Assembly: GCA_030698385.1 (NCBI GenBank)
Contig: JAUYLZ010000018.1
Coordinates: 42,744 to 106,743, forward strand
Length of the DNA stretch: 64,000 nucleotides
Direction: 5' to 3'
From: a bacterium
GTDB taxonomy: Bacteria > Patescibacteriota > Patescibacteriia > Patescibacteriales > XYC2-FULL-47-12
The notes under the pieces were generated by a model, which saw only the letters and a program-made list of their open reading frames with translations, had not been told where the DNA came from and did not search any database. Positions 1 through 64,000 of the stretch are shown here, one piece after another. Position 1 is the first letter of the stretch. Each line of letters starts with the position of its first letter. The translations under genes were made by a program, and so were the position numbers.

Positions 1-769
1 TTAGATAGATTACATCCGAAACATCTTTGACTGAATGGTAACCGTGAACCAACAAATCCCTAACTATTTTAACAAGTGAATCAACTGGATCAAGAAAGGT
101 CGCGTGGGGGCCAATACTGCGAGCAATTTGATGTTTAATGCAGTTAAAACATGTGCAGGCAAGTATTACCGTATCAGACAACACTGATTCATACGCCGAA
201 AGTTCATCGGCTATCTCCTTCTTACCCTTGTTCGTGTTGAAACTTGCAGAAGCGACCGCACATTCGGATCTGGTTCCAATAATTTCTGTCAGCATTTTTG
301 GGGAGACCGGTCTGAGCGTCTCCTGATAAAACCCAGAGTTGATGGTCGATAACGTACCCATTATCGCAACATTCTTATTTGTTATTTCTGACGCATAGTC
401 ATGTATTAATTTCTTAAAACCATCAACCATGGATAATACTTTTATCTGAGTATTGTCCTGCATCTCACGAGTATGAAAATAAATGATACTTGCAGTATTA
501 CAAGCAAGGATAACTAACTTTGGTTTTATTGTTCCATTAATACATAGAGTAATCCACGAACTAACGATATCCATCAACTGCCCCTCACTTTTCAGACCGA
601 GAGGATTATACTCGGTGTCAGCTAAATATATAACATTGAAATTTCCCAAGAAAGGAAGAGTGGTTTTCAAAACACTTAAACCGCAAGCACACGAATCTAT
701 GATTACCACGGTAGATTTATGGGAATCAAATTTATCTTTTATTCCAATAAGAGACAGTTGAAGATTCAT
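1..769 (-). CDS. Asp/Glu racemase-family protein (MurI-like), C-terminus cut by window edge
   Basis: Absent from the ORF track because there is no in-window stop. My translation from the ATG at 769-767 reads MNLQLSLIGIKDKFDSHKSTVVIIDSCACGLSVL...VILACNTASII...VILACTCFN. It carries the two Cys-containing racemase motifs. The start lies 2 nt after the stop of ORF 772..1785. Confidence 0.6.
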   Translation of the reverse strand, partial: MNLQLSLIGIKDKFDSHKSTVVIIDSCACGLSVLKTTLPFLGNFNVIYLADTEYNPLGLKSEGQLMDIVSSWITLCINGTIKPKLVILACNTASIIYFHTREMQDNTQIKVLSMVDGFKKLIHDYASEITNKNVAIMGTLSTINSGFYQETLRPVSPKMLTEIIGTRSECAVASASFNTNKGKKEIADELSAYESVLSDTVILACTCFNCIKHQIARSIGPHATFLDPVDSLVKIVRDLLVHGYHSVKDVSDVIYL

Positions 770-771
770 AA

Positions 772-1785
772 TTAAAATGTAGTTAGTTCTTCATCTATAA
801 CAAGTGTCTTCACTTTAGAAACTAAAGGTTCATCTAAATACGGCGATCTATTTTCATTATTCAGGCACTTCAAGAGTCCAGCTTTTGTGGAGATTAAATT
901 GAAAGATATGAACCCACGAATTACAACAATCTCTTTGCAGGTAAGATGTGGTTGTAATTTTCTAACAACGTGATCAGCAAAAGTTTTCTCAAAAATCTGC
1001 CTCTTACTCAAGTAGGAGGCCCAATAGTGGTAAGGGTCCTCAGGAAATTCAGGATAGTGTTTTTTGATTTGAGTGATAATTGAGCTCTTCAACATATCAA
1101 GCATAGTAATCCTTTCATTAATTGAATTTAATTCATAAGAACCCACCAACAGTGCGTCCCTTAAACAGTCTATATCTTGTTGTGATAAATAGTTAAGTTG
1201 CTCCAATTGCCTGAATATCCATTTATGATGTGGCATCTCTTGTTCATTGAGAATAAATAAAGCTTCTAAGAGAAGATTAAGGCCGTCATTGATTAATAAA
1301 TGGGCACTCTCTGGGTATCCTCGATGAAAAGAATTTACACTATGAAAGTTAACCCTCCAATAATACTGATTGACGATTTCAACTAAGCGATTAAAGTCTT
1401 TTTTCTTGTCTCGCTGTAATTTATGCTTCAAAAGCTCTGTAATTAAGCCCTCATGCTCATAAACGATGATTCCGTTTGCATACGCATATTTTTTCTCATC
1501 ATTCCACGTTGTCTTAAATTCTTCCGTCATTATCTGTTGGGATAGATTGAATTCAACATCGACCCCATCAAGGTGTATGTGAAAGCTAAATGGTGGGAGA
1601 TAGCTTTCAGCAGGTACCTTCTCTAGAAATACACTTATATCAATATCGGAGTATTCATCTAAAAAATCACGTTTGCCCACGCCACCAAGCAACACTATCC
1701 CGACCACCTCATCTTTTTGTTTCAGCTTATTTGTAAAAGATGTAACAATATGATCATATTTCCATTTAATGTTTTTGGTATTCAT
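772..1785 (-). CDS. Pol-beta superfamily nucleotidyltransferase with helical C-terminal domain
   Basis: Track ORF of 337 aa. N-terminal GIVLLGGVGKRDFLDEYSDIDISVF matches the G[GS]x9-13DxD NTase signature. The substrate is unknown. Confidence 0.6.
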   Translation of the reverse strand: MNTKNIKWKYDHIVTSFTNKLKQKDEVVGIVLLGGVGKRDFLDEYSDIDISVFLEKVPAESYLPPFSFHIHLDGVDVEFNLSQQIMTEEFKTTWNDEKKYAYANGIIVYEHEGLITELLKHKLQRDKKKDFNRLVEIVNQYYWRVNFHSVNSFHRGYPESAHLLINDGLNLLLEALFILNEQEMPHHKWIFRQLEQLNYLSQQDIDCLRDALLVGSYELNSINERITMLDMLKSSIITQIKKHYPEFPEDPYHYWASYLSKRQIFEKTFADHVVRKLQPHLTCKEIVVIRGFISFNLISTKAGLLKCLNNENRSPYLDEPLVSKVKTLVIDEELTTF

Positions 1786-1872
1786 AATGATTTCATGCTT
1801 ATGATAAAGACTGGGACTGCAAAAGCAACCCCAGTCTTCAGTTCATTCCCTGACACCAGACTAAAAGACATG

Positions 1873-3252
1873 TTACTTTCGTCTCCATGTCGTTCCAGTT
1901 TGGCTATCCTCAAGAATGACACTGTTGGTAGAGAGGTGTTTGCGAATACGATCAGCAGTGGCAAAATCACGTTCCTTTTTTGCCTTGTTACGTTCGGCAA
2001 TAAGTCGCTCAATTTCACCTTCCGCAAGATCATCCGCTCGCCCCGCCTCAAACCACTTTACTGGATCTTCAGCGAACAGACCAAGCAGTTCACCCGCTGC
2101 CCTAAATGAAGCAATTGCCTCAATTCTGGCACTACCCGTAAGCTGCATGGCGGTATCTCGCAATGCATGAAGTACTGCAATTGCTACAGGTGTATTGAGG
2201 TCGTCATGAAGAGCAACAACAACATCCTGAGGCGGAGTACTCACAGGCACATCAGGAGCTTCTCTAAGCAGTCGATAGAAACGATCAAGTTGCTGTTTCG
2301 ACTGTTCAAGTAGCCCATCGGTCCAGTCAAACGGTTGTCGATACTGTGCGGAAAGCAATGAAAAGCGTAATACTTCACCGTGCCATTCCCGTAGCAGATC
2401 GTGCATGATAATAATGTTCCCAAGCGACTTGGACATTTTATCCGTGCCCATGTTGATAAAACCGTTATGCATCCAGTAGCGCGCAAGTGGCGCTCCCCCA
2501 TGCGCACAAGACGACTGGGCAATCTCGTTTTCATGGTGTGGAAAGCGAAGATCTTGTCCACCCCCATGAATGTCGATTGTCTGGCCGAGCTCATGCTCTA
2601 TCATGGCGGAGCATTCCAGATGCCAACCGGGCCGACCACGTCCCCAAGGGCTATCCCAACCGGGCTCATCGTCTTTCGACGGCTTCCACAATACAAAATC
2701 CGCAGGATTTTGCTTGTATGACGCAACTTCAACACGTGCACCCGCAAGCATCTCTTCGCGATTAATTCCAGAGAAAGAACCGTATCCGTCGAATTGTTCT
2801 ATCGCGAAGAGAACGTGGCCTTCTGTTACATACGCAAAACCTTTTTCCAGAAGTTCACATACCATAGAGATCATTCTGTCGACATAGTCGGTAGCCATGG
2901 TCACTACTGTTGGCGGAAGCACATTGAGCTTATGGGACTCATCACGATATACGGCTGAATATTTTGCCGTAATTACTCCAATCGGCTCACCGGTTTCTTG
3001 CGATGCGTGGATGATCTTGTCATCTATGTCCGTATGATTATGGGCATAGACGACGCTGTCCACGCCATATTTGTGTCGCAATACTCGGAAAAGCTGATCA
3101 AACACAACCGTTGATCGGTAGTTACCAATGTGAGGATAACTATATACCGTAGGACCGCACGCATACATCGTAACCCGCTTGTGGTCAGTTGGAAGAAAAA
3201 CATGTTTCTTGCGTGTCGCGCTGTCGAAAAGAACAAGGTTTGAATTTTTCAT
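1873..3252 (-). CDS. cysS: cysteine--tRNA ligase
   Basis: 459 aa. HIGN (HIGH-type) and KMSKSLGN class I motifs are present, with CysRS-like length and layout. Confidence 0.9.
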   Translation of the reverse strand: MKNSNLVLFDSATRKKHVFLPTDHKRVTMYACGPTVYSYPHIGNYRSTVVFDQLFRVLRHKYGVDSVVYAHNHTDIDDKIIHASQETGEPIGVITAKYSAVYRDESHKLNVLPPTVVTMATDYVDRMISMVCELLEKGFAYVTEGHVLFAIEQFDGYGSFSGINREEMLAGARVEVASYKQNPADFVLWKPSKDDEPGWDSPWGRGRPGWHLECSAMIEHELGQTIDIHGGGQDLRFPHHENEIAQSSCAHGGAPLARYWMHNGFINMGTDKMSKSLGNIIIMHDLLREWHGEVLRFSLLSAQYRQPFDWTDGLLEQSKQQLDRFYRLLREAPDVPVSTPPQDVVVALHDDLNTPVAIAVLHALRDTAMQLTGSARIEAIASFRAAGELLGLFAEDPVKWFEAGRADDLAEGEIERLIAERNKAKKERDFATADRIRKHLSTNSVILEDSQTGTTWRRK

Positions 3253-3321
3253 GGTTTTACTCCTTTTGGTTTAATGTTTTAAGGCACTCGAATTCCTGAG
3301 GTGGCCGGGTTTGTCAAGACG

Positions 3322-3394
3322 CCAAAAACTTTGGTGTCTGGATAAATTATACCAATAACATAAAATAATAGCAAAAAAGTTTGACATTGTCAAC
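3322..3394. repeat. 73-bp intergenic module, copy A (bidirectional promoter with palindromic -35)
   Basis: Repeated at 18626..18698 with 4 mismatches by eye. Contains the hairpin CGCCAAAaacTTTGGTG and the palindrome GTTGACAtTGTCAAC, which gives TTGACA on both strands. On plus, TTGACA-18nt-TATAAT lies ahead of 3422. On minus, TTGACA-17nt-TATTAT lies ahead of cysS. Confidence 0.8.
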
Positions 3395-3421
3395 GGTGCC
3401 GCTATATAATGAAAGTATAAA

Positions 3422-4183
3422 GTGAAATATAAAATGTACAATACTATTACTAAAAATCAATGGCTCAAAAAATTACAGATTTCACCAACAGCGGTACCTG
3501 ATATTTTTGTTATACACGGCAGTATGTTTTTTAACAAGAGAGTGAAAGAAATCAAAAAGTTTTTAAATAGCAGTCAGGTAGTGCCTGATTTACCTATTGT
3601 TCTAGGAAAACTTGAAAAGCAAAAGGTGGGTATCTCAGTGGCGTACGGTGGACCGATGGCTTCAGAATTTGCTCACATATTCTCTGTATTAGGTACAAAA
3701 GTTATCATACAGACCGGAACATTTGGCGGGTTAAAATCAGAATTGATGCCTGGCGATTGCTGTATACCAAAAGCAGTTTTCCCCGGTGATGACGCATCTG
3801 GCTACTATACAACAAAAAAAACCGTCGCATTACCTACGAACGGTCAATTAAGAAATATACTGGCGGAAAAATTACAGTCTGCTGGCGTATCGTATTGTTC
3901 GGGGAATGTCTTTACAACAGCTGCGATGCTCGCAGAATCTGAACGTGATCTACAGTCCTTACAACGGCAAGGATATTGTGGTATTGACTTGGAAACCGCT
4001 GCGGTCATTGCTGTGGCGCGGTCATTTAAGATACCGGCTGCCGCCATGTTACGTATGGGTGAAAATTTAGCGTTGCATCAAAATAACATTACCGATAAAA
4101 TTGCCGCTGGAGCAACAACAAATATTGCGCTGTGGCATATTGCCATTACAGCGGGTATAGAGTATGTTAGCAGGAATAAGTAA
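3422..4183 (+). CDS. nucleoside phosphorylase (PNP/UDP family)
   Basis: 253 aa. Contains VIIQTGTFGGL and CGIDLETAAV segments typical of the PNP_UDP_1 fold. Confidence 0.65.
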   Translation: MKYKMYNTITKNQWLKKLQISPTAVPDIFVIHGSMFFNKRVKEIKKFLNSSQVVPDLPIVLGKLEKQKVGISVAYGGPMASEFAHIFSVLGTKVIIQTGTFGGLKSELMPGDCCIPKAVFPGDDASGYYTTKKTVALPTNGQLRNILAEKLQSAGVSYCSGNVFTTAAMLAESERDLQSLQRQGYCGIDLETAAVIAVARSFKIPAAAMLRMGENLALHQNNITDKIAAGATTNIALWHIAITAGIEYVSRNK

Positions 4184-4223
4184 TTGTACTTACCCCTGCT
4201 AACAGTTATGTTGCGGTGATGCT

Positions 4224-4298
4224 TTATTCGCATACCCCGCAATGATCGTGCTGATCAACTACCGTTGCGTCTGTAACGAGATCCTCTTTCACGCTCAT
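4224..4298 (-). CDS. small Cys-containing peptide coupled to the radical SAM gene (candidate RiPP precursor)
   Basis: Not in the track (<60 aa). The minus-sense sequence is TGAaAGGAGGTGATGAGCGTGAAAGAG..., encoding MSVKEDLVTDATVVDQHDHCGVCE*. If the GTG at 4292 is the start, 6 nt after GAGGTG, the product is fM-KEDLVTDATVVDQHDHCGVCE. The SD overlaps the rSAM stop codon. Confidence 0.4.
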   Translation of the reverse strand: MSVKEDLVTDATVVDQHDHCGVCE

Positions 4299-4307
4299 CA
4301 CCTCCTT

Positions 4308-5468
4308 TCATGAAAGAACAGAGTGGGGACAACCGGGATGAATAATCGGCTGTTCATATAAGTCTTTATTTTTAAAATAGCTGAATGCTCTAGCCCACAT
4401 ACGACAAATTTTTTGGCATCCGGCGCACCCCGTGTTTTCCCGCCGGACATTTCTAAAATTACGAAATGCGTCACTAGACCAAATTGCATCCAAAGTACTA
4501 GTTAAAACGTTACCCCCTAACAATTCAGTAACGCCGTCAAAATATGGAAACGGATAACAATCACCGTTAGCGCTCACATACATAAAGAGGCGTGCTCCTA
4601 TTTCCGTGTGCCATTCCACTGGCCAAGAGTAACTACTGATTTCACCTTTGTCAAAGGGATGAAGAATAATTAGGTTATTCTTTGCAGCGCGAAGCTTATT
4701 GATCACCGACCATGACTGGAAGAGCACATCGTTAGCAAGCTCGTCCGTAATTTTAGAACGACCATTGAACACTTGACGAGCTAACTTCCAGCTGGAAACT
4801 CTGCCTCGCAGATACTCTGCAATGTCAATCAAATCATTAATGTTGGACTGGTCTAATGTAGTAGTTACTGATAATTTTGCCCATTCCGGTTTTGACGACC
4901 ATAAGTAGTCAAGTGCTTGTTGTAGAGCGTCCCACATTTTTTGCTTGCCAACCCAGCGATTAAAGTTCTCCGCAAAAGAATCCATAGAAATTTGGATGGA
5001 AAAAAAGTAGCGCCAGAGCTCAGACGCTAAGTCTTGCCTCTTGCCAATAGCAACTCCATTGGTTAGCAGTTTCTGCTCAAAACCTAACTCATGGGCAAAA
5101 TTAACAAATTCCAAAAAATTCTTTCTGGTAAAAACTTCTCCGCCAGACCATTCAATTTGTAAGACCCCCCATGCTTGCAAAGCAGACAATAAATCTTTAA
5201 TTTGTTGTTCGGTCATTTCTTTTGGCAGCGGATTGCCTGAATTGACAAAACAATGAGGACAACCAAGATTGCAACGGTTGGTAAATTGAATCTGCACTTC
5301 AATAGGGACTGACATACCGTTGAATACTTGACTGGTTGGAATACTACATAACGAAGTGTCGCAATTGATTTTATTAGCATCGTCAAGGCAATAAATGCGC
5401 CCTTTGTGTGAAAACAGATACTTTTTCACTGATGGCTCAAAACGAAACAATTCTACCATAATCATCAC
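4308..5468 (-). CDS. radical SAM protein with C-terminal SPASM/twitch-like Cys cluster
   Basis: CNLGCPHCF (CxxxCxxC) occurs about 65 aa from the N-terminus. C-terminal features are GDCYPFPY...GCAGCQKIC...GCPH. The likely true start is MVELF at 5459, 6 nt after GAGGTG. It has its own TTGACA/TAAATT promoter upstream. Confidence 0.8.
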   Translation of the reverse strand: MMIMVELFRFEPSVKKYLFSHKGRIYCLDDANKINCDTSLCSIPTSQVFNGMSVPIEVQIQFTNRCNLGCPHCFVNSGNPLPKEMTEQQIKDLLSALQAWGVLQIEWSGGEVFTRKNFLEFVNFAHELGFEQKLLTNGVAIGKRQDLASELWRYFFSIQISMDSFAENFNRWVGKQKMWDALQQALDYLWSSKPEWAKLSVTTTLDQSNINDLIDIAEYLRGRVSSWKLARQVFNGRSKITDELANDVLFQSWSVINKLRAAKNNLIILHPFDKGEISSYSWPVEWHTEIGARLFMYVSANGDCYPFPYFDGVTELLGGNVLTSTLDAIWSSDAFRNFRNVRRENTGCAGCQKICRMWARAFSYFKNKDLYEQPIIHPGCPHSVLS

Positions 5469-5550
5469 CTCTATTTAATTTTAATGTACAACGTATTTCT
5501 AATTTACACCCTCTGGCACATTTGTCAATTGTTACGGCCTACATTCACAT

Positions 5551-5582
5551 AAAAAAGCCGACGAAAAATACATTTCGCCGGC
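5551..5582 (-). terminator. intrinsic terminator after valS
   Basis: Minus-sense GCCGGCGAAAtgtatttTTTCGTCGGC followed by UUUUUU. The mismatch is a G.U only on the minus transcript. Confidence 0.6.
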
Positions 5583-5608
5583 AGAGTTTGCAAAAATAAA
5601 AAATATTA

Positions 5609-8050
5609 TCATTGCAATGTAAGTTTTACATCAGGATGTGTTGTTTCGTACAACTGACCACTTGTAAGGTTCTGATTTAATGTCCCATGACAAGCATTCG
5701 CAATGCCTATAAGGTCTGGTAACATTTGTTGGATGAGCTTGTTCTCTGTGTGTAGAGAAATTGCGGAAATTGTCCCCCGATAATCTCCAACAACCTGGGA
5801 CTTGAAATGACGAACTTTGTTAAGTAGTTCAACAAAAATTTCGCCGATTTCCAATAACTCATTATTATCGTAGCCTGTATTGGTTACAGGCCATTCACAA
5901 GTGTGAATTGAAGTGTGTTCCGCCACTTTAAATACATTATGATAAATTTCTTCTGTAACAAACGGCAAAAAGGGAGCCATAAGCTTAAGGAGAGTATCTA
6001 ATGTATAGTGTAGCGTAAATGTCATTGATGTTATGTCTGTATCGGGGTATTTTTCTGGGTGCCATGTTCTATCCTTACAAAGTTCAAGATAGTTATCACA
6101 GTACTTCACCCAAAAAAACTTTTCCAATGATATTCTAGCCGCATTGTAGTCGCATGCACTCAAGCTGGTTGTGCAATTTTTAATAACATGCTGAAGCTCG
6201 GCAAGAATCCAGCGATCAGAAAATACAGAAATAACAGATTCTGGCACAACATCATTATCACTTAGGAGTGCCTCTATAAAACGAGCTACATTCCATAGTT
6301 TAATCACTACTTTGCGACCGTTTTTGATATCCTCTTCAGTATAACGAAGATTGTGTCCCAGTCCCGCGTTAGTTGCCCACCACCGTATGGCATCGGCAGG
6401 ATAATGTTGCAACACTGTTTCAATAGCTACAAAATTACCCTTGCTCTTGCTCATTTTTTTACCATTACTATCCAACCCCCATCCGGAAATCATAACATTT
6501 TTCCACGGCAGAGAATTAGTATGGTAATGAGATTTGACGACGGTGTAGAAAAGCCAGGTACGGATAATTTCAAAAGCTTGTACTCGCAAACTCATGGGAT
6601 ATATTATCTCCATGAATCTATCCTCAGCGCCCCAATCAGAGTTAATGAGTGGTGTGAGTGAAGATGTCATCCATGTGTCTAGTACCTGTTGTTCCGCTTC
6701 TAGAATTCTACCTTGACATTTCGAGCAAGACAATTTACTCGGTTGATGTTCTCGCGGATCAATCGGTAACATGTCCTCATCAGGCAAAACAATTTCACCA
6801 CAGGCCTGACAGTACCACACAGGAATAGGAACACCATAAAAACGACTCCGAGAAATACACCAATCCCACTTTAAACATTCTACCCACGCACGGTATTTTT
6901 CCTGCATAAACTCCGGTAGCCACGTCAACTCTTTCCCGCGTTGCAAAAAATCGTCTTTATGGTCCAAAATTTTAATAAACCATTGGGGGGAGGCAACAAA
7001 TTCAACCTGGGTACCGCATCGTTCGTGAACATTTTTTATATATTTGACTGCTTCCTGGTTTACAATAAGACTCTGTTCCTGCAAAGACTGAACAATGATG
7101 CTACGTGCCTGTAATACAGATAAACCTTTAAGTGAACCGGCAATATCAGTAAGCTTGCCGTCAGTCGTAAGTAGCACCCGTGTTATAAGTTTATCTTGTT
7201 TCCATTTTTGGACATCTTGAGCGTCTCCCCATGTACACACCATCATGATACCTGTTCCAATATCCCTATCAACATCAGTATGAGTGAGTATTGGCACAGC
7301 GTGTTGCATGTACGGCACTACTGCTGTTTTACCAACAAACTGAATAAATCGTTCATCGTTAGGATGAACATATAGAGCAACGCAGGCCGGTAACATTTCA
7401 GGGCGTGTGGTAGCAATAGTGAGAGACTGCTTTGTTTCAACAGCTTGAAAGATAATGTGGTACATCACACCTTCACATTGCTCGTCGTCTAAGTCAGCTT
7501 GTGCCAATGCCGTACCGCAGAAAGTGCACCAAAACGATGGTGCATTTTCTCGATACACAAAACCATCTTTAAATAGTTCTAAAAATGATTTTTGTGATAC
7601 ATATTGTGCTCTATTGCCAATGGTACTGTAGGACAACGACCAGTCAACACCTATACCAAGCTTGTCCCAAATATTGTGATAAATCTGTCTACCTTTTTCT
7701 GTTTCTTGGAGACACAAAGATATAAAATCACCGCGTGATATTTCTTGTTTATTTATCTTGTATTTTTTCTCCACGAAACGTTCCGTAGGCAAGCCATTAT
7801 CATCAAAACCCATGGGATAAAAAACGTTATATCCCTGCATGCGTCGAAATCGCGTGATTATCTCAGCTTGAATGTAAGACATAGCATGCCCCACATGTAG
7901 ATGAGATGAGCTAACATACGGCGGTGGCGTATCAACGGAAAAAACTGGTTTCTGATTACTTTCACGTTTGAAAGCATACACTTGACTTTGCGTCCAATTT
8001 TTCTGCCATTTTGCTTCAACTTCTAGTGCGTTATACTTTTTTTCTATCAT
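5609..8050 (-). CDS. valS: valine--tRNA ligase (archaeal-like type)
   Basis: 813 aa. Contains DTPPPYVSSSHLHVGH...PMGFDDNGLPTE, DWCISRSRFYGVPIP and KMSKSKGN. Distinguishing Val from Ile/Leu rests on my recall of the N-terminal motif. Confidence 0.75.
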   Translation of the reverse strand: MIEKKYNALEVEAKWQKNWTQSQVYAFKRESNQKPVFSVDTPPPYVSSSHLHVGHAMSYIQAEIITRFRRMQGYNVFYPMGFDDNGLPTERFVEKKYKINKQEISRGDFISLCLQETEKGRQIYHNIWDKLGIGVDWSLSYSTIGNRAQYVSQKSFLELFKDGFVYRENAPSFWCTFCGTALAQADLDDEQCEGVMYHIIFQAVETKQSLTIATTRPEMLPACVALYVHPNDERFIQFVGKTAVVPYMQHAVPILTHTDVDRDIGTGIMMVCTWGDAQDVQKWKQDKLITRVLLTTDGKLTDIAGSLKGLSVLQARSIIVQSLQEQSLIVNQEAVKYIKNVHERCGTQVEFVASPQWFIKILDHKDDFLQRGKELTWLPEFMQEKYRAWVECLKWDWCISRSRFYGVPIPVWYCQACGEIVLPDEDMLPIDPREHQPSKLSCSKCQGRILEAEQQVLDTWMTSSLTPLINSDWGAEDRFMEIIYPMSLRVQAFEIIRTWLFYTVVKSHYHTNSLPWKNVMISGWGLDSNGKKMSKSKGNFVAIETVLQHYPADAIRWWATNAGLGHNLRYTEEDIKNGRKVVIKLWNVARFIEALLSDNDVVPESVISVFSDRWILAELQHVIKNCTTSLSACDYNAARISLEKFFWVKYCDNYLELCKDRTWHPEKYPDTDITSMTFTLHYTLDTLLKLMAPFLPFVTEEIYHNVFKVAEHTSIHTCEWPVTNTGYDNNELLEIGEIFVELLNKVRHFKSQVVGDYRGTISAISLHTENKLIQQMLPDLIGIANACHGTLNQNLTSGQLYETTHPDVKLTLQ

Positions 8051-8200
8051 AATTCACATCCTCCCATACTTTGAATGTTTTACCTTTGTACTCTTAAATT
8101 TTAAGGAACTAATTTATATTACACATACTTACTAACCAATGAGTTATTGAAACATACTTTTTTAAAAAAATCAACCCCTTAATAAAAAAGGCTGGCTTTG

Positions 8201-8605
8201 TCAATTGATTGCAACTTTTTTTAAAATAACAGCGATAGATCCCAAATCGCACTGCGCCGATCGCCCGCCCTCTTTATTGATAGAGGTAGCAATCGTACCT
8301 AAAAAAACATGGAGTTTATAATTAATTTTAAGCTTAATATATAGATACTTTATTACTATTTTAAGTTTTTTTGTTGAAATATCCGGCATTCTCCCGTCAT
8401 AACCTTGATAAATATGTATGCCACTATCATCTATGTAACCGCGAGGATTATTCTCCATAAAAAATCTATCATTATCCCTAACCCATCCTTTATCTTTAAA
8501 CCACTTGCTATGCGGAATATTTAAATTAGGACGAGATAAAAATATCTGATCATTTATAATGACAAACATCGTCCTTTTAACATTCTTTAAATAAAATTTT
8601 GACAT
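8201..8605 (-). CDS. hypothetical protein
   Basis: 134 aa track ORF with no recognisable motif. Confidence 0.35.
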   Translation of the reverse strand: MSKFYLKNVKRTMFVIINDQIFLSRPNLNIPHSKWFKDKGWVRDNDRFFMENNPRGYIDDSGIHIYQGYDGRMPDISTKKLKIVIKYLYIKLKINYKLHVFLGTIATSINKEGGRSAQCDLGSIAVILKKVAIN

Positions 8606-8919
8606 AAAAAACAGTTAGACAGATATATATCTTTAATTATCATAACTTATATTGTCGTTTTATTCAAAAAAATACTGCCTAAAAAGCTTAGGTAGCAAAT
8701 TAGACAGTTTAACAAACAAGCGAAAATTACAAGTGTGGCAGTTTTTGTAGGGTTTTTTCTTTCCGCGAGATCCATCTAATTTTGTAGTTGAAGCCCCAAC
8801 ATAAAAACTGCCGTCCTTGAATTCGTGGCTTTTTTCTATTTCATTTTTAAGAATTATAATACAACTTGATGTCGTACGTGGTTACTGACTGGTACTATGG
8901 TGGTAATCCTGGCACATAT

Positions 8920-8949
8920 AAAAAACGGGAAATTATATAATTTCCCGCT
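8920..8949 (-). terminator. intrinsic terminator after tRNA-His
   Basis: Minus-sense GCGGGAAATTATATAATTTCCCGT followed by a U run. It closes a hisS-tRNA-His unit. Confidence 0.7.
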
Positions 8950-8962
8950 TCAAAAAGAAAAT

Positions 8963-9035
8963 TGGGTACGACGGGGGTTGAACCCGTAACCTCTAGAGCC
9001 ACAATCTAGCGCTCTGCCAGTTGAGCTACGCACCC
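8963..9035 (-). tRNA. tRNA-His (anticodon GTG), A73, no encoded G-1
   Basis: Hand-folded as GGGTGCG TA GCTC AACTGGCA GAGC G CTAGA TTGTGGC TCTAG AGGTT ACGGG TTCAACC CCCGT CGTACCC A. The base 5' of G1 is T. No CCA is encoded. Confidence 0.85.
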
Positions 9036-9048
9036 ATTAAAGATCAAT

Positions 9049-10455
9049 TTATTTTGTTAGTGAACATATTGTAGCAACACATTCGCTAACTGTCAATACC
9101 TGCTGTGTTCGCTTTGACATATTTTTGAGTTGCGCTTTCTTTTGCCGCAACTCATCCGGACCAATAATAATCACGAATGGAATATCTTTTCGTTGCGCGT
9201 AAGCGAGTTGCGCGCGTAGCGTGTGGTCCTCGCCGAGGTACAGCTCGGTACGAATTCCCGTGCTACGAAGTTCGGCACAACAGTGGAGGGAGGCATTACG
9301 CAACGCGCCATCCGACTGGTCAAAAATAGTTACAAGAACATCTGTTAGTGTTTCTTTCACTGTAACTAAGCCAAGTTGTTGCATCCCTACCAGCAATCGA
9401 TCTACGCCGACAGACGCACCGACGCCGGGAATGTTACTCCCCGGCATAAAACGATTCGTCAGGCCGTCAAAACGCCCACCCGAAAAAACACTGCCAAGTT
9501 TTGACAGATCGGTTAGTACGGTTTCAAACACCGGTCCGGTGTAGTAGTCCAGCCCACGGGCAACTGAAAGATCAAAGCACCAATTCGCCTCGGGAATATC
9601 GAGTACACGCAATGTTGCCACGATAATTTCAATTTCTCTTATACCATCTTCTCCGACATTTGACTTGCCGCAAAAAAACTCCTTGAGTTGTGCAATAACA
9701 TCTTGCGTGCTGTCTCCGCGTATTTCCAAAAAACTTTCCACCGCTGTTGCCTGTTCGGCGGAAAATGCTAGTGCTGACTCATCATACTCATTATCCGGTT
9801 GTCGCTGCATTTCTACCAGCACGCCTTCAATGCCGATTTTGTCCAGCTTGTCAATAACACGCAACATCTCGCTCGCCCGCTCACGGCAGTTAACAAGTTC
9901 GGCAAGACCATTGAGCAGCTTGCGCGTGTTAAAGCGGATGAGGAAATTTTTGATGCCGAGCGCGGTCATCGTCGCATACATTACCTGTATGACTTCCACA
10001 TCCGCGAGAATGGAATTTGAACCAATAGTGTCAAAATCAAACTGGTAAAACTCGCGGAAACGACCGGCCTGCGGTTTTTCACCGCGCCACACCCGACCAA
10101 TCTGATACCGCTTGAACGGCTTGGGCAAATCAGGATAAGCGGCGACAACGCGCGCCAGCGGTACCGTTAGGTCAAAACGCAATGTATAGTTTTGTTCCCA
10201 CGTTGCATTAGCAATCTTTTCATCCTCAATGCCGCGCGCGATACGAGCGGTGAAGATGCTTTTCTCCACCTTGGCATTGCCGGTGAGTACATCCCAGCGC
10301 TCCATGCAGGGCGTTTCTAATGGCACAAAACCAAATGATTCATATACTCGGCGAATGGTTGCGATCATATCCTGAAACATAATCGCTTCCCCGGGCAGCA
10401 TATCCCGAAACCCGCCGAGTAACTCTGGTTTGATTGTTATTGTTTTGGTTGACAT
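9049..10455 (-). CDS. hisS: histidine--tRNA ligase
   Basis: 468 aa. Contains GFRDMLPGE and motif 2 WRGEKPQAGRFREFYQFDFDTIG. The REFYQxDFD form resembles eukaryote/archaeal-like HisRS. Confidence 0.9.
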   Translation of the reverse strand: MSTKTITIKPELLGGFRDMLPGEAIMFQDMIATIRRVYESFGFVPLETPCMERWDVLTGNAKVEKSIFTARIARGIEDEKIANATWEQNYTLRFDLTVPLARVVAAYPDLPKPFKRYQIGRVWRGEKPQAGRFREFYQFDFDTIGSNSILADVEVIQVMYATMTALGIKNFLIRFNTRKLLNGLAELVNCRERASEMLRVIDKLDKIGIEGVLVEMQRQPDNEYDESALAFSAEQATAVESFLEIRGDSTQDVIAQLKEFFCGKSNVGEDGIREIEIIVATLRVLDIPEANWCFDLSVARGLDYYTGPVFETVLTDLSKLGSVFSGGRFDGLTNRFMPGSNIPGVGASVGVDRLLVGMQQLGLVTVKETLTDVLVTIFDQSDGALRNASLHCCAELRSTGIRTELYLGEDHTLRAQLAYAQRKDIPFVIIIGPDELRQKKAQLKNMSKRTQQVLTVSECVATICSLTK

Positions 10456-10519
10456 GATATTTCTCCTTATTTTATTTCATGTTATAAAAAACATGAAGTA
10501 TTACGATTCTTGTGATTGG

Positions 10520-11326
10520 TCACTGCTCTGCAATCCAGCGGAGGCATTCTGCTAAACCCGCGGTGTAGTCTGCCGTGGCGATAAACGCCGCGCGATCTTT
10601 ATAACCGTCCGTGGCGTTGCCGACGGCGCAATGTGTCACGCACGGATCGTCAATAAAGTCGGCGAGCTGGTCGCCCACCATGTAATATAGCACATCTCCG
10701 AAAACACCGCGTATAACACGGTAGCCATCAGTTTTGGTTACGCCGCTGGCGTGCGCAATCGCAATGCCATATGATTGGTTGTAGTCCAACGGCTCAAGTC
10801 CCGCGGGCAGTGATAGTTGTGTGATAGCCGCAATTGCTTCATTACTCCAGTCTACATCAATGTGTGTCGCACCCATACTGTCGCTCACGAGCAAATAGAA
10901 GCCGATGCTCTGCTGGCGCAGCGCGTCAACAATCAACAACCGTTGTCCGGACGGAAATGTTTTTCGCTCGCGAATCCAAGTTGCAGAGTCGCCCGCGTGA
11001 ACTGACGCGCCATGCCGCGCTAGTGTGTTTTGCAACGCTCGTATGTACTCACCAATGCCTGTCACGTTCTTTACGAATGTGCAGGCGCCACGATTGCTAA
11101 TAACCGCGCCCTTCTCGCCGATGGTAACCTCCGGTGCAAATCCGAGCCAGTCGGCGATATTCTTTTTAAGCCGTTGCACGGGTGTATCAGAATTAGGCAC
11201 GATTATCAGCCCTTGCTGACGAAACGACGCTACTATATCCGTAACATTTTGTGTAACTTGATATTGCGTGTCTACGACAACGCCATCTTGGTCAACCATA
11301 ACAACTTTTTGCATACTAAACTCCAT
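10520..11326 (-). CDS. HAD-superfamily hydrolase
   Basis: 268 aa. Has an N-terminal DQDGVV (DxDx[TV]) motif and a C-terminal GDQLADFID. Confidence 0.6.
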   Translation of the reverse strand: MEFSMQKVVMVDQDGVVVDTQYQVTQNVTDIVASFRQQGLIIVPNSDTPVQRLKKNIADWLGFAPEVTIGEKGAVISNRGACTFVKNVTGIGEYIRALQNTLARHGASVHAGDSATWIRERKTFPSGQRLLIVDALRQQSIGFYLLVSDSMGATHIDVDWSNEAIAAITQLSLPAGLEPLDYNQSYGIAIAHASGVTKTDGYRVIRGVFGDVLYYMVGDQLADFIDDPCVTHCAVGNATDGYKDRAAFIATADYTAGLAECLRWIAEQ

Positions 11327-11498
11327 CCTTTCTATTGTATAAAGATCAAAAAATCAAAAAATTTTGAACAATACCATGTTTGCACTATGAAAGCTATTAT
11401 TCAGTATTTGCTTACTTTAGGCAAAATATATCAGGTATTGACAAATATTTTTAATAGTATAGAATGATGGTATCACTTTAATAAAATAAAGTCAAGCC

Positions 11499-11816
11499 AT
11501 GCAAAAATGGGATAATCAAAATACAAGAAATCTGATTACTACCTTATTGTTACTAAAAAATGAAGCTGAAATGAAACGTTTTCTGCGTGATTTGCTTACT
11601 GAAAACGAAATCATTGAATTCGGCAAGCGCTGGCAGGCAGCGCAGTTGCTGAACGAAACTGTACCGTACACTGATATCATCCAAAAAACCGGCTTAAGTT
11701 CTACAACCGTGGCGCGTATTTCCAAATGGCTCCGGCACGGCAGGGGCGGCTACCGTTTGGCGCTCAAAAAAATACATGGCCACCATGTAAATGTTAAGAG
11801 TGGTGCATCGCCTTGA
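11499..11816 (+). CDS. TrpR/YerC-family DNA-binding protein
   Basis: 105 aa. Contains MKRFLRDLLTENEIIEFGKRWQAAQLL...GLSSTTVARISKWL. A TTGACA/TAGAAT promoter lies upstream. Confidence 0.7.
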   Translation: MQKWDNQNTRNLITTLLLLKNEAEMKRFLRDLLTENEIIEFGKRWQAAQLLNETVPYTDIIQKTGLSSTTVARISKWLRHGRGGYRLALKKIHGHHVNVKSGASP

Positions 11817-11932
11817 TGTTAAATATGTTCGATATAAAATTTAACATCAAGGCAATCTCCCATCTCTTACGCGATGAGGGATATTATTTTGCTCTTTAAC
11901 AAAATTCAATGGAAATGAAGGGAGAAAGTAAG

Positions 11933-12898
11933 ATGTATGACAACTCGCTATCAATAATAATTGATACGGATCCGGGTGTTGATGACGCGCTCGCGATTAT
12001 GTTTGCGCATCGTGCGAACATGCTGGCGGTACGGGGCATTACCACGGTCTTCGGCAATCAAAGTATTGAGAAAACCACACGAAATGCCTGTACAGTCGTT
12101 GACATTATCGGCGCAGAAGCCCTAATCTACCGTGGTGCTTCCCGTCCGCTCGTAAAACAAGCTTTTTGCGCGGAAAGCCACGGTGAAACTGGACTCGGCG
12201 GTTATTGGCAGAATGGTGAACTTCGTAATGATAAACCGCTCACGCAGCCAGTCGAAAACGCCAATGCAGTAGATTTTCTGGCACAAACAATTTCAATGGG
12301 AACAATGATTGCGTGTATAGGACCTGTCACCAACCTTGCGATACTCGCAAATCTCTGCCCGGATGTTCTCCGCAGAGTACAATCGCTTATCGTAATGGGC
12401 GGCGTCTTCGGTGAACCGGGCAATACCACTCCGTGGGCGGAATTCAATGTTTACTGCGATCCGGATGCGTTCGCACAACTGCTCGCCTTTTCGGATGTGA
12501 GTAAAGTACTAATTCCGGCGAATATCTGCCGAACAGTAACCATGGATGAGGATGACTTTATTGGTATTCAAAATCAAGCGCTCTCCAGCGCCATCAAAGA
12601 CATTGTCAGTGAATATGTTGCTTACTACCGCGGCGAACACGTCTACGGCGGCTTTGCCGGAGGCATCATGTATGATACGCTCGTCATCGCTTACATTCTC
12701 TGGCCGGAACTTTTCAATACTACGCCCAGACATGTGGTGGTTGAAACCGGTAATGGCTCCGCGCGCGGCGCGACCGTAATTGACCGTAAACGAGATAACG
12801 AGCCGAATTGCCTGCTCGCTTGTCCTAGCAACGAAAAGCCGCTTGGCGTGGATGCACAAGAGGTGAAGCGTCGTTTGTTACAACTTCTATCTGGATAA
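11933..12898 (+). CDS. nucleoside hydrolase (IU-NH family)
   Basis: IIDTDPGVDDALAIMFA aspartate cluster. Start moved to MYDNS (GGGAG, then 8 nt, then ATG). The track ORF starts at 11909. Confidence 0.85.
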   Translation: MYDNSLSIIIDTDPGVDDALAIMFAHRANMLAVRGITTVFGNQSIEKTTRNACTVVDIIGAEALIYRGASRPLVKQAFCAESHGETGLGGYWQNGELRNDKPLTQPVENANAVDFLAQTISMGTMIACIGPVTNLAILANLCPDVLRRVQSLIVMGGVFGEPGNTTPWAEFNVYCDPDAFAQLLAFSDVSKVLIPANICRTVTMDEDDFIGIQNQALSSAIKDIVSEYVAYYRGEHVYGGFAGGIMYDTLVIAYILWPELFNTTPRHVVVETGNGSARGATVIDRKRDNEPNCLLACPSNEKPLGVDAQEVKRRLLQLLSG

Positions 12899-12966
12899 CA
12901 GTGGAACAAATTGACAAATGTTTGCCTATCCCTATAATAAATATAGGAAATTGAAAGGAGAATATT

Positions 12967-13725
12967 ATGAAAAGTAACATCTTTATTATTACCGCTGCCG
13001 GTGGTAACGCTACCGCTATTGAAATAACCCCCGCAGAGCTTGACCATGTAGAATACAGCAGGCAAGGAAAAAAGTTGATGGCTCGCACGCAACAATATGG
13101 TGTTGAACAGTGTGGTTTCTTAATTCCCGAGGCGAATCATTTCGAGATGAGCGGCGGGGAATTTTGCGGAAATGCAGCACGAGCGGCATCAATTTTATTT
13201 TCTCAACTTAATGGCAGCCCAAATGTTACATTTTCCATGTCCGGTTTGGCTGGTACGGTAACTGGTACTGTAAAACGTAAACGAGACAATGTATATGATG
13301 TTACCTGCGTATTTCAAGGTATGGAAATTATTCAGCGCAAGGTATGGATTGAGGGAAAACCAGCAGAGTTGGTTGATCTGGGTGGTATCGTCCATGTAGT
13401 ACTGGAATCTGCATTTCCTGCCGATTACGAAGCACAACACCGTCGCATTGTACAAAAACTGCATCTGTCCGAGAAAGATGCTGTTGGTGTGTGTTGGGTT
13501 GAAAGAAAAAATCGCTCCGTGACTATACACCCTGTAGTATGGGTGCGCGGCATAGACTCATTTTTTTATGAGAGTTCGTGCGGTTCCGGCAGTATAGCAG
13601 CAGGTAAAACTCAAAATGTTTCTTCGGTCATTCAACCTACGGGACAAAGCATCGAGGTTGAATTTTCAGAAAGTACAATCACACTACACAGTGAAATGGA
13701 GGTGACTCATGAATACGAATGGTAA
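12967..13725 (+). CDS. DapF-fold PLP-independent amino-acid epimerase/racemase-like protein
   Basis: 252 aa. Two Cys motifs, GGEFCGNAARAA and ESSCGSGS, resemble the paired catalytic Cys of diaminopimelate epimerase-like enzymes. The substrate is unknown. Confidence 0.55.
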   Translation: MKSNIFIITAAGGNATAIEITPAELDHVEYSRQGKKLMARTQQYGVEQCGFLIPEANHFEMSGGEFCGNAARAASILFSQLNGSPNVTFSMSGLAGTVTGTVKRKRDNVYDVTCVFQGMEIIQRKVWIEGKPAELVDLGGIVHVVLESAFPADYEAQHRRIVQKLHLSEKDAVGVCWVERKNRSVTIHPVVWVRGIDSFFYESSCGSGSIAAGKTQNVSSVIQPTGQSIEVEFSESTITLHSEMEVTHEYEW

Positions 13726-14293
13726 GTATAGATTTATCGAAGTAGGTCATTTCGATAACTGCTATTTGGAAAGATTTACGCAAGTTTATCAAGAATCGTT
13801 TGCTGGCCCGCCATACTTTGAGACATATAGCGACCTTGATATTGAGCGTGATGTTTGGACACCGCATTTAAAGAGTGGCTGTATCGTTTTAGCGTTACAT
13901 GCGGGTGAGGTAGTAGTTGGCTTGGGGTGTGCGATGCCGGTGACCCAATGGCAACATGATAAGGAATTTCAGGCTTTCCTTATTGATCACAAACATTGTC
14001 TGCCATTTTGTCTGGATAACGTTTGTTTCATGACGGAAGTGGCGGTAGCAACAAACCATCGCCGACAAGGTATTGGTACGCGTCTAGTGCAAAGCAGAAT
14101 TGAATGGGCGTGCAGGAACGGCATGTCTCACTATATGATGCGCACGGCCGCTGAAGGATCAAATTCAATATGTATGTACCGTAAACTAGGCGCACAGGAG
14201 CTAAATGGCCTTGTTCAGAATGTTAGCGTTCATGCGAAAAAAGTTGGTTCAGCGAGCAAAAAAAGAGTGTACCTCTACGGTTCTGTTGGCTAA
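13709..14293 (+). CDS. GNAT-family N-acetyltransferase
   Basis: 194 aa. Acetyl-CoA motif VAVATNHRRQGIGTRLV. Overlaps the upstream gene by 17 nt. Confidence 0.7.
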   Translation: MNTNGKYRFIEVGHFDNCYLERFTQVYQESFAGPPYFETYSDLDIERDVWTPHLKSGCIVLALHAGEVVVGLGCAMPVTQWQHDKEFQAFLIDHKHCLPFCLDNVCFMTEVAVATNHRRQGIGTRLVQSRIEWACRNGMSHYMMRTAAEGSNSICMYRKLGAQELNGLVQNVSVHAKKVGSASKKRVYLYGSVG

Positions 14294-14311
14294 ATACAAA
14301 ACCCTTTCTCA

Positions 14312-15046
14312 TCAGAGAAAGGGTTTATTTTTTTTAAAATCCAACAGCGAGTAAAGCGATTTTTTTTTGCCATAAAACGCTGCCCATTCCCGATCGCCGT
14401 ATGAAAAATGCCACCATTCTCCGTAAAAGGGCGCGAAATTCTGTTGTGTCAAAGAATCATGCAGTAGCTTACGGTTCTTTGCTTGGATTTTTGAGATATT
14501 TTTACTAAAAGTTTTTATTACTTCTGTATTAGTATAATCGGCAATATTAGTTCCCATGTCTAATTCTCCATTATCATCAACAATCGTTACGTCAACAGCA
14601 CCTCCAGTCACATGACCCGCGACTTCCGGCATAGCTACAAAATTATGTGTTATTGCATTAAGCTCATCTTCAGATAAATCAGGGTGCTGTGCGCGAATAA
14701 TATCCTTTCGTTTGATAAAATATTTTTTTTGCACAACTGGGTGACGATACCCGTAGACCACTTTTAATTTATAGTTTGGATTAATTTTTTTTAAGCTGTT
14801 ATTAGCTTTATTAAGTTTTTGAGCTACGGTTTTTCGTACAAAAATGCTATTGCCAATATAAGGTTTCATGTCAATTTTTTTATATTTACATATTATATCT
14901 GCACACACTTTATTCAAATCTACCAATTCTTCATTATTTTCATAAACCTTTATTTTTTGCAATTCCGCAATATTAAAAATTTTTCTATTTTGAATATAAC
15001 TTGTCATAGTTACAACTATAGCAAATTTTTCTCTTTCTACCAACAA
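14312..15046 (-). CDS. D-Ala-D-Ala dipeptidase (VanX/DdpX, peptidase M15D)
   Basis: Contains YGYRHP, GHVTGGAVDVT and EWWHFSYGD motifs. The true start may be internal (MTSYIQ). A terminator hairpin AAACCCTTTCTCatcaGAGAAAGGGTTT overlaps the stop. Confidence 0.8.
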   Translation of the reverse strand: MLVEREKFAIVVTMTSYIQNRKIFNIAELQKIKVYENNEELVDLNKVCADIICKYKKIDMKPYIGNSIFVRKTVAQKLNKANNSLKKINPNYKLKVVYGYRHPVVQKKYFIKRKDIIRAQHPDLSEDELNAITHNFVAMPEVAGHVTGGAVDVTIVDDNGELDMGTNIADYTNTEVIKTFSKNISKIQAKNRKLLHDSLTQQNFAPFYGEWWHFSYGDREWAAFYGKKKSLYSLLDFKKNKPFL

Positions 15047-15590
15047 CCGAGTAACTAATTATTGTGTCAGGTTAAAAAAATACCCCACAGAAATATACTG
15101 TGGGGTAATGATAAACTTTGTACTACATACAAACTGTATAAAACTATTACTGATTATGTTGCATGTTTAATTCTTCAACAGTTTCTTCATTGCCCAGCAC
15201 AAACGCCTCGCTGTCAGCTCTGTCCGTATTGCGTGCAAAGATAATGACGCAATCCGCAAGCGCATGAACTTCGCTACCACCACCACAACCAATAAGCTCT
15301 CCAGCGTGTAGTGGCTCAAAATCGGCAAAGATTCTGGCGCGCTATTGAAGAAGTGTCACATACAATAATTAAATGTGGCAACCTGCCACGCCTGCCTTTC
15401 GGATCACCATGTAACGGCGATCCTTTCGTATCGTACCTTGAATCGCTTATTCGATAATACGGTGGACATGTACGTGCCCGCCGAATGACAATGATGAAAT
15501 ATAGTAATCATTGTCTTTTTTTTGAAAAAAATCCCCTCCTGTTAACACAATACAAGAGGGGTTGTTAGTATAAAAACAACAAGTTATACA

Positions 15591-16637
15591 CTAAACCAAA
15601 CTACTTATCATACTCTCTAATGCTTCAACCACAGTCGTTTTCACTAAATTAGGTCGTTGTTGCGCTATTGAGAGCGGGATACGATCTAAATCTCCCAAAT
15701 AAACTTTTCGTCCCGATAGTCGTTCAATTTCCAAAAACAGTGCAATGGATTGCTGTATACAGAAAGCTCTGAATTCTCCGCTCATATCTTTAATAGATGC
15801 CCATTGTTGCAACCATTGTGGATCTTCTGTGTAGAAAGCGCCGATAGTTTTGCGCTGTTCCGGTAAAAAAATTGATGACAGCTGATTATCAAAGACGGTT
15901 CTTCCTCCGCAAGGTATGCCGGGGAAAAAATCACGCTCACATACCCAATCCAGTACGGGTCGATTGTCAGATTCATACGTCTGCACGGCGCATATTTTGT
16001 GATGAGGAAGGTCTAAATCAGTAATGTGTCCTCTCTTTTTAATGCATAGACCAACAACAACGCCGACAACTGTGTAATGATGTTCTCTTAAAGTTTGTAG
16101 CGCCCACTGCATAGTATTGCCAGTCCACATGCCGTCGTCAACCACAACCACGTTGTAATTGAAACCGCTGACAGTTTTTTGAAAATTACTAATCTGCGTT
16201 GCCAGTGGTGGTGTGTGGGGATATACCTGACGACCTAGGTCTCTGCCATGGCCGTCAATACCACGAGTGATGTGCAGAGAGAAGACCTTACAACTCAACG
16301 CTAAAGGGTACACTTTATCTAAAGAGATAACCGAATCAAAATCAATCTCTTTACCTATAAAATCATAAATCATAGGTTGGAGTGCACCGACAATATAATG
16401 ATACGGCTGTGAGTCAACAATACATACCTTTTCTTCGGTATTTAACGCTTTGTCTACGGCAGAACGCAAATGTTGATGATTGCGAGCGAACCATTTTTTA
16501 TCAGGGACTACAAACTGAGTTTGTTCTGACCATGTTTTTATTAGAGGGTATAAATCCTCACTAATAATGTAGTGCTGATGGCCACTTTCATGATCAGTTG
16601 TTAATGAATAGCACGAATGATGGTGGGGATCTTGCAT
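15591..16637 (-). CDS. phosphoribosyltransferase-domain protein
   Basis: VVVVDDGMWTGNTM is a type I PRT PRPP-binding motif. Start moved to MQDPHHH (AAGGAG, then 7 nt, then ATG). The N-terminal half is unrecognised. Confidence 0.55.
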   Translation of the reverse strand: MQDPHHHSCYSLTTDHESGHQHYIISEDLYPLIKTWSEQTQFVVPDKKWFARNHQHLRSAVDKALNTEEKVCIVDSQPYHYIVGALQPMIYDFIGKEIDFDSVISLDKVYPLALSCKVFSLHITRGIDGHGRDLGRQVYPHTPPLATQISNFQKTVSGFNYNVVVVDDGMWTGNTMQWALQTLREHHYTVVGVVVGLCIKKRGHITDLDLPHHKICAVQTYESDNRPVLDWVCERDFFPGIPCGGRTVFDNQLSSIFLPEQRKTIGAFYTEDPQWLQQWASIKDMSGEFRAFCIQQSIALFLEIERLSGRKVYLGDLDRIPLSIAQQRPNLVKTTVVEALESMISSLV

Positions 16638-16775
16638 GATAAATCTCCTTTGATAATTTGATAAAAAGATCTGTAGGTGCGTTAGCAACCTATACTGTTA
16701 AATTAGGGTAATTGTATAAAAAAGTCAATAGTGTGCACTCGTCCATGTTACACTTAACACTAAGGAGTGCAAAAT

Positions 16776-16945
16776 ATGATAAAACCTGTTAACATCTGTT
16801 GATTTGACCATTTAAGCCAAAATAAAACAGATATTATGCAAACAATAGCTGAAAGGAAATTAAATCCGCTTTAAGTACTACTTATCTGGCGAAGCTAAAA
16901 AAAGATTAAAGTGGATGTATATCATTCATTACGAATGCGGGGGGG
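16776..16945 (+). pseudogene. degraded 5' stub of an IS481-like transposase (HTH leader region)
   Basis: After AAGGAG comes MIKPVNIC*FDHLSQNKTDIMQTIAERKLNPL*. In the +1 frame follows KYYLSGEAKKRLKWMYIIHYECGG. It ends in a G9 run at 16939-16947, where composition changes. The family call is from memory of the xxAKxRLxWxxxY pattern. Confidence 0.35.
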
Positions 16946-17245
16946 GGATTGGGCGGGCGGCCAACCATAGGCCATAGTGCGCTACACCAAGTTATCTTCA
17001 TTTTTGAGCGCCGTACCCTGCGCTATCCCAATCCGCCAACTGGAGGACGGGGATATTCCGAGTAATACAGTCGCTGGATTCGGCATTTGGTAGCCGTAAC
17101 TGCTGGCATAATCGCCTAGTACCATTTTTAGTATACAAAAATAAAATGACTCACGCTACTTGAATTAAGATAGCATGAGTCATGAAACATAAGTTAACCG
17201 CTAAGCTCAAAGGTCAAGGAGACCAAAGAACCTAAGTCCGGAGAA

Positions 17246-17960
17246 CTAGTTGCTTGCGAGGGAAGCCGAATGACTGAAACCGTGGAAGTGGTAGCCAAGC
17301 GAAGTGTTGTCCCAGTACCACTCGGAATCGGAATCGTTGAAACGCAGAGACAGCACGTTCCGACTGCCGTCCGAAAACCGCAAAACGAGACCGAGGAATA
17401 AAATTGTCTTTACGCCTTTTCGTTTTCGGCGTAACTTCTCCAGTACACTGTCTTCACGGTTGTCTAGGTAATCCTCCCACAGTGAGAAAAACGACCTGCC
17501 TCCGAGCTGAATGTTGTCGCTATTTTTGGCGCGCCGAAGTTTCTCTTCGCCCGTGATTGAAGCTTCACCTTCTTGAATATGAGTCTCCAAGAGAACCTGA
17601 CTCCAATCAACAGATGACAGGTTGTCCTCCCGGGCGTCACGATCTTCCTCGCCCTCCAACCCGTTGCCGTCAGCTGGACCTTTCCAAGCGGGGCAAGGCA
17701 CTCCCAAAAAGGTTGAAAGGATTGAATGGCTTGTCACACGCAATTTCAAAGTCCTCGCGTGCTATTGTCGCCAGACCATGCAAGACATCCAGGACACCCT
17801 TGTTCTCGCGCACTATTGTCGCCAGACCATGCAAGACATTCAGGATACCCTTCAAGGTTTTTTGCTGACGAAGCGTGGTGACGTCTTCGGAAAAAAATCC
17901 CGCCCTCTCCAAGTCATCCGCCAACTGTTTCATTTGATCAACTGTGAATAAAGTAGACAT
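17246..17960 (-). pseudogene. hypothetical gene split by a frameshift (track ORFs 17670..17960 and 17246..17749)
   Basis: Two overlapping same-strand ORFs. The frames can be joined at a T5G3 run near 17700. No recognisable domain. Confidence 0.3.
17754..17855. repeat. 51-bp tandem duplication (2 copies, 4 mismatches)
   Basis: CTCGCG[TG/CA]CTATTGTCGCCAGACCATGCAAGACAT[C/T]CAGGA[C/T]ACCCTT. It encodes KGILNVLHGLATIVREN / KGVLDVLHGLATIARED. Confidence 0.8.
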
Positions 17961-18016
17961 CGCCTACCTCCTATTTTTTTTGGACATCGTCCAAGAATGT
18001 GCCAGCGGACTACTTT

Positions 18017-18081
18017 CGTAGCCATAGCCGCAAGCTCTCTCCGCCAGCGGGCGGATTCAAGACCTTGCGGCTATGGCTACG
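18017..18081. repeat. perfect 18-bp inverted repeat (long hairpin)
   Basis: CGTAGCCATAGCCGCAAG ...29 nt... CTTGCGGCTATGGCTACG. Followed by GGATTCgcatttGAATCC. Confidence 0.85.
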
Positions 18082-18263
18082 CGCTGATTGTCAAGGTTCA
18101 ACCCGGATTCGCATTTGAATCCGAACACCTGTAAAATAAAAGAGTAGAATTTTAATCAAGAAAATATAATCAAAAAAAAGACATCAATCGCTTGATTACA
18201 AAACCCCAGCCCAAATATATTTTTCGAAATAATTTTAAAATAATTAACTAACTTAAAATCCAC

Positions 18264-18566
18264 CTAATACACCCAATATTGTTGTCTTGACAAGGGGTAC
18301 ACCTTAGTATTCATTTCCAACATACATCTGTTATCGTGTCCAAATATATCCGAACTGCAAAAAATACAATGCTGATTGCAGAAGCCAGATGGCCAAATTT
18401 CTGTAGCTACCAAATGATTACGATTTTCTCTGACTAAATCTACATAAAATGATACGTCTACCGGATAAAAAAATTGTGAAGAAGCAATAATGCGGCTTTT
18501 ATCGTTTGATGATTCGACATTATTCCACTTATTAAAAATGTTAACCGGTTCAACTATTCTGGACAT
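18264..18566 (-). pseudogene. N-terminal fragment of a second radical SAM enzyme
   Basis: 100 aa ORF containing EIWPSGFCNQHCIFC (CxxxCxxC), then ending abruptly. Not similar to the 4308..5468 protein. Confidence 0.5.
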
Positions 18567-18625
18567 TTTTTTCCATCCTTTCTTAAAATTTTAATGAACT
18601 AAAATGAACTGCTTTTATCCTAACA

Positions 18626-18698
18626 CCAAAAACTTTGGTGTCTGGATTTATTGTACCAATAACATAAAATAATAGCAAAAAAGGTTGACATTGTCAAC
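18626..18698. repeat. 73-bp intergenic module, copy B
   Basis: Matches 3322..3394 with 4 mismatches. Here the plus-facing TTGACA runs straight into the 3' end of the convergent FadL-like gene. Confidence 0.8.
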
Positions 18699-18725
18699 CT
18701 TTTTAAAAAATACTTGAAAAAACTC

Positions 18726-19913
18726 TTAAAACTCCTGCCGAATGCCAATCCCCAGCATCCAGCCGTTTAAATCAATATCTCCGGCGCCGATGTTGCGCGC
18801 GCTAACTGAAATGCGCCGATCGGCAAAGTAGTAACCGGCACCGAGGTCAAGGTAGGTGTGTTTGACAATTTGGCAACCAACCCCGCCGGTAACAATCCAG
18901 CCGGCTCCGTCCGGAATTGACGGCGGCGAATAGTCGGGCGTGCCGGCAGACATCCAAGCTCCGCCGAGCCGCAAAGTCCAAACTTCGTCCGGCTCGTACT
19001 CCAGCCCGGCGTGCACCGCATCAACCGCGCTCCATCCCAGGTCCAAAACATTCACAGGTAAGTTATCGTAACGAACCGCTACTTGATCATTTTTGCCATA
19101 GTCGGTGCGAAAGTATGATACTCCCGCTTTTAGTTCTTCCAGCGCCTGCCAAGATAAGCCAACCCCGAAACGCTCCGGCTGATAAATACCGGCGGACATG
19201 TTGTCGCTCGCAATGCCCACTCCGGCCGGAAATTTAGTCTCGCCGTCAATACCAACTTTAACTGACGGCGCATACACCAAGCCAAGCTTGAACGGGTCAA
19301 AGCGGAACAGCAGGCCAAGCTGAAACCCATAGCCGAAACCATCGGCTTCGGTTGTGGTCAAACCAAGCAACGCTGTGCCAGTCTGATCCAGCAACGGCAT
19401 CCGTAAATCCGCATCGCCATAAACAGTTTTGAACGAGGCGCCTAACGAAAAATACTCGTTAAACTCGTAGGCGGCGCCAAGCGTTACGTCGACAAACGAC
19501 AGATAGGTGTCAAAGCCTAAGCTGTCGCCGTAGTCCGCCGCCAGACCATAGGGCGCGTCAATACCGAGAGCAAAAACTAAGTCCTGCCAGCGGTACGCGA
19601 CCGCGCCGTAAGGAAACAAAAAGGTTTCATCTCGCGCCGCAAAATGACCGCCGCCTAAAATTAAATCACGATCATAGCTGAAATTTGTTGTCAGCCCGAC
19701 CAAACCCAAATCCCAGGCCCACTTATCAATTGCGGTAAGCGCGGCCGGGTTCAAAAATACCGCGCTGGCGCCATTGGGATCGGCAACCGTAAAACCACCT
19801 GCGGTTGCCAAGTCGCGGGCGGTAATGCCGTTCGCGGGACGATTAAGCGCGCCAGCCAAGCTTGTCTGAATAAAAACAACTAGTAACGCCAAAAATACCA
19901 CGAATCTTTTCAT
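18726..19913 (-). CDS. FadL/TodX-type outer-membrane transport protein
   Basis: 395 aa. Signal peptide MKRFVVFLALLVVFIQTSLAGA, alternating beta-strand pattern, terminal aromatic residue (..IRQEF). Visibly more G+C-rich than its neighbours. Confidence 0.65.
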   Translation of the reverse strand: MKRFVVFLALLVVFIQTSLAGALNRPANGITARDLATAGGFTVADPNGASAVFLNPAALTAIDKWAWDLGLVGLTTNFSYDRDLILGGGHFAARDETFLFPYGAVAYRWQDLVFALGIDAPYGLAADYGDSLGFDTYLSFVDVTLGAAYEFNEYFSLGASFKTVYGDADLRMPLLDQTGTALLGLTTTEADGFGYGFQLGLLFRFDPFKLGLVYAPSVKVGIDGETKFPAGVGIASDNMSAGIYQPERFGVGLSWQALEELKAGVSYFRTDYGKNDQVAVRYDNLPVNVLDLGWSAVDAVHAGLEYEPDEVWTLRLGGAWMSAGTPDYSPPSIPDGAGWIVTGGVGCQIVKHTYLDLGAGYYFADRRISVSARNIGAGDIDLNGWMLGIGIRQEF

Positions 19914-20261
19914 TGCTTTTCTCCTTAGTTGTGAAAGAATATTTTATTCTCCAGCGCCAATGTATTTGGTTGGAGGTCTTTATATACATAAAGAATATTA
20001 CACTTTAACGCAAAAAATAAAAAAGTCAACAGCTTATAAATTACCCTGTGGCAGAGGCCGCGGCGTAAAAGCCGATCCCCCATACCCATGTCGTTGCGAT
20101 ATGTGATATTTTTTTATAAGTTAAAAGACTCTTCGGGGTTGATCTCTCTTTTTCTATCGTCAATAAAATAAATAGCGCAGGGGTTGGCGGCTAACGCTTG
20201 CCTGTGAGTAGCCGGTAAAGAATTGTTAAGGAACAATTCAAATTATTATTACCTAAAAATA

Positions 20262-20609
20262 CTATTTTGTCAATCTCTCCAACAAAATAGCAACCACGCC
20301 GAATTTTTTTTCATCGGCAGGAGTATAAAAAGAGTAATACACGGCGACCGCGTCGCCAATTGATGTTTTATCGGGAGTAACCTGCCGCACGCCTTCGCTT
20401 TCCAGCATATCAGCGAATAATTTGTACACTTTTGTGCCAACAACCTTAAACGGCACGTCGTGCGGCGCGAGCAATAGTGTGTCTCTTTTTTTGACTTGCG
20501 CAAATTTTCCCTTGTTCAGCCTGCCTTCAATGGTCTTTTTGCCGGAGATTAAAAAAGAATGATAGGGTTCTTGCACATTGAATGATATTTGTTGCATATA
20601 TGCTATCAT
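20262..20609 (-). CDS. ASCH (PUA-like) domain protein
   Basis: FNVQEPYHSFLISGKKTIEGRL resembles the YqfB/ASCH N-terminus. Confidence 0.55.
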   Translation of the reverse strand: MIAYMQQISFNVQEPYHSFLISGKKTIEGRLNKGKFAQVKKRDTLLLAPHDVPFKVVGTKVYKLFADMLESEGVRQVTPDKTSIGDAVAVYYSFYTPADEKKFGVVAILLERLTK

Positions 20610-20642
20610 AACAAAAAACGCCCGAACAGGCGAGTTTTGTAG

Positions 20643-20728
20643 TGGTGGGCCGGGTAGGATTCGAACCTACGTAGCCGTGAGGCGTGAGATTTACAGTCTC
20701 ATGCATTTGACCGCTCTGCCACCGACCC
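20643..20728 (-). tRNA. tRNA-Tyr (anticodon GTA), long variable arm, CCA encoded
   Basis: GGGTCGGTGGCAGAGCGGTCAAATGCATGAGACTGTAAATCTCACGCCTCACGGCTACGTAGGTTCGAATCCTACCCGGCCCACCA. Confidence 0.85.
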
Positions 20729-20778
20729 ATATTAATTTCAGATTTCAGATTTTATAATATTCAATCATAAATCATAAA

Positions 20779-21651
20779 TCATAAATCATCAATTTGTCTC
20801 TTCATCTCTTTTAATCTTGCATTTTCCGGATTAATATCTTTTAGCATTTTATACGCGTCTAACGCATCAGCTTTATCTTTTGTTAGTATACTTAAATTAA
20901 AAGATGAGTCAAGATACTTAGGATTTTTCGGTTCAATTTTTAACGCCTGTTGCATGGCTTTTTTTGCGTCTTTATAATGACCTTGTGATTCGTGAATTTC
21001 GGCTAAATTAAAATAATTTTTACCATTCTCATTATTTAGGCCTATTGATTTTATATAATATTTCTTTGATTGTTCCAAATTTTCATTATTTTTCGCAATA
21101 TCAGCTAATCCGGCATAAACCTCGGAGTCCTCTTTGGTTAATTTCAAAACATGCTCAAGCGTCGCTTTTGCTTCCTCAACTTTTTCCATACTCAGATATA
21201 ACTGGCCTAACTTCTTGAAAGCATCAACGTTTTTACTGTCTAGACTGATAATTTTTATATAACACTTCTCAGCCTCAATATAACTCTGCGTATTTTTGAA
21301 GTCATCAGCCGCTGAAAAAAGTTCTTTAATTTCATTGTTGCCGCTTCTTTGCAGGCGCGAACTATATGAATACTCCTGCCGCGTCTTCTGCAGTTTTTCA
21401 TAAAATCCTTTGAAAAATCCGGCTAAAAAATTAATAACCGGCTTAGCAAATTTAACTATTGAATTACCAGACTTCTTTAAATTTCTTTTCAAACGGTTAC
21501 TAATGATTTGATGCTTCATGCGTTTTTCTTTTTCCTGCGGGATAGAGTCAACATCCAGACTGACAACTGCCGGAAATTTTTTTGTAACGACAAAAATGAT
21601 AACCACGGCTGCCGCTAATATCAATAATAATGGAATAATATTGTAAATCAT
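20779..21651 (-). CDS. membrane-anchored TPR-repeat protein
   Basis: 290 aa. N-terminal TM helix followed by repeated AxxxYxxAL-type TPR-like helices. Confidence 0.6.
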   Translation of the reverse strand: MIYNIIPLLLILAAAVVIIFVVTKKFPAVVSLDVDSIPQEKEKRMKHQIISNRLKRNLKKSGNSIVKFAKPVINFLAGFFKGFYEKLQKTRQEYSYSSRLQRSGNNEIKELFSAADDFKNTQSYIEAEKCYIKIISLDSKNVDAFKKLGQLYLSMEKVEEAKATLEHVLKLTKEDSEVYAGLADIAKNNENLEQSKKYYIKSIGLNNENGKNYFNLAEIHESQGHYKDAKKAMQQALKIEPKNPKYLDSSFNLSILTKDKADALDAYKMLKDINPENARLKEMKRQIDDL

Positions 21652-21657
21652 AATTTA

Positions 21658-22425
21658 TTAATTACTGGCGACAATTTTGGCAAATTCTTCAGCTTTTAGC
21701 GAAGCTCCGCCGATTAATAAACCATCGACATGGTCTAGTTTGGTAAAATCAGATGAATTCTCACCGGTAACACTGCCGCCATAGACAACTCGTATCTGAT
21801 GTTTAGTCACGTCAATCCCAAGCAGATCAATCAATGCTACATTGATAATTTTGTGCATGGTCGCGGCATCATCAGGCTGAATTGCCTGGCCGGTGCCAAT
21901 CTCCCAAACCGGCTCATAGGCAACAATAATTTCTTGTTTTGGCAAAAGTTTAATGCCACCGAGCGCCTGCTGCAATTGATCGGTAATGACATAATCGCGC
22001 TTGTCTGGGTCGCGTTCCTTTAAATTTTCCCCGATACAAACAATCGGCGTAATTTGCGAAGTACTGAGCACTGACTTTACTTTTTGATGAATCATCTGAT
22101 AATTTTCCAGCAAGTACTGGCGACGCTCGCTGTGTCCGACAATTACATAACTGCAGCCAAGTTCTTCCAGAATTGGCGCGGAAATTTCACCGGTGTAACT
22201 GCCCTTTTCCTCCCAAAAAACATCTTGCCCTCCCAGCTTCACGAAACTTGAGCGAAAAATCTCGCTAATGCTTGATAAAGCCATGGTTGAAACGCAGGCA
22301 ACCACGTCATTATCGCCGGCGTTGCCTTCATTTAAAAGTTCCGTATATTGCTTTGCCAAACTTATACTTTCCGCAAAACTTAATTTCATTTTCCAGTTGG
22401 CAATGATAATTTTCTTTTTGTTCAT
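21658..22425 (-). CDS. tpiA: triose-phosphate isomerase
   Basis: IIANWKM, VIVGHSERR and AYEPVWEIGTG motifs. Confidence 0.9.
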   Translation of the reverse strand: MNKKKIIIANWKMKLSFAESISLAKQYTELLNEGNAGDNDVVACVSTMALSSISEIFRSSFVKLGGQDVFWEEKGSYTGEISAPILEELGCSYVIVGHSERRQYLLENYQMIHQKVKSVLSTSQITPIVCIGENLKERDPDKRDYVITDQLQQALGGIKLLPKQEIIVAYEPVWEIGTGQAIQPDDAATMHKIINVALIDLLGIDVTKHQIRVVYGGSVTGENSSDFTKLDHVDGLLIGGASLKAEEFAKIVASN

Positions 22426-22454
22426 ATGAAAAAATTAAATAATTAATATTTTTA

Positions 22455-22955
22455 CTAAATAATAGCCAAAAAACCGGCGCTTAGAACAGCCACAATACAT
22501 GCTGACAGTATAACGCCTACGCTGATAAAAAGCAATGCTCTCGCCGGCTTTATGCCAAATAAAAAGGCGGCGATACTCCCCGTCCAAAATCCGGTCATTG
22601 GCAGGGGTATGGCGACAAATAACATCAGAGCAATCTCGCCCCAACGTTCGTATTTTTGCATGAACCTGCGTTCAGTGCGCGCAAAAAACCAATCAAGAAA
22701 CCTGTCAGCCAATGTCATTTTTCCCCTGATTATTTTCACAACCGCGTCAATAAAAAAAATAATTATCGCCGCCGCAATAATACCGCCGACACTGGCCCAA
22801 AAAATAGCCTGCCCCGCCGGCAGATCATAAACTGTCATGGCGACTGGCACTGCTACTCTATTTTCGCCGATTGGCATCATGGCAATTAGCGCGGTCGCTA
22901 ACTCCGGCGGCAAGCCCTGAAAAAATTCTACATATGAATTCATAATTTTGGCCAC
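22455..22955 (-). CDS. integral membrane protein (small multidrug-export-like)
   Basis: 166 aa with about 4 hydrophobic segments. The family call is tentative. Confidence 0.35.
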   Translation of the reverse strand: MAKIMNSYVEFFQGLPPELATALIAMMPIGENRVAVPVAMTVYDLPAGQAIFWASVGGIIAAAIIIFFIDAVVKIIRGKMTLADRFLDWFFARTERRFMQKYERWGEIALMLFVAIPLPMTGFWTGSIAAFLFGIKPARALLFISVGVILSACIVAVLSAGFLAII

Positions 22956-23941
22956 AGATAATTATTATAAGTCCAGTCAACCAGTTTTTTTGTATCCTCA
23001 AATCGCAGTTCAACTCCGGCGCTATTCAAAACAACTGAGATGATTCTGTTTCCATTTTCGTTTTGAAACTTGCCGGCAAAACAAAATCCGGCGCTATTGA
23101 TATAGCCGGTTTTACCGCCCAGCACCTCATATTCATTACTGCCTAAGAGCATATCGGTGTTTTCAATAATGCGCGTCTTACCCTGTTTGGTTACCAGTCT
23201 GTAACTGGATTTAGCAGTCGTGCCGCGTATTTTTTCATTACTTAAAGCGATATTTAATAAAGCCGCGACATCGCTTGAGTTAGACAAATTATTTGAACTC
23301 AAGCCGATCGGATCGACAAATACCGTGTGTTTTAATCCTAATTCAAACGCCTTGTCATTCATCTTGTCCACAAACTGCTGTTCTTCATAACCAATGGCAT
23401 GCACCATGGCTATGGTCTCGGTATTGCCGGATCCAACCAAACTGGCATTTATCAAGTTATCAAGCGTAACAATATCGCCATTGAATAAATAAATTCGGCC
23501 CCCCTCACGCCGGTCATCAGCGGTTATGGTATATTCTTGGTTTAAATCAATCTCCTGATCCAATACAACTAAGGCGGTCATTAGCTTGGTAATACTGGCA
23601 ATGGATGTAATATCGCTGATATTTTTACCAAACAAAACTTCGCTGGTATCAGCATCAATCACAATAGCTGATTGGGCGGTAATCTCCGGCATCGGATCAA
23701 AACCCGGACGCAAACTAATAGTTAAAACCTTTTCTTCAATTTGCGGCAACACATTTTTGTCTGCCGCAATTTCTTCTTGAGCTAAAGTTACGGCCGCGTC
23801 AGCTTGCTCAAAAACCTCAACTTCTCCCATCACTTGCGCCTGCGTTTTGGAAATATTAAAAGTATCCATCGCGAAGGTAATCGGATTTATCTGAAAGATT
23901 GATAAGATTATTATTAAAATAATTGTTACTGCCACTACCAT
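22940..23941 (-). CDS. D-alanyl-D-alanine carboxypeptidase (peptidase S11)
   Basis: SITK (SxxK), SGN and KTGY motifs in the canonical order. N-terminal TM anchor. Confidence 0.75.
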   Translation of the reverse strand: MVVAVTIILIIILSIFQINPITFAMDTFNISKTQAQVMGEVEVFEQADAAVTLAQEEIAADKNVLPQIEEKVLTISLRPGFDPMPEITAQSAIVIDADTSEVLFGKNISDITSIASITKLMTALVVLDQEIDLNQEYTITADDRREGGRIYLFNGDIVTLDNLINASLVGSGNTETIAMVHAIGYEEQQFVDKMNDKAFELGLKHTVFVDPIGLSSNNLSNSSDVAALLNIALSNEKIRGTTAKSSYRLVTKQGKTRIIENTDMLLGSNEYEVLGGKTGYINSAGFCFAGKFQNENGNRIISVVLNSAGVELRFEDTKKLVDWTYNNYLWPKL

Positions 23942-23947
23942 TTATTT

Positions 23948-25675
23948 TTATTCATTTAACTTCCCCTCTCCGTTTGGATTGTAGCCGTTCGCTACCTCAT
24001 CGCCGTCGAAGTAACCGTCGCCGTCCGTATCCGGATTGAGCGGATCAGTGCCCCAAATATTTATTTCTTCATCATTGGATAAATTATCACCATCCCAGTC
24101 TGTATTCAAATCACCATTAGACGAACTCTCAATCGTATTGTCATTAAGTTCATCTCCCGAAAGGCCAGCTGAATCAATGTCATCACTCATCATTACATCT
24201 TCCGGACTAAAAGCGCCAAATATCAATTCATCAACTCCAGAATGAATCCCCTCAATGCTAGCCGTATTTACACCAGCTGACAAACCGCCAACACCGCCTT
24301 CTAAACTGAACACAATTTGATAATCAGCGCCATCCGATGAATAGTACCGATATGTATAAGGGGTTGTGTTGTTTGGATCAGTCGGCAATGGGTAGATGTA
24401 GTCTGAGATAGTCGTGTTTGGCGCGCATTCAAAATCACCCGGGAAATCTCCCGGAACTAATTGAACCGGATACTGCCCACCAGCGGTATAACAAAGCTCC
24501 AAAGCAGTCTGCATTTGTTTGATATCAGCGACACGCTTGGCATCGCGCGACTTGGCCTGCGCATCTTCAAAAGAACCGCCCATCATCTGTTCCATAATTA
24601 ATTTACCATATTCTTCCAAAGAAACTGTCTCGCTTGGCGCTGTAAATGTTGTATTATCAGCTAATTTTTTAAAAGTCATGCTAAAATCAAGCGCTATATT
24701 TCCCTCTTCGGTTTTGATGGTTTGGTCTATGGCAAATTTGCGGAATTGCTTTTCATCCGGACTGACCCATACTTTTATCTTTAAATCACTGAAGGGCTTC
24801 CACTCCTCATCGGAGAATTCTTGAAAACGCTTATCCAACAAGTCACGCCGGTCTTCATCTTCAACTTTTGATATTAATGAACGGACTGCCGCATTAGTGC
24901 CTACGCGGTCCAAACTTATTATATAAACATAAGCCTGCTCGCCAAGCGTTTGGTCGTTTGTATCCAATACTTCAATATTTAACGCATTATTATCTTTTAA
25001 CGAAGCAACAAACTGATCTTTGGTAATATTGGATTCAGTGCCACTTTCCACCAAGCTATTTTCATCTACTTTTATCCATTGCTCCGGCAATTCCAGCGAG
25101 GCAATCCCCAGTGGTATATTTTTAATTTTCGGCCTCAGATAAATGTCTTTGCTATTTATAATCAAAACTTCCAATTCGCCATAATTATTACCATCAACCG
25201 TTATGAAAAAATTAGCTTCGGAATTTATAGCTTCTTGGTTGGTCGCATCGCTGCGCAGTAAAAAAGTCAGCGCTAAGCTGTGCTGGTCATCACTGCTAAA
25301 TAGGTCACTGATTACATCCAGACTTGATGAATCTCTGCCGGTTGGATCTAGAATGCCTTTGGTAACAGTAGTGTTGATTTTTCCGTCAACCTCCACTTTC
25401 TCATAACCATAACTATTGCTCAGTGCTTGCCAAAAAACCTCCACCGGATCGGCGGAAAAAAACTTCTGGTACCCCCACCAGCTGCCGTAAGCAATTCCGG
25501 AAACGACAAAAATACCCAATACCAAAATAATTATTAATTTTAATTTTCCCGGTTTTGTTTCTTTTGACTCGGACGGCTTTTCTGCCGGCATCGGATTAAT
25601 CGCGCCCAAAGATTCGTTGATTTCGTTCTGCGCCGCTAAAGCGCCCGATTGTTTTGGATTTAATTGTTCCTCCAT
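23948..25675 (-). CDS. membrane-anchored surface protein with pilin-like segment and TSP3-type Ca-binding repeats
   Basis: 575 aa. Has a TM helix, then RDAKRVADIKQMQTALELCY, which resembles a pilin-like core. The C-terminus has DTDGDGYFDGDE-type repeats. Confidence 0.4.
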   Translation of the reverse strand: MEEQLNPKQSGALAAQNEINESLGAINPMPAEKPSESKETKPGKLKLIIILVLGIFVVSGIAYGSWWGYQKFFSADPVEVFWQALSNSYGYEKVEVDGKINTTVTKGILDPTGRDSSSLDVISDLFSSDDQHSLALTFLLRSDATNQEAINSEANFFITVDGNNYGELEVLIINSKDIYLRPKIKNIPLGIASLELPEQWIKVDENSLVESGTESNITKDQFVASLKDNNALNIEVLDTNDQTLGEQAYVYIISLDRVGTNAAVRSLISKVEDEDRRDLLDKRFQEFSDEEWKPFSDLKIKVWVSPDEKQFRKFAIDQTIKTEEGNIALDFSMTFKKLADNTTFTAPSETVSLEEYGKLIMEQMMGGSFEDAQAKSRDAKRVADIKQMQTALELCYTAGGQYPVQLVPGDFPGDFECAPNTTISDYIYPLPTDPNNTTPYTYRYYSSDGADYQIVFSLEGGVGGLSAGVNTASIEGIHSGVDELIFGAFSPEDVMMSDDIDSAGLSGDELNDNTIESSSNGDLNTDWDGDNLSNDEEINIWGTDPLNPDTDGDGYFDGDEVANGYNPNGEGKLNE

Positions 25676-25713
25676 ACAAAAATTTATTATATTAAAAAAA
25701 TTATTAAAAAAAA

Positions 25714-26256
25714 TTAAGCTTCTCCGGCTAAAAACTTATCAATATCTTCGTTTTTATGAAGTTTTTCATAATCAGGAAGATCATTGACTGAATTAATGCC
25801 AAGATGTTTTAAAAATTCAATTGTAATATTAAAATACGACTGCCTCTGCTTCGCGTCTTTTTTTTCTTCAATTAAACCTCGTATCTGCAGATTTCGCAAA
25901 ATCAAAGAACAATTAATACCGCGGATTCTTTCCAATTCCAATTTCGTAATCGGCCCGCGATAGGCGATAATTGTCAGTGTTTCAATGGAAGGACGAGTCA
26001 GTTCTCCGGTCATTTCGTCTTTGACAAACTTTTCCGCCAGTTCATTAAGCTCACTACTGGTTACAATTTGCGCTTTTTCTTCGGTCAAAATTATCTGAAT
26101 GCCTCTTTTCTGATGATAATATTGTTCGCTCATCAACTGTACGGTTTTTTTTATCTCATCAACAGAACGAACTGAGGTGAGCATGGCGATTCTTTTGAAC
26201 GCCAGCGGCTTGCCGGCGATAAAAAGCAACGATTCAATTTTGGCGGATAACTCCAT
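25714..26256 (-). CDS. scpB: segregation and condensation protein B
   Basis: IESLLFIAGKPL start, 180 aa, adjacent to scpA. Confidence 0.85.
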   Translation of the reverse strand: MELSAKIESLLFIAGKPLAFKRIAMLTSVRSVDEIKKTVQLMSEQYYHQKRGIQIILTEEKAQIVTSSELNELAEKFVKDEMTGELTRPSIETLTIIAYRGPITKLELERIRGINCSLILRNLQIRGLIEEKKDAKQRQSYFNITIEFLKHLGINSVNDLPDYEKLHKNEDIDKFLAGEA

Positions 26257-26261
26257 ATTTT

Positions 26262-26963
26262 TTAAATTTTATTTATAGTAATATCGGAAAAAAGCTTACT
26301 TTGATCGCAAGACACAATTTTTTGTTTAGTTAGCTCCAATATGGCTATGAAGCTGATGATAATATCAATTTTACCCTCGCTCGTACTGATAAATTTATTA
26401 AAACTCATTACCCCTAATTTATCCAAAGCGCTCCTAAGCGTGGAAATTCTTTCATCCAAACTAACCGACTTAACAATGCTGTCTTCTGCCAAAGTTTCCT
26501 CAGGACGCAGGCGTTTAATAACCACTTTGAACTCGTGCTTTAAAATTTGTAAATTAACGTTTGGCGGCGGAAAAAACATTTTTTCTTCGCTGGCGCCAAA
26601 ATTAAAAGACTCTCTGGCGCGCATATAGTTTCTTTGCGCCCACATATCTTTAATTACTTTTGAAGCATCAAGAAAATCTTTGTAGATTTTGAGCTGATTG
26701 GCAAAGTCGGCGATTTCGTCCTCTTCTTCATCTTGGATCAAATAAGGCAGCAAAGTTTTTGACTTTATTAAAAGCAACCGCGAGGCGATTACCAAAAAAT
26801 TAGCCATTTCTTCCGGATCAATCTGTTTGTTATTTTCAATATAAGTAATATATTGGTCGGCGATTTGGGCCAGGCTGATTTCGGTAATATCAAGCTTCTG
26901 CTCTTGGATCATTTCCAACAACAGGTCTAACGGTCCGCTAAATTGTTCGGCGGTGAAATTCAT
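26262..26963 (-). CDS. scpA: segregation and condensation protein A
   Basis: FSGPLDLLLEMIQEQKLDITEISLAQIADQY. Confidence 0.85.
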   Translation of the reverse strand: MNFTAEQFSGPLDLLLEMIQEQKLDITEISLAQIADQYITYIENNKQIDPEEMANFLVIASRLLLIKSKTLLPYLIQDEEEDEIADFANQLKIYKDFLDASKVIKDMWAQRNYMRARESFNFGASEEKMFFPPPNVNLQILKHEFKVVIKRLRPEETLAEDSIVKSVSLDERISTLRSALDKLGVMSFNKFISTSEGKIDIIISFIAILELTKQKIVSCDQSKLFSDITINKI

Positions 26964-27111
26964 ACGTTAATAGTGATTAGCTATAAGTGAATAGTGAACA
27001 GTAATGACTAATAAACTTTTTTTGCTTTTTCCATTGCTTGGATAATGCCGCAAATTAATTTATAGCCTTCAAAACTTTTGACCTTAATTATTATTAATTA
27101 CTAATCACTTT

Positions 27112-27729
27112 TCACTTGCTCAATTTCCTAATCGCAACTTTCTTTTTCTTTGCAGCAGCTTTCTTTGCCTTTCGCCTCTCTCCAAATACAGCCAAATCCG
27201 CGTCTTCAATGTTTAAAAAATCTCGCACCTTCATCTCTATGGAGTGGTTGAGCCCGCCGGAGGAAAAGAGCGCCTTTTTGGTTTTGGTCAAATTTTTCTC
27301 GGCAATGACCGGCAGTTTGTGCAGTTTGCCAAACGCGCTCACCGTTTCATCTTTTATGTTGAGCAGTCCTTGCATGATTTTTTCACCGGGAATTTTTATC
27401 GTCCTTACGTCTTTTCCCCTCGCTTTGGCAATGCACTGGCCGAGTTTTTCAAAATTCACGTTTTGGTCAGCCGGCAAAATTACCACATAGTAATCTTTAT
27501 CAGCCTTTACCAGAAGCGATTTGGCGATTTCATTTATCTTTTTGCCGGTTGTCATGGCCGCGTCATAAGCCGTATAGACGGTTTTGTGTTCAATAACTTC
27601 ATGCGGCACGCCGGCTTTTTCCAGATAGCTAATCACTTTTTTTGGCAGTTTTTTTACCCGCCCGATGGAACGCTTGGCAGTAAAAAATTTTTTTCCGGTC
27701 GCTTTTTTCGCTGTAATTTTTTTGGGCAT
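27112..27729 (-). CDS. YbaK/EbsC-type aminoacyl-tRNA deacylase domain with Lys-rich N- and C-terminal tails
   Basis: The core HEVIEHKTVYTAYDAA...LLVKADKDYYVVILPADQNVNFEKL is YbaK-like. The tails are MPKKITAKKATGKK.. and ..RRKAKKAAAKKKKVAIRK. Confidence 0.65.
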   Translation of the reverse strand: MPKKITAKKATGKKFFTAKRSIGRVKKLPKKVISYLEKAGVPHEVIEHKTVYTAYDAAMTTGKKINEIAKSLLVKADKDYYVVILPADQNVNFEKLGQCIAKARGKDVRTIKIPGEKIMQGLLNIKDETVSAFGKLHKLPVIAEKNLTKTKKALFSSGGLNHSIEMKVRDFLNIEDADLAVFGERRKAKKAAAKKKKVAIRKLSK

Positions 27730-27955
27730 AAGGATATCTTATATATTATTAAAAAATATGCATGATACATTGTGTTATGCGCCTGCCTGCCTGCCTGCCG
27801 GTAGGCAAGCCGGCAAGGCAGGTTGCGCGCTCTGCGAATAGCATTATTTTAGTAGTTACATTATAGCCTATTTTTGGCGCTATCGCAAAAAAATACTGTG
27901 CAAATCTTGACACAAAAAAATAATAATGTTAGTATTCATATTACCTTCATTTTTT

Positions 27956-28019
27956 ACAAAAAAATATTAAAGGAGAAAACTCCGCCAAATAAATTTGGAC
28001 GGGGTACAAGAAAAAAATG
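27956..28019 (+). promoter_or_regulatory. conserved 5' leader hairpin element, copy 1
   Basis: ACAAAAAAATATTAAAGGAGAAAACTCCGCCAAATAAATTTGGACGGGGTACAAGAAAAAAATG. About 90% identical to the leuA leader at 45278..45340. The stem is CTCCGCCAAA/TTTGG(a)CGGGG. It contains an in-frame TAA, so it is non-coding. Confidence 0.5.
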
Positions 28020-28286
28020 AAAACATCCGTTGTTTTAACCATTGTTCTAATTTGTCTTTCGGTAAAAACGCAGGCTGAAAACTTAGCATGTAACATGGTT
28101 GTTAGCAGTAATGAATGCGTAGTTATTGGCGCAGAAACCGGCAATCAAGAATTTTTCACAGAAGTAATCCATGAAAAAATTGTTCATGACACCAGCGAAA
28201 GAAAAGAACCGCCAAAAAAAGCTGAGAAAAATGAAATGTTACTAATTTTAGCAACAATTCCAAAAATGCCGGAGATACCAAATTAA
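28017..28286 (+). CDS. small secreted protein, hypothetical
   Basis: 89 aa with signal-like MKTSVVLTIVLICLSVKTQA. Promoter TTGACA-17-TAGTAT lies upstream. Confidence 0.4.
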   Translation: MKTSVVLTIVLICLSVKTQAENLACNMVVSSNECVVIGAETGNQEFFTEVIHEKIVHDTSERKEPPKKAEKNEMLLILATIPKMPEIPN

Positions 28287-28313
28287 AAGTGGATAAAATT
28301 ATCCATAGGATAG

Positions 28314-28342
28314 TTGACACGGAAAAAAGATAGGTTTAGAAT
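28314..28342 (+). promoter_or_regulatory. sigma70-type promoter (TTGACA-17nt-TAGAAT)
   Basis: TTGACAcggaaaaaagataggttTAGAAT. Preceded by an inverted pair of DnaA-box-like 9-mers (AGTGGATAA / TTATCCATA). Confidence 0.5.
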
Positions 28343-28348
28343 AAGTAG

Positions 28349-28930
28349 CAGAATTAATAGTTTGATCTTTTTTAATTTGTATTCGGAGTAAAATCTTGAA
28401 GAAAGGGGGGTATGGGATCTTTATCAAATGTAGTACTGTATAAGTGCTAGGGATGAACGCTTTTTATGCGTTCAAATTTCTATTCACCTAACGAGGCCTA
28501 TAATGATAAGAAAAACCAAATTTCCTTAGTGGGTGGTCACCCGTACATTGCTTTTGCATAACATGATCTTTCATCTGTATTGGTGACAAAAATTTCTGAG
28601 AAGAAAACAAAAGGGGAAAACACCGACAAGCCACGGGGAGGCTGAAATATGTTCAGGCACACGAGAGCAGAAATGTAACGGTTGCCAAGTGGCAACCACC
28701 TCAACCATGTTTCAAAAATCCAGAGCAAGCCTTTTTTTTCAAATCTTTTTTTTCGAAGGAGAAATAACATGGACAGAGCAAGAGCTTCACCGAATACAGT
28801 AAATCATAATATTACCGAATCAAGTGGTTACAACAGCCAAATCACTCTCACAGAGGGAACTCGCTGAGAAAAAACCCACAGAGAGTGGTGTTTCACCCGG
28901 GGCAAACAATACGTTTGCCCCTTTTTCATT
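28349..28930 (+). ncRNA. candidate ~580-nt non-coding (or micro-ORF) transcript
   Basis: Bounded by the promoter above and the terminator GGGGCAAACaatacGTTTGCCCC+TTTTT (28899-28926). Only tiny ORFs are present; the best is a 32-aa ORF after AGGAG at 28769. Several local hairpins, e.g. GGTTGCCaagtGGCAACC. No known RNA family recognised. Confidence 0.3.
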
Positions 28931-28957
28931 TGATAAAAAAGATGGGTAAATGTAAAG

Positions 28958-29208
28958 CAGGCGGGCAAACGAAAAGAAGGCGGGCAAACGAAAAGAAGGC
29001 GGGCAAACGAAAAAAGAAGGCGGCCCAGCGCTTGGCCGCCTCCCGAGAAGAAAGAAGGCGGGCGTGGCCGCCTCCAGAGAAGAAAGAAGGCGGGCAAACG
29101 AAAAGAAGGCGGGCAAACGTTTGCCCGCCTTCTTGAATATTAAATTGCCCGCCTTCTTTCTTGAATATCGCATTGTCCGCCTTCTTGAATATCGCATTGT
29201 CCGCCTTC
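28958..29208. repeat. array of GAAGGCGGGCAAAC half-palindromes (forward block, perfect 28-nt palindrome, reverse block)
   Basis: Seven forward cores: five GGCGGGCAAAC at a 19-nt period and two variants forming GGCGGCC..GGCCGCC hairpins. The palindrome GAAGGCGGGCAAAC|GTTTGCCCGCCTTC is at 29105-29132. Three more TTG[C/T]CCGCCTTC follow at a 23-25 nt period. The 19-nt period rules out a coding repeat. Confidence 0.85.
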
Positions 29209-29225
29209 ATAATATTTGCCAAATA

Positions 29226-30176
29226 TTAAAATCTCTCAACCGGTAAAGGCTTTTCCATATTATTATTATAATCACCCACTGTTCGAGTAACGCAGTCGCG
29301 CCCGGCATCATGCAACCAGCGAGTATCAATATATCCGTACGGGCCGTAATCGTCGTTTAAGTTTGAACGCAAAAATTCGGTGCAAAGCTCATACTTTTTA
29401 TCTTCAATAATACTGTATTCAAACTCTTTTTTGGCAACATGATTTTGCAATGTGTCAGCCTGAATAAAATTATTACCGTCAATTAAAGCCGGTAACGACT
29501 CCGGCAACTTGCCTTCCGTGTTGTAGTACATCTGCGCCGCGTTTTCAATCTGGCTCATTTTGTCCACGACTTCAGCGTCCAGGCGCATGCTCCGCGCCAC
29601 GGCCGGCGATTCGACAAAAAAGAAGCTGGCGATAAATACAATGACAACTGCCGCCAATGATCCGTAACCAAACATTTTTATCACACCGTCTTTTTCGCCT
29701 TGCAACTTGTCTCTTTTAATATCATAAAGGTAATAGGAAAATATCGCGCCGGCGATAATTAAAATCGTCAGTCCTTTCAAAAAAGCCTTGAGCGTCAGTT
29801 CCCCGCCCAAATAGTTAAATATCACGTTAATTAAATCGCCGATGATAGTAACTGACGAAATCAGCAATACCAAGTAAGTCAGCCATTTGCGTACGCCGGC
29901 GTCTTTGTCTAAAATACCCGCAAACAAATTTTTATTGATTTGTTTCACGCTCAAAAAGTAAATCGGCGCGGCGACAATTATCGCGGCAATGGCAAAACGC
30001 AACGCCTCAGGATTATAACCGGTATAATCAGAGATATCAGCTACATTTTTATTAATTATCTGAAACAGCACGTTGCCGACGGCTACTGCCAAAAAGCCCA
30101 GCGCTACCAGCGACAGCAGGTAAAAAAAGGCGAACTTGGCGTTATGATTTTGATTGTTAGAGTTTGTTTGGTCCAT
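29226..30176 (-). CDS. multi-pass membrane protein, DUF5671-like N-terminus
   Basis: Start moved to MDQTNSNN, because the track start lies inside the palindromic repeat. FAFFYLLSLVALGFLAVAVGNVLFQIINK resembles the CPR-typical DUF5671 pattern, from memory. Confidence 0.5.
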   Translation of the reverse strand: MDQTNSNNQNHNAKFAFFYLLSLVALGFLAVAVGNVLFQIINKNVADISDYTGYNPEALRFAIAAIIVAAPIYFLSVKQINKNLFAGILDKDAGVRKWLTYLVLLISSVTIIGDLINVIFNYLGGELTLKAFLKGLTILIIAGAIFSYYLYDIKRDKLQGEKDGVIKMFGYGSLAAVVIVFIASFFFVESPAVARSMRLDAEVVDKMSQIENAAQMYYNTEGKLPESLPALIDGNNFIQADTLQNHVAKKEFEYSIIEDKKYELCTEFLRSNLNDDYGPYGYIDTRWLHDAGRDCVTRTVGDYNNNMEKPLPVERF

Positions 30177-30229
30177 ATAATAATTAGTATATATACTAAT
30201 TATAATAGTATAAATTAATAAAAATAGCA

Positions 30230-30270
30230 AAAAAATAATAAAGAAGGCGGGCAAACGTTTGCCCGCCTCC
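30230..30270 (-). terminator. aspS terminator built from the same palindrome
   Basis: Minus-sense AGGCGGGCAAACGTTTGCCCGCCT followed by TCTTTATTATTTTTTT. An extra half-site TTACCCGCCTTCTT lies at 30287-30300. Confidence 0.7.
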
Positions 30271-30318
30271 CCATATATCATATCGTATTACCCGCCTTCT
30301 TAATTGCTAATACTTTGT

Positions 30319-32088
30319 TTAATCAGTAATTTTTAGATGCAGTTCTTTGAGTTGCGCCGGCGTTACCTCGCCGGGTGAATTCAGCATCACATCCCTGCCC
30401 TGTCCGTCTTTGGGAAAAGCGTAAATATCGCGAATCGAATTCCAGTCGTTTAAAACCATCATCAGCCGGTCAATGCCGGGCGCGTTACCGCCATGCGGCG
30501 GCGCGCCGTAAGAAAACGCGCTGATCATATGGCCGAATTTGGCATCAACCTCTGCTTTGGAATAGCCGGCGATTTCAAACGCCTTGTACATAACGCGCGG
30601 ATCATGGTTGCGAATCGCGCCGCTGGTGAGTTCAAATCCGTTCAAAACCAAGTCATACTGATAGGCCAGAATTTCCAGCGGATCACTGGTGGTCAGCGCC
30701 TCCAAACCGCCCTGCGGCATGGAAAAAGGATTGTGGGCGAAATCAATCCTGCCCTCTTCAATTTCAGAGTAATCATACATGGGAAAATCAGTCACCCAGA
30801 GCCAGACGGCTTTTGTATTGTCTTTTAGCCCCAAGCGTCTGCCGCACTCATCGCGGACAGCGCCAAGGCTTTTACAGACTGTTTTCCAGCTGTCCGCGCC
30901 AAAAAATATGATATCCCCTTCCTTGGCTTCGGTGGCTTGGATGATAGCTCTGACTTCTTCAGGTTTTAAAAATTTTAACAGCGGCGACCGTGGTTCTTTA
31001 TCTACAATAATATAAGCCAATCCTTTGGCGTCGCGCGTTTTGGCGGCCTCGGTCAGCTCGTCAATATCTTTTCGGGAAAATTTGGCGCCGCCGTCAATTT
31101 TTAACGCGTGCACCACGCCGCCGTTTTTAATCGCGTCGGCAAAAACCGCAAAACCGCTGTCTTTGACGATTTCGGTAATCGGTTTAATCTCAAAATCAAA
31201 ACGTAAATCCGGCTTGTCCAAACCGTACTTGGTCATTGCCTCACGCCACGGAACGCGCAAAAACGGCGTCCGCATGATTTTTTTGCCGGAAAATTTCTTG
31301 GTCAGTTCAATCATCAGCGGCTCCATCATCGCAAAGATGTCTTCCTGCTCTACAAAACTCATCTCCATGTCCAACTGGTAAAACTCGCCATAGTGCCGGT
31401 CCATGCGCGGATCTTCATCGCGGAAGCACGGCGCGATTTGAAAATAGCGATCAACGCCGGCGACCATCAGCAGCTGTTTGAACTGCTGCGGCGCCTGCGG
31501 CAAGGCATAAAACTTCCCCGGGTAGAGGCGGGATGGCACCAGCCAGTCGCGTGCTCCCTCCGGCGATGAGTTGGCCAAAATCGGCGTCTGCACTTCCCGA
31601 AAATCGTTTTTGTGAAAGTACGCCCGGATGTGCTGGATGATTTCATCACGTATACGCAGCATCTCCTGCAGTTTTGGCCGTCGTAAATCTATGAAACGGT
31701 ATTTCAGGCGCAGATTCTCATTTGTATCAATTGCTTTTTCATCGTCAATTTCAAACGGCGGCGTCTTGGATTCGTTTAAAATAGTAAGCTTGTCAACTTC
31801 AACTTCTATTTCGCCGGTGGCTAATTTTTTGTTTATCATTTCCGCCGGCCTTGGCACAACCGTACCGGCCGCCTGTATTACCCACTCGCTGCGCAGCTTA
31901 TTTGCCTCCGTCCAGGCCTCTTTGTTTTTTTCCGGATCAAAAGTGATTTGCGTCAGGCCATAGCGGTCGCGCAGATCAATAAAAATGATGCCGCCATGGT
32001 CGCGGCGGCGATGCACCCAGCCGCAGAGCGTTACCTCTTTTTTTTCATCTTTTTTGGCGAGCTCACCGCAAGTATTGGTACGTAACAT
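30319..32088 (-). CDS. aspS: aspartate--tRNA ligase
   Basis: LCGWVHRRRDHGGIIFIDLRDRYG, FRDEDPRMDR and class II motifs. Start moved to MLRTNTCGEL, downstream of the T-box terminator. Confidence 0.9.
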   Translation of the reverse strand: MLRTNTCGELAKKDEKKEVTLCGWVHRRRDHGGIIFIDLRDRYGLTQITFDPEKNKEAWTEANKLRSEWVIQAAGTVVPRPAEMINKKLATGEIEVEVDKLTILNESKTPPFEIDDEKAIDTNENLRLKYRFIDLRRPKLQEMLRIRDEIIQHIRAYFHKNDFREVQTPILANSSPEGARDWLVPSRLYPGKFYALPQAPQQFKQLLMVAGVDRYFQIAPCFRDEDPRMDRHYGEFYQLDMEMSFVEQEDIFAMMEPLMIELTKKFSGKKIMRTPFLRVPWREAMTKYGLDKPDLRFDFEIKPITEIVKDSGFAVFADAIKNGGVVHALKIDGGAKFSRKDIDELTEAAKTRDAKGLAYIIVDKEPRSPLLKFLKPEEVRAIIQATEAKEGDIIFFGADSWKTVCKSLGAVRDECGRRLGLKDNTKAVWLWVTDFPMYDYSEIEEGRIDFAHNPFSMPQGGLEALTTSDPLEILAYQYDLVLNGFELTSGAIRNHDPRVMYKAFEIAGYSKAEVDAKFGHMISAFSYGAPPHGGNAPGIDRLMMVLNDWNSIRDIYAFPKDGQGRDVMLNSPGEVTPAQLKELHLKITD

Positions 32089-32104
32089 ATATTTTTTTTT
32101 AATA

Positions 32105-32324
32105 AGTAATAAAAAAAGTTCGTCTCTAGATATTAAAAAATTAATATCCAAGGACGAACTTTGTTCGCGGTACCACCTTAGTTTCCTTAAAAAAAATTAA
32201 GGACTCTCGTTTAAAAGCTATAACGGGCTCAACCCGGCAAGGTCTAATCTCTGTCTGTCTGACAAATTTCTTCTCGCACCTCCCTTAGTGTTAGCTAAGG
32301 TAAAAATGGTTTTTATTAAGTGTT
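32105..32324 (-). promoter_or_regulatory. T-box leader (Asp specifier) with terminator
   Basis: Promoter TTGACT-17-TATTAT (32331-32359). T-box sequence AAGGTGGTACCGCG (plus 32166-32177). Candidate specifier GAC-A in CAGACAGACAGAG. Terminator AGTTCGTC...GACGAACT plus U7 (32111-32160). Confidence 0.65.
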
Positions 32325-32399
32325 ATTAATATAATAGTGCCAATACCAAAATAAGTCAAGAAAAAACCAACGTCTGACAACGTTGGCTTGCGTAAAAAA

Positions 32400-33113
32400 C
32401 TAAATGGCCGCTTTCCATTGGCTAAAAGGTTCTAGCTGATACAAAAGATCAATCTCGCACCACTCCACCTCTTTTTTTGCGTTAAGACAAGCCAACAATG
32501 AAAAAATACTGCCGTAAACGGTGTTGGAGTTAAACGCGATTCTCATAACTAACGGATCGTCGTTTTGTTCAATGTCCGCCATGCTTACGTCATACTGGTC
32601 AAAAAACTCTTTCAGCGGCGCGATAGCGTTCGCTGTTTTTACTTTGAACGTAATGGTGTCAAGCGGCATGACATTATCGCTCAAGACGGGATTGATAACA
32701 ACTCTCGCATGATTTCTGAACGCTTTGAGCAGTTCATCGGGCGCTCGCAAAATATCTCTGGAAAAAACCACCAGTGTCTTGCCGTCGGTTTCACCAACTT
32801 CAATGCCGCTGTAGTCAGCTCCGGTTTTTAAAAAAGCGCGGATAACCGGCTCAATATGATTTTTATCCGAATTTTTTTGCGAAATAATCATCACTGACTT
32901 GCCTATCGGCCGCAGATAAACCGAGTCAGCGCCGACTTGATACGCAACGTTTTGCGGATTAAGAATCGCGCCGATGGTATTTAAAAGTTTCATCTCAGTA
33001 AACTGTTCTTTCATCAGCTCCGCGTCACGATTACTGGAACGAACAGACATAATAATGATAAAGATAACAATAGCGTTGAAAGCAAGCAACATACTGTCAT
33101 TTCTTTGGCGCAT
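32400..33113 (-). CDS. hypothetical membrane-anchored protein
   Basis: 237 aa with an N-terminal TM helix and no recognised domain. Confidence 0.35.
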   Translation of the reverse strand: MRQRNDSMLLAFNAIVIFIIIMSVRSSNRDAELMKEQFTEMKLLNTIGAILNPQNVAYQVGADSVYLRPIGKSVMIISQKNSDKNHIEPVIRAFLKTGADYSGIEVGETDGKTLVVFSRDILRAPDELLKAFRNHARVVINPVLSDNVMPLDTITFKVKTANAIAPLKEFFDQYDVSMADIEQNDDPLVMRIAFNSNTVYGSIFSLLACLNAKKEVEWCEIDLLYQLEPFSQWKAAI

Positions 33114-33180
33114 GATACTTTTCTCTCCTTTTTAAATTTTTAAAGAATTAGCAGTATAGTACCACTATTTATTAAAAAAA

Positions 33181-33891
33181 TCAATCAATATAATATTTTT
33201 TAAAATTATCCAAAATTCCTTTTGTTTCTTTGATCAAATTATTCTCCACAATAATTTTGGCGACTTCGGAAAAATCTTCACTTAATAAAAATCTAAGAAC
33301 TTTTATCGCGTTGGCAGATATTTTTTCACTTTCATTGCTTTTGCATTTAGCGCAGACAACACCGCCGCGTTCATAGCTAAATGTGTTGCCGCTCGGCTGC
33401 AATTTTACCTTGCATATCGCGCAAATATACAACTCGGGACGAAATCCCTGAATAGTGAGAAACTTCATCAAAAATGAAATTTTGAGGACAGCCAGATTAA
33501 ACCTGATGTTTTCCTGATTGATAATACTGAAAAAATTTTTTAATAAACTAAATATTTGACGCTCGTGGCTGTCGGTTTTGACAAAATCATTTACCAGCTT
33601 CATAAGCTCGCCGGCTAGAATTGATTTTTGATAATTATTTTTTATGCCAAAAAAAACCTCCTCATTGATAGCGCTGCCGATATAATCATACTGTTTGCCT
33701 TTGACAATCATTATTTCGCTCAAATTGCACGGCTCAATGTGAGCGGCGATTTTTGAAGTTATTTTTTGCGTGCCGCGCGCGATGAGCTCAAGCTTCCCAA
33801 AATCTTGCGAATAAACAAAAACGCGGGAATCATTTTCGTTACATGCTTCCCGCCTTAGAATTATGCCTTTGGTCTTTTGCGTTGCTTCCAT
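33181..33891 (-). CDS. recO: DNA repair protein RecO
   Basis: GIILRREACNENDSRVFVYSQDFGKLELIARG OB-fold start. Zn finger CAICKVK...CAKC. Confidence 0.8.
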   Translation of the reverse strand: MEATQKTKGIILRREACNENDSRVFVYSQDFGKLELIARGTQKITSKIAAHIEPCNLSEIMIVKGKQYDYIGSAINEEVFFGIKNNYQKSILAGELMKLVNDFVKTDSHERQIFSLLKNFFSIINQENIRFNLAVLKISFLMKFLTIQGFRPELYICAICKVKLQPSGNTFSYERGGVVCAKCKSNESEKISANAIKVLRFLLSEDFSEVAKIIVENNLIKETKGILDNFKKYYID

Positions 33892-33933
33892 ATTAGGTTG
33901 AATAACAAGTTCCGGCTTGGAGTTTTTATTTTT

Positions 33934-34323
33934 TTACAATCTATCTAAATAATTTTGTAAAATGCTCAGCGCCGCTATTTCATCCCGCCCGGCTTTGGTT
34001 TTTTTGTCGCCAATTAGCGAATCAGCGTACTTAGAAGACAGCCGCTCGTCTGCAAAAACGATCTCAATTCCTTTGATCCCCTTGGCGGCGGCCAGAGTGT
34101 GCTTAAACTTTTGAAAATCTTTCGGCAGGACGTTATCTTTATTTACAATTGAATAAGGCGTTCCGACTACCATTACATCAATAGATTCTTTTTTTGCAAT
34201 ATCTATAATATCATCAACTGAACTGACCGTGCCGCAGACAACCGCTGTCTTTGACTCATCATCGGCAATCGCCAGCCCGAAACGTTCGGTGCCATAATCA
34301 ATGCCCAAATATTTTTTTATCAT
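33934..34323 (-). CDS. ruvX: Holliday junction resolvase-like nuclease YqgF/RuvX
   Basis: LGIDYGTERFGLAIAD start, 129 aa. Confidence 0.85.
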   Translation of the reverse strand: MIKKYLGIDYGTERFGLAIADDESKTAVVCGTVSSVDDIIDIAKKESIDVMVVGTPYSIVNKDNVLPKDFQKFKHTLAAAKGIKGIEIVFADERLSSKYADSLIGDKKTKAGRDEIAALSILQNYLDRL

Positions 34324-34327
34324 TTTT

Positions 34328-35104
34328 TTAGTCTAAAGACGTTAAAACTTCATGGCCGCTCGCGGTCACCGCGATTGAATGCTCAAAATGCGCGGACAAT
34401 GATTTGTCTTTGGTAATATAAGTAATGCCGTCGTTGGCGATGGCTATCTCCCAGCCGCCAATTGTAAGCATTGGTTCAATAGCAATGACCAAACCAACTT
34501 CTAGCACATGTTCATCGAGTTTTTCACCGCTGTCATAATTCAAAACTTGCGGCGCTTCGTGCACCTCATGTCCGACGCCATGCCCAACGAGCTCGCGCAC
34601 GACATTAAAACCGTTTGCTTCCGCGTTTATCTGCACCGCGCGAGCAATATCGAGCAATGTCTTGCCCGGCTGGACTTGCTTGATGGCTAATTCCAGACAT
34701 TCTTTGGTAGTATTGATCAGTCTATAGCTGGTTTCATCTATCTCGCCGACCGCGACAGTTATCGCCGTGTCGGTAAAGAGTTTTTTGTACTTCATACCGA
34801 TGTCAAGACTGATAAGATCGCCGTTTTTTAAAAATCTCCCCGGCTCAGACGGCGCGTGCACAACTTCGTGATTGATAGAAGTACACAACGCGCAAGGATA
34901 AGGCTTTGCCCCTTTGTAATCCTTATAACCCTTAAAAGCAGGCACACCGCCTGCTTTTTTTATTAATTTTAAAGCTTGTTTTTCCAAGTCTTTTGTATTG
35001 ATACCGGGCTCAACCATATCCCCAAGCTGACGCAAAATTTCAGCTAAAATCAAGCCTCCTTCGCGTAATGCTTTTATCTCGTCTGGCGTTTTTAGTTTTA
35101 TCAT
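34328..35104 (-). CDS. map: type I methionine aminopeptidase
   Basis: 258 aa with metal-ligand context: DIGMKY.., GHGVGHEVHE and IAIEP. Confidence 0.9.
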   Translation of the reverse strand: MIKLKTPDEIKALREGGLILAEILRQLGDMVEPGINTKDLEKQALKLIKKAGGVPAFKGYKDYKGAKPYPCALCTSINHEVVHAPSEPGRFLKNGDLISLDIGMKYKKLFTDTAITVAVGEIDETSYRLINTTKECLELAIKQVQPGKTLLDIARAVQINAEANGFNVVRELVGHGVGHEVHEAPQVLNYDSGEKLDEHVLEVGLVIAIEPMLTIGGWEIAIANDGITYITKDKSLSAHFEHSIAVTASGHEVLTSLD

Positions 35105-35127
35105 ATTTTTATAAAAAAAATAATGCG

Positions 35128-35745
35128 TTATATTGCCTGCAATATGTCCGCGGCTACTTCATCAATTTTTTGCTCGCCATTAATTTTAATAGTTAAATCT
35201 TGATAATGTTTCAAAACCGCGTCTGCCTGCTGATGATAAATTTTGAGCCTTTTGATAATCGCTTCAGGCTGGTCATCTTCTCGTTGAAGCAGGCGGTGCT
35301 TAATTTCTTCAGCTGGTTTCGGCGCGGTATAAAGGTTGTAAATTTTTCCGGTTTCCGGATCTTGACGCCTATTTGCGAGCCTTTTTAAGGCTTCCTCATC
35401 AGCTATTTCCACATCTATAACTTTACTAACTTCTACATAATTGTCAAGCAGCCTGATCTGTTCCATTGTTCGCGGATACCCATCCAGAATAAAACCTCTC
35501 TTACAGTCATCTTTTTCAATTCGTTTGCGCAAAAGTTCAAAGGTCAGTTCGTCTGACACTAAATTTCCGTGCGCCATGACTTCTTTTACTTTTTTTCCCA
35601 GTTCAGAATTATTCGCTATTGCCTCGCGAAACAAATCGCCAGTTGAAATATGAGGCAAATTTAATTTTTCCGAGAGAATTTTCGCCTGCGTACCTTTACC
35701 CGATCCTTGCGGACCAAACATTATGATAATTTTTTTTTCGTTCAT
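35128..35745 (-). CDS. adk: adenylate kinase
   Basis: GPQGSGKGTQA P-loop and ILDGYPRT. Confidence 0.9.
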   Translation of the reverse strand: MNEKKIIIMFGPQGSGKGTQAKILSEKLNLPHISTGDLFREAIANNSELGKKVKEVMAHGNLVSDELTFELLRKRIEKDDCKRGFILDGYPRTMEQIRLLDNYVEVSKVIDVEIADEEALKRLANRRQDPETGKIYNLYTAPKPAEEIKHRLLQREDDQPEAIIKRLKIYHQQADAVLKHYQDLTIKINGEQKIDEVAADILQAI

Positions 35746-35776
35746 ATTGGTATCATTTTATTTAAAAAAAATAAAA

Positions 35777-36421
35777 TTACTTGCGCAAACCGCCTGATAA
35801 ACCTGATAATGAGTTTCGAAAGTTGCCCATGCCTCCCGGGGTGGTGCCGGCAAACTTGCCAGCCAATGGATCATTAATTGTGTTCCTGCCAATACTGACG
35901 GCTTTTTTACTTTTTAACGCTTCACCAGCGCCAAGACTTCTCTTTTGGTTAACATCAGCGATAGATATTGTTGAGTAGTTCTGGTCTGCCAAACGAGCTT
36001 CATTTGCCTCCAGTCTTTTGGTGACTTTTGGATCTTCGTTCGCGGTTCTCATTTTTTTCACAATTTCAATCGCGACCGCCGACTGGGATTGATGTTCCGG
36101 TCCGGCATAACCGCCATTATCCAGCGCTCTTTGAATAGCCGGTTTCACCAAAGGTTCATCACCTCCAATTAGTTTCATTATTTTTTTTCTTTTATCGATA
36201 TACTTGCCGCCGATATCATACTTTTCTTTCAATTCTTTTTCTACGCTTTCCGGCGTCCGTCCGCCAACAAATAGCTTCTCCACTCTTTTTCTTAATTCAT
36301 TCCCTTTTATCTCTTCTTCCCCCCATTTTACCTTGCCGATTTTTTGCAGCTGTCTATATGTATCTTTGCGCTGTTCAATAAACTTTCGCTGAAGGTCTTT
36401 TTGAAATATTTTTTTTGTCAT
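35777..36421 (-). CDS. hypothetical protein
   Basis: 214 aa, Lys/Glu-rich, no recognised domain. Confidence 0.35.
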   Translation of the reverse strand: MTKKIFQKDLQRKFIEQRKDTYRQLQKIGKVKWGEEEIKGNELRKRVEKLFVGGRTPESVEKELKEKYDIGGKYIDKRKKIMKLIGGDEPLVKPAIQRALDNGGYAGPEHQSQSAVAIEIVKKMRTANEDPKVTKRLEANEARLADQNYSTISIADVNQKRSLGAGEALKSKKAVSIGRNTINDPLAGKFAGTTPGGMGNFRNSLSGLSGGLRK

Positions 36422-36427
36422 AAAAAT

Positions 36428-37375
36428 TTAACCTCGATAAATTAAAAACGCTATATATGCTATATATAATATTATAAAAAAATAACCTTCACGGCGGCTA
36501 AGAACATATTTTTTACCGATGTAAATTGCCGCCAAAAGTATAACTGTAACCAATGCAACGGTAAAAATATCAAAATTCAGAGCTTGCGAAAACTCAATCG
36601 GCCGAATTATCGAACTAACCCCCAAGATCCAAAAAATATTAAACACGTTTGATCCAATCACATTGCCAATTGCCATGTCAGCATTGCCTTTGTAAGCGGC
36701 GACCGCCGAGGCGGCAAGCTCCGGCAACGAGGTACCAACAGCAATTATAGTCAGGCCGATTAATGCTTCGCTCAATCCCAGCTGGCTGGCTATAAAGACG
36801 CCGCCGTCAACAATCCATTTACCGCCCAGAATTAATCCTGCCAAACCGATAGCTATCATCACAACTGATGATGATGTCTTGTATGTTTGTATAGTAATGC
36901 CGCTATCGCTGTCATTACGGATGCCGGCCGCATAGTATATAAATATTGAAAAAAAGGCGATTAAAATAATTCCATCCGCGCGGCTTAAAAAGTTTTCAGT
37001 CGCGCCGTTGATAATCTGATCATTCACCAAAACACCCAGGACAACTACCGCCAGTAGCGACAACGGTATTTCTTTATTAATAGTGCTGGTTTTTACAACT
37101 AACGGATAAATCAAAGCGGCTGTGCCAAGAATAAATAAAATATTAGCAATATTACTTCCTAAAATATTACCAACCGCAATACCGGAGTTGCCATTAGCGC
37201 TGGCGATAATATTTACAAAAAGCTCCGGCGTTGAAGTGCCAAAAGCAACAATGGTCAAACCGATAAAAAGCGGCGACCAGCCGTATTTTTTAGCGATTGA
37301 AGAAGCGCCATCAACCAAGTAATCAGCCCCTTTTACCAAAAAAACAAACCCGGCTACAAACAAAATATAAACCAT
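36428..37375 (-). CDS. Ca2+/Na+ antiporter (CaCA/YrbG family)
   Basis: Duplicated alpha-repeat GTSTPELF / GTSLPELA. Confidence 0.8.
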   Translation of the reverse strand: MVYILFVAGFVFLVKGADYLVDGASSIAKKYGWSPLFIGLTIVAFGTSTPELFVNIIASANGNSGIAVGNILGSNIANILFILGTAALIYPLVVKTSTINKEIPLSLLAVVVLGVLVNDQIINGATENFLSRADGIILIAFFSIFIYYAAGIRNDSDSGITIQTYKTSSSVVMIAIGLAGLILGGKWIVDGGVFIASQLGLSEALIGLTIIAVGTSLPELAASAVAAYKGNADMAIGNVIGSNVFNIFWILGVSSIIRPIEFSQALNFDIFTVALVTVILLAAIYIGKKYVLSRREGYFFIILYIAYIAFLIYRG

Positions 37376-37503
37376 ACACGTCGATACTTTTAAATAAATT
37401 TAAGCTAAACTAAGTATATCACTATCTTTAACTATTTTCAAAAAAAATAACCACTTGAATATGACAAAAGTGGATAAGTAAGTAATTAAATTTATTAATA
37501 TAT

Positions 37504-37887
37504 TTACTTTAATCCTAGCCTTTCTTTAGCTTTCTGGACAACATCATCCATACTGCATTCCGTCTTTACCAAATAATCATAAGCTCCTTCGGCCACGGCC
37601 TCAGCAATTTTTTCATTATTGCTTAAGTTGCTCAAAATTATCACTCTGGCATTTTTCCCCCATTCATTTTTTCTTAATTCCCGCAACATTGTCAGCCCGC
37701 CCATCTCCGGCATAATGATATCGAGTAGTATTAAATCCGGCTGTTTTTCCAAGGCCAATTTTAATCCTTCTTTTCCATTTAATGCCCTAATAACCTCAAT
37801 ATCTTCATTGGTAAAAGTTTCTTTTAACAAATCAAGTATTGATTTTTCATCATCAACAATTAGAATTGTTTTTTTTTCTTGGGTCAT
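37504..37887 (-). CDS. single-domain response regulator (CheY-like receiver)
   Basis: ILIVDDE...DLILLDIIMPEMGG. Confidence 0.8.
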   Translation of the reverse strand: MTQEKKTILIVDDEKSILDLLKETFTNEDIEVIRALNGKEGLKLALEKQPDLILLDIIMPEMGGLTMLRELRKNEWGKNARVIILSNLSNNEKIAEAVAEGAYDYLVKTECSMDDVVQKAKERLGLK

Positions 37888-37897
37888 AGTTAATTGA

Positions 37898-39010
37898 TTA
37901 TTTAGATAAAGGAAGATATACTCTGAACTCTGATCCCTTATTTATGGCTGATTTAAAGCTAATTTGGCCGCCAATTAGCTCGACGATTGATTTAACAATA
38001 TAAAGACCAAGGCCGGTTCCATCCGCGTCTTTACTAACAACATTGTCAGCTCGAAATAATTTGCTAAAAATTTTGTTTTGTTGCGATTTTGGAATGCCCA
38101 TGCCGTTATCAGCGACTGATATTATTACCTTTAATTTATTTTTTTCAACCTTTACGCGCACTCTGCCGTTAGCCTGAGTATATTTAACCGCGTTGCTTAC
38201 TAAATTATCAATTATATAATGCATCAGGTCAGGATCAATTTTTATATTTAAATTATTGCTAAATTCTTTTTTAATCTTTAATTTTTTTGCTTTTATCGTT
38301 GGCTCTAAGCCATCTAGACAAGTCCTGATAATGTCTGACAAGTTGATTTTCTTTGGTTTTATTATTAATTTCCCAAGCTCAATGCGGGATACATACAAAA
38401 GCGCGTTGACCAGCTCAATCATTCTCTGATTGCCTTGATAAATTTCGTTGATATATTTATTTTGATTTTGGTCAAAATTTTTGTTTTTGCTCTGCATCAA
38501 GGCTGAGGCATGCCATTTAATAATCGCCAGCGGCGCGCGCAACTGGTGTGAAGCGAGCGAAATAAATTCTGTCTTCATCTTGTCTAGTTCAAACTGTTCG
38601 GTAATATCGCGCTCTATTCCGACATAGTATTTAATTTTTTTGTTTTTATCAAAAATCGGCGCGATATCTACCTGCGCGTAGTACCGTTCTCCACTCTTGC
38701 GCTGATTAATAAACGTGCCGTGATATGCTTTTTTTTCTTTTTTTATAGTCTGCCATAGTTTTTGATAAAACTTTTTTTCCATTTGTTTTCCCCAGAGAGC
38801 CGGTGTTTGGCCGATCATCTCCGTCTGCGAATAACCGGTAATTTTTTCGGCGGCCGGATTGGCATACAAAATCCGAGACGCGTCATCGGTAATGATAATG
38901 TGGTCCGAGGCATTCTCAACAGCGAGTTGAAATATGCCAATATCAAAATCACTTTCACTGTTTGGTTTCAAGGTATTTATCATACTAGTATTAGATTGAG
39001 ATGGTTGCAA
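37898..39010 (-). CDS. PAS-domain sensor histidine kinase
   Basis: H-box SHQLRAPL, N/G boxes (DNGMGIP, GTGLGL), and an N-terminal PAS-like segment. Confidence 0.8.
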   Translation of the reverse strand: MQPSQSNTSMINTLKPNSESDFDIGIFQLAVENASDHIIITDDASRILYANPAAEKITGYSQTEMIGQTPALWGKQMEKKFYQKLWQTIKKEKKAYHGTFINQRKSGERYYAQVDIAPIFDKNKKIKYYVGIERDITEQFELDKMKTEFISLASHQLRAPLAIIKWHASALMQSKNKNFDQNQNKYINEIYQGNQRMIELVNALLYVSRIELGKLIIKPKKINLSDIIRTCLDGLEPTIKAKKLKIKKEFSNNLNIKIDPDLMHYIIDNLVSNAVKYTQANGRVRVKVEKNKLKVIISVADNGMGIPKSQQNKIFSKLFRADNVVSKDADGTGLGLYIVKSIVELIGGQISFKSAINKGSEFRVYLPLSK

Positions 39011-39049
39011 AATTAATTATACCACACATTAGGCCAACTATTAAATTTT

Positions 39050-39082
39050 TTCAAAAAAACCACAACTCTTGAAGTTATGGTT
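39050..39082 (-). terminator. intrinsic terminator after the tRNA cluster
   Basis: Minus-sense AACCATAACTtcaagAGTTGTGGTT followed by a U run. The non-Watson-Crick pair is G.U only on the minus transcript. Confidence 0.7.
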
Positions 39083-39086
39083 TTTT

Positions 39087-39190
39087 TTTGATTTTGTCGG
39101 GTTGCGGGGAATTCCTGTCCGCCTCTGGCGGAGAACCCCGGCTATCCACCTTCCTCTATCGACTACGGCGGACAAGCAGGACCCACAGCC
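39087..39190 (-). other. tRNA-Pro(TGG)-like element lacking D arm and 5' acceptor strand, with two inserted hairpins
   Basis: Minus-sense GCAGGG CTGTGGG TCCTGC [TTG TCCGCC gtagtcgatagaggaa GGTGGA] TAGC CGGGG TTC [TCCGCCagagGCGGAcagg] AATT CCCCG CAACCCG A. It aligns to the adjacent tRNA-Pro except for the bracketed inserts. Only 21 nt separate the two. Confidence 0.4.
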
Positions 39191-39207
39191 CTGCGCCGCG
39201 CCCGCAT

Positions 39208-39278
39208 GCCTCGTCTGTCGGGCTGCGGGGAATTGAACCCCGGCTACAGGACCCCCAGCCCTGCGTACTACCATTATA
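39208..39278 (-). tRNA. tRNA-Pro (anticodon GGG)
   Basis: CGGGCTG TC GTAT AATGGTA GTAC G CAGGG CTGGGGG TCCTG TAGC CGGGG TTCAATT CCCCG CAGCCCG A. 71 nt, no CCA encoded. Confidence 0.8.
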
Positions 39279-39368
39279 CGACAGCCCGATGAACAGTTAA
39301 TTTCATAATAAATCTTAGCACAATTTTATAAAAATAAAACCCACCTAAAAAGATGGGTTTTTTAATGA

Positions 39369-40523
39369 TTAACAAATTATTTTTTCAATGCGTTCAAGAC
39401 CGGCGCGCAACTGATTCTCACTCACCGCGCAGGTGATACGACAGCAATTGTCAAAATCGCCAAAAGCAATTCCCGGGACAACGGCGACATTGGCTTGGTT
39501 AAGCAAGTGCTCGGCAAATAGAATTGAATTGATTCCGTTTTTTTCATTCATAAACGGAGAAAAATCAGGGAAGGCGTAAAAACCGCCGTCAGCGCCGCCG
39601 CAAAAAATGTTTAACCTTTTAAACCAACACCACAACAGTTCTCTTTGTTTGGCATAGCAATGAATCAACGGCTCTTGATTAAGCGCCTCGACCGCCGCGC
39701 ACTGTCCAATGCTATTTGGGCAACCGGAAAATGTTTCTAAGTACAGCGTAACTTTTTGCGCCAACTCCGCCGGCATAATGCCGTAACCGATTCGCCAGCC
39801 CGTCATTGCGTACGCCTTGGAAAATGATCCGATAATGACCGCGTTTGGATCAAATCGTAAATAAGACTGTTCAAATCCGACCGGATAATAACATTCGTCA
39901 GAAATAACGGCAATGCCGGCCGTTCCCTGCCGATACCGCTTGGCCAGCTGGCTGATCTCTTTTACGACCGAATCGCTGTAAACGGCTCCAGTCGGATTAT
40001 TTGGCGTATTTAAAAGCAAGCAAATTAAGCCAACAAAACCGTTGGCAAGCAACGCTTGTAAATAACGCTCCATTTCACTGGTGACTGGGACAAAATTTTT
40101 GTCACACTCCAACAAATAAACCTTCCCTCCTAGCGATTTGATTCCAAAAAAGTAAGGCGGGTAATGCGGTGTCGGCATCAGCACCGGCTGATCCTGATCA
40201 ATGAGCGTCCAAAATACCGCTGTCGCGACGCTCTTGGCGCCATTGGAAATAACCACCTGTTCCGGTTTAACGCGGTACCTTTGAGCGATACCGGCGCGCA
40301 ACTCAATAGAGCCGCTGGCCGGCGTATACCTGGTTTGATGCAAGTTAATCGCTTTTTGAGCGTGCCTCTCAATTGCCTCAGGCGTATTAAGAAAAGATTC
40401 GCCCACTCCCAGATTAATAATCTCTCTTCCGTCTGCCTGCAAAGACTTAATTTTTTTCAATAAATCCTGCAATGGCGATGGTTCCAAATATTTGCTACGG
40501 AAACTAAACTGCGTTGACATCAC
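39369..40523 (-). CDS. class I/II PLP-dependent aminotransferase (aromatic/aspartate type)
   Basis: SFSKAYAMTGWRIGY Lys motif and NPNNPTG. Last gene after the PDT and PDH genes. Confidence 0.8.
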   Translation of the reverse strand: MMSTQFSFRSKYLEPSPLQDLLKKIKSLQADGREIINLGVGESFLNTPEAIERHAQKAINLHQTRYTPASGSIELRAGIAQRYRVKPEQVVISNGAKSVATAVFWTLIDQDQPVLMPTPHYPPYFFGIKSLGGKVYLLECDKNFVPVTSEMERYLQALLANGFVGLICLLLNTPNNPTGAVYSDSVVKEISQLAKRYRQGTAGIAVISDECYYPVGFEQSYLRFDPNAVIIGSFSKAYAMTGWRIGYGIMPAELAQKVTLYLETFSGCPNSIGQCAAVEALNQEPLIHCYAKQRELLWCWFKRLNIFCGGADGGFYAFPDFSPFMNEKNGINSILFAEHLLNQANVAVVPGIAFGDFDNCCRITCAVSENQLRAGLERIEKIIC

Positions 40524-40546
40524 TTTTTCTCCTTTACATTTAAAAT

Positions 40547-41257
40547 TTAAAGAACTTTATTTTTTACTGACTGTATCGCTCTGACAAACTTACTAATTTC
40601 AGTTCTGGCGTAAGGATTGTACTGTATCATATCGGTAAACAGTTGCCAAGTGTCTTTACTAACATGATCGTTAATGGCCAACATTCTGTCAAAACCGGGC
40701 GTTTTGATCTTTTGATCTTTGATATTGGCGGCGCTAAGAGCTCGGCCGATAAAATGAACCAAGGCTAAGCTGCTTGCCGCCTGCCGGTCGTGATCCGACG
40801 GCGTGGTGATAATAATTTTTAAACCAAGACTCCTAAAAACCGCCTTTACTTTAGATAACATTTTTTTATCAATGGCAATCGGGCAAAGGACGATTTGCAG
40901 GTTGCGCAAACCAAATTTGGCGCTGTCCGGCCCAAACATCGGGTGCGTTCCTAAAATGTTTACGTCCGCGGGCAAATGTTTTCGCAACCACTCGCAAGGA
41001 TACACTTTTACCGAGGCCACGTCCATGATCACGGCGCCGGGCTTGAGCTTATTGCTGATATTTTTAATCAGACTCTCAAGTTTGGAAATAGGCACGGCCA
41101 AAATTATCCAATCCATTTCAGGCAGTTTTTGCAGGGTAGTAACTTTATGCCGGCAATTAACTTTTTTGTTGGCAATAATAAAAATCTGACCGTATGGCGC
41201 GAAAATTTTTGCCGCTAATTTTCCAAATCGACCGAAGCCGATAATGCAAATATTCAT
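40547..41257 (-). CDS. tyrA: prephenate/arogenate dehydrogenase
   Basis: MNICIIGFGRFGKLAA Rossmann start, DVASVK and HPMFGP. Confidence 0.75.
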   Translation of the reverse strand: MNICIIGFGRFGKLAAKIFAPYGQIFIIANKKVNCRHKVTTLQKLPEMDWIILAVPISKLESLIKNISNKLKPGAVIMDVASVKVYPCEWLRKHLPADVNILGTHPMFGPDSAKFGLRNLQIVLCPIAIDKKMLSKVKAVFRSLGLKIIITTPSDHDRQAASSLALVHFIGRALSAANIKDQKIKTPGFDRMLAINDHVSKDTWQLFTDMIQYNPYARTEISKFVRAIQSVKNKVL

Positions 41258-41258
41258 A

Positions 41259-41825
41259 CTATTTCTTGGCAGCCAAAATAAATGTCGTAAAGTTGAACTT
41301 CAAATCCTGAATGCTCTCTTCAAGTATTTCTAAGTCATACAATTCAGCCGCGCGTTTGGGCGCGATGACCGCAGCATTGGATGGCAATACTCCGGCGGAC
41401 AAATCTTTGGCTGCCTGCGCCGTGTCGCTCCACTCAATTAATTCAGCGCCTTGCCAACGCCTTTTTAAATACATACGGCATTGTTTTAAAGCCTGATCAT
41501 GAGATGCAATTTTTTTTATATCTTCTTTAGCGACTCCTGGCAAAGCCATTAAATTGTGCTTAACATCAATTTCGAAGATATTTTCAATTGAAAAAGTATG
41601 TTTAGCCATAGCGTAAATCGCTTCATATACTATACCTCCGTTTGAGTTTTCAATCGGAAAAACTCCTCTGTCAATTTTGCCGCCAATTAATGAATTTAAA
41701 ACATTTTCAACACTGATTAAATATCTTAATTCATAATCAACGATATTGTTTTTTTGGCAATAATATTGCGCGGCTTCTTCGGAAAAACTGCCCTCACTGC
41801 CGGACACGCCGATTGTTATATGCAT
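41259..41825 (-). CDS. pheA: prephenate dehydratase domain protein (no ACT domain)
   Basis: 188 aa. GSEGSFSEEAA and VFPIENSNGGIV PDT motifs. Ends before any regulatory ACT domain. Confidence 0.8.
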   Translation of the reverse strand: MHITIGVSGSEGSFSEEAAQYYCQKNNIVDYELRYLISVENVLNSLIGGKIDRGVFPIENSNGGIVYEAIYAMAKHTFSIENIFEIDVKHNLMALPGVAKEDIKKIASHDQALKQCRMYLKRRWQGAELIEWSDTAQAAKDLSAGVLPSNAAVIAPKRAAELYDLEILEESIQDLKFNFTTFILAAKK

Positions 41826-41908
41826 ATTTTTTTTAATTATTAAATAATTGTATTAGTAAAGGAATAAGGGGCAGACGGGAAAAATCTGCCCCAAAAAGAA
41901 CATTCGCG

Positions 41909-42151
41909 TTAAGCAACCTGTTCAATAAAATCTGAACTGCAATCCAATACTTTTACTATACCGATTTTCACTTTTTTTTCAAATCTTTCAATGGTTTCAA
42001 TATCGCTGATCGCAACCTCAGCGAACAGCTCCGGATGCTGTTCATCATAATAAATGAGCAGGCCAATGTTTTCCGCAGCTTTTGCGTAATTAATTAAATC
42101 GCTAAAAGTTGCTTCATTATTCAGTTTCTCTAAATTCCGCCATAAAACCAT
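41909..42151 (-). CDS. hypothetical 80-aa protein
   Basis: Start moved to MVLWRNLEK (AAGGAG, then 8 nt, then ATG). The track uses an upstream TTG. Confidence 0.4.
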   Translation of the reverse strand: MVLWRNLEKLNNEATFSDLINYAKAAENIGLLIYYDEQHPELFAEVAISDIETIERFEKKVKIGIVKVLDCSSDFIEQVA

Positions 42152-42170
42152 TATATTATCTCCTTTGTAA

Positions 42171-42344
42171 CTACTTATAGTTTCTGACAAAACTCCAACT
42201 TCTGCGTCCCTTGAATAAATTTTTACACTTGCTTCGCTTCTGATGCCAATACCTAGCTCGGTTATTTTCTTGATTCACGTCTTCCGTGCTTTCTTGAGTA
42301 AATTCAGTCTCCACATCTTGTTCTTTGCTACATTTTTTCTGCAT
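42171..42344 (-). CDS. hypothetical 57-aa protein (acidic N-terminus, basic C-terminus)
   Basis: Not in the track. AAGGAG, then 8 nt, then ATG: MQKKCSKEQDVETEFTQESTEDVNQENNRARYWHQKRSKCKNLFKGRRSWSFVRNYK*. Confidence 0.35.
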   Translation of the reverse strand: MQKKCSKEQDVETEFTQESTEDVNQENNRARYWHQKRSKCKNLFKGRRSWSFVRNYK

Positions 42345-42432
42345 TTGATATTCTCCTTCTTGCCCCGTCCTTTAGGCGGGGTTCATTTTTTTATTTTTTT
42401 AAAAGAACAACTCCCTTTCTTGAACTAAAATA

Positions 42433-42623
42433 TAAAAAAACTGACCCCCTTGCGGAAGCCAGTTTTTTTGTTTCCCTAATGATGTATTATAACTTATAAA
42501 ACATCACCAAAAACTGCACTTCCGCGCTGGAAGCCGTAAAAGAAAAAGCTAAAGCTTAATACAGTTTTTGCTAATGTTTTAATCATATGTGGATATTCTA
42601 ACACAGATTTTTAAAAAAAACAA
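42433..42623 (-). promoter_or_regulatory. Phe-type leader-peptide transcription attenuator
   Basis: TGtTAGAAT extended -10 (42595-42600) sits 8 nt before the AUG. Antiterminator GCGGAAG-TG-CAGTTTTT pairs with AAAAACTG-G-CTTCCGC. Terminator ACTGGCTTC cgcaag GGGGTCAGT plus U7 (42433-42466). Confidence 0.6.
42494..42586 (-). CDS. Phe/Tyr-rich leader peptide (30 aa)
   Basis: MIKTLAKTVLSFSFFFYGFQRGSAVFGDVL*. Not in the track. No SD; the AUG is 8 nt after the -10. Confidence 0.55.
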   Translation of the reverse strand: MIKTLAKTVLSFSFFFYGFQRGSAVFGDVL

Positions 42624-42746
42624 GCGGTTGTCCACACCGCGCTAAAACAGAGCTTATTACGGTATAAATAAATCAATTAATTAAAGCTAATATTAAAATA
42701 AAAAACCACTTTTTAAACAAAAGTGGCTAAAAAATTAGATTACAAT

Positions 42747-43508
42747 TTAATTAATCGGCTGCAACTTCTCTGGATAAGTTGCGTTGATCAATGCGCGCGC
42801 TAAAATCAGCGTCGGATCAATCATTATTGTTCCATCAATTTCTTTTTCGGTAATCGCTAATGGTATTTCCGTGCAACCTAGAATTACCGCTTGCGCTCCT
42901 TTTTTTTGCAAATGCTGAACGCCTCGCAAAAATTCGCCGCGCGCTTTTTCGGTCACCGGACTGGATTGCGCTTTGATGCCGTAAGTCTCATCGTAAATTG
43001 CGTTATGAACCATATTCTGCACATCCTCATCAAGCACAACTACCTTAAATCCTTTTGCTTCAAGAATGGCGGGATAGACTTTTGATCGGAAAGTTCCGAT
43101 TGTGGAAAGAACGCCGATGGTTTTGACATCAGGATAGTTCGCCGAAACATATTTCGCCACCTCCTCAATCATATTCAGAAGTGTTCCGGAAAAACCAGTT
43201 TTTATCAACCGCTCATTGATAACATTAAATATCTGCGGTGAATGCATTGTGTTGCAAGGTATGCCAATAACATCAGCTCCCGCGACATACATGCGCAAAA
43301 TAATATCAGCAACTGCCGGCGCGGGATTATCAACTTTTCCCAACAAAAATTGGGTACGATCATTAATGCGTTCAGAAAATGACAGGTGTAGTACTGGCAG
43401 ATGCTCCTGATCATTTAACGCTTGAGTGTTATCCAGAATTTTTTTGTGCAAATCAAGTCCGGCGTATGGGCCGACTCCGCCGACTATTCCAATTACTTTT
43501 TTTTCCAT
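42747..43508 (-). CDS. aspartate racemase (Asp/Glu racemase family)
   Basis: IGIVGGVGPYAGLDL, IPCNTMH and ILGCTEIP. Start moved to MEKKVIG (AGGAG, then 7 nt, then ATG). Own promoter TTGCAA-17-TATGAT. Confidence 0.8.
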   Translation of the reverse strand: MEKKVIGIVGGVGPYAGLDLHKKILDNTQALNDQEHLPVLHLSFSERINDRTQFLLGKVDNPAPAVADIILRMYVAGADVIGIPCNTMHSPQIFNVINERLIKTGFSGTLLNMIEEVAKYVSANYPDVKTIGVLSTIGTFRSKVYPAILEAKGFKVVVLDEDVQNMVHNAIYDETYGIKAQSSPVTEKARGEFLRGVQHLQKKGAQAVILGCTEIPLAITEKEIDGTIMIDPTLILARALINATYPEKLQPIN

Positions 43509-43615
43509 ATCATTTCTCCTTAATACTATTTTCTTCATCATAGCAGTTTGCGCTAAATTTGCAAGAAAAAGAGCCATTGTAAAAATGGCTCTTGATTTTA
43601 AAGAACAAAAATAAG

Positions 43616-45280
43616 CTAAACTGCTACTTCTTTAGGAAGTTCCTCTTGGCTTGACTTTGATTCTAAATGAGCCAAAAACCAGCTCAAACAATTGGCAAAC
43701 GACTGAGCTGTCGCTTGAGTCGTATCAAGATCAACTGAATGGCCGGTAAACAGATTGTGGCCATTATTTTCTACGCGAATCCGAGAAAAAACCGTGGCCA
43801 ATCCTTCAGTACCACCGCCTTTAACAAGACCAGCTTTCCAATCGTCAAGTTTTATTTCCCAATTATTTAAATCGGGGAAAAAATGCTTGGCGGCGGTCAA
43901 GACGGCTTTCATCACGGCGTCATATGTTCCGTCTCCTGAATTTGTTACGGTAACGGAATTTCCGTTAACTGCCATAGATACCGCGGCGGTCGGAATCGTG
44001 CCGCTGCCGCCAAATGCCTGACAGTGAGTAATATTCATGAGATAAGGAACGTCATCTACGCAATCTTGAACGATGGCCGCTATCTCTTCTTCGGAAGCCT
44101 CTCTCATGTTCTTTGATTCTGACAGCCGCATCACCTGTTCATAAATTACCTGCAACTGGTCTCTAGCCACCTTGTAACCCATTTCCTCAAGTTTTTTTTG
44201 CACGCCGGGACGACCAGAGTTAACGTCAATGACATAATTAAACTTGACGCCATGGCCATACTTGGAAGGATCCCAGCTGTAATAAGGACTGGTTTTATTC
44301 TGCTTCTCGGCCTTTTCCTCAATGCCTTGGTGCGTGCCCGCGCTGCAAATTTTATTCTGTTCCCCAACCACCGGCCAATGACGCGGCACGGTCATACCAA
44401 GCTTATTGGCAATGAAGTGAACTATTCTGCAACAATGACTAATGTCAAAATTAACTGCCAAGTTGACAAACCTAATATCTTGCATACAATCACTGCGTGT
44501 GGCCAAATTCCAAAGAATTGATTCGAATTTTGTCATGCCGCTGCGCTCACCCAGTCCAAAAAAAGTTCCTTCAACAATACTTGCGCCCCGCAAAATTGCC
44601 TGCAAAGCATTGTTGGTTGCGTGATCACTGTCGTTATGACAATGGACTGAAATGTGCGCGTCGGCAATATTTGAAACACGTTCAAATAATGTTTTAATAA
44701 TGCTTCCAAATTCATCACCAATTCGCAAACCGGTTGTGTCTGGAATGTTTACCACGGTGGCGCCGGCGTCTATAACGGTCTCGACAATCTCACACAGAAA
44801 ATCAATTTCAGTGCGTGCGGCATCTTCGGGAGAAAATTCCACATGTTCAAAACCGATACTGCGCGCGTATCGCACTATCCGCTCGGCAGTATTTAGATAC
44901 CACTGCTGTTTCCCCTCTTTGGTATCCCCATACTTGCTGTCATAAAACTGGGTCAAAAGCAATTCGTCGCTGGTTGGAATATAGATATGACACAAATCAC
45001 AACCGGCTTCCTTAACCGCCATCACACCTTTCTCCAGCGCAATTGTCAAACCGCCTAAGAGCGGCCTATCTTCCACACTCAGTTCATTAACAAACTTAAC
45101 AATTCTTTGACAATTTTCCATTTGCTTTTGCGAGCTATATGGATAGCCAATCTCAATTCGATCAATACCGCCATCAATCAACATTTTAACATAGGTTAAT
45201 TGATCCTGCGGCGACATGGAGCCACCTTCAACCTGCGCTGACTCCCGCAAAGCTACATCGTTTAATAATATCCTTCTCAT
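43616..45280 (-). CDS. leuA: 2-isopropylmalate synthase (with C-terminal LeuA regulatory domain)
   Basis: 554 aa with an HMGL-like barrel (IEIGYP, HCHNDSDHATNNAL) and a long C-terminal domain. Followed by terminator AGAGCCATT..AATGGCTCT plus a U run. Confidence 0.8.
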   Translation of the reverse strand: MRRILLNDVALRESAQVEGGSMSPQDQLTYVKMLIDGGIDRIEIGYPYSSQKQMENCQRIVKFVNELSVEDRPLLGGLTIALEKGVMAVKEAGCDLCHIYIPTSDELLLTQFYDSKYGDTKEGKQQWYLNTAERIVRYARSIGFEHVEFSPEDAARTEIDFLCEIVETVIDAGATVVNIPDTTGLRIGDEFGSIIKTLFERVSNIADAHISVHCHNDSDHATNNALQAILRGASIVEGTFFGLGERSGMTKFESILWNLATRSDCMQDIRFVNLAVNFDISHCCRIVHFIANKLGMTVPRHWPVVGEQNKICSAGTHQGIEEKAEKQNKTSPYYSWDPSKYGHGVKFNYVIDVNSGRPGVQKKLEEMGYKVARDQLQVIYEQVMRLSESKNMREASEEEIAAIVQDCVDDVPYLMNITHCQAFGGSGTIPTAAVSMAVNGNSVTVTNSGDGTYDAVMKAVLTAAKHFFPDLNNWEIKLDDWKAGLVKGGGTEGLATVFSRIRVENNGHNLFTGHSVDLDTTQATAQSFANCLSWFLAHLESKSSQEELPKEVAV

Positions 45281-45340
45281 TTTTTTCTTTTACCCCGTCC
45301 AAATTTATTTGGCAGGGCTTTCTCCTTTAATATTTTTGTT
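45278..45340 (-). promoter_or_regulatory. conserved 5' leader hairpin element, copy 2 (leuA)
   Basis: Minus-sense ACAAAAATATTAAAGGAGAAAGCCCTGCCAAATAAATTTGGACGGGGTAAAAGAAAAAAAATG. The left arm differs from copy 1 (CCCTG vs CTCCG) but still pairs through G.U. Confidence 0.5.
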
Positions 45341-45446
45341 TTTCGACTTCATAGCCGAATAAATATACATTATTTGTCATTCCTGTGTAGGCAGGAATCC
45401 AGAAATATATATTTCCCCCGGCCATGAAATGTTTGTAAAGAGCTTT

Positions 45447-45656
45447 AAAAAACAAAAAGCCACCCGTTTGGATGGTTTTCTACAACTTTTATACGTTTAT
45501 ATATGAATTAACGCCTTACGCTTTCGCGTTTAAACCATCCAAAAAATCTCGGCCAAGGAGGCTGAGCAAGAGGCTTAAAAGCAATAAGCTTTTGCTAATT
45601 TTTTGCATGATTTTACTCATATATAAATATCCTAACATATTTTTAAAAACTGTCAA
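45447..45656 (-). promoter_or_regulatory. Leu-type leader-peptide transcription attenuator upstream of leuA
   Basis: TTGACA-16-TAGGAT, with the AUG 8 nt after the -10. Antiterminator TTTGGATGGTTT (in the CDS, plus 45532-45543) pairs with AAACCATCCAAA (45467-45478). Terminator CCATCCaaacGGGTGG followed by CUUUUUGUUUUUU. Confidence 0.65.
45516..45620 (-). CDS. Leu-rich leader peptide (34 aa)
   Basis: MSKIMQKISKSLLLLSLLLSLLGRDFLDGLNAKA*. Nine Leu in an 11-residue stretch, using TTA/TTG/CTT/CTC codons. Not in the track. Confidence 0.6.
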   Translation of the reverse strand: MSKIMQKISKSLLLLSLLLSLLGRDFLDGLNAKA

Positions 45657-46171
45657 ATCGCACGCTGTTGCTGTAGTATTTTTACCTGTTTTTCCAATTC
45701 TTGGTACTTTTGTTTTAATTCCTGAACATCACTATTCATTGCCGCCACATCCTCAGATTCCATTCTCATAATACGATCAATTTTTGCCTCAACGCGCGCC
45801 AAATCATTCCGAAATGTTTCCATTTCTGTATGAATCATGCTCAATTCATGTTTAACAAAAACCATGTCCTGCTTTAAACCAGAAACATCTTCTTTCAAAC
45901 CAGAAACATCTTCTTTCAAACCAGAAACATCTTCTTTCAAACCAGAAACATCTTCTTTCAAGCCAGAAACATCTTCTTTCAAACCAGAAACATCTTCTTT
46001 CAAACCAGAAACATCTTCTTTCAAACCAGAAACATCTTCTTTCAAACCAGAAACATCCTGCTTTAAAACACCAATATCTTTTTTAATTGGCTCAAGCGCA
46101 ACATCAAGCGCCGCCTCAATACTGACGTCAATTACTTCTTTGATTGATTGTAGATCACTTTTATCTAACAT
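45653..46171 (-). CDS. coiled-coil protein with DVSGLK[EQ] heptad array
   Basis: 172 aa, nine consecutive 7-aa units, helical flanks. Confidence 0.6.
   Translation of the reverse strand: MLDKSDLQSIKEVIDVSIEAALDVALEPIKKDIGVLKQDVSGLKEDVSGLKEDVSGLKEDVSGLKEDVSGLKEDVSGLKEDVSGLKEDVSGLKEDVSGLKQDMVFVKHELSMIHTEMETFRNDLARVEAKIDRIMRMESEDVAAMNSDVQELKQKYQELEKQVKILQQQRAI
45876..46064. repeat. 21-bp tandem repeat, about 9 units
   Basis: AAACCAGAAACATCTTCTTTC repeated head to tail. One unit has AAG for AAA; the last has ..CATCCTGCTTT. Confidence 0.9.
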
Positions 46172-46288
46172 AAAATATTAATTTACTTTAACTGTATGTT
46201 ATCACTTTCTTATATAAAAAACAAGAGCCGTTCCAAAAACGAAACGGCTCGAAAAACCATAAAGAACAAATAAAAAATAATGCGCTGT

Positions 46289-46636
46289 TTAAAATGTTGC
46301 TACCGGCTGTGTATTATGTATTTGCGGAAGGTCACGCCGTTCCACCTGAAATTCAGGCGGAAACACAACTTGTAAACTCTGACAAAGATGATTGCCTGAT
46401 TTATTTTCAACTGGATAACAATCACCCCAATTAACTGGACCATTCCTTGAAGCGCAAAGAAACCACTTATATTCTCGCCACGCCTTTGCATTCTGACGAT
46501 GCAAATTTTCCCAAAAGGCTCTAATCCCACCCATATCTGCTGATACCGTCATTAGTACCGCGTTAATTGGATGTTCCTTGTTACTTTGAAAAAGCGCGAA
46601 AAGACCCACATTTTTGGCACTCCCTGAATCATGCAT
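46289..46636 (-). CDS. hypothetical 115-aa protein
   Basis: Start moved to MHDSGSAKN (AGAGGTGG, then 3 nt, then ATG). Followed by terminator GAGCCGTT..AACGGCTC plus a U run. Confidence 0.4.
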   Translation of the reverse strand: MHDSGSAKNVGLFALFQSNKEHPINAVLMTVSADMGGIRAFWENLHRQNAKAWREYKWFLCASRNGPVNWGDCYPVENKSGNHLCQSLQVVFPPEFQVERRDLPQIHNTQPVATF

Positions 46637-46710
46637 AATCCACCTCTTTCTTATTTTTTTTAAGCACACACTTTTGCAAGTTGCGGCTCCTCTGTCTAAA
46701 TAAGACAACT

Positions 46711-46901
46711 AAAAAAGTCCCGCCGGGGCGGAACTTTTCTCTGTTGAATTATTTATGCTTTTATATATGAGAAAAACTTCCACCCCCAGGCTGGCTAATA
46801 ATAATACTAATAATACTTGCCCCGCCTTTATGGCTGGGGATTGTTTTGCGGAAATTTTTCATAGTTACTTATTATATTATCATAATAAAAATGTTTGTCA
46901 A
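46711..46901 (-). promoter_or_regulatory. Ile-type leader-peptide transcription attenuator
   Basis: TTGACA-16-TAATAT, with the AUG 11 nt after the -10. Antiterminator GGGGTGGAAgTTTT (CDS, plus 46773-46786) pairs with AAAAgTTCCGCCCC. Terminator GTTCCGC(C)cc(G)GCGGGAC plus U6 (46711-46734). Confidence 0.55.
46761..46862 (-). CDS. Ile-rich leader peptide (33 aa)
   Basis: MKNFRKTIPSHKGGASIISIIISQPGGGSFSHI*. Five ATT codons within six positions. Not in the track. Confidence 0.5.
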   Translation of the reverse strand: MKNFRKTIPSHKGGASIISIIISQPGGGSFSHI

Positions 46902-47003
46902 TTTTGGCAATTTTGCGATTTGACTTAAATCATTAAATATTTTAGTATTAAAAAGCAATAAAAAATCTCAAGCAGAGGTGAAAAATGGAATCATTCAAAA
47001 AAT

Positions 47004-47783
47004 ATGTTTATAACTATTATCAATGACTGCCAAGACGATAACGCGCGCGCTCGACAATTAACCCGCGTTTCAACATTATTTAAGGTTCCGGCCAATTTTG
47101 TCAGTGTCAAAAATGACCTGGAAGCGGCCGGAAATATTATTGACATTCTGGATGCGTCGCAGAAAAAAACCGGCGCAGTCTTGGTAAATGTCGCACCGCG
47201 CAACGGCTCTGCCAAACACTGGAAAAACGGTACGCCTTTCGCTTATTTTTATTATGGCAAAACTTTGGCGCTCGCCTCGGTTGACGGCCTTACTCTGTCG
47301 TTGGTTAAAAAATTAAAACTGACCAAATTCGTAAATATCCTAGATCTGGAAAAAAGTGTAAAGCTCATGGAAAAAAAAAAGAAACTATCAACATCTGAGG
47401 TTGGTAAAATTATCAATACGCAATTCCGCAGTTTTGAATTCCTGCCACGCGCGGCCAGCTGGCTCACACAGGGTTATAAATTGCCTTTTGAAAAAATTAG
47501 TATTGAAAAAATTTCTGACGCGCCAAATGCCATTTGGTGGATTGATAACTTCGGCAACTGCAAAACAACTGTCTTAAGCGCCGAATTAGCAGAAATAAAA
47601 CTTATAAAAAAACTGCAAAAACTTCCCTGCTATCCACGGCTTAAAGATTTGCCGGATAACAAAACCGGTTTAATCGCGGGCAGTTCCGGCATTAATAATA
47701 ACCGCTTTGTTGAAATAATGACTCAAGGCGACAGTACGGCCAAGAAGTTAAAACTAAAGAGTGGTGAAGTTATCGCAAAATAA
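47004..47783 (+). CDS. divergent DUF62 / SAM hydroxide adenosyltransferase-like protein
   Basis: From my recall of archaeal DUF62 sequences, WWIDNFGNCKTTV matches IYIDDFGNVILNL. Likewise NRFVEIMTQGDSTAKKLKLKSGEVI matches [23 protein letters not shown]. The N-terminal TDFG motif is replaced by NDCQ. Confidence 0.5.
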   Translation: MFITIINDCQDDNARARQLTRVSTLFKVPANFVSVKNDLEAAGNIIDILDASQKKTGAVLVNVAPRNGSAKHWKNGTPFAYFYYGKTLALASVDGLTLSLVKKLKLTKFVNILDLEKSVKLMEKKKKLSTSEVGKIINTQFRSFEFLPRAASWLTQGYKLPFEKISIEKISDAPNAIWWIDNFGNCKTTVLSAELAEIKLIKKLQKLPCYPRLKDLPDNKTGLIAGSSGINNNRFVEIMTQGDSTAKKLKLKSGEVIAK

Positions 47784-47839
47784 AAGAGCTAATCATTTGA
47801 CTAGCTCTAAAAAGAACGAAACTAAACCGCGCTAAATTT

Positions 47840-48154
47840 TTAATTGGTGATCTGCTTTAGCTGATCAGCCGACATTTTTTCACAAATTTCTTTAGCCAGA
47901 ATAATATCAACTGGACCGCCATTTAAATTTAATGACTGGATTGCCTTTTTTACTGTTATAAAAACAACTTCCTCTTCTCTTGGGTGATAGTCGGCGAACG
48001 TATAAAGCAACTTCCTGTCTCCGGTCACAACCATTTTAATGCCCGCTTTGTAGCAATAATTAGATTTGTTAACCGGAAAACCTTTTCGAACTCTAGCTTG
48101 CGGTCTAAACTGTGTTACTCCATCATCAAACATGATTTCAATTTTCATCATCAT
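47840..48154 (-). CDS. hypothetical 104-aa protein
   Basis: Track ORF. GGAG lies upstream. Immediately follows the 56-aa ORF. Confidence 0.4.
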   Translation of the reverse strand: MMMKIEIMFDDGVTQFRPQARVRKGFPVNKSNYCYKAGIKMVVTGDRKLLYTFADYHPREEEVVFITVKKAIQSLNLNGGPVDIILAKEICEKMSADQLKQITN

Positions 48155-48169
48155 CTTTCTCCTTTTTTT

Positions 48170-48340
48170 TTAAAATCTAACGGTAGCGACATTTTCTTGC
48201 AATCTTCGTAAATGATAGCCCAACTTTCTTTGTTCGTAACTATCTTTCTTATTCAATCTTTCAAGCTTGTGTTTAATCTGAAAAATCTGTCGACTGCATT
48301 CCTCAACTTTTACTACTACTGACGGTGTCACTTCGCGCAT
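48170..48340 (-). CDS. hypothetical 56-aa protein
   Basis: Not in the track. AGGAGG, then 7 nt, then ATG: MREVTPSVVVKVEECSRQIFQIKHKLERLNKKDSYEQRKLGYHLRRLQENVATVRF*. Confidence 0.4.
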   Translation of the reverse strand: MREVTPSVVVKVEECSRQIFQIKHKLERLNKKDSYEQRKLGYHLRRLQENVATVRF

Positions 48341-48364
48341 GGTACTTCCTCCTTGATAAATTTT

Positions 48365-48566
48365 AAAAGATCAAACTAAAGAGGCCACCCTTTTGGATGG
48401 CCTCAATTTTTATTTTGCTAATATATTAAAACGATAAATGCCATCCAAAAAATGCCGAAGCAATAACTGCTACGACGACTGCGAGTACTACTGCTAAAAC
48501 AGCGTTAATTTTTTGGATAGCTAAACTCATATTTATATATTTTAGCTGATACTAAAATTTTGTCAA
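48365..48566 (-). promoter_or_regulatory. Val/Ala-type leader-peptide transcription attenuator
   Basis: TTGACA-16-TAAAAT, with the AUG 8 nt after the -10. Antiterminator TTTTGGATGGC (CDS, plus 48440-48450) pairs with GCCATCCAAAA. Terminator GAGGCCATCCaaaaGGGTGGCCTC (48381-48404) followed by UUUAGUUUG. Confidence 0.6.
48426..48530 (-). CDS. Val/Ala-rich leader peptide (34 aa)
   Basis: MSLAIQKINAVLAVVLAVVVAVIASAFFGWHLSF*. Seven Val and seven Ala. Not in the track. Confidence 0.5.
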   Translation of the reverse strand: MSLAIQKINAVLAVVLAVVVAVIASAFFGWHLSF

Positions 48567-48608
48567 CTCCGCGCTAAAACTTGTTAGGTTTCAAGCAACT
48601 TTTTTTAC

Positions 48609-48731
48609 CTATTCATCTTTATCATCATTTTCTTTTGTTATAAAAATTTTGGCTAAAACTACAGCGATACCGGCAATTAAGGCGGCGATTAAAACAATCG
48701 GTTTATTAATTGTTTTGATAACTTTTTTCAT
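48609..48731 (-). CDS. 40-aa single-TM peptide coupled to ndk
   Basis: MKKVIKTINKPIVLIAALIAGIAVVLAKIFITKENDDKDE*. The ATG lies 2 nt after the ndk stop. The N-terminus resembles the four leader peptides, but there is no terminator or alternative hairpin. Confidence 0.4.
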   Translation of the reverse strand: MKKVIKTINKPIVLIAALIAGIAVVLAKIFITKENDDKDE

Positions 48732-48733
48732 AT

Positions 48734-49351
48734 TTATTCATTTAGTAACGCTTGCTTATTTTCCCATTTTTTGTCATACACCACCTCATCATAGGGAAGC
48801 GTATAATTGTGCAGTTCATTTTGGTCAAACCAGATTTCAATTTCATGCTTGGCTTCTTCCACTGTGCCAGAGGCGTGGATTAAATTTCTGATACTGCGGT
48901 CATCACTGTCGCTCATGCCGTAAGAATCAACTGAATAGTCGCCGCGAATCGTCCCCGGTGTTGCCGAGAGCGGATCAGTCGCTCCAACAAGCTTACGCAC
49001 AACTTCAACCACATGCGCGCCCTGCAATACAAACGCCACAACCGGGCCAGCTGATAAATACTTTAACAAATTCTCCTGCACATGCTGACCGATTTCAAGC
49101 GCAGTTTTATCAACTTTTATGCCTTTTTTTTCATATCCTTTTAACGCTTTATTGCCAACCGTTTCAAGCCAGGCCGTATTGCTTGGATCATAATGAGTAT
49201 TGATAATTGAACTGTCCGGCCAAACCATCTTCATAGCTTTTATCTTTAAACCTACGCGTTCAAAACGATGCAGAATTTCGCCGACCAAGCCGCGCTGAAC
49301 GCCGTCCCCTTTGACTAAAACTAATGTCATTTCTTCTTTTGGATGTGTCAT
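48734..49351 (-). CDS. ndk: nucleoside-diphosphate kinase (extended form)
   Basis: LVLVKGDGVQRGLVGEILHRFERVGLKI, with the active-site region NLIHASG. 205 aa. Confidence 0.85.
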   Translation of the reverse strand: MTHPKEEMTLVLVKGDGVQRGLVGEILHRFERVGLKIKAMKMVWPDSSIINTHYDPSNTAWLETVGNKALKGYEKKGIKVDKTALEIGQHVQENLLKYLSAGPVVAFVLQGAHVVEVVRKLVGATDPLSATPGTIRGDYSVDSYGMSDSDDRSIRNLIHASGTVEEAKHEIEIWFDQNELHNYTLPYDEVVYDKKWENKQALLNE

Positions 49352-49428
49352 AAATATTTTTACCCCTTACTTTCTTCCTTCCCGGTCTCGCCATGGCGAG
49401 CTTAATTAGGAGGTGTCCAGATGAGGGT

Positions 49429-49842
49429 CTATTTAATATATTTTTTAATTTTTTCACTAACTTGCATTGGAGTTAAGTTTGATTTGACCAAATAATCCTT
49501 GGCGCCGAGTTTCTTGCCTCGCTCTCTATCCTCTTCCTGCGCCAGATTTGTCAGCATTATCACTGGTATCTTGTCTGTCGCTGACTCTGCCTTTAGCTGT
49601 TCAAGTACCGCGAAACCATCCACTTGCGGCATCATAACGTCTAATAAAACCAAATCAGGTATTTCTTTTTGCGCGATTTTCAAACCATCTTCACCGTTAA
49701 CAGCGGTAAAAACACTATAACCGTCATTGGTCAGACTAGTTTTATACATATTCAAAATTGAGTTGTCATCTTCAATTACTAGAATATTTTTTCCCTTGCC
49801 GATATTTTTTTCTTTCATTTTTACCTCTTTTTTTACTGTCAT
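49429..49842 (-). CDS. single-domain response regulator (receiver)
   Basis: ILVIEDD...DLVLLDVMMPQVDG. Confidence 0.8.
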   Translation of the reverse strand: MTVKKEVKMKEKNIGKGKNILVIEDDNSILNMYKTSLTNDGYSVFTAVNGEDGLKIAQKEIPDLVLLDVMMPQVDGFAVLEQLKAESATDKIPVIMLTNLAQEEDRERGKKLGAKDYLVKSNLTPMQVSEKIKKYIK

Positions 49843-49925
49843 AAAAAAATTTATTAACCTAAAAATGCCCCAATCTAACGCGTGGAAAACTACTTTTAGT
49901 ATAACAAAATATGGTAAAAAGGCAA

Positions 49926-52025
49926 CTACCCTGCCAGCCAGTTCGCATTTCTATCAACGCGCTGGTTCAATAAAGCATGCTTGTCAATTCCGTCTTCTAA
50001 AATCAAATTGGCCGCTGCTTGCGTCTGGCGCAATAAATCTAAATCGCCAAAAGTCGCTATTTTAAAAATTGGAAAACCTTTCTGCGCCGTGCCATAAACA
50101 ACGCCGGGGCCGCGCATTTTCAGGTCTGCTTGAGCAAGCGCGAAACCGTCATTGCTTTTTGTGAATACATTCAAACGACGCCGGGAAATTTCGTTTACGG
50201 ATTCGGTAAAAAGCAGACAATATGATTGGTGCGAACTCCTCCCTACTCGTCCGCGGAACTGATGCAGTTGCGCCAGTCCGAACCTTTCGGCGCCTTCGAT
50301 TATCATTAGCGTAGCGTTTGGCGCATCCACGCCCACCTCAATAACCGAGGTTGACACTAATATATTTATTTCATTTTTCAAAAAACTCTCCATGATTTTA
50401 TCCTTTTCATTTGATTTTACGCGTCCATGAAGAAAGGCTATTTTTAAATCCGGAAAAATTTCTTCATTTAATTTTTTAAATTCTTTTTCAACAGATTTCA
50501 CTCCCAGTTTGTCAGATTCAGAAATAAGCGGGCAGACCACAAACGCCTGCCGGCCGTTTTTTATTTCTTGGCTGATAAAATCGTATGACGCTATTCTTTT
50601 GTTTTCCGGCACCAAAAACGTTTTGATTTCTTTTCTGCCCGCCGGCAATTCATCAATAATTGATAAATCTAAATCGCCATAAACCGCCTGCGCCAGACTG
50701 CGCGGTATCGGGGTCGCGGTCATTGACAGAAGATGCGGCATAATATTGGTGTTGCCGGTCTCGCTGGAGTTTCGGCGAAACTGGCCGCTTTGCTTCCGCA
50801 GAGCTTTGCGCTGTTCCACGCCAAAGCGATGTTGTTCGTCAATTATTGCCAGCGCCAGATTTTTAAACTCAATATTTTTCTGGATCATCGCGTGCGTTCC
50901 AACGATAATATCAATTTTCCCATCTTCAATCAGTTTAAGAAATTCTTTTTTGCTCTTCGCTATTTGCTCTTCGCTATTCACTTTTTGCTGAATGCTCGTT
51001 AATAAACCAACCGTAATTTCAGTGTTTTTAAAAAGACCGCGCAAAGTACTGTAGTGCTGACTAGCCAAAATCTCGGTCGGAACTAAAAGCGCGGATTGCT
51101 TTTTGTTCAGCGCGACGTTGAGCATAGCGAGCGCGGCCGTTACGGTTTTACCGCTGCCAACATCTCCTTCAAGCAAGCGCGACATCGGTTTTTCCGATTG
51201 TAAATCATTAATTATTTCCCAAGCCGCTTTTTTTTGCGCGCCGGTTAACTGAAACTTTAATGAACTAACAAACTCTTTTGTTTCTTTTTCTTTAAATTCA
51301 ATTAGCTCTGATTTTTGGCTTTTTATCTTTAGCTTCTGAAGCTGAGTGGCCAGTTGGATAAATAAAAGTTCTTCAAACTGCAAGCGCCGCCGGGCTTGGT
51401 TTAACAAATCTTTACTTTCTGGAAAATGAATATTTTTTAACGCCAAATCAATATCGCAAAGATCGTACTTTCTTCTGATAAACTTCGGCACCACATCTTC
51501 AAGGTGCTCGGCAATACTAACCACTGACTTGATCAAAAAACGCAGCTGCTTATTCGTCAGGTTTCCCGTCAGCGGATAAACCGGCACCAATCCTTTGGTA
51601 TGTGTAGCGCCGGAATTAGAAATTTTTTCATATTCAGGTGAAGTCATCTGCAGACCGGCGTAATCAGTCTTTACTGTGCCGGACAGAGATACTGTGTCGC
51701 CAATTTGTAAACTCCGGCCAATAAAGGGCTGATTGAACCAGACTATTTTTAGCTGGCCGGTCTCGTCATTTATAAGCGCTTCAGTAATATTCATTCGCTG
51801 GCGCGGGCTTCTTTTGTTCTGGATAAACTCAAGCGTTCCCTGCACATTAATATTCATGCCCGGCCGCAAATTAGCAATTTTTTCCGATTGGCTGAAATCA
51901 TCATAGCGGCTTGGATAATGTGAGAGCAAATCCTGCACAGTCAAAATACCGAGCTTTTTTAATTTTCCGGCCGTAGCTTTGCCTACTTTATTGATTTGTT
52001 CAACTGGCGTATCAAGGTTTAACAT
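49926..52025 (-). CDS. recG: ATP-dependent DNA helicase RecG
   Basis: 699 aa with an N-terminal wedge/OB region, GDVGSGKT and DEQHRFG. Confidence 0.9.
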   Translation of the reverse strand: MLNLDTPVEQINKVGKATAGKLKKLGILTVQDLLSHYPSRYDDFSQSEKIANLRPGMNINVQGTLEFIQNKRSPRQRMNITEALINDETGQLKIVWFNQPFIGRSLQIGDTVSLSGTVKTDYAGLQMTSPEYEKISNSGATHTKGLVPVYPLTGNLTNKQLRFLIKSVVSIAEHLEDVVPKFIRRKYDLCDIDLALKNIHFPESKDLLNQARRRLQFEELLFIQLATQLQKLKIKSQKSELIEFKEKETKEFVSSLKFQLTGAQKKAAWEIINDLQSEKPMSRLLEGDVGSGKTVTAALAMLNVALNKKQSALLVPTEILASQHYSTLRGLFKNTEITVGLLTSIQQKVNSEEQIAKSKKEFLKLIEDGKIDIIVGTHAMIQKNIEFKNLALAIIDEQHRFGVEQRKALRKQSGQFRRNSSETGNTNIMPHLLSMTATPIPRSLAQAVYGDLDLSIIDELPAGRKEIKTFLVPENKRIASYDFISQEIKNGRQAFVVCPLISESDKLGVKSVEKEFKKLNEEIFPDLKIAFLHGRVKSNEKDKIMESFLKNEINILVSTSVIEVGVDAPNATLMIIEGAERFGLAQLHQFRGRVGRSSHQSYCLLFTESVNEISRRRLNVFTKSNDGFALAQADLKMRGPGVVYGTAQKGFPIFKIATFGDLDLLRQTQAAANLILEDGIDKHALLNQRVDRNANWLAG

Positions 52026-52161
52026 GACCCTATTTTAACACAAAAATAAAAACCGGCAACGCGTTAACGCTGCCGGTCAATAAAATAAGTCGTCCGCGCA
52101 TTGGACAACAAACATTCGGCTGAAGCTCAATATTTTACCAAAATTACAATACTACCTGCGG

Positions 52162-52767
52162 CTATTTCGCTTGCTGATACAGCTCGCTCACTTTTTCCCA
52201 GTTGATAATATTAAAAAACGCCTCAATGTACTCCGAACGGCGGTTCTGATACTTCAGGTAGTAGGCGTGTTCCCAAACATCAATCCCCAAAATCGGCGTC
52301 ATTCCCTCAGACAAGGGCGAATCTTGGTTGGCAGTGCCCATCACCGCCAGCTGTCCGTTATTGACTACCAGCCAGGCCCAGCCGCTGCCAAAACGCGCCG
52401 AGGCCTCCGCGCCGAACTTTGCCTTGAACTGCGTCATGTCGCCGAAGGCATCATTAATCGCTTTAGCGAGTTCTGCTTCGGGCTGGCCGGAATTTTTGCT
52501 TAATAACGTCCAAAATAACGAATGATTGTAATGTCCGCCGCCGTGATTTTGCACGGCCAAACGGCTTGATTCCGGAATGGTTTTTAAACTTTTTAAAAGT
52601 TCCTCCAAACTTTTGTCTTTGAAGTCTGGTAAATTTTCCAGCACGGCATTGAGCTTGTCAATGTAGGCCTGATGATGCTTAGCGTGATGAATCTCCATGG
52701 TTTGAGCATCAATATAAGGCTCCAGAGCGTCATAGCCGTAGGGCAACTTGGGCAAAACATGATTCAT
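52162..52767 (-). CDS. sodA: Fe/Mn superoxide dismutase
   Basis: [31 protein letters not shown] and DVWEHAYY. Start moved to [10 protein letters not shown]. Confidence 0.85.
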
Positions 52768-52822
52768 ATGGTTTAAAATTAGTAATTTATTTTGCAATCT
52801 GCATTTTGCATTTTAAAATTAA

Positions 52823-53527
52823 TTAATATCCGGTAAAAAGTTCTGTTCTAATATTTTCCTGATCAATGCCGCAATTATTGAGCATATAATTCACCTCCAT
52901 CACCATTTCCGGCAAACCGACAATATAATAAATTGGTTTTTTTATGTCAGTTATGTATTTTTTCAACATCGCTTCGCTAAGGTGTTCTTTTTCGCCGGAC
53001 CAGTTTTTCTCGCGGGTAATTATCGGAATAAATTGAAAATTATCATGTTTAATATTTTTTAATTCTGTCAAAAAAGAAGCATCATCAATTTTTTTACTGC
53101 TATAAAACAGCGTTATTTTTCGCGGCCAATTATGAAACTGGTTTTCCAAAATCAGACCGCGAAACGGCGCGATGCCAATGCCGCCGGCGATAAATACCGC
53201 GGGTTCATCACCGTCATGACAGACAAAATGTCCGATCGGGCCGCGCAGTTCAATTTCTTCGCCCAGCGGCAGGTCTTTTAGAGTTTGCTTAAAAAGCGAG
53301 GGGCCCAGACGCATAGCGATAATCAAAACATCTTCGTTCGGCGCGGTCGCAAACGACATTGAGCGCATGCATTCGGCCGGTCCTTCTTTTATTAAAGAAG
53401 GCACTATCATTGAAACGTACTGACCGGCTGCGTATTTGAAATTAGCCGGTTTTTCCATTACAAAAGCGATCGTATCGCGCGCCACGTTTCTTTTTTCAAG
53501 CAATCTCACTTTGTGAGTTTCGAGCAT
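52823..53527 (-). CDS. FNR-like FAD/NAD(P)-binding oxidoreductase
   Basis: RSMSFA (RxYS-like), GGIGIAPF, 234 aa. Confidence 0.6.
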   Translation of the reverse strand: MLETHKVRLLEKRNVARDTIAFVMEKPANFKYAAGQYVSMIVPSLIKEGPAECMRSMSFATAPNEDVLIIAMRLGPSLFKQTLKDLPLGEEIELRGPIGHFVCHDGDEPAVFIAGGIGIAPFRGLILENQFHNWPRKITLFYSSKKIDDASFLTELKNIKHDNFQFIPIITREKNWSGEKEHLSEAMLKKYITDIKKPIYYIVGLPEMVMEVNYMLNNCGIDQENIRTELFTGY

Positions 53528-53571
53528 ATCAAACTATTAGTACTCTAATTATAGTATATATTAAAATCGCG

Positions 53572-54456
53572 TCAATGCTGGCACATCTCGCAAAAATGCG
53601 TCCCCCGCCCGGCCAGTCTGATTTTTTTGATTTTTTCTCCGCATTTCCCGCACGCCTCACCCTTGCGTCCGAACACTTTGAGAAATTTTATAAAGTTGCC
53701 TTTTTTTCCGTCCGCGTCGCGATAATTATTAAAAGTCGTCCCACGCTCTTTGATGGCTTTTTTTAATATTAAACTCGACCCCTGCCAGAGTTTTTTTATT
53801 TCTGCGATTGTTAAATCTGGCGTTCTTCGACTCGGCAAAACACCGGCGTAATGACAAATTTCGTCTGCGTAAATATTACCGATACCGGCGATAATCTGTT
53901 GATTTAGCAGTAACGCTTTGATATTAGTTTTACGATGTTTTAATGCCTGCGCAAAATTCTTCAGAGTAAAATCCGGCGTCAGCGGTTCAATACCGAATTT
54001 GTTTAAAACTTGTTTTAATTCTTTTTCATCAACTAACTTCATATAACCAAACGTCCGCAGGTCATTAAAAAATAACCGTGAATTATCCTGAAAGCTAAAG
54101 TAGATATGAGAATACTTATTTGGCAAATCCCACTCCATTGATTTGAATGAATGCCCGCCGGCGGCGATTATTTTGCTTACCCCGCCCTGACGGCGAGGAC
54201 CCTTTTGGTAAATTAGCTGTCCGGTCATCTTCAGGTGTATTAGCAAAACCAAATCGCTTTTTTTTAATTCAACGTAAACCAGCTTGCCGCGGCGGTTGAT
54301 TTTTTTAAAAGTATTCCCGGTCAATATCTGGATAAAATTATTCAATCCGCTCTTAACTAAACGCGGTTTAGTCACGGTTACGCCGGTAATTTTTTTACCA
54401 ATTATTTTTTCTGATAAATCCTGGCGGATTGTTTCTACTTCGGGAAGTTCAGGCAT
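53572..54456 (-). CDS. mutM: formamidopyrimidine-DNA glycosylase
   Basis: MPELPEVETIR, with a C-terminal Zn finger CGKCGEKI...CEMCQ. Confidence 0.85.
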   Translation of the reverse strand: MPELPEVETIRQDLSEKIIGKKITGVTVTKPRLVKSGLNNFIQILTGNTFKKINRRGKLVYVELKKSDLVLLIHLKMTGQLIYQKGPRRQGGVSKIIAAGGHSFKSMEWDLPNKYSHIYFSFQDNSRLFFNDLRTFGYMKLVDEKELKQVLNKFGIEPLTPDFTLKNFAQALKHRKTNIKALLLNQQIIAGIGNIYADEICHYAGVLPSRRTPDLTIAEIKKLWQGSSLILKKAIKERGTTFNNYRDADGKKGNFIKFLKVFGRKGEACGKCGEKIKKIRLAGRGTHFCEMCQH

Positions 54457-54521
54457 GGGTAGAGTTGAAATAATCCCGATTCCAGTCGGGATTATTTTTT
54501 AATTTAAATTCAAAAAAAATT

Positions 54522-56297
54522 TTAGTCAATAACGTGTGTCTTTACTTTTTCCTTTATTTCTTTTATAAAATCATCTTTGGCAATCTCTCTTACCTCTACT
54601 CGGCCGCGATCTCTGACCATCAAGTTATCAGAGCCCATTTCCTTGTCGCCAATGACTAGCATATACGGATCTTTTTCTTTGACCGCCTTGCGAATTTTGT
54701 TGCCGACAGTTTCGTTTGAATTATCTACTTCGACTCTGATATCACTTGAACGAAATTCATCCGCAAGTTCCTCGCAGAATTTAACATGGTTTTCCCCGAC
54801 AGCAATTAGTTTTACCTGTACCGGCGAGAGCCAAACCGGAAAAGCGCCGGCGTAGCGTTCAATCAAAAAAGCTATGGTCCGCTCGACCGCGCCGATTGAA
54901 GATCTATGCACCACTACGGTTAATTTTTCTTTGCCATTTTTATCTGTATAAACCAAATTAAATCTGCCTGACATCACAAAATCATATTGCACGGTAAAAG
55001 CAGTATCTTCTTTTCCTCTGAAATTTTTCATCTGGACATCAATTTTTGGACCGTAAAAAGCCGCTTCATCCTCAGCCTCAACAAAATCGGCTTTTCTTTT
55101 TGTCAAAACTTTTCTCAAAATGCTTTCCGCATCATCCCAGGCTTTATCATCTTTAAAATATTTTTTTTCATCCTTTCGATTTCCCAATGAAAGCCGGTAC
55201 CAATAATCATCACCCATTTTTAACCCGAAAATTTTTGCTAAATATTCAATAAGTTCAAGCGCTTTGTCTATTTCATCACCAGCGCTCTCTTTGTCAGCGC
55301 AAATAATATGGGCATCCGCCAAACAAAAACTTCTAATCCTGATCAAACCAGTTAATTCACCGGATTGCTCATAGCGGTAAAGTTTGGCAAGTTCAGCAAT
55401 GCGCATCGGCAACTCCTTATAGCTTCTGGGCTTGCTTAAGTAAAGTTCAAAATGATGGGGGCAGGTCATCGGCCGCAACATGAACTCCTCATTGTCTATT
55501 TTCAACGGCGGATACATTGAATCCTTGTAGTACGGATAATGGCCGGATTTTTTGTACAAGTCAATTTTGGCAATATCGGGAGTATAGACATGTTCGTAGC
55601 CTCTTTTTGTCTCTTCTTCGACGATAAATCTCTCCAAGGTCATGCGCACAATAGAGCCTTTTTTAGTCCACAACGGCAATCCTTTGCCAACCACGTCAGA
55701 AAAAACAAATAATCCCAGCTCTTTTCCCAGCTTGCGGTGGTCTCTTTTTTCCGCCTCAACAAGCATTGCCAAATAATCATCTAACTCCTTTTTTGTCTCA
55801 AAAGCAACTCCATAAATACGAGTCAGCATTTTATTTTTTTCATCGCCTCTCCAGTAAGCTCCGGCTAATTTTGTGAGTTTGAAACTTCCTTTGGCAATAC
55901 TCTTTGCAGATTCTAGATGCGGACCGGCGCAAAGATCTTCGAAGCCGCCGCTATGATAATAACTAACTTTAGTTTCTCCGCCTGTTTTCAAATCTTCAAT
56001 AAGTTCAACCTTGTAAGGTTGGCCGTTAGCTTGCTCTTTTTTTAAAGCCTCATCTATACCCATTTCAGTTCTGGTGAATTCCAGATTCTGGCTGACGATA
56101 TGCTTCATTTCTTTTTCGATTTTTTTCAAATCTTCTTCGCCAACGCTATTTTTGCCAAAATCAAAATCATAATAAAAACCGTTATCAATCGCCGGACCGA
56201 TGGCAAACTTAACCTCCGGCCAGAGCTTTTTCACCGCTATTGCCATGATATGAGACAAAGAATGTCTTTGTTTTTCAATATTATTATCTTTAGTCAT
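54522..56297 (-). CDS. thrS: threonine--tRNA ligase (no N-terminal TGS domain)
   Basis: Starts at the editing-domain HSLSHIMA motif. Class II core. 591 aa. Confidence 0.9.
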   Translation of the reverse strand: MTKDNNIEKQRHSLSHIMAIAVKKLWPEVKFAIGPAIDNGFYYDFDFGKNSVGEEDLKKIEKEMKHIVSQNLEFTRTEMGIDEALKKEQANGQPYKVELIEDLKTGGETKVSYYHSGGFEDLCAGPHLESAKSIAKGSFKLTKLAGAYWRGDEKNKMLTRIYGVAFETKKELDDYLAMLVEAEKRDHRKLGKELGLFVFSDVVGKGLPLWTKKGSIVRMTLERFIVEEETKRGYEHVYTPDIAKIDLYKKSGHYPYYKDSMYPPLKIDNEEFMLRPMTCPHHFELYLSKPRSYKELPMRIAELAKLYRYEQSGELTGLIRIRSFCLADAHIICADKESAGDEIDKALELIEYLAKIFGLKMGDDYWYRLSLGNRKDEKKYFKDDKAWDDAESILRKVLTKRKADFVEAEDEAAFYGPKIDVQMKNFRGKEDTAFTVQYDFVMSGRFNLVYTDKNGKEKLTVVVHRSSIGAVERTIAFLIERYAGAFPVWLSPVQVKLIAVGENHVKFCEELADEFRSSDIRVEVDNSNETVGNKIRKAVKEKDPYMLVIGDKEMGSDNLMVRDRGRVEVREIAKDDFIKEIKEKVKTHVID

Positions 56298-56391
56298 ATA
56301 TTTTTCTTATATTTTATATAATATATTTAAACGCGAACAATGTCAATTTTCGCGCGGTAATCAATGTATCTAAACTTACCTAAGACAAAAC

Positions 56392-56848
56392 AAAAACAGG
56401 ACAACAGCCCTGTTTAAGTCTCAATGCGGTGTGTATTAAACAAAGTTCGAATGTATTTTGCTGATAATCCTGATGCCGACTAATCGCACGCCCCGCGTGC
56501 GTGGTAGCTCTGGATTGAATCGTACGCTCGTATCGTTCCGCCACTGCCTCGCTTCTCTCGGCAACACCAAAGAAAAATGTTCCTTGCTTTCTTGATTTGG
56601 CGGGGGTGAAATTTCTTTTGAAAGTGGAAAGGACATTTTTCTTTGGTGTTCTGCCCTCCAAGTATTCGGGCAGGTGGCGGAACAATGCGGACGAAGTTTT
56701 GGCAAAACTATTTTTTGGGGAAAGGATTTGCCAAAACTTCGACTGATTTGTTTTTGAATTCGGATGTCGCAAATGGAAAAGGAGGGGTTTGGGGAGGAAT
56801 TTTCCATTTGCTCCTCTTTTTGTTTTGGGGGAATTCGGGGCGGACATG
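56392..56848 (-). ncRNA. candidate ~450-nt highly structured RNA with C-rich loops (alternatively a decayed gene)
   Basis: Promoter to terminator AACAGGgctgttgtCCTGTT plus UUUGUUUUG (56392-56420). Long stems of 20 bp with 1 bulge (56563-56650), 6 bp (56651-56673), 14 bp (56693-56740) and 12 bp (56769-56811). Minus-sense loops are UUCCUCCCCAAACCCCUCC, UCCUUUCCCCAAAAAAUAGU and ..CACCCCCGCC.. Confidence 0.3.
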
Positions 56849-56853
56849 TATGC

Positions 56854-56883
56854 ATTATACTGCACTCTTGCAAAAGAATGCAA
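56854..56883 (-). promoter_or_regulatory. sigma70-type promoter TTGCAT-18nt-TATAAT with palindrome over the -35
   Basis: Minus-sense TTGCATtcttttgcaagagtgcagTATAAT. CTTGCAaaagaaTGCAAG overlaps the -35. Divergent from the XRE stub. Confidence 0.5.
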
Positions 56884-56902
56884 GTTTTCCTATTATATAT
56901 CC

Positions 56903-56995
56903 ATGGCAACAGGTAAAAAACTTGGGGAAAACCTAAGAAAATGGCGTTTGAAAGTGGTTTTGATCTGTACCCCTTTCTTTGCGCACACTTTCTAA
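56903..56995 (+). pseudogene. truncated XRE-family HTH regulator (first ~17 aa only)
   Basis: MATGKKLGENLRKWRLK is a typical XRE N-terminus. It then continues as unrelated VVLICTPFFAHTF*. Composition turns A+T-rich from about 56955. Confidence 0.4.
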
Positions 56996-57024
56996 ACTAT
57001 TATAAATAGTCAATATATAAACAT

Positions 57025-58554
57025 ATGTGTTCAATTACGGGTACGTATATATTTTCAAATAAGCCATCTGACACCACAAAATTAGGTGCCAGTATGCAAA
57101 AAGCTTTAAAAGCCCTACAGAATCGCGGTCCTGATGATTCTTCACTTAATTTTGTGAATAAAAATTGCGTAATGGCTGGAAATCGATTAATTATTAGAGG
57201 GGACGCGGAAAAAGGCAAAATGCCTTATAAAAGAAATGGGGACGTACTTTTTTATAATGGAGAAATATATAATTTTAAAAAATTGTCCCCAAAAGCAATA
57301 GTCGACGGAGATACGATTCTTCCAACATATGAAAAATTTGGTACCAAATCTTTTAATAAATTTGATGGAGAATTCGCAATTTCAATTTGGGATGAAAAGA
57401 AAAAAAGTCTAATATTAGCAAGAGACCCTTTTGGCACAAAACCTATTTATTTTAGTTTAAATAAGAACCGATTAATTTGGGCTTCTTCTGCTCATGCAAT
57501 TAATCAGATTGAGAAACATGCATTATGCAAATCTACACAAGGTCCAACATATAAACACAGTTACGCTGTACAGGAACCTTATACTTCATATAACGGTATT
57601 TGGTCTATTCCTCCTGGACATTTTTTAGAAGTAAACAACAAGGGTTGTAAACTTCACTGTTATAACAAGTGGAGTGAATATAAAGCAGAAACAGAAAATA
57701 CTGACGAGCTTTTTAAAGCCCTTGAGGAATCATTGAAATCTCGGCTTGATTATGATGGTGTAGTGGGGATACCTTTATCAGCAGGAGTGGACAGTGGAAT
57801 TATAGCTTTCATGGCAGATAAGTTAAAAATAAAGTACCACATATTTTCAGTTATAAAAATATTTGGACAAGACACAGAAGAAAAAGAATTTATTCTAGAA
57901 AGAATAAAAAGGTTAAAAAATGTTAACAAAGTCACACTTATTGATTTTGGTGAAAAAGAATACAAAAAAGCTATCAAAGAAATGTTTTTACCTAATTATT
58001 ATGATTCTGAAAAGTTTGATAACGGAAACATTCTTATGCATGCCGTATTTTCAGAAATGGCAAAAAATAAAATACGCGTAGTGATTGATGGAAGTGGAGG
58101 GGATGAATTGTTTCATGGATATAAATTTCGTGATGACTTTAAACCCGTAAGAGGTTGGCCTCGATATTGGAAAAATTGTAATTATTTTTATTCATTATTT
58201 ACCACACTCTTAGATTACACTTCCAAAGCTGATCGAGCTGGATCATTTTTTTCCATTGAATCACGCTTCCCTTTTCAAACCACAAAACTAATGGGGGCTT
58301 CACTTAAATTGAAAAAATCTGAAATATTAAAATGGCCACTAAGAAAATATTTATTAGAGAAAGTAAAATACGGTAAGCCATTACAATATGACAAATTAGA
58401 TAAATTAGGATTTTCAATAAAAAACAAGGATAAGACAACCATGATAAATGATATGCAAAATGCATGGTGTAAAAATCACAACATAACAGCATTACCAGAC
58501 AATGAACCATTAAAATTTCCCTTTAAAATAGGTGTTACTCAACCAAATATATGA
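57025..58554 (+). CDS. asparagine synthase-like amidotransferase (Ntn GATase + PP-loop synthetase)
   Basis: MCSITG (Cys2 nucleophile), RGPDD and SAGVDSGIIAF (SGGxDS-type). Confidence 0.8.
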   Translation: MCSITGTYIFSNKPSDTTKLGASMQKALKALQNRGPDDSSLNFVNKNCVMAGNRLIIRGDAEKGKMPYKRNGDVLFYNGEIYNFKKLSPKAIVDGDTILPTYEKFGTKSFNKFDGEFAISIWDEKKKSLILARDPFGTKPIYFSLNKNRLIWASSAHAINQIEKHALCKSTQGPTYKHSYAVQEPYTSYNGIWSIPPGHFLEVNNKGCKLHCYNKWSEYKAETENTDELFKALEESLKSRLDYDGVVGIPLSAGVDSGIIAFMADKLKIKYHIFSVIKIFGQDTEEKEFILERIKRLKNVNKVTLIDFGEKEYKKAIKEMFLPNYYDSEKFDNGNILMHAVFSEMAKNKIRVVIDGSGGDELFHGYKFRDDFKPVRGWPRYWKNCNYFYSLFTTLLDYTSKADRAGSFFSIESRFPFQTTKLMGASLKLKKSEILKWPLRKYLLEKVKYGKPLQYDKLDKLGFSIKNKDKTTMINDMQNAWCKNHNITALPDNEPLKFPFKIGVTQPNI

Positions 58555-60131
58555 AAAAAATATACTCAATAACAATGATAAAAAATGAGATAGACATAAT
58601 CGAAACTTTTGTTCGATATCATCTATCTTTTTTGGATGGAATGGTCATATTAGACAACGGAAGCACAGATGGAACCATTGAGGTACTCTTAAAATTAATA
58701 GACGAAGGGTTACTAATTCATTTAACATTTAATGATAATCCTGCATATAATCAATCTGAATTAACTACTGAACTATTTTACAATACATTAAAAAAATTCA
58801 GTCCTGAATATATAGTTCCTCTAGATGCTGATGAATTTTTAACAACTAATTCTGACAAAGAAATAGAAGAAATAATACAGAACGATATTCAAGACGACGC
58901 GATAAATTATATTAGTTGGGTTACTTATGTGCCGACAGAAAAAGATGACCAAACAGAAAAAAATATACTCAAAAAATTAAGATACAGAAGACAAGAACAG
59001 CACAATTATGACGAAAAAATAATAATACCAACTTCCCTAGCAAAAAAATATAAAATTAAAATAAAACAAGGAAACCATGATTTGTATAAAATCGAAAATG
59101 TCTCATTTAAAAAGAACATACTATCTTCTCTTGATCTGGCACATTTTCCAATAAGATCAATTAACCAAATGAAATCCAAATATTTGATTGGCTGGTTAGC
59201 AAATCTTGCAAGACCAGAACAGGTTTTATTTGACTGGTATTACTATTACAACATAATAAAATCTGGAAAAGATTTTTCAATTAATGACTTGAAAGAAATG
59301 GCTCTATACTACGATATCCCTGACAAAAATATTAAAATCGAAACTGTTGAGGATCCAATTGATTTATCGTTAGTAAATAAAATTGATCTAAAATATACTC
59401 CAACTGAAAACGATAATTTATTGAATAATATCCTAAATTACACGGAGACATTAGCTCACAGATATTCTAATATGGTCAAAAAAAATAATTTCGACGAAAG
59501 CAATTTACCAAGTAACGATAATGATATCCTTCAAACAATTCACGATTATTTACTAATTGAAGGATGGCTTAGTATTAAAGAAGCTTGCGAATTGTACAGA
59601 ACGGTAAAATCTATAGAAGGTGATAATTTAATAATTTGTGAAATAGGAAGTTGGTTAGGAAAATCAAGTTACGTACTAGCTAAAGCAATAGAACACAAAA
59701 AGGATTCATGTTTATACTGTATTGATCCATTTGATGCTTCTGGCGATACCTCCTCAGAATTTATTTATAAAAAAGGAGAGGGCACATCAAAAAAAACTCT
59801 TCTGGAAAGATTCAAAATAAATATGGAAAGACTCAATGTATCTAAATTAATTCATATATTAAAAGGTGATAGTTTCAACATCGTCAAGAAGTTTAATAAA
59901 GAAATAGACTTTCTCTTCATCGATGGTAATCATAACCATGAATCTGTCCTTCAAGATTATAAAGATTGGTCTCCTCTTATAAAAAAGGGTGGATATATTG
60001 CTTTTCACGATGTCGGTGCGGCTCATACAACAGGACCAAAACAGGTTGTCGAATTAGAAATTGCAAATAATCCTATGTGGGGAGAACAACGAATGGTTGA
60101 TGAGTTATATGTTGCAAAAAAGATAAAATAG
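58551..60131 (+). CDS. fusion: GT2-like glycosyltransferase N-domain + class I SAM methyltransferase C-domain
   Basis: N-terminus SITMIKNEIDIIETFVRYHLSFLDGMVILDNGSTDGT...PLDADEF. C-terminus ICEIGSWLGKSS...FIDGNHNHESV...GGYIAFHDV. ATGA overlap with the upstream gene. Confidence 0.6.
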   Translation: MKKIYSITMIKNEIDIIETFVRYHLSFLDGMVILDNGSTDGTIEVLLKLIDEGLLIHLTFNDNPAYNQSELTTELFYNTLKKFSPEYIVPLDADEFLTTNSDKEIEEIIQNDIQDDAINYISWVTYVPTEKDDQTEKNILKKLRYRRQEQHNYDEKIIIPTSLAKKYKIKIKQGNHDLYKIENVSFKKNILSSLDLAHFPIRSINQMKSKYLIGWLANLARPEQVLFDWYYYYNIIKSGKDFSINDLKEMALYYDIPDKNIKIETVEDPIDLSLVNKIDLKYTPTENDNLLNNILNYTETLAHRYSNMVKKNNFDESNLPSNDNDILQTIHDYLLIEGWLSIKEACELYRTVKSIEGDNLIICEIGSWLGKSSYVLAKAIEHKKDSCLYCIDPFDASGDTSSEFIYKKGEGTSKKTLLERFKINMERLNVSKLIHILKGDSFNIVKKFNKEIDFLFIDGNHNHESVLQDYKDWSPLIKKGGYIAFHDVGAAHTTGPKQVVELEIANNPMWGEQRMVDELYVAKKIK

Positions 60132-60132
60132 T

Positions 60133-61056
60133 ATGAAAAACCAAATTCATGAAATACCAATAATCATGTATCACCGAATCCTTAATAAAAAGGATGTTGA
60201 ATTAGGTAGCTGTTATAGTGAAATTAATTCGGCTTTAGAGATATCAGAGTTTATTACACAGATAAATTTTTTAAATAAAAAATATTCAATAATCAGTCTG
60301 AGTAAACTGATAGCGTATTTGAAAGGAGAAGCTGATGTTCCATCAAATTCATGTGTGATTTCTTTTGATGACGGCTATATAGATCATTACCAAAATGTTT
60401 TTCCTATCCTTAAAGAATTAGGACTACCGGCCGTTTTTTTTATTATGGGAGATTGTATTTCAGGAACCAAAAAAGTAAGGTGGCTAGATAAATTTTATTA
60501 CATATTAGACAATACTCCTTATCAAAAAAACTCCGACAAATTTAACGAGATTGTGTCCGATTTTTACAGAACAGAGGTAGAGAAAGATAATCATTACGAC
60601 GACAGCAAACTAAAAACATTCATCAGAAACTCCTCTGAAAAAGATACAATTATTGACAAATTATCCTCGACGCTAAACGTAAAGTTAGATCTTGATAAAA
60701 TTAATAAAAAACTATACTTATCAAAAGAAAACATAGCAGAGATGCTTAATAACGGAATGGAATTTGGTGCACATACCATGTCTCACCCGGACCTAAGTAC
60801 AATTACACTAGAAGATTCAGAGAAAGAAATAAAAGACTCAGGAATTATTGTTAGAAACTTAACCAATAAAGAAGAAATACCTTTTGCATATCCATTTGGT
60901 AGCCAAAAAACATACAATAAAAACATTGTTCGAATATTAAAAGAAAATAATTTTTCGTGTGCCCTAACATCAATCACAGGAACAAACAACACTGAAACTT
61001 CATTATTTGAACTTAAGAGAATTGATTCTGCTAATCTAGAGTTAAATAAATATTAA
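60133..61056 (+). CDS. polysaccharide deacetylase (NodB homology domain)
   Basis: ISFDDGYIDHY and FGAHTMSHPDL. Confidence 0.8.
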   Translation: MKNQIHEIPIIMYHRILNKKDVELGSCYSEINSALEISEFITQINFLNKKYSIISLSKLIAYLKGEADVPSNSCVISFDDGYIDHYQNVFPILKELGLPAVFFIMGDCISGTKKVRWLDKFYYILDNTPYQKNSDKFNEIVSDFYRTEVEKDNHYDDSKLKTFIRNSSEKDTIIDKLSSTLNVKLDLDKINKKLYLSKENIAEMLNNGMEFGAHTMSHPDLSTITLEDSEKEIKDSGIIVRNLTNKEEIPFAYPFGSQKTYNKNIVRILKENNFSCALTSITGTNNTETSLFELKRIDSANLELNKY

Positions 61057-61060
61057 TATT

Positions 61061-62011
61061 ATGTATATTTGTATTACACATTCACCAAGAACATTAGATT
61101 TCTCAAGATCATCTATAAATTTTCTTAAAAAAAGATATAGTTCTTCTAAACGTCTAGATTCTTTGAAAAAGTTTGAGAAATTATCGAAAAAAAATTCTCC
61201 TGACTGGACTAACAATGTATCAGTTTGGAAATTAAACTCAAAAAAATTAAAGATGGATTGTTTACTTTTTTTAGAAAGAGACTACACCGCAAATCATGCA
61301 ATTATAGATAAAGGTTCTTTATTAATATGCGGCAACACCTTTTTTGAAAAGTTTAATTTGAAATCCAAAAAAAAGCAGTTTTTCACACACAACTGGTTTG
61401 CTGGCGGGCATACTATATACAAAGATCCTAAAACAGAGCAATTTTGTATTTCTTGTTCATCTAGCGATTCTGTTTTATTTTTTAATCCCAGAAACAAAAA
61501 ATTTACTAAGACGCTGAGAATGCCTGAAAAATTATATGGGTGTAATTATGACCTAAAACCAACAGACGACGTTAGGAAGCATTACATAAGTAATGATGCG
61601 CAATTGACTCATATTAATTGTTGCTATCCTTGTGAAAAAGGTTACCTTACAACATCCTTCATACAAGGTGCGATTGGACTATTTGATTTCAAAAATAATT
61701 ACAAAGAACTCACTTCTGGTTTTCTTGGTTGTCATGGTGCTCGCACAAGACTTGGTTTAAATGGATTTTATTTTTCAGATTCACCATCAGGTTGTTTATA
61801 TGAAATGAATTGGAAAGGTAAAATAATAAGAAAATTTAATGTTAAAAGTAAGTGGTTACACGATACTCAGTGGATAAAGGATGATATATATTTATTTTCG
61901 TTAAGCGACTCTAACACTCTTCAACTTTGGGATATAAATAAAAGTGTTATGTTATGGAGTATAGATGTATCTGCTTACGGAAAAACATCCCTATTAATAT
62001 CAACTTCTTAG
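61061..62011 (+). CDS. hypothetical protein (possibly beta-propeller-like)
   Basis: 316 aa with no recognised motif. Repeated strand-like segments. Confidence 0.35.
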   Translation: MYICITHSPRTLDFSRSSINFLKKRYSSSKRLDSLKKFEKLSKKNSPDWTNNVSVWKLNSKKLKMDCLLFLERDYTANHAIIDKGSLLICGNTFFEKFNLKSKKKQFFTHNWFAGGHTIYKDPKTEQFCISCSSSDSVLFFNPRNKKFTKTLRMPEKLYGCNYDLKPTDDVRKHYISNDAQLTHINCCYPCEKGYLTTSFIQGAIGLFDFKNNYKELTSGFLGCHGARTRLGLNGFYFSDSPSGCLYEMNWKGKIIRKFNVKSKWLHDTQWIKDDIYLFSLSDSNTLQLWDINKSVMLWSIDVSAYGKTSLLISTS

Positions 62012-62015
62012 TATT

Positions 62016-62981
62016 ATGAAAAAAAATATTACAGAAAAAAAAATATTTAACGAGCTTTCTAAGATCAATATTTATCCAGATAAGATCGAACCTTTTAATG
62101 AAGGAACTTCTAGATCTACATATAAAGTTAAAACTGAAAAAGACACCTTTGTATTAAAGTTATTTCATGACTCAAATTATAATGAGATACAAGACAAAAT
62201 AACCCTTTTGCAAAAGATTTCATCACATTACAGTAATATCATTTTATCTATCAACAACGAACCAATGATAATAAATGAAATACCTTCTTATATTTATAAG
62301 TATTTTGAAGGTCAATGTTTTTCAGAGATATCAATTGAAAATAAATGTTTTGAATTTGGTAAAATAGTCGCAGAGCTGGATACTGCCTTACAAAAGATAT
62401 CGACCGAACTAAGTACTATTTCAGACACAAGTCTGCTTTATCTTCCTGAGCAAAAATTTTCAGACTTAAACATAAACAAACTATCTGGCACAGCGATTAA
62501 AATATTTAATGACAATTTATCAAATATCGATTTTAATAAAATTCGTAAGCAATATATTCATAAAGATTTACATTATTACAATGTTATACACAATCCGACG
62601 AACAAAAATTATTTAATAATAGATACCGACGGACTATCTGTTCAATATCTCCCACGTGAAATCGCGGTATCTGTTGGCAATCTATTATTAGATTCATCAA
62701 ACGTGTTTTCTGAAAAAGAAGTAACAGCGTTAATGAATGGATATAATACATTAATTAAATTAAACGACGAAGAGAAAAAAGCCATACCCTTATTTATTAT
62801 TCAGAAAAAATTGGGAGAGATAGATTATTTATACAAACAGTTGGCGTTAACAAACAAGAAAAATATACAGGATATTAAAAATATTAATAAGTTTATTATC
62901 TTATCTAAAAATGCTTTAGAATATACAATTAACAACTATGATTTTATTACTAAATTTTTTAATAAAGCTAACCAAAAATGA
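62016..62981 (+). CDS. APH/CotS-like small-molecule kinase
   Basis: HKDLHYYNVIHN (HxDxxxxN) and IIDTDG. Confidence 0.6.
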   Translation: MKKNITEKKIFNELSKINIYPDKIEPFNEGTSRSTYKVKTEKDTFVLKLFHDSNYNEIQDKITLLQKISSHYSNIILSINNEPMIINEIPSYIYKYFEGQCFSEISIENKCFEFGKIVAELDTALQKISTELSTISDTSLLYLPEQKFSDLNINKLSGTAIKIFNDNLSNIDFNKIRKQYIHKDLHYYNVIHNPTNKNYLIIDTDGLSVQYLPREIAVSVGNLLLDSSNVFSEKEVTALMNGYNTLIKLNDEEKKAIPLFIIQKKLGEIDYLYKQLALTNKKNIQDIKNINKFIILSKNALEYTINNYDFITKFFNKANQK

Positions 62982-64000
62982 GATTAATTTACATAACAGG
63001 ATCACACTCAAGCGGAAAATCTGGCTTATTGAAATCGATGAAAGATATTCCAAATGCGATTATATTCCAGAGAAAACAACGAGAAGAATTATTCAATGAA
63101 AAAGAATTTGAGTTCCTATTTAAAAAAGAAACAACTAAAGTAGCCGTCTTTAAAAATCTATCCAAGAGGTTAGATTCATCAATTCTTGAGTCCAAAGAGC
63201 AGTTTTTCTTGGCGCAGAAGAAATCTGATTTCTTTATTTTTGCAGATCATTTCCTGCTAGATTGTATGGCATACATAATGACTTGTTTTGAGTTGAAATG
63301 GTTAAATAAAAAAGAATTTGATATATTAAAGATGAGATTTGAAAAAGAATTTTTAAACAATATTAATTATAATTATTCCCTATTTTTTATTAGACCATCT
63401 CTTAGAAAAGTGCAGGAAAATTTTACATTAAACGAATCAACCGACTTCCGTTTTTGGGAAAAGAAAACTAAATTTCTTGAAACATCATACAAAATGTTTG
63501 CGAAAATATATACAGAATATTCCTTAGAGAATAAAAAAGAGTGGCAAATAATAAAAAGTGACGAACTTAAGAAACAACAGGATTTTATTATTAAAAAAAA
63601 TATAACTAACATGAATGATAAATTATCAAATACAGAAACAGTCAGAAAACTTTTTAGCAAACACAGCTCTAAACCAGCAGATATTTTACTTGAAGCTATT
63701 TTGAACTTTTTTAAAAGAATGCCCAGTAATTATGTTGTTCAGAATTTAAAGGATATTGAATTTATATGTATGAATGATGAATGTTATAAAAAATATAATA
63801 TTTCGGAGAATAATTTAAAATCTATTTTAATCAATTTCGGTAATCTAGAAGATTTAAACATATCTTCAATAACGGGATTGGTAGCACACTTATTTGCCTT
63901 GATTGATATCAGTTATCCCGAGAAAGCAAACTTAAGTCCACAGGAGTGGTTAGAAATAGACCTCTATTCAGATGATGTCGCTCGCAGATGGGGTTTTGAA
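62978..64000 (+). CDS. P-loop NTPase-domain protein, C-terminus beyond window
   Basis: Not in the track (no stop). ATGA overlap with the upstream stop. MRLIYITGSHSSGKSGLLKSM Walker A. Open frame to position 64000. Confidence 0.5.
   Translation, partial: MRLIYITGSHSSGKSGLLKSMKDIPNAIIFQRKQREELFNEKEFEFLFKKETTKVAVFKNLSKRLDSSILESKEQFFLAQKKSDFFIFADHFLLDCMAYIMTCFELKWLNKKEFDILKMRFEKEFLNNINYNYSLFFIRPSLRKVQENFTLNESTDFRFWEKKTKFLETSYKMFAKIYTEYSLENKKEWQIIKSDELKKQQDFIIKKNITNMNDKLSNTETVRKLFSKHSSKPADILLEAILNFFKRMPSNYVVQNLKDIEFICMNDECYKKYNISENNLKSILINFGNLEDLNISSITGLVAHLFALIDISYPEKANLSPQEWLEIDLYSDDVARRWGFE

Follow-up and report, generated by a model that had tools for sequence, protein, structure and literature searches.

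Leader-peptide attenuation is a textbook mechanism, described chiefly in Proteobacteria, Actinobacteria and a few Firmicutes. To our knowledge, gene regulation is almost unstudied in the candidate phyla radiation (CPR), whose members are usually said to lack amino-acid biosynthesis, and our full-text literature search found no report of attenuation in this group. The locus analysed here lies in a 64-kb stretch of patescibacterial DNA (the window) and raises two questions: does the Leu-rich ORF ahead of a leuA-like gene act as a leucine attenuator, and why should a leuA that stands alone respond to leucine? All parts of the Leu attenuator that an initial annotation had placed before a monocistronic leuA were found on the minus strand (Table 1), and they support its interpretation. 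We consider it very probable that the element is a ribosome-mediated (leader-peptide) transcription attenuator, which would tune the monocistronic leuA-like gene to the supply of charged tRNA-Leu.

Layout of the leader and its alternative folds

Table 1. Positions in the window of the leader elements, the leuA-like gene and its flanking hairpins
Feature	Position	Strand	Details
Promoter-like site	45656-45629	(-)	-35 TTGACA 45656-45651, spacer 16 nt, extended -10 TGtTAGGAT 45637-45629
Leader peptide ORF MSKIMQKISKSLLLLSLLLSLLGRDFLDGLNAKA, 34 codons + TAA	45620-45516	(-)	ATG 45620; TAA 45518-45516
Probable region 1 AAATCATGCAAAAAATT, codons 3-8	45613-45597	(-)	Pairs with region 2 in the ribosome-free MFE fold
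Leu-codon run, putatively regulatory, codons 12-22	45587-45555	(-)	TTA TTG CTT TTA agc CTC TTG CTC agc CTC CTT
Region 2 GATTTTTTGGATGGTTT	45548-45532	(-)	Within the ORF; core TTTGGATGGTTT 45543-45532
Region 3 AAACCATCCAAA	45478-45467	(-)	12 Watson-Crick pairs with region 2 (antiterminator); overlaps the terminator left arm
Intrinsic terminator CCATCC-AAAC-GGGTGG, then CTTTTTGTTTTTT	45475-45447	(-)	Hairpin 45475-45460, T-tract 45459-45447; also found by an independent terminator scan
Palindrome GGATTCCTGCCTACACAGGAATGAC, single-copy, without T-tract	45400-45376	(-)	In the spacer between terminator and leuA
LeuA-family gene, 554 aa, HMGL-like catalytic domain + LeuA_dimer regulatory domain	45280-43616	(-)	NCBI protein MDP3899877.1
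Terminator-like hairpin after leuA, AAGAGCCATT-TTTAC-AATGGCTCTT, then TTTCTTGCAA	43593-43559	(-)	Hairpin 43593-43569

Position 45656, the upper end of the annotated span, is not the start of the ORF but the first base of a perfect -35 box. Between the -10 box and the leader ATG there are just 8 nt, and a leaderless or almost leaderless ORF is therefore probable. The -35 box of the leader promoter overlaps the stop codon of an upstream coiled-coil gene. As claimed earlier, nine of 11 residues in the run are Leu and four Leu codons are used (TTA, TTG and CTT twice each, CTC three times); codons 12-22 are the proposed ribosome stalling site. A rare-codon bias was sought in the Leu run and none was found, the codon choice being the genome's own usage.

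Region 2 starts 12 nt past the last Leu codon of the run and ends 13 nt ahead of the stop codon, a distance previously given as 12 nt. Its core is the exact reverse complement of region 3, in agreement with the claim of a perfect 12-bp complement overlapping the left arm of a terminator with a T-tract. Taken alone, the terminator hairpin is weak (6 bp including one G-U pair, -7.5 kcal/mol), against -22.7 kcal/mol for the forced antiterminator. None of 1000 shuffled ORF tails matched the observed complementarity.

We then folded the window leader with the ribosome-covered positions masked. With a ribosome stalled at the first Leu codons, all 12 antiterminator pairs and no terminator pairs were formed; with the ribosome at the stop codon, the 6 terminator pairs and no antiterminator pairs were formed. 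In the ribosome-free leader, the terminator fold was ahead (-49.9 vs -46.8) only with the T-tract included, and at the decision point the MFE fold was the antiterminator. The first codons of the ORF probably provide a region 1. In the window its helix with region 2 is A/U-rich and was equalled by 995 of 2000 shuffles, hence it is not significant alone; a helix of 7-14 bp between the 5' part of the ORF and region 2 occurs in most of the loci compared below (combined p = 3.5e-6).

The elements, their geometry, their conservation and their covariation were read from the sequence; from them we infer where transcription starts, that the ORF is translated, and that the ribosome stalls and RNA polymerase terminates as follows. 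Transcription would begin at the consensus sigma-70-type promoter about 2 nt ahead of the leader ATG, and the ribosome would load on a near-leaderless RNA. When leucine is plentiful, the ribosome would pass the nine Leu codons, reach the stop codon and cover region 2, so that region 3 would be available to region 4; the resulting terminator would stop RNA polymerase in the T-tract (45458-45447). When leucine is scarce, the ribosome would stall in the Leu run, at least 12 nt upstream of region 2, which could then pair with the newly made region 3 over 12 bp; no terminator would form and transcription would read through into leuA. In the absence of translation, region 2 may pair with region 1, favouring termination.

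The T-tract ends 166 nt before the start of the leuA-like gene. This spacer carries the single-copy palindrome GGATTCCTG...CAGGAATG and a weak promoter-like match (TACACA-16-TATATT, 9/12), because of which part of leuA transcription may bypass the attenuator. The earlier statement that leuA has its own terminator holds, since a terminator-like hairpin follows the gene and the next gene has its own promoter-like site. That next gene encodes a racemase, with a Shine-Dalgarno sequence and an ATG at 43507.

Conservation among related loci and the proposed role of the ribosome

The leader was compared with 14 other loci, mostly on Patescibacteria metagenome contigs, whose enzymes are 49-57% identical to that of the window and which include two closely related pairs. 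A metagenome scan with a clade-specific segment (GERSGMTK) gave nine loci, and the rest came from exact-protein look-ups; the contig of the window also occurs in SRR13727534. A single-protein scan of genome contigs returned no relative, and when the clade alignment was used instead, the output was dominated by canonical LeuA genes (about 30% identity) from other phyla; the canonical loci from the latter scan were later reused as a negative control. The AspRS of the window is 76-81% identical to proteins of Falkowbacteria, Uhrbacteria and other Patescibacteria. An origin in a gammaproteobacterium resembling Legionella or Coxiella, which the spacer palindrome had suggested, was rejected on the grounds of this AspRS and of the single copy of the palindrome.

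Absence of the Leu-codon run from orthologous leaders had been named as a possible objection to the attenuator; the run was present in all 14 other loci (15/15 with the window), always in an ORF directly upstream of the leuA-like gene. In every one of the 15 loci, a terminator lies 22-40 nt beyond the leader stop codon and a segment inside the ORF pairs with the terminator left arm. In 12 loci, region 2 ends 10-17 nt ahead of the stop codon; in the other three, it touches or overlaps that codon. A TTGACA or TTGACT box, a spacer of 16-18 nt and a -10-to-ATG distance of 6-12 nt without a Shine-Dalgarno sequence were seen in 10/15 loci, so that most of the leaders are probably leaderless, as known from Corynebacterium. 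In the control, a Leu-run ORF with a terminator was found upstream of just 1 of 76 canonical leuA genes from other phyla. Small ORFs of 10-70 aa with at least seven Leu per 11 residues numbered 16 on both strands of 372 kb, 13 of them leaders preceding this leuA-like family, which leaves a background of about three in 372 kb.

Apart from the Leu codons and a G-rich region 2, the loci have little primary sequence in common. A MAFFT alignment of 12 leaders placed the helices out of register; therefore, complementarity was assessed locus by locus, with shuffles and with an empirical null from all other terminators. The results showed that the antiterminator is longer in the leaders (median 10 bp) than at 251 other terminators in these sequences (median 6 bp; Mann-Whitney p = 1.5e-8), and that just 2% of those terminators have an upstream complement of at least 11 bp. 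The paired sequences vary among loci while complementarity is kept (GGATGG/CCATCC, GGGTGGC/GCCACCC and GGGCGGC/GCCGCCC, and further GTGTGGTTAGT/ACTAGCCACGC, TGGTGGAAGGTT/AGCCTTTCGCCA and GCGGTCTTGTTTTT/AAAAATAAGACTGC). Between the window and the related locus L002, region 2 changes from GGTTT to GGCTT and region 3 correspondingly from AAACC to AAGCC. Ribosome-masked folding gave the expected switch in 11/15 loci; in the other 4/15, the terminator persisted in equilibrium folding despite the stalled ribosome.

Alternatively, the small ORF could encode a genuine hydrophobic protein, membrane- or toxin-like, with a terminator of its own, leuA being driven by a promoter in the spacer and the complementarity being incidental. 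The peptide is indeed hydrophobic, the long spacer with its weak promoter-like match would suit such an arrangement, and a sibling 'Val' leader in the window, AVLAVVLAVVVAVIASAFF, resembles a membrane helix. However, across the 15 loci conservation is limited to the Leu run and the geometry of pairing and does not extend to the remaining peptide, and the runs, which are nearly pure Leu, shrink in some loci to 5-6 residues (LLLLL), too few to span a membrane. Regions 2 and 3 covary and are much more complementary than the sequences at other terminators, the ORF keeps its place directly upstream of the leuA-like gene throughout, and a paralogous enzyme is preceded by an Ile-run ORF. We thus regard a genuine small protein as extremely unlikely.

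The alternative RNA structures could also be real but switched by something other than a ribosome, namely a leucine- or tRNA-binding RNA or an RNA-binding protein, a mode of control once proposed for the actinobacterial LEU element. Such a switch is very unlikely in our view, although the leader has no Shine-Dalgarno sequence and Leu-codon mutants of the Streptomyces leuA leader deviated from the classical attenuation prediction (PMC1262725). A scan of the window at Rfam gathering scores returned three tRNAs only and no leader family. A scan of 45200-45700 at E<=10 gave rnk_pseudo (28.1 bits) and Phe_leader (20.4 bits), each with a gathering score of 55, without Leu_leader (RF00512), a riboswitch or a T-box, and the loci have no conserved unpaired nucleotides for a ligand pocket. 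The reading frame, the start codon, the Leu run and the distance from the stop codon to region 2 are all conserved, for which translation is the only explanation. Leaderless translation also has a precedent in Corynebacterium, where attenuator leader peptides are made without a ribosome-binding site or from leaderless transcripts (references 29 and 30 in PMC8709942). Since the sequence hallmarks of a ribosome-mediated attenuator are complete and recur in all 14 related fragments, these mostly uncultured bacteria probably gauge their leucine supply by the textbook mechanism.

The enzyme and its probable link to leucine

The initial annotation had also warned that the enzyme might be a citramalate or homocitrate synthase unrelated to leucine. 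The LeuA-like protein matched models of 2-isopropylmalate synthase (IPMS) best, with 240-310 bits, the citramalate and homocitrate synthase models reaching 137 and 152 bits, respectively, and its top PDB matches were IPMS crystal structures. Yet it missed every curated cut-off of the NCBIfam IPMS equivalogs (NF002086, TIGR00973 and others): the best score was 310 against a cut-off of 532, and TIGR00973 gave 285 against 599. The clade carries LRE[SG]AQ and GLGERSGMT, whereas all 70 canonical LeuA proteins compared carry LRDGEQ and G[VI]GERAGNA; the window enzyme has LRESAQ instead of LRDGEQ. No usable published substrate-specificity residues for classifying the enzyme were found in the literature. 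The protein represents a divergent, Patescibacteria-associated LeuA subfamily and is a probable 2-isopropylmalate synthase. As the scores fall under all IPMS cut-offs, the substrate is a prediction from sequence, and, given the altered signature motifs as well, the link to leucine rests on context.

As stated before, no other leucine-pathway gene is present in the window: LeuCD, LeuB, IlvE and a ThrC-like protein of a related contig, used as tblastn queries, gave no match in the 64 kb, and Pfam scans of about 45 window ORFs found no leuBCD or ilv gene. In most relatives, too, the leuA-like gene stands alone. A working leucine attenuator could control an enzyme that does not open a complete leucine pathway but acts on another 2-oxo acid or serves salvage or exchange in a reduced genome, the signal being leucine starvation rather than product logic. 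The altered motifs, the shortfall in score, the solitary gene and the general poverty of CPR genomes in amino-acid pathways favour this possibility, which we nevertheless judge rather unlikely. leuCD and leuB adjoin the leuA-like gene in three related loci, IPMS gives the best model and structure matches, and citramalate synthase is encoded separately, behind an Ile leader, in related contigs. Moreover, leuA normally lies apart from leuBCD in Actinobacteria. A lone leuA is therefore less odd than it seems, as Actinobacteria have attenuated monocistronic leuA genes and most relatives of the present gene are solitary.

A citramalate synthase paralog lies beside the leuA-like gene in two contigs. 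An Ile-run leader (ISIISIIIII) precedes this paralog in one of them (L093), the only one of the two with enough upstream sequence, and a Leu-run leader precedes the leuA-like gene at a distance of 2 kb, a contrast that serves as a control for amino-acid specificity. Genes for PDT, PDH, DAHP synthase and chorismate mutase lie downstream of the leuA-like gene in both the window and L002. Membership of the leuA-like gene in an aromatic-amino-acid or homophenylalanine-type cluster was considered and rejected; the aromatic genes follow a Phe-run leader and a terminator of their own.

Sibling leaders and known attenuators

Leaders with Ile, Val/Ala and Phe/aromatic runs were found in the same window and lineage. 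The Phe-run leader of the window precedes prephenate dehydratase, and its Ile and Val leaders precede small proteins without a known family. Like the Leu leader, these siblings have a promoter near the ATG, an amino-acid run and an ORF-internal region 2 complementary to the terminator left arm, and the Val leader has the word TTTTTGGATGG in common with it; they differ in their regulatory codons and downstream genes. We raise only tentatively a wider reading, which we think doubtful, that the Leu leader belongs to a lineage-wide patescibacterial set of attenuators (leaderless Leu, Ile, Val/Ala and aromatic runs) serving as the main starvation sensors of reduced, probably host-dependent cells. 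The set would control remnants of biosynthesis and the conserved small proteins that such leaders precede, and the lone LeuA-like enzyme (LRESAQ, GERSGMT) would lie outside a complete leucine pathway, be induced by starvation and have a different or salvage role. The remnants with attenuators in such a scheme are the atypical lone LeuA-like enzyme, citramalate synthase and prephenate dehydratase.

The mechanism itself is not new, and the Leu attenuator in Patescibacteria is a real further case of it. It speaks for the retention of at least the first step of a leucine-linked pathway in these cells, with expression tuned to tRNA charging, and it offers the label 'leucine-linked' for an enzyme subfamily that annotation pipelines leave unnamed. 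An amino-acid run followed by a terminator could likewise serve as a simple signature of the amino-acid relevance of unknown genes in uncultured genomes.

Among known systems, the leuA leaders of Corynebacterium glutamicum and other Actinobacteria resemble the window in having a monocistronic leuA behind a short ORF with a Leu-codon run; they belong to another phylum and have no sequence similarity to it. Expression of actinobacterial IPMS has been reported to be under leucine transcription attenuation (PMC8709942; PMC1262725). The actinobacterial LEU element is a pseudoknot in which the Leu codons pair with the Shine-Dalgarno sequence of leuA, and it often lacks an obvious terminator (PMC1262725). 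In the window, by contrast, the Leu run lies at least 275 nt upstream of the leuA ATG, with the terminator and the spacer intervening, and a clear intrinsic terminator, 166 nt ahead of leuA, goes with the classical competition between 2:3 and 3:4 pairing.

The ilv-leu attenuator peptide of Staphylococcus aureus, for which Leu-dependent control is experimentally supported (PMC5794164), likewise has a short Leu-rich ORF (there also Ile-rich), a terminator hairpin behind it and a predicted antiterminator. Unlike the window leader, it has a ribosome-binding site and mixed Ile/Leu codons and serves a nine-gene operon, and its antiterminator sequesters the poly-U tail, whereas that of the window takes the terminator left arm.

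The enterobacterial leuL-leuABCD leader (Rfam Leu_leader, RF00512) combines consecutive Leu codons with mutually exclusive antiterminator and terminator hairpins, and a ribosome at the stop codon masks the antiterminator strand. The window leader follows the same logic. It differs in having nine Leu codons of four kinds instead of four Leu codons, no rare-codon bias, a probably leaderless ORF and a single regulated gene rather than leuABCD. Its probable region 1 is formed by the 5' end of the ORF and precedes the Leu codons, whereas that of leuL covers them.

The leucine leader and its counterparts in related loci

The initial annotation had placed a leucine attenuator at 45447-45656, and its Leu-rich leader ORF, 12-bp complement and terminator were all present on the minus strand when the coordinates were checked. 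The run holds nine Leu in 11 residues with four codon types, and its codon choice matches genomic usage with no rare-codon bias, so that several isoacceptors are sampled without a rare-codon trick. The last Leu codon (45557-45555) lies 12 nt upstream of region 2, the ORF segment complementary to region 3, and 13 nt, rather than the 12 nt originally given, separate the end of region 2 from the stop codon.

Coordinates of the leader elements, the regulated gene and other leaders (window positions unless a contig is named)
Feature	Position	Strand	Remarks
-35 box, TTGACA (perfect)	45656-45651	-	16-nt spacer to -10
Extended -10, TGtTAGGAT	45637-45629	-	8 nt before leader ATG 45620
Leu leader ORF, product MSKIMQKISKSLLLLSLLLSLLGRDFLDGLNAKA	ATG 45620 to TAA 45518-45516	-	
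Leu run, codons 12-22	45587-45555	-	TTA TTG CTT TTA agc CTC TTG CTC agc CTC CTT
Region 2, TTTGGATGGTTT	45543-45532	-	exact reverse complement of region 3
Region 3, AAACCATCCAAA	45478-45467	-	overlaps left arm of terminator hairpin
Terminator hairpin, CCATCC-AAAC-GGGTGG	45475-45460	-	also found by independent terminator scan
T-tract, CTTTTTGTTTTTT	45459-45447	-	directly 3' of hairpin
LeuA-family gene, 554 aa	45280-43616	-	start 166 nt past T-tract
Terminator-like hairpin after leuA-like gene	43593-43569	-	
Ile-run leader, MKNFRKTIPSHKGGASIISIIISQPGGGSFSHI	46713-46862	-	upstream of ORF 46289-46636/46708 (-)
Val/Ala-rich leader, MSLAIQKINAVLAVVLAVVVAVIASAFFGWHLSF	48381-48530	-	upstream of ORFs 48170-48340 and 47840-48154 (-)
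Phe-run leader, MIKTLAKTVLSFSFFFYGFQRGSAVFGDVL	42434-42587	-	terminator 42469-42434
Small ORF with LLVVVVVAKF	15081-15328	-	then terminator TACCCCACAG…CTGTGGGGTA
Citramalate-synthase-like paralog, contig L093	1039-1152 and 1233-2612		best match TIGR00977

The key result came from comparing the window with 14 further loci that encode proteins of the same LeuA-like clade; because L004/L087 and L097/L098 are pairs of close relatives, these 15 loci amount to nearer 12-13 independent observations. A Leu-run small ORF, whose absence from orthologous leaders had been held to count against an attenuator, was present upstream of the leuA-like gene in 14/14 further loci (for example LSLLLSLLLGLLLGREFLDGL, NLLLLLPLRRVAVFS, NLLLGLLLLLLPQRVACF, NLLLNLLLLRNKRVV, ALLLLLLPFGGRF and NLLALLLLVEEGF). 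Every locus carried an intrinsic terminator starting 22-40 nt past the leader stop, together with an ORF segment complementary to its left arm. In 12 loci, 4-12 nt separated region 2 from the Leu run and 10-17 nt from the stop codon; in L096-L098 it abutted or overlapped the stop codon. The sequences of regions 2 and 3 varied among loci while complementarity was kept, as in the closest relative (L002), where GGTTT to GGCTT in region 2 was paired with AAACC to AAGCC in region 3. As a control, 76 regions upstream of canonical leuA from other phyla were searched, and a Leu-run ORF with terminator was found in 1/76, from a deltaproteobacterial MAG.

Chance pairing was assessed in several ways. The region 2:3 complementarity was matched by 0/1000 shuffles of the ORF tail, and of the 251 other terminator-like hairpins that the window and its related loci contain, only 2% had an upstream complement of at least 11 bp, sibling attenuators being among them. 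Antiterminators (region 2:3) had a median length of 10 bp, and the corresponding pairing at other terminators a median of 6 bp (p = 1.5e-8). With both strands counted, 372 kb contained 16 small ORFs (10-70 aa) in which 7 or more of 11 residues were Leu, and 13 of these were leaders before the leuA-like family. With its elements confirmed and a Leu run, terminator and complementary segment in 14/14 loci, we consider a leucine attenuator mechanism in the window highly probable.

Other features were recorded around these leaders. A coiled-coil protein of 137-172 aa is encoded directly upstream of the Leu leader in the window (45653-46171, minus strand), L002 (5149-5592, with EDVSGLK repeats) and L004 (5422-5835), and the order Response_reg-NDK-small ORFs-leader-leuA is kept in the window, L004, L095 and L096. 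In L098, the first leader is succeeded by a second Leu-containing small ORF (MKHHFVQKLHKWLPLLLSVCFCVE, 3902-4027) that has a terminator of its own, and the two may form a tandem attenuator ahead of the leuA-like gene. Two loci from Deltaproteobacteria/Syntrophaceae MAGs (L084, L051) have Leu-run small ORFs upstream of canonical leuA with a common C-terminal PSFLG motif (…ALLTLLLGLALLRLLLKAACPSFLGRR and …TLLLLALLGLLPNGRRPSFLGNP), that of L084 with a terminator; these may represent another leuA leader family.

Predicted switching between terminator and antiterminator

Each transcript was folded to the hairpin end with the ribosome-covered part barred from pairing. In the window, a stall at the first Leu codons gave 12 antiterminator and 0 terminator pairs, and a ribosome on the stop codon gave 6 terminator and 0 antiterminator pairs; the same switch was predicted in 11/15 loci. 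A ribosome stalled anywhere in the Leu run would leave region 2 unmasked. With no ribosome, the minimum-free-energy fold paired the 5' ORF end (45613-45597) with region 2; little energy separated the terminator fold from the antiterminator fold (-49.9 vs -46.8 kcal/mol). A 5'-ORF:region 2 helix of 7-14 bp was found in most loci (combined p = 3.5e-6), that of the window being A/U-rich and by itself not significant.

In ten of the 15 leaders, TTGACA or TTGACT is followed after a 16-18-nt spacer by a -10 box, the ATG comes just 6-12 nt later, and the leader ORF lacks a Shine-Dalgarno sequence. This proximity, with no Shine-Dalgarno, suggests that the leader ORFs are probably translated from leaderless or near-leaderless RNA, the transcription starts being deduced from sequence. 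References listed in PMC8709942 point to Corynebacterium attenuators as a precedent.

The leuA-like gene and its putative pathway

The leuA-like gene is probably monocistronic, since its own hairpin, as initially annotated, is followed by a promoter-like site and the AAGGAG Shine-Dalgarno and ATG (43507) of a racemase gene. Its product has HMGL-like and LeuA_dimer domains, and its top solved-structure matches are 2-isopropylmalate synthase (IPMS) entries (6e1j, 3ewb, 3eeg); it scored under every cut-off of the curated IPMS models (best 310 bits vs 532). The nearest relatives share 46-57% identity with it and fall into about 50 clusters. Most of these carry a Patescibacteria or Parcubacteria label, and the only names given are 'alpha-isopropylmalate synthase regulatory domain-containing protein' or 'LeuA family protein'; beyond the clade, identity falls to about 32% (canonical LeuA). 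The clade (window protein and P0001-P0050) carries LRE[SG]AQ and GLGERSGMT in place of the LRDGEQ and G[VI]GERAGNA found in 70/70 canonical LeuA retrieved, and replacement of both motifs suggests a modified active site.

As first noted, the 64-kb window showed no other leucine-pathway gene: LeuCD, LeuB and IlvE were not found, nor was any further gene of a branched-chain pathway. Fused LeuCD and LeuB adjoin the leuA-like gene in three loci, following it directly in L004 and L087 and lying on the opposite strand in L089/L095. A citramalate synthase paralog stands beside it in two Patescibacteria contigs: in L088 (167-1738) a bona fide enzyme (716 bits, cut-off 450), and in L093 a paralog whose leader has an Ile run (MASLQYNISIISIIIIIRYCPS), terminator and antiterminator, whereas the leuA-like gene 2 kb downstream has the leader MNRITAQNLLLNLLLLRNKRVVLDFV and a terminator. 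From these Ile and Leu leaders and neighbours, we argue that the amino-acid run indicates which pathway the downstream gene serves and that the clade is a leucine-specific paralog, its substrate being putative. We are less confident of the enzyme being a true IPMS within a complete pathway than of the attenuator mechanism. The leuA-leuCD-leuB-ilvE cluster of related contigs also contains an unusual fusion of a threonine-synthase-like PALP enzyme (NF006050, 311 bits) to a C-terminal LeuA_dimer (L004 10945-12795; also L087, L095).

The window AspRS shows 76-81% identity to proteins labelled Patescibacteria, Candidatus Falkowbacteria and Uhrbacteria, and the gene content (many aminoacyl-tRNA synthetases, DUF5671, few metabolic genes) fits a reduced genome. 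A 395-aa ORF (18726-19913, minus strand) gave a 104-bit match to Toluene_X, the FadL/TodX family of outer-membrane transporters, which is unexpected because Patescibacteria are generally regarded as having no outer membrane.

Sibling leaders and known systems

The Ile-run leader has TTGACA...TAATAT in front, the terminator AAAAGTTCCGCC-CCGG-CGGGACTTTT behind and an ORF segment (GGGGTGGAAGTTTTT) complementary to the terminator's left arm; its 115-139-aa downstream protein had no Pfam or NCBIfam match, and L002 and L092 have closely similar leaders (…IIISQPLGGS…). The Val/Ala-rich leader, preceded by TTGACA...TAAAAT and followed by GAGGCCATCC-AAAA-GGGTGGCCTC, has the word TTTTTGGATGG in common with the Leu leader; its peptide could alternatively be read as a membrane helix, and the two small downstream proteins (56 and 104 aa) had no family match. 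Downstream of the minus-strand Phe-run leader lie small ORFs and genes for prephenate dehydratase (41259-41825), prephenate dehydrogenase (40547-41257) and an aminotransferase (39369-40523), and L088, L096 and L093 contain aromatic leaders homologous to it (MIKTLQ.TYF.F.F…VFCGVL). The LLVVVVVAKF ORF precedes a Peptidase_M15/VanY-like gene (14312-15046, minus strand; D-Ala-D-Ala dipeptidase family) and may be a further Val attenuator or a chance occurrence.

No Rfam model matched the window leader, and our literature search, incomplete in coverage and thus giving absence of evidence only, found no such attenuation or leader peptides reported for Patescibacteria or CPR. The leucine switch is of a well-known kind, in a lineage where, as far as this search reached, it had not been described, and is predicted to govern a divergent LeuA subfamily without a name of its own. 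It follows the same logic as the enterobacterial leu leader. Of the known systems, the monocistronic leuA of Actinobacteria comes closest; leucine attenuation reportedly governs IPMS expression in C. glutamicum (PMC8709942). In the actinobacterial 'LEU element', Leu codons form a pseudoknot with the leuA Shine-Dalgarno (PMC1262725), whereas the window element has a classical terminator distant from the gene. The Leu-rich attenuator peptide of S. aureus, unlike that of the window, has a ribosome-binding site, and its antiterminator captures the poly-U tail (PMC5794164).

Follow-up and report, generated by a model that had tools for sequence, protein, structure and literature searches.

A probable isoleucine-responsive transcription attenuator upstream of a 115-aa protein gene in a Patescibacteria genome

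We report a locus that is most likely a ribosome-mediated, isoleucine-responsive transcription attenuator of the leader-peptide kind, carried by an mRNA predicted to be nearly leaderless. It lies in a 64,000-nt stretch of bacterial DNA (hereafter, the window), whose host was placed in the Patescibacteria (CPR) by its neighbor genes and homologs. The elements of the locus, their alternative pairings, their rarity, their conservation, and the fit of their geometry were all established in silico. An attenuator had been proposed at this site in a sequence-only reading, and that proposal now draws computational support from (i) RNA pairings, (ii) conservation in related genomes, and (iii) sister leaders with matching downstream genes, which together argue for control of a 115-aa protein by the supply of charged isoleucine tRNA.

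Results

Architecture of the Ile leader

The locus resides on the minus strand and comprises the following features, in the order of transcription:

46874..46901 (-): promoter-like site, sigma-70-like, with TTGACA at 46901..46896, a 16-nt spacer, and TG-n-TAATAT
46761..46862 (-): leader ORF of 33 codons plus stop, encoding the peptide MKNFRKTIPSHKGGASIISIIISQPGGGSFSHI
46848..46860 (-): region 1 (anti-antiterminator), GAAAAAUUUCCGC, the first 13 nt of the ORF from the start-codon G, as paired in the MFE fold
46797..46814 (-): regulatory codons 17-22 (the Ile run), ATT ATT AGT ATT ATT ATT
46771..46787 (-): region 2 (anti-arm), GGGGGUGGAAGUUUUUC, spanning codons 26-31, with either region 1 or the terminator left arm as its partner
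46711..46740 (-): intrinsic terminator, with region 3 AGAAAAGUUCCGC (46740..46728), the loop CCCG, region 4 GCGGGAC (46723..46717), and U6 (46716..46711)
46289..46636 (-): putatively regulated gene for the 115-aa protein (NCBI locus tag Q8Q23_02255), with a strong Shine-Dalgarno sequence, GAGGTGG, 4 nt upstream of the ATG
46225..46250 (-): terminator closing the unit after the 115-aa gene

The promoter boxes match at 10 of 12 positions, and the -10 box (46879..46874) is of the extended -10 type. The leader ATG at 46862 stands 11 nt past the end of this box, a geometry overlooked in the sequence-only reading; this promoter-to-ATG spacing, by itself, predicts a 5' UTR of ∼3-5 nt and thus a nearly leaderless ORF. 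A transcript start beside the AUG, which is a feature of the mycobacterial type of leader discussed below, is a prediction made from the -10 spacing both here (11 nt) and in nine related leaders (6-9 nt), all of which likewise lack a Shine-Dalgarno sequence. No Shine-Dalgarno sequence was seen for the leader ORF, whose translation would thus have to rely on leaderless initiation. The five ATT codons in six positions that had been pointed out previously are indeed present, as codons 17-22 of the ORF at 46862..46761 (-). Among the 1054 window ORFs of 15-70 codons, at least five of six identical codons occur at this single locus (in the leader ORF and its antisense ORF), which therefore has a short leader ORF with clustered codons for one amino acid.

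The terminator is situated between the leader ORF and the gene, 26 nt past the stop codon and ∼74-75 nt ahead of the 115-aa gene, and no promoter-like site was seen between the terminator and that gene. Its core stem has 7 bp (GUUCCGC/GCGGGAC) and a 4-nt loop, which an AGAAAA/UUUUUU extension brings to 13 pairs; after the CCCG loop, its right side reads GCGGGACUUUUUU. The earlier assignment of the left half of this terminator as the pairing target, with U6 behind it, held, but the 8-bp stem ascribed to it did not, since the eighth C-G pair would leave a 2-nt loop.

Within region 2 (46787..46771), GGGGTGGAAGTTTT is complementary to AAAAGTTCCGCCCC of the terminator left arm at 13 of 14 positions, as had been counted before, by means of 12 Watson-Crick pairs and one G.U pair, with one G/G mismatch; written as RNA, this 2:3 pairing is that of GGGGUGGAAGUUUU with AAAAGUUCCGCCCC. 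A third pairing, which had been missed, joins the start of the ORF to the anti-arm (GAAAAAUUUCCGC with GUGGAAGUUUUUC, the latter being the segment that can also pair with the terminator left arm), and it completes a 1:2, 2:3, 3:4 layout. The duplex energies in the window are -17.0 kcal/mol for 1:2 and -27.2 kcal/mol for 2:3. The MFE fold of the leader (-59.9 kcal/mol, z=-5.5, 0/200 shuffles) shows 1:2 together with 3:4.

The rarity of this complementarity was evaluated for the 41 terminator-like hairpins in the window, by comparing the best duplex of each left arm with the 100 nt upstream against dinucleotide shuffles. The Ile terminator ranked second of the 41 (z=-4.9, 0/100 shuffles; z=-6.05, 0/1000 shuffles). 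In a search of the window with Rfam, including Leu_leader, Phe_leader, His_leader, Thr_leader, Trp_leader, and T-box, no family reached its gathering score; at permissive thresholds, the best local scores were those of STnc100 (24.7 vs 47 bits, E=0.004) and Phe_leader (20.5 vs 55 bits).

Conservation of the Ile unit in relatives

A homolog search, a genome-contig scan, and a metagenome scan with the 115-aa protein returned itself and one relative only. An exhaustive HMMER search of 1.8 billion representatives yielded one relative, P0002 (33-37% identity, E=2e-8), which is encoded on short contigs. A third member was reached solely via synteny with a LeuA-like gene, whose clade led to a second Patescibacteria genome, L045, that is syntenic with the window; the L045 protein is 27% identical to the window protein (E=1e-11) and 44% identical to P0002 (E=3e-34). 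The family thus has three members (in the window, L045, and L041/L042; 27-44% identity), each of which is preceded by a terminator, and their invariant residues include W42, H46, W53, W58-F59-L60, N69-W70, C73, and C85. The 115-aa ORF, for which a lack of conservation had been named beforehand as evidence against an attenuator, is hence conserved; it is far more diverged between the window and L045 (27% identity) than its neighbors (57-63%). Synteny was also followed through a SAM-hydrolase-like neighbor, and the Ile unit adjoins that gene in 0 of 40 loci.

L045 keeps the entire unit, which reads TTGACA-16-TAATAT, 8 nt, ATG, leader ORF, anti-arm, a 14-bp terminator, and the 115-aa gene. Its leader, MKTFYSIIIIITIIISQPLGGSFLISR, is homologous to the window leader and contains 8 Ile in 9 codons, so that the co-occurrence of a cargo homolog with an Ile-rich leader, proposed as a check in the sequence-only reading, was found here. 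The L045 anti-arm is GGGUGGAAGUUUU, and the two genomes share the nucleotide stretch GGGTGGAAGTTTT. An antiterminator that shares the 5' arm of the terminator, together with an upstream 1:2 helix, is present in both. The L045 2:3 duplex amounts to -19.4 kcal/mol (z=-4.06, 1/500 shuffles), and the 1:2 helix shows a correlated change, with GAAAACUUUC pairing GGAAGUUUUC in L045 and GAAAAAUUUCC pairing GGAAGUUUUUC in the window, both at -17.0 kcal/mol; the changed positions are A5/U5 in the window and A4C/GU4 in L045. The L045 terminator has the position and flanks of its window counterpart, with a stem that differs and still pairs. In L042, which covers the 110 nt upstream of P0002, a terminator occupies the matching place with the flanks AGAAAAG...CUUUUUUAGUUGU, and five of its stem pairs are changed on both sides. 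This third genome keeps the terminator and the gene, and the comparison extends to two full and one partial homologous leaders, for which reason the covariation support is thin.

Between the window and L045 leaders, the codon is identical at 13 of the 16 conserved residues, as compared with 46% (398/857) in four flanking genes (P=0.005), and this excess points to a constraint on the nucleotides. Further, the window ORF carries a 21-nt (7-codon) insertion in its N-terminal half relative to L045, which argues against a constrained peptide. The longest hydrophobic stretch of the Ile peptide is ∼8 residues (SIISIIIS), the remainder being polar or Gly-rich, and a membrane-spanning segment of the kind found in small membrane peptides or type I toxins was not seen in it. 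Nearby, at 48731..48609, the window encodes a separate small hydrophobic peptide, which is kept in L045 as a 40-46-aa transmembrane peptide.

These data bear on whether the small ORF could stand alone, encoding a small or membrane peptide and ending at a terminator of its own, next to which the pairings would be incidental and the 115-aa gene separate. A true small hydrophobic peptide does occur close by (48731..48609), the peptide of the Val-type leader described below resembles a transmembrane helix, and the Ile and Phe leader peptides show amino acid conservation in places. However, the hydrophobic run of the Ile peptide is just ∼8 residues long, and an indel of 7 codons is tolerated; what is conserved are its codons and nucleotides, chiefly those of the anti-arm; pairing of the anti-arm with the terminator greatly exceeds chance and is specific to these modules; the amino acid of the run fits the downstream pathway in the Leu, Phe, Met, and ilv leaders; and the 115-aa gene has no promoter-like site before it. 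We therefore regard an independent peptide gene as very improbable. Conservation as a membrane peptide lacking the RNA pairing, which the sequence-only reading had raised against its own proposal, is not what was observed: the ORF is conserved with its RNA pairings instead.

Chance deserves consideration as well, as an AT-rich, microsatellite-like (ATT)n tract might come to lie beside a terminator, ATTATTATT being found 10 times in the window and the genome having 40% G+C. Yet it would be rare for the run, the complementarity (0/1000 shuffles), and a unit conserved as a whole in L045 to come together, and such a coincidence, which was already disfavored, is exceedingly improbable.

The predicted ∼155-nt terminated transcript, which would start from a promoter of its own and fold into one hairpin at the 5' end and another at the terminator, has the typical shape of a small RNA, and a dual-function attenuator RNA has a reported precedent in rnTrpL of Sinorhizobium (PMC7968998). 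It is nevertheless highly doubtful that the transcript is mainly a trans-acting small RNA with attenuation secondary, or that it serves both roles, since an ORF and a codon run would be needless for a small RNA, the linkage to one cargo family is conserved, and no target is known; moreover, such a role would be compatible with attenuation.

Sister leaders in the window and across Patescibacteria

When terminators without a long ORF before them were listed, four such orphan-terminator modules were found on the minus strand within ∼6.5-7 kb, namely a Val/Ala-rich, an Ile, a Leu, and a Phe-rich module, and between them (with Leu first and Ile second) these take ranks 1, 2, 5, and 6 of the 41 hairpins for anti-arm complementarity. 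Two of the sister leaders are located as follows:

48530..48426 (-): Val/Ala-rich leader
42586..42494 (-): Phe-rich leader, MIKTLAKTVLSFSFFFYGFQRGSAVFGDVL

The Leu module lies 1.2 kb downstream of the Ile unit, and its terminator (45475..45460) ranks first of the 41 (z=-5.8). Its promoter reads TTGACA-16-TGnTAGGAT, followed by 8 nt and an ATG at 45620; its leader ORF is MSKIMQKISKSLLLLSLLLSLLGRDFLDGLNAKA, and no other window ORF reaches 8 identical residues out of 11; and the in-ORF segment UUUGGAUGGUUU is a perfect complement of the terminator left arm. The gene that follows belongs to the LeuA family (HMGL-like and LeuA_dimer). Downstream of the Phe leader are two small ORFs and then genes for prephenate dehydratase, prephenate dehydrogenase, and an aminotransferase. 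It is chiefly because two of the four leaders match their downstream pathway in this manner that the Ile module is read as an attenuator.

The search for small run-bearing ORFs with a terminator behind them was extended to other Patescibacteria loci, 431 kb in all. A Leu leader precedes the LeuA-clade gene in all cases examined (the window, L045, L047, L048, L049, L050, and L051), and this LeuA-like gene belongs to a Patescibacteria-specific clade (46-57% identity). Met-run leaders (e.g., MNVKAQIEMMMAMMTLKNEGTFSYI) are present in at least six genomes, directly upstream of a SAM-hydroxide-adenosyltransferase-like (SAM-cleaving) gene; Phe leaders precede DAHP synthase plus chorismate mutase, or small ORFs; and a Val/Ile leader, MTEKLPKILDIVVVVSLIIPT, precedes ilvA-like, ilvE, ilvD, ilvB, and ilvC genes. 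Further Ile-type leaders were found in L005 and L011 (MKSNFTIIASIIINSPVTGRYFGRLSKS), where they have the classical four-region layout with region 1, GCCUCC, inside the Ile run. The 2.1-kb contig L041 carries a predicted leaderless Leu-run leader and a Phe-rich leader that is homologous to that of the window, with the order kept. A 102-aa protein behind the L041 Leu leader was considered as a LeuA regulatory domain and rejected, as it showed no similarity. In nearly all of these leaders, 6-11 nt separate the -10 box from the ATG and a Shine-Dalgarno sequence is absent, and the sensory ORFs are accordingly predicted to be leaderless.

Predicted switching by ribosome position

From the elements and the folding models, we infer a transcription start, translation of the ORF, ribosome stalling, read-through, and a response to isoleucine. 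Transcription would begin a few bases before the AUG of the 33-codon ORF. If the ORF were left untranslated, region 1 would pair with region 2 and the terminator (3:4) would form. With plentiful Ile-tRNA, the ribosome would reach the stop codon and cover region 2, in which case the terminator would form and transcription would stop at U6. With scarce Ile-tRNA, the ribosome would stall on the ATT run (codons 17-22) and leave free region 2, which starts ∼10 nt (three codons) past the last ATT; the free region 2 could then pair with the emerging terminator left arm, allowing RNA polymerase to read into the 115-aa gene. The 115-aa protein, being nearly Ile-free, should still be makeable under Ile scarcity.

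For an in silico account of these steps, leaders were folded with a 28-nt ribosome footprint held unpaired at each A-site position. At full-length equilibrium, the Ile leader without a ribosome adopts 1:2 plus the terminator; an A site at codons 2-14 or 20-22 yields the antiterminator, with P(terminator) ∼0; and an A site anywhere from codon 23 to the stop yields P(terminator) of 0.9-1.0. With the ribosome at codons 15-19, region 1 still pairs with region 2 around the ribosome in this model, and antitermination at the first two ATT codons would thus need steric exclusion or trailing ribosomes. For the stronger Val, Phe, and L041 terminators, the antiterminator was never favored at full-length equilibrium. 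Because equilibrium always favors these terminators, the mechanism would have to be kinetic, and a truncated-transcript proxy was used instead, in which the transcript ends just before the right arm and the pairing of the left arm is scored.

By this proxy, an A site at codons 2-22 or 2-23 keeps the left arm of the Ile leader sequestered to 90% or more, whereas later positions set it free, and the window Ile leader switches within codons 22-24 whether the footprint reach is taken as 12, 15, or 18 nt. The L045 leader likewise switches after its last Ile codon. In seven of the nine modeled leaders (the four window leaders, the Leu and Phe leaders of L041, and the Ile leader of L045), the left arm is sequestered at 0.8 or above (mostly at 0.9 or above) through the last codon of the run and is released 1-2 codons beyond it. 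In the Ile leaders of L005 and L011, whose region 1 is within the Ile run, release comes about five codons past the last Ile (codon 18-19). In these models, a stalled ribosome is predicted to free region 2, and a ribosome at the stop codon to cover it.

In principle, the terminator could answer to a different signal: the leader might be a riboswitch for a metabolite, be bound by a protein (for which the 115-aa protein itself is a candidate), or sense how fast translation runs overall. A terminator conserved between promoter and gene in three genomes, a strongly structured leader without an Rfam match, and a cargo that is not an Ile-pathway enzyme would all suit such a signal. What speaks against it is that an Ile run just upstream of an anti-arm is the sole feature common to the unrelated Ile-type leaders (window/L045 vs L005/L011), that each of them, as modeled, switches after its last Ile codon, and that a conserved unpaired core resembling a ligand pocket was not seen, the window leader even having a 21-nt insertion. 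A switch by another signal is consequently quite improbable, and the isoleucine-responsive attenuator remains the preferred reading.

The 115-aa cargo protein is poor in isoleucine

The gene at 46289..46636 is the only one before the next terminator (46250..46225), as had been stated beforehand, and the accompanying remark that it has no recognizable domain was borne out by a search for domains and relatives in Pfam (E up to 10), NCBIfam, PHROG, and PDB sequences, which gave nothing credible. AlphaFold2, run on a two-sequence alignment of the family, produced a pLDDT of 51 and no usable model. A downstream gene in the pathway of the sensed amino acid is typical of attenuators, if not strictly defining; the 115-aa protein has no detectable link to Ile metabolism.

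The three family members contain 3, 0, and 3 Ile in 115, 115, and 120 residues, which amounts to 6/350 or 1.7%, as against a background of 8.2% (P=1.5e-7) that was taken from this window alone and applied to the other genomes too; the family fraction is under the minimum of 46 long window ORFs. Behind all Ile-type leaders taken together, the cargo has 12 Ile in 577 residues (P=3e-10 against the same 8.2%), the other small cargo proteins being unrelated yet Ile-poor. Homology between the 115-aa protein and one of these, the 81-aa cargo in L011, was rejected on comparison. The depletion would fit proteins that need to be synthesized when Ile-tRNA is limiting, and the argument is circumstantial because its background comes from this window only.

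Discussion

The Ile element carries, in silico, each structural feature of an attenuator that was testable here, as judged from its sequence and modeled folds, and it lies outside the curated Rfam leader families. It would represent a known type of mechanism in a phylum where that mechanism is undescribed; within the paper library searched, none of the papers connects the Candidate Phyla Radiation with attenuation of transcription. A broader proposal, which we offer tentatively as possible rather than probable, is that the CPR have a 'ribulon' of leaderless attenuators (Ile, Leu, Val, Phe, and Met), several of which switch on small, fast-evolving, lineage-specific proteins depleted in the sensed amino acid, with the 115-aa family being a starvation effector. 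Were this true, the 115-aa effector might, for example, acquire or spare isoleucine, or act on the host of a reduced, host-dependent bacterium, and it would provide an entry point to nutrient sensing and response in these organisms.

Hardly any work has addressed regulation in the Candidate Phyla Radiation. If the leaders are real, these reduced and often host-dependent bacteria would monitor individual aminoacyl-tRNA pools via leaderless sensory ORFs, and Ile limitation would be attached as a condition to an unannotated protein family, giving a testable handle on an ORFan. In addition, the signature found here (a -10 box, 6-11 nt, ATG, a codon run, an anti-arm, and a terminator) could serve to map starvation regulons across Patescibacteria.

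Classical enterobacterial attenuators include ilvL/ilvGMEDA, ivbL/ilvBN, leuL, pheL, trpL, hisL, and thrL. Like these, the Ile leader has tandem codons for the amino acid that would be sensed, mutually exclusive 1:2, 2:3, and 3:4 hairpins, and a terminator before the gene, and the position of the stall would decide the outcome. It differs from them in three respects: (i) the classical ORF is led by a Shine-Dalgarno sequence, whereas the Ile leader is predicted to be nearly leaderless, with its region 1 at the very 5' end of the mRNA, start codon included; (ii) the classical runs mix Ile, Val, and Leu, whereas the Ile leader has a pure Ile run in the single codon ATT; and (iii) the classical cargo is a biosynthetic operon, whereas here it is a small protein with no recognizable domain, in a Patescibacteria host and behind a leader that lacks an Rfam match.

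In Firmicutes, the usual sensors of Ile-tRNA are T-box riboswitches, which sense tRNA charging and switch between terminator and antiterminator. The Ile leader would employ the same switching, but it has no specifier loop, T-box motif, or Rfam match, and it would sense through translation instead.

A closer parallel for the ORF itself is offered by the polycysteine leaderless short-ORF attenuators of mycobacteria (the 'Cys ribulon'), which are present in several copies per genome and are reported to respond collectively through ribosome pausing (bioRxiv 10.1101/834739). They share with the leaders considered here, which are predicted to be leaderless, sensory ORFs with runs of one amino acid and several independent copies (bioRxiv 10.1101/834739). 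The mycobacterial type is reported to act translationally by unmasking a sequestered ribosome-binding site, whereas the Ile leader would act on a transcription terminator, and the amino acids and the phylum differ (bioRxiv 10.1101/834739). Sequestration of the downstream ribosome-binding site was looked for and not seen in the Ile unit, where the Shine-Dalgarno sequence of the 115-aa gene is outside the switching helices. Finally, Corynebacterium glutamicum has leader peptides upstream of trpE, leuA, ilvB, and aroF, for which transcription attenuation has been proposed (PMC3890552). These leaders are likewise small and non-proteobacterial; they control cognate biosynthetic genes (PMC3890552), whereas the Ile leader would control an uncharacterized, fast-evolving protein.

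Additional predicted leaders in the window

We identified a predicted leaderless attenuator of Leu type ahead of a LeuA-family gene that belongs to a Patescibacteria-specific clade.

45656..45448 (−): predicted Leu-type leaderless attenuator, with promoter, ORF, anti-arm, and terminator
45280..43616 (−): LeuA-family gene downstream

The promoter reads TTGACA-16-TGnTAGGAT, the ATG at 45620 follows after 8 nt, and the ORF product is MSKIMQKISKSLLLLSLLLSLLGRDFLDGLNAKA. The left arm of the terminator (45475..45460) is perfectly complementary to UUUGGAUGGUUU inside the ORF, and the complementarity z-score of this leader, −5.8, is the strongest in the window. Moreover, the leader is conserved in seven loci of other Patescibacteria (L041, L045, and L047-L051).

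A second module precedes two hypothetical genes.

48566..48372 (−): Val/Ala-rich leaderless ORF MSLAIQKINAVLAVVLAVVVAVIASAFFGWHLSF, with a terminator at 48404..48381
48340..48170 (−): hypothetical gene, 56 aa
48154..47840 (−): hypothetical gene, 104 aa

The Val/Ala-rich ORF could encode a genuine transmembrane peptide. Read as a leader, it shares a nearly identical anti-arm and terminator core (UUUUUUGGAUGG / CCAUCCAAA) with the Leu leader, suggesting an origin of the modules by duplication. A module homologous to the Val/Ala-type leader, together with a 119-aa gene, is present in the syntenic locus L045 (7818..7980).

Furthermore, a Phe-type leader lies ahead of prephenate genes, with two small ORFs in between.

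42640..42430 (−): Phe-type leaderless leader MIKTLAKTVLSFSFFFYGFQRGSAVFGDVL, with a terminator at 42467..42436
42344..42171 and 42151..41909 (−): two small ORFs, the first genes after the leader
41825..41259 (−): prephenate dehydratase
41257..40547 (−): prephenate dehydrogenase
40523..39369 (−): aminotransferase

The DNA of this leader is ∼81% identical to that in locus L041, against only ∼35% identity for the proteins of the two genomes; compared with L045, the same codon occurs at 15 of 18 positions.

Sequence after the U tract, and other proteins and repeats

Immediately after the U tract of the Ile leader's terminator, AGUUGU.UU..UUA is conserved (window 46740..46690 (−); locus L042, 10..60), and in the leader fold this sequence and the upstream CAAC/AAAUAAU lengthen the hairpin of the 46740..46711 terminator. 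The Val/Ala-type terminator is likewise followed by UUUAGUU.

A 40-aa small membrane protein, MKKVIKTINKPIVLIAALIAGIAVVLAKIFITKENDDKDE (48731..48609 (−)), is conserved in L045 (7658..7798), which means that real small hydrophobic proteins exist alongside leader ORFs. A 172-aa coiled-coil protein (46171..45653 (−)) carries the heptad DVSGLKE in ∼10 tandem copies, and the antisense frame of its gene is also open (45837..46181 (+)). Because the L045 orthologue (63% identity) has ∼3 fewer copies, the repeat number, as judged from these sequences, varies between genomes. Near-identical G+C-rich hairpins with T tails (GGCGGGCAAACGUUUGCCCGCC and relatives) occur at 29015..29133 and 30241..30272 (−); several crowd into ∼1.3 kb and may represent a repeated terminator or REP-like element.

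Predicted leaders in other Patescibacteria

In several Patescibacteria, a SAM hydroxide adenosyltransferase-like gene lies directly 3′ of a Met-run leader ORF with a terminator (example product, MNVKAQIEMMMAMMTLKNEGTFSYI).

L001, 5751..5843; L004, 5856..5933; L005, 5277..5336
L011, 5801..5860; L013, 5870..5935; L035, 5853..5924

The anti-arm was checked in L004 only. This arrangement looks like a Met-responsive attenuator before an enzyme able to free methionine from SAM. In the window, by contrast, the SAM hydroxide adenosyltransferase-like gene (47004..47783 (+)) has no Met-run leader.

Independent Ile-type leaders and leaderless 21-codon ORFs with a terminator were also found.

L005, 6649..6498 (−): Ile-type leader, product MRSIFSIIASIIINSPVAGRYFGRLSID
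L011, 7461..7310 (−): Ile-type leader, product MKSNFTIIASIIINSPVTGRYFGRLSKS
L046, 14783..14902: 21-codon ORF, product MTEKLPKILDIVVVVSLIIPT
L047, 15724..15845: 21-codon ORF, product MIKKLPKNLDIVVVVSLIIPT

In both Ile-type leaders, the Ile run contains region 1 (GCCUCC). They are ∼80% identical, yet the small Ile-poor ORFs behind them differ: L005 has one of 60 aa, and L011 has two, of 69 and 81 aa. The 21-codon leaders precede a complete row of ilvA-like, ilvE, ilvD, ilvB, and ilvC genes, adjoined by LeuA-like, LeuCD, and LeuB genes, so that, judged by gene content, some Patescibacteria encode the whole branched-chain amino-acid pathway.
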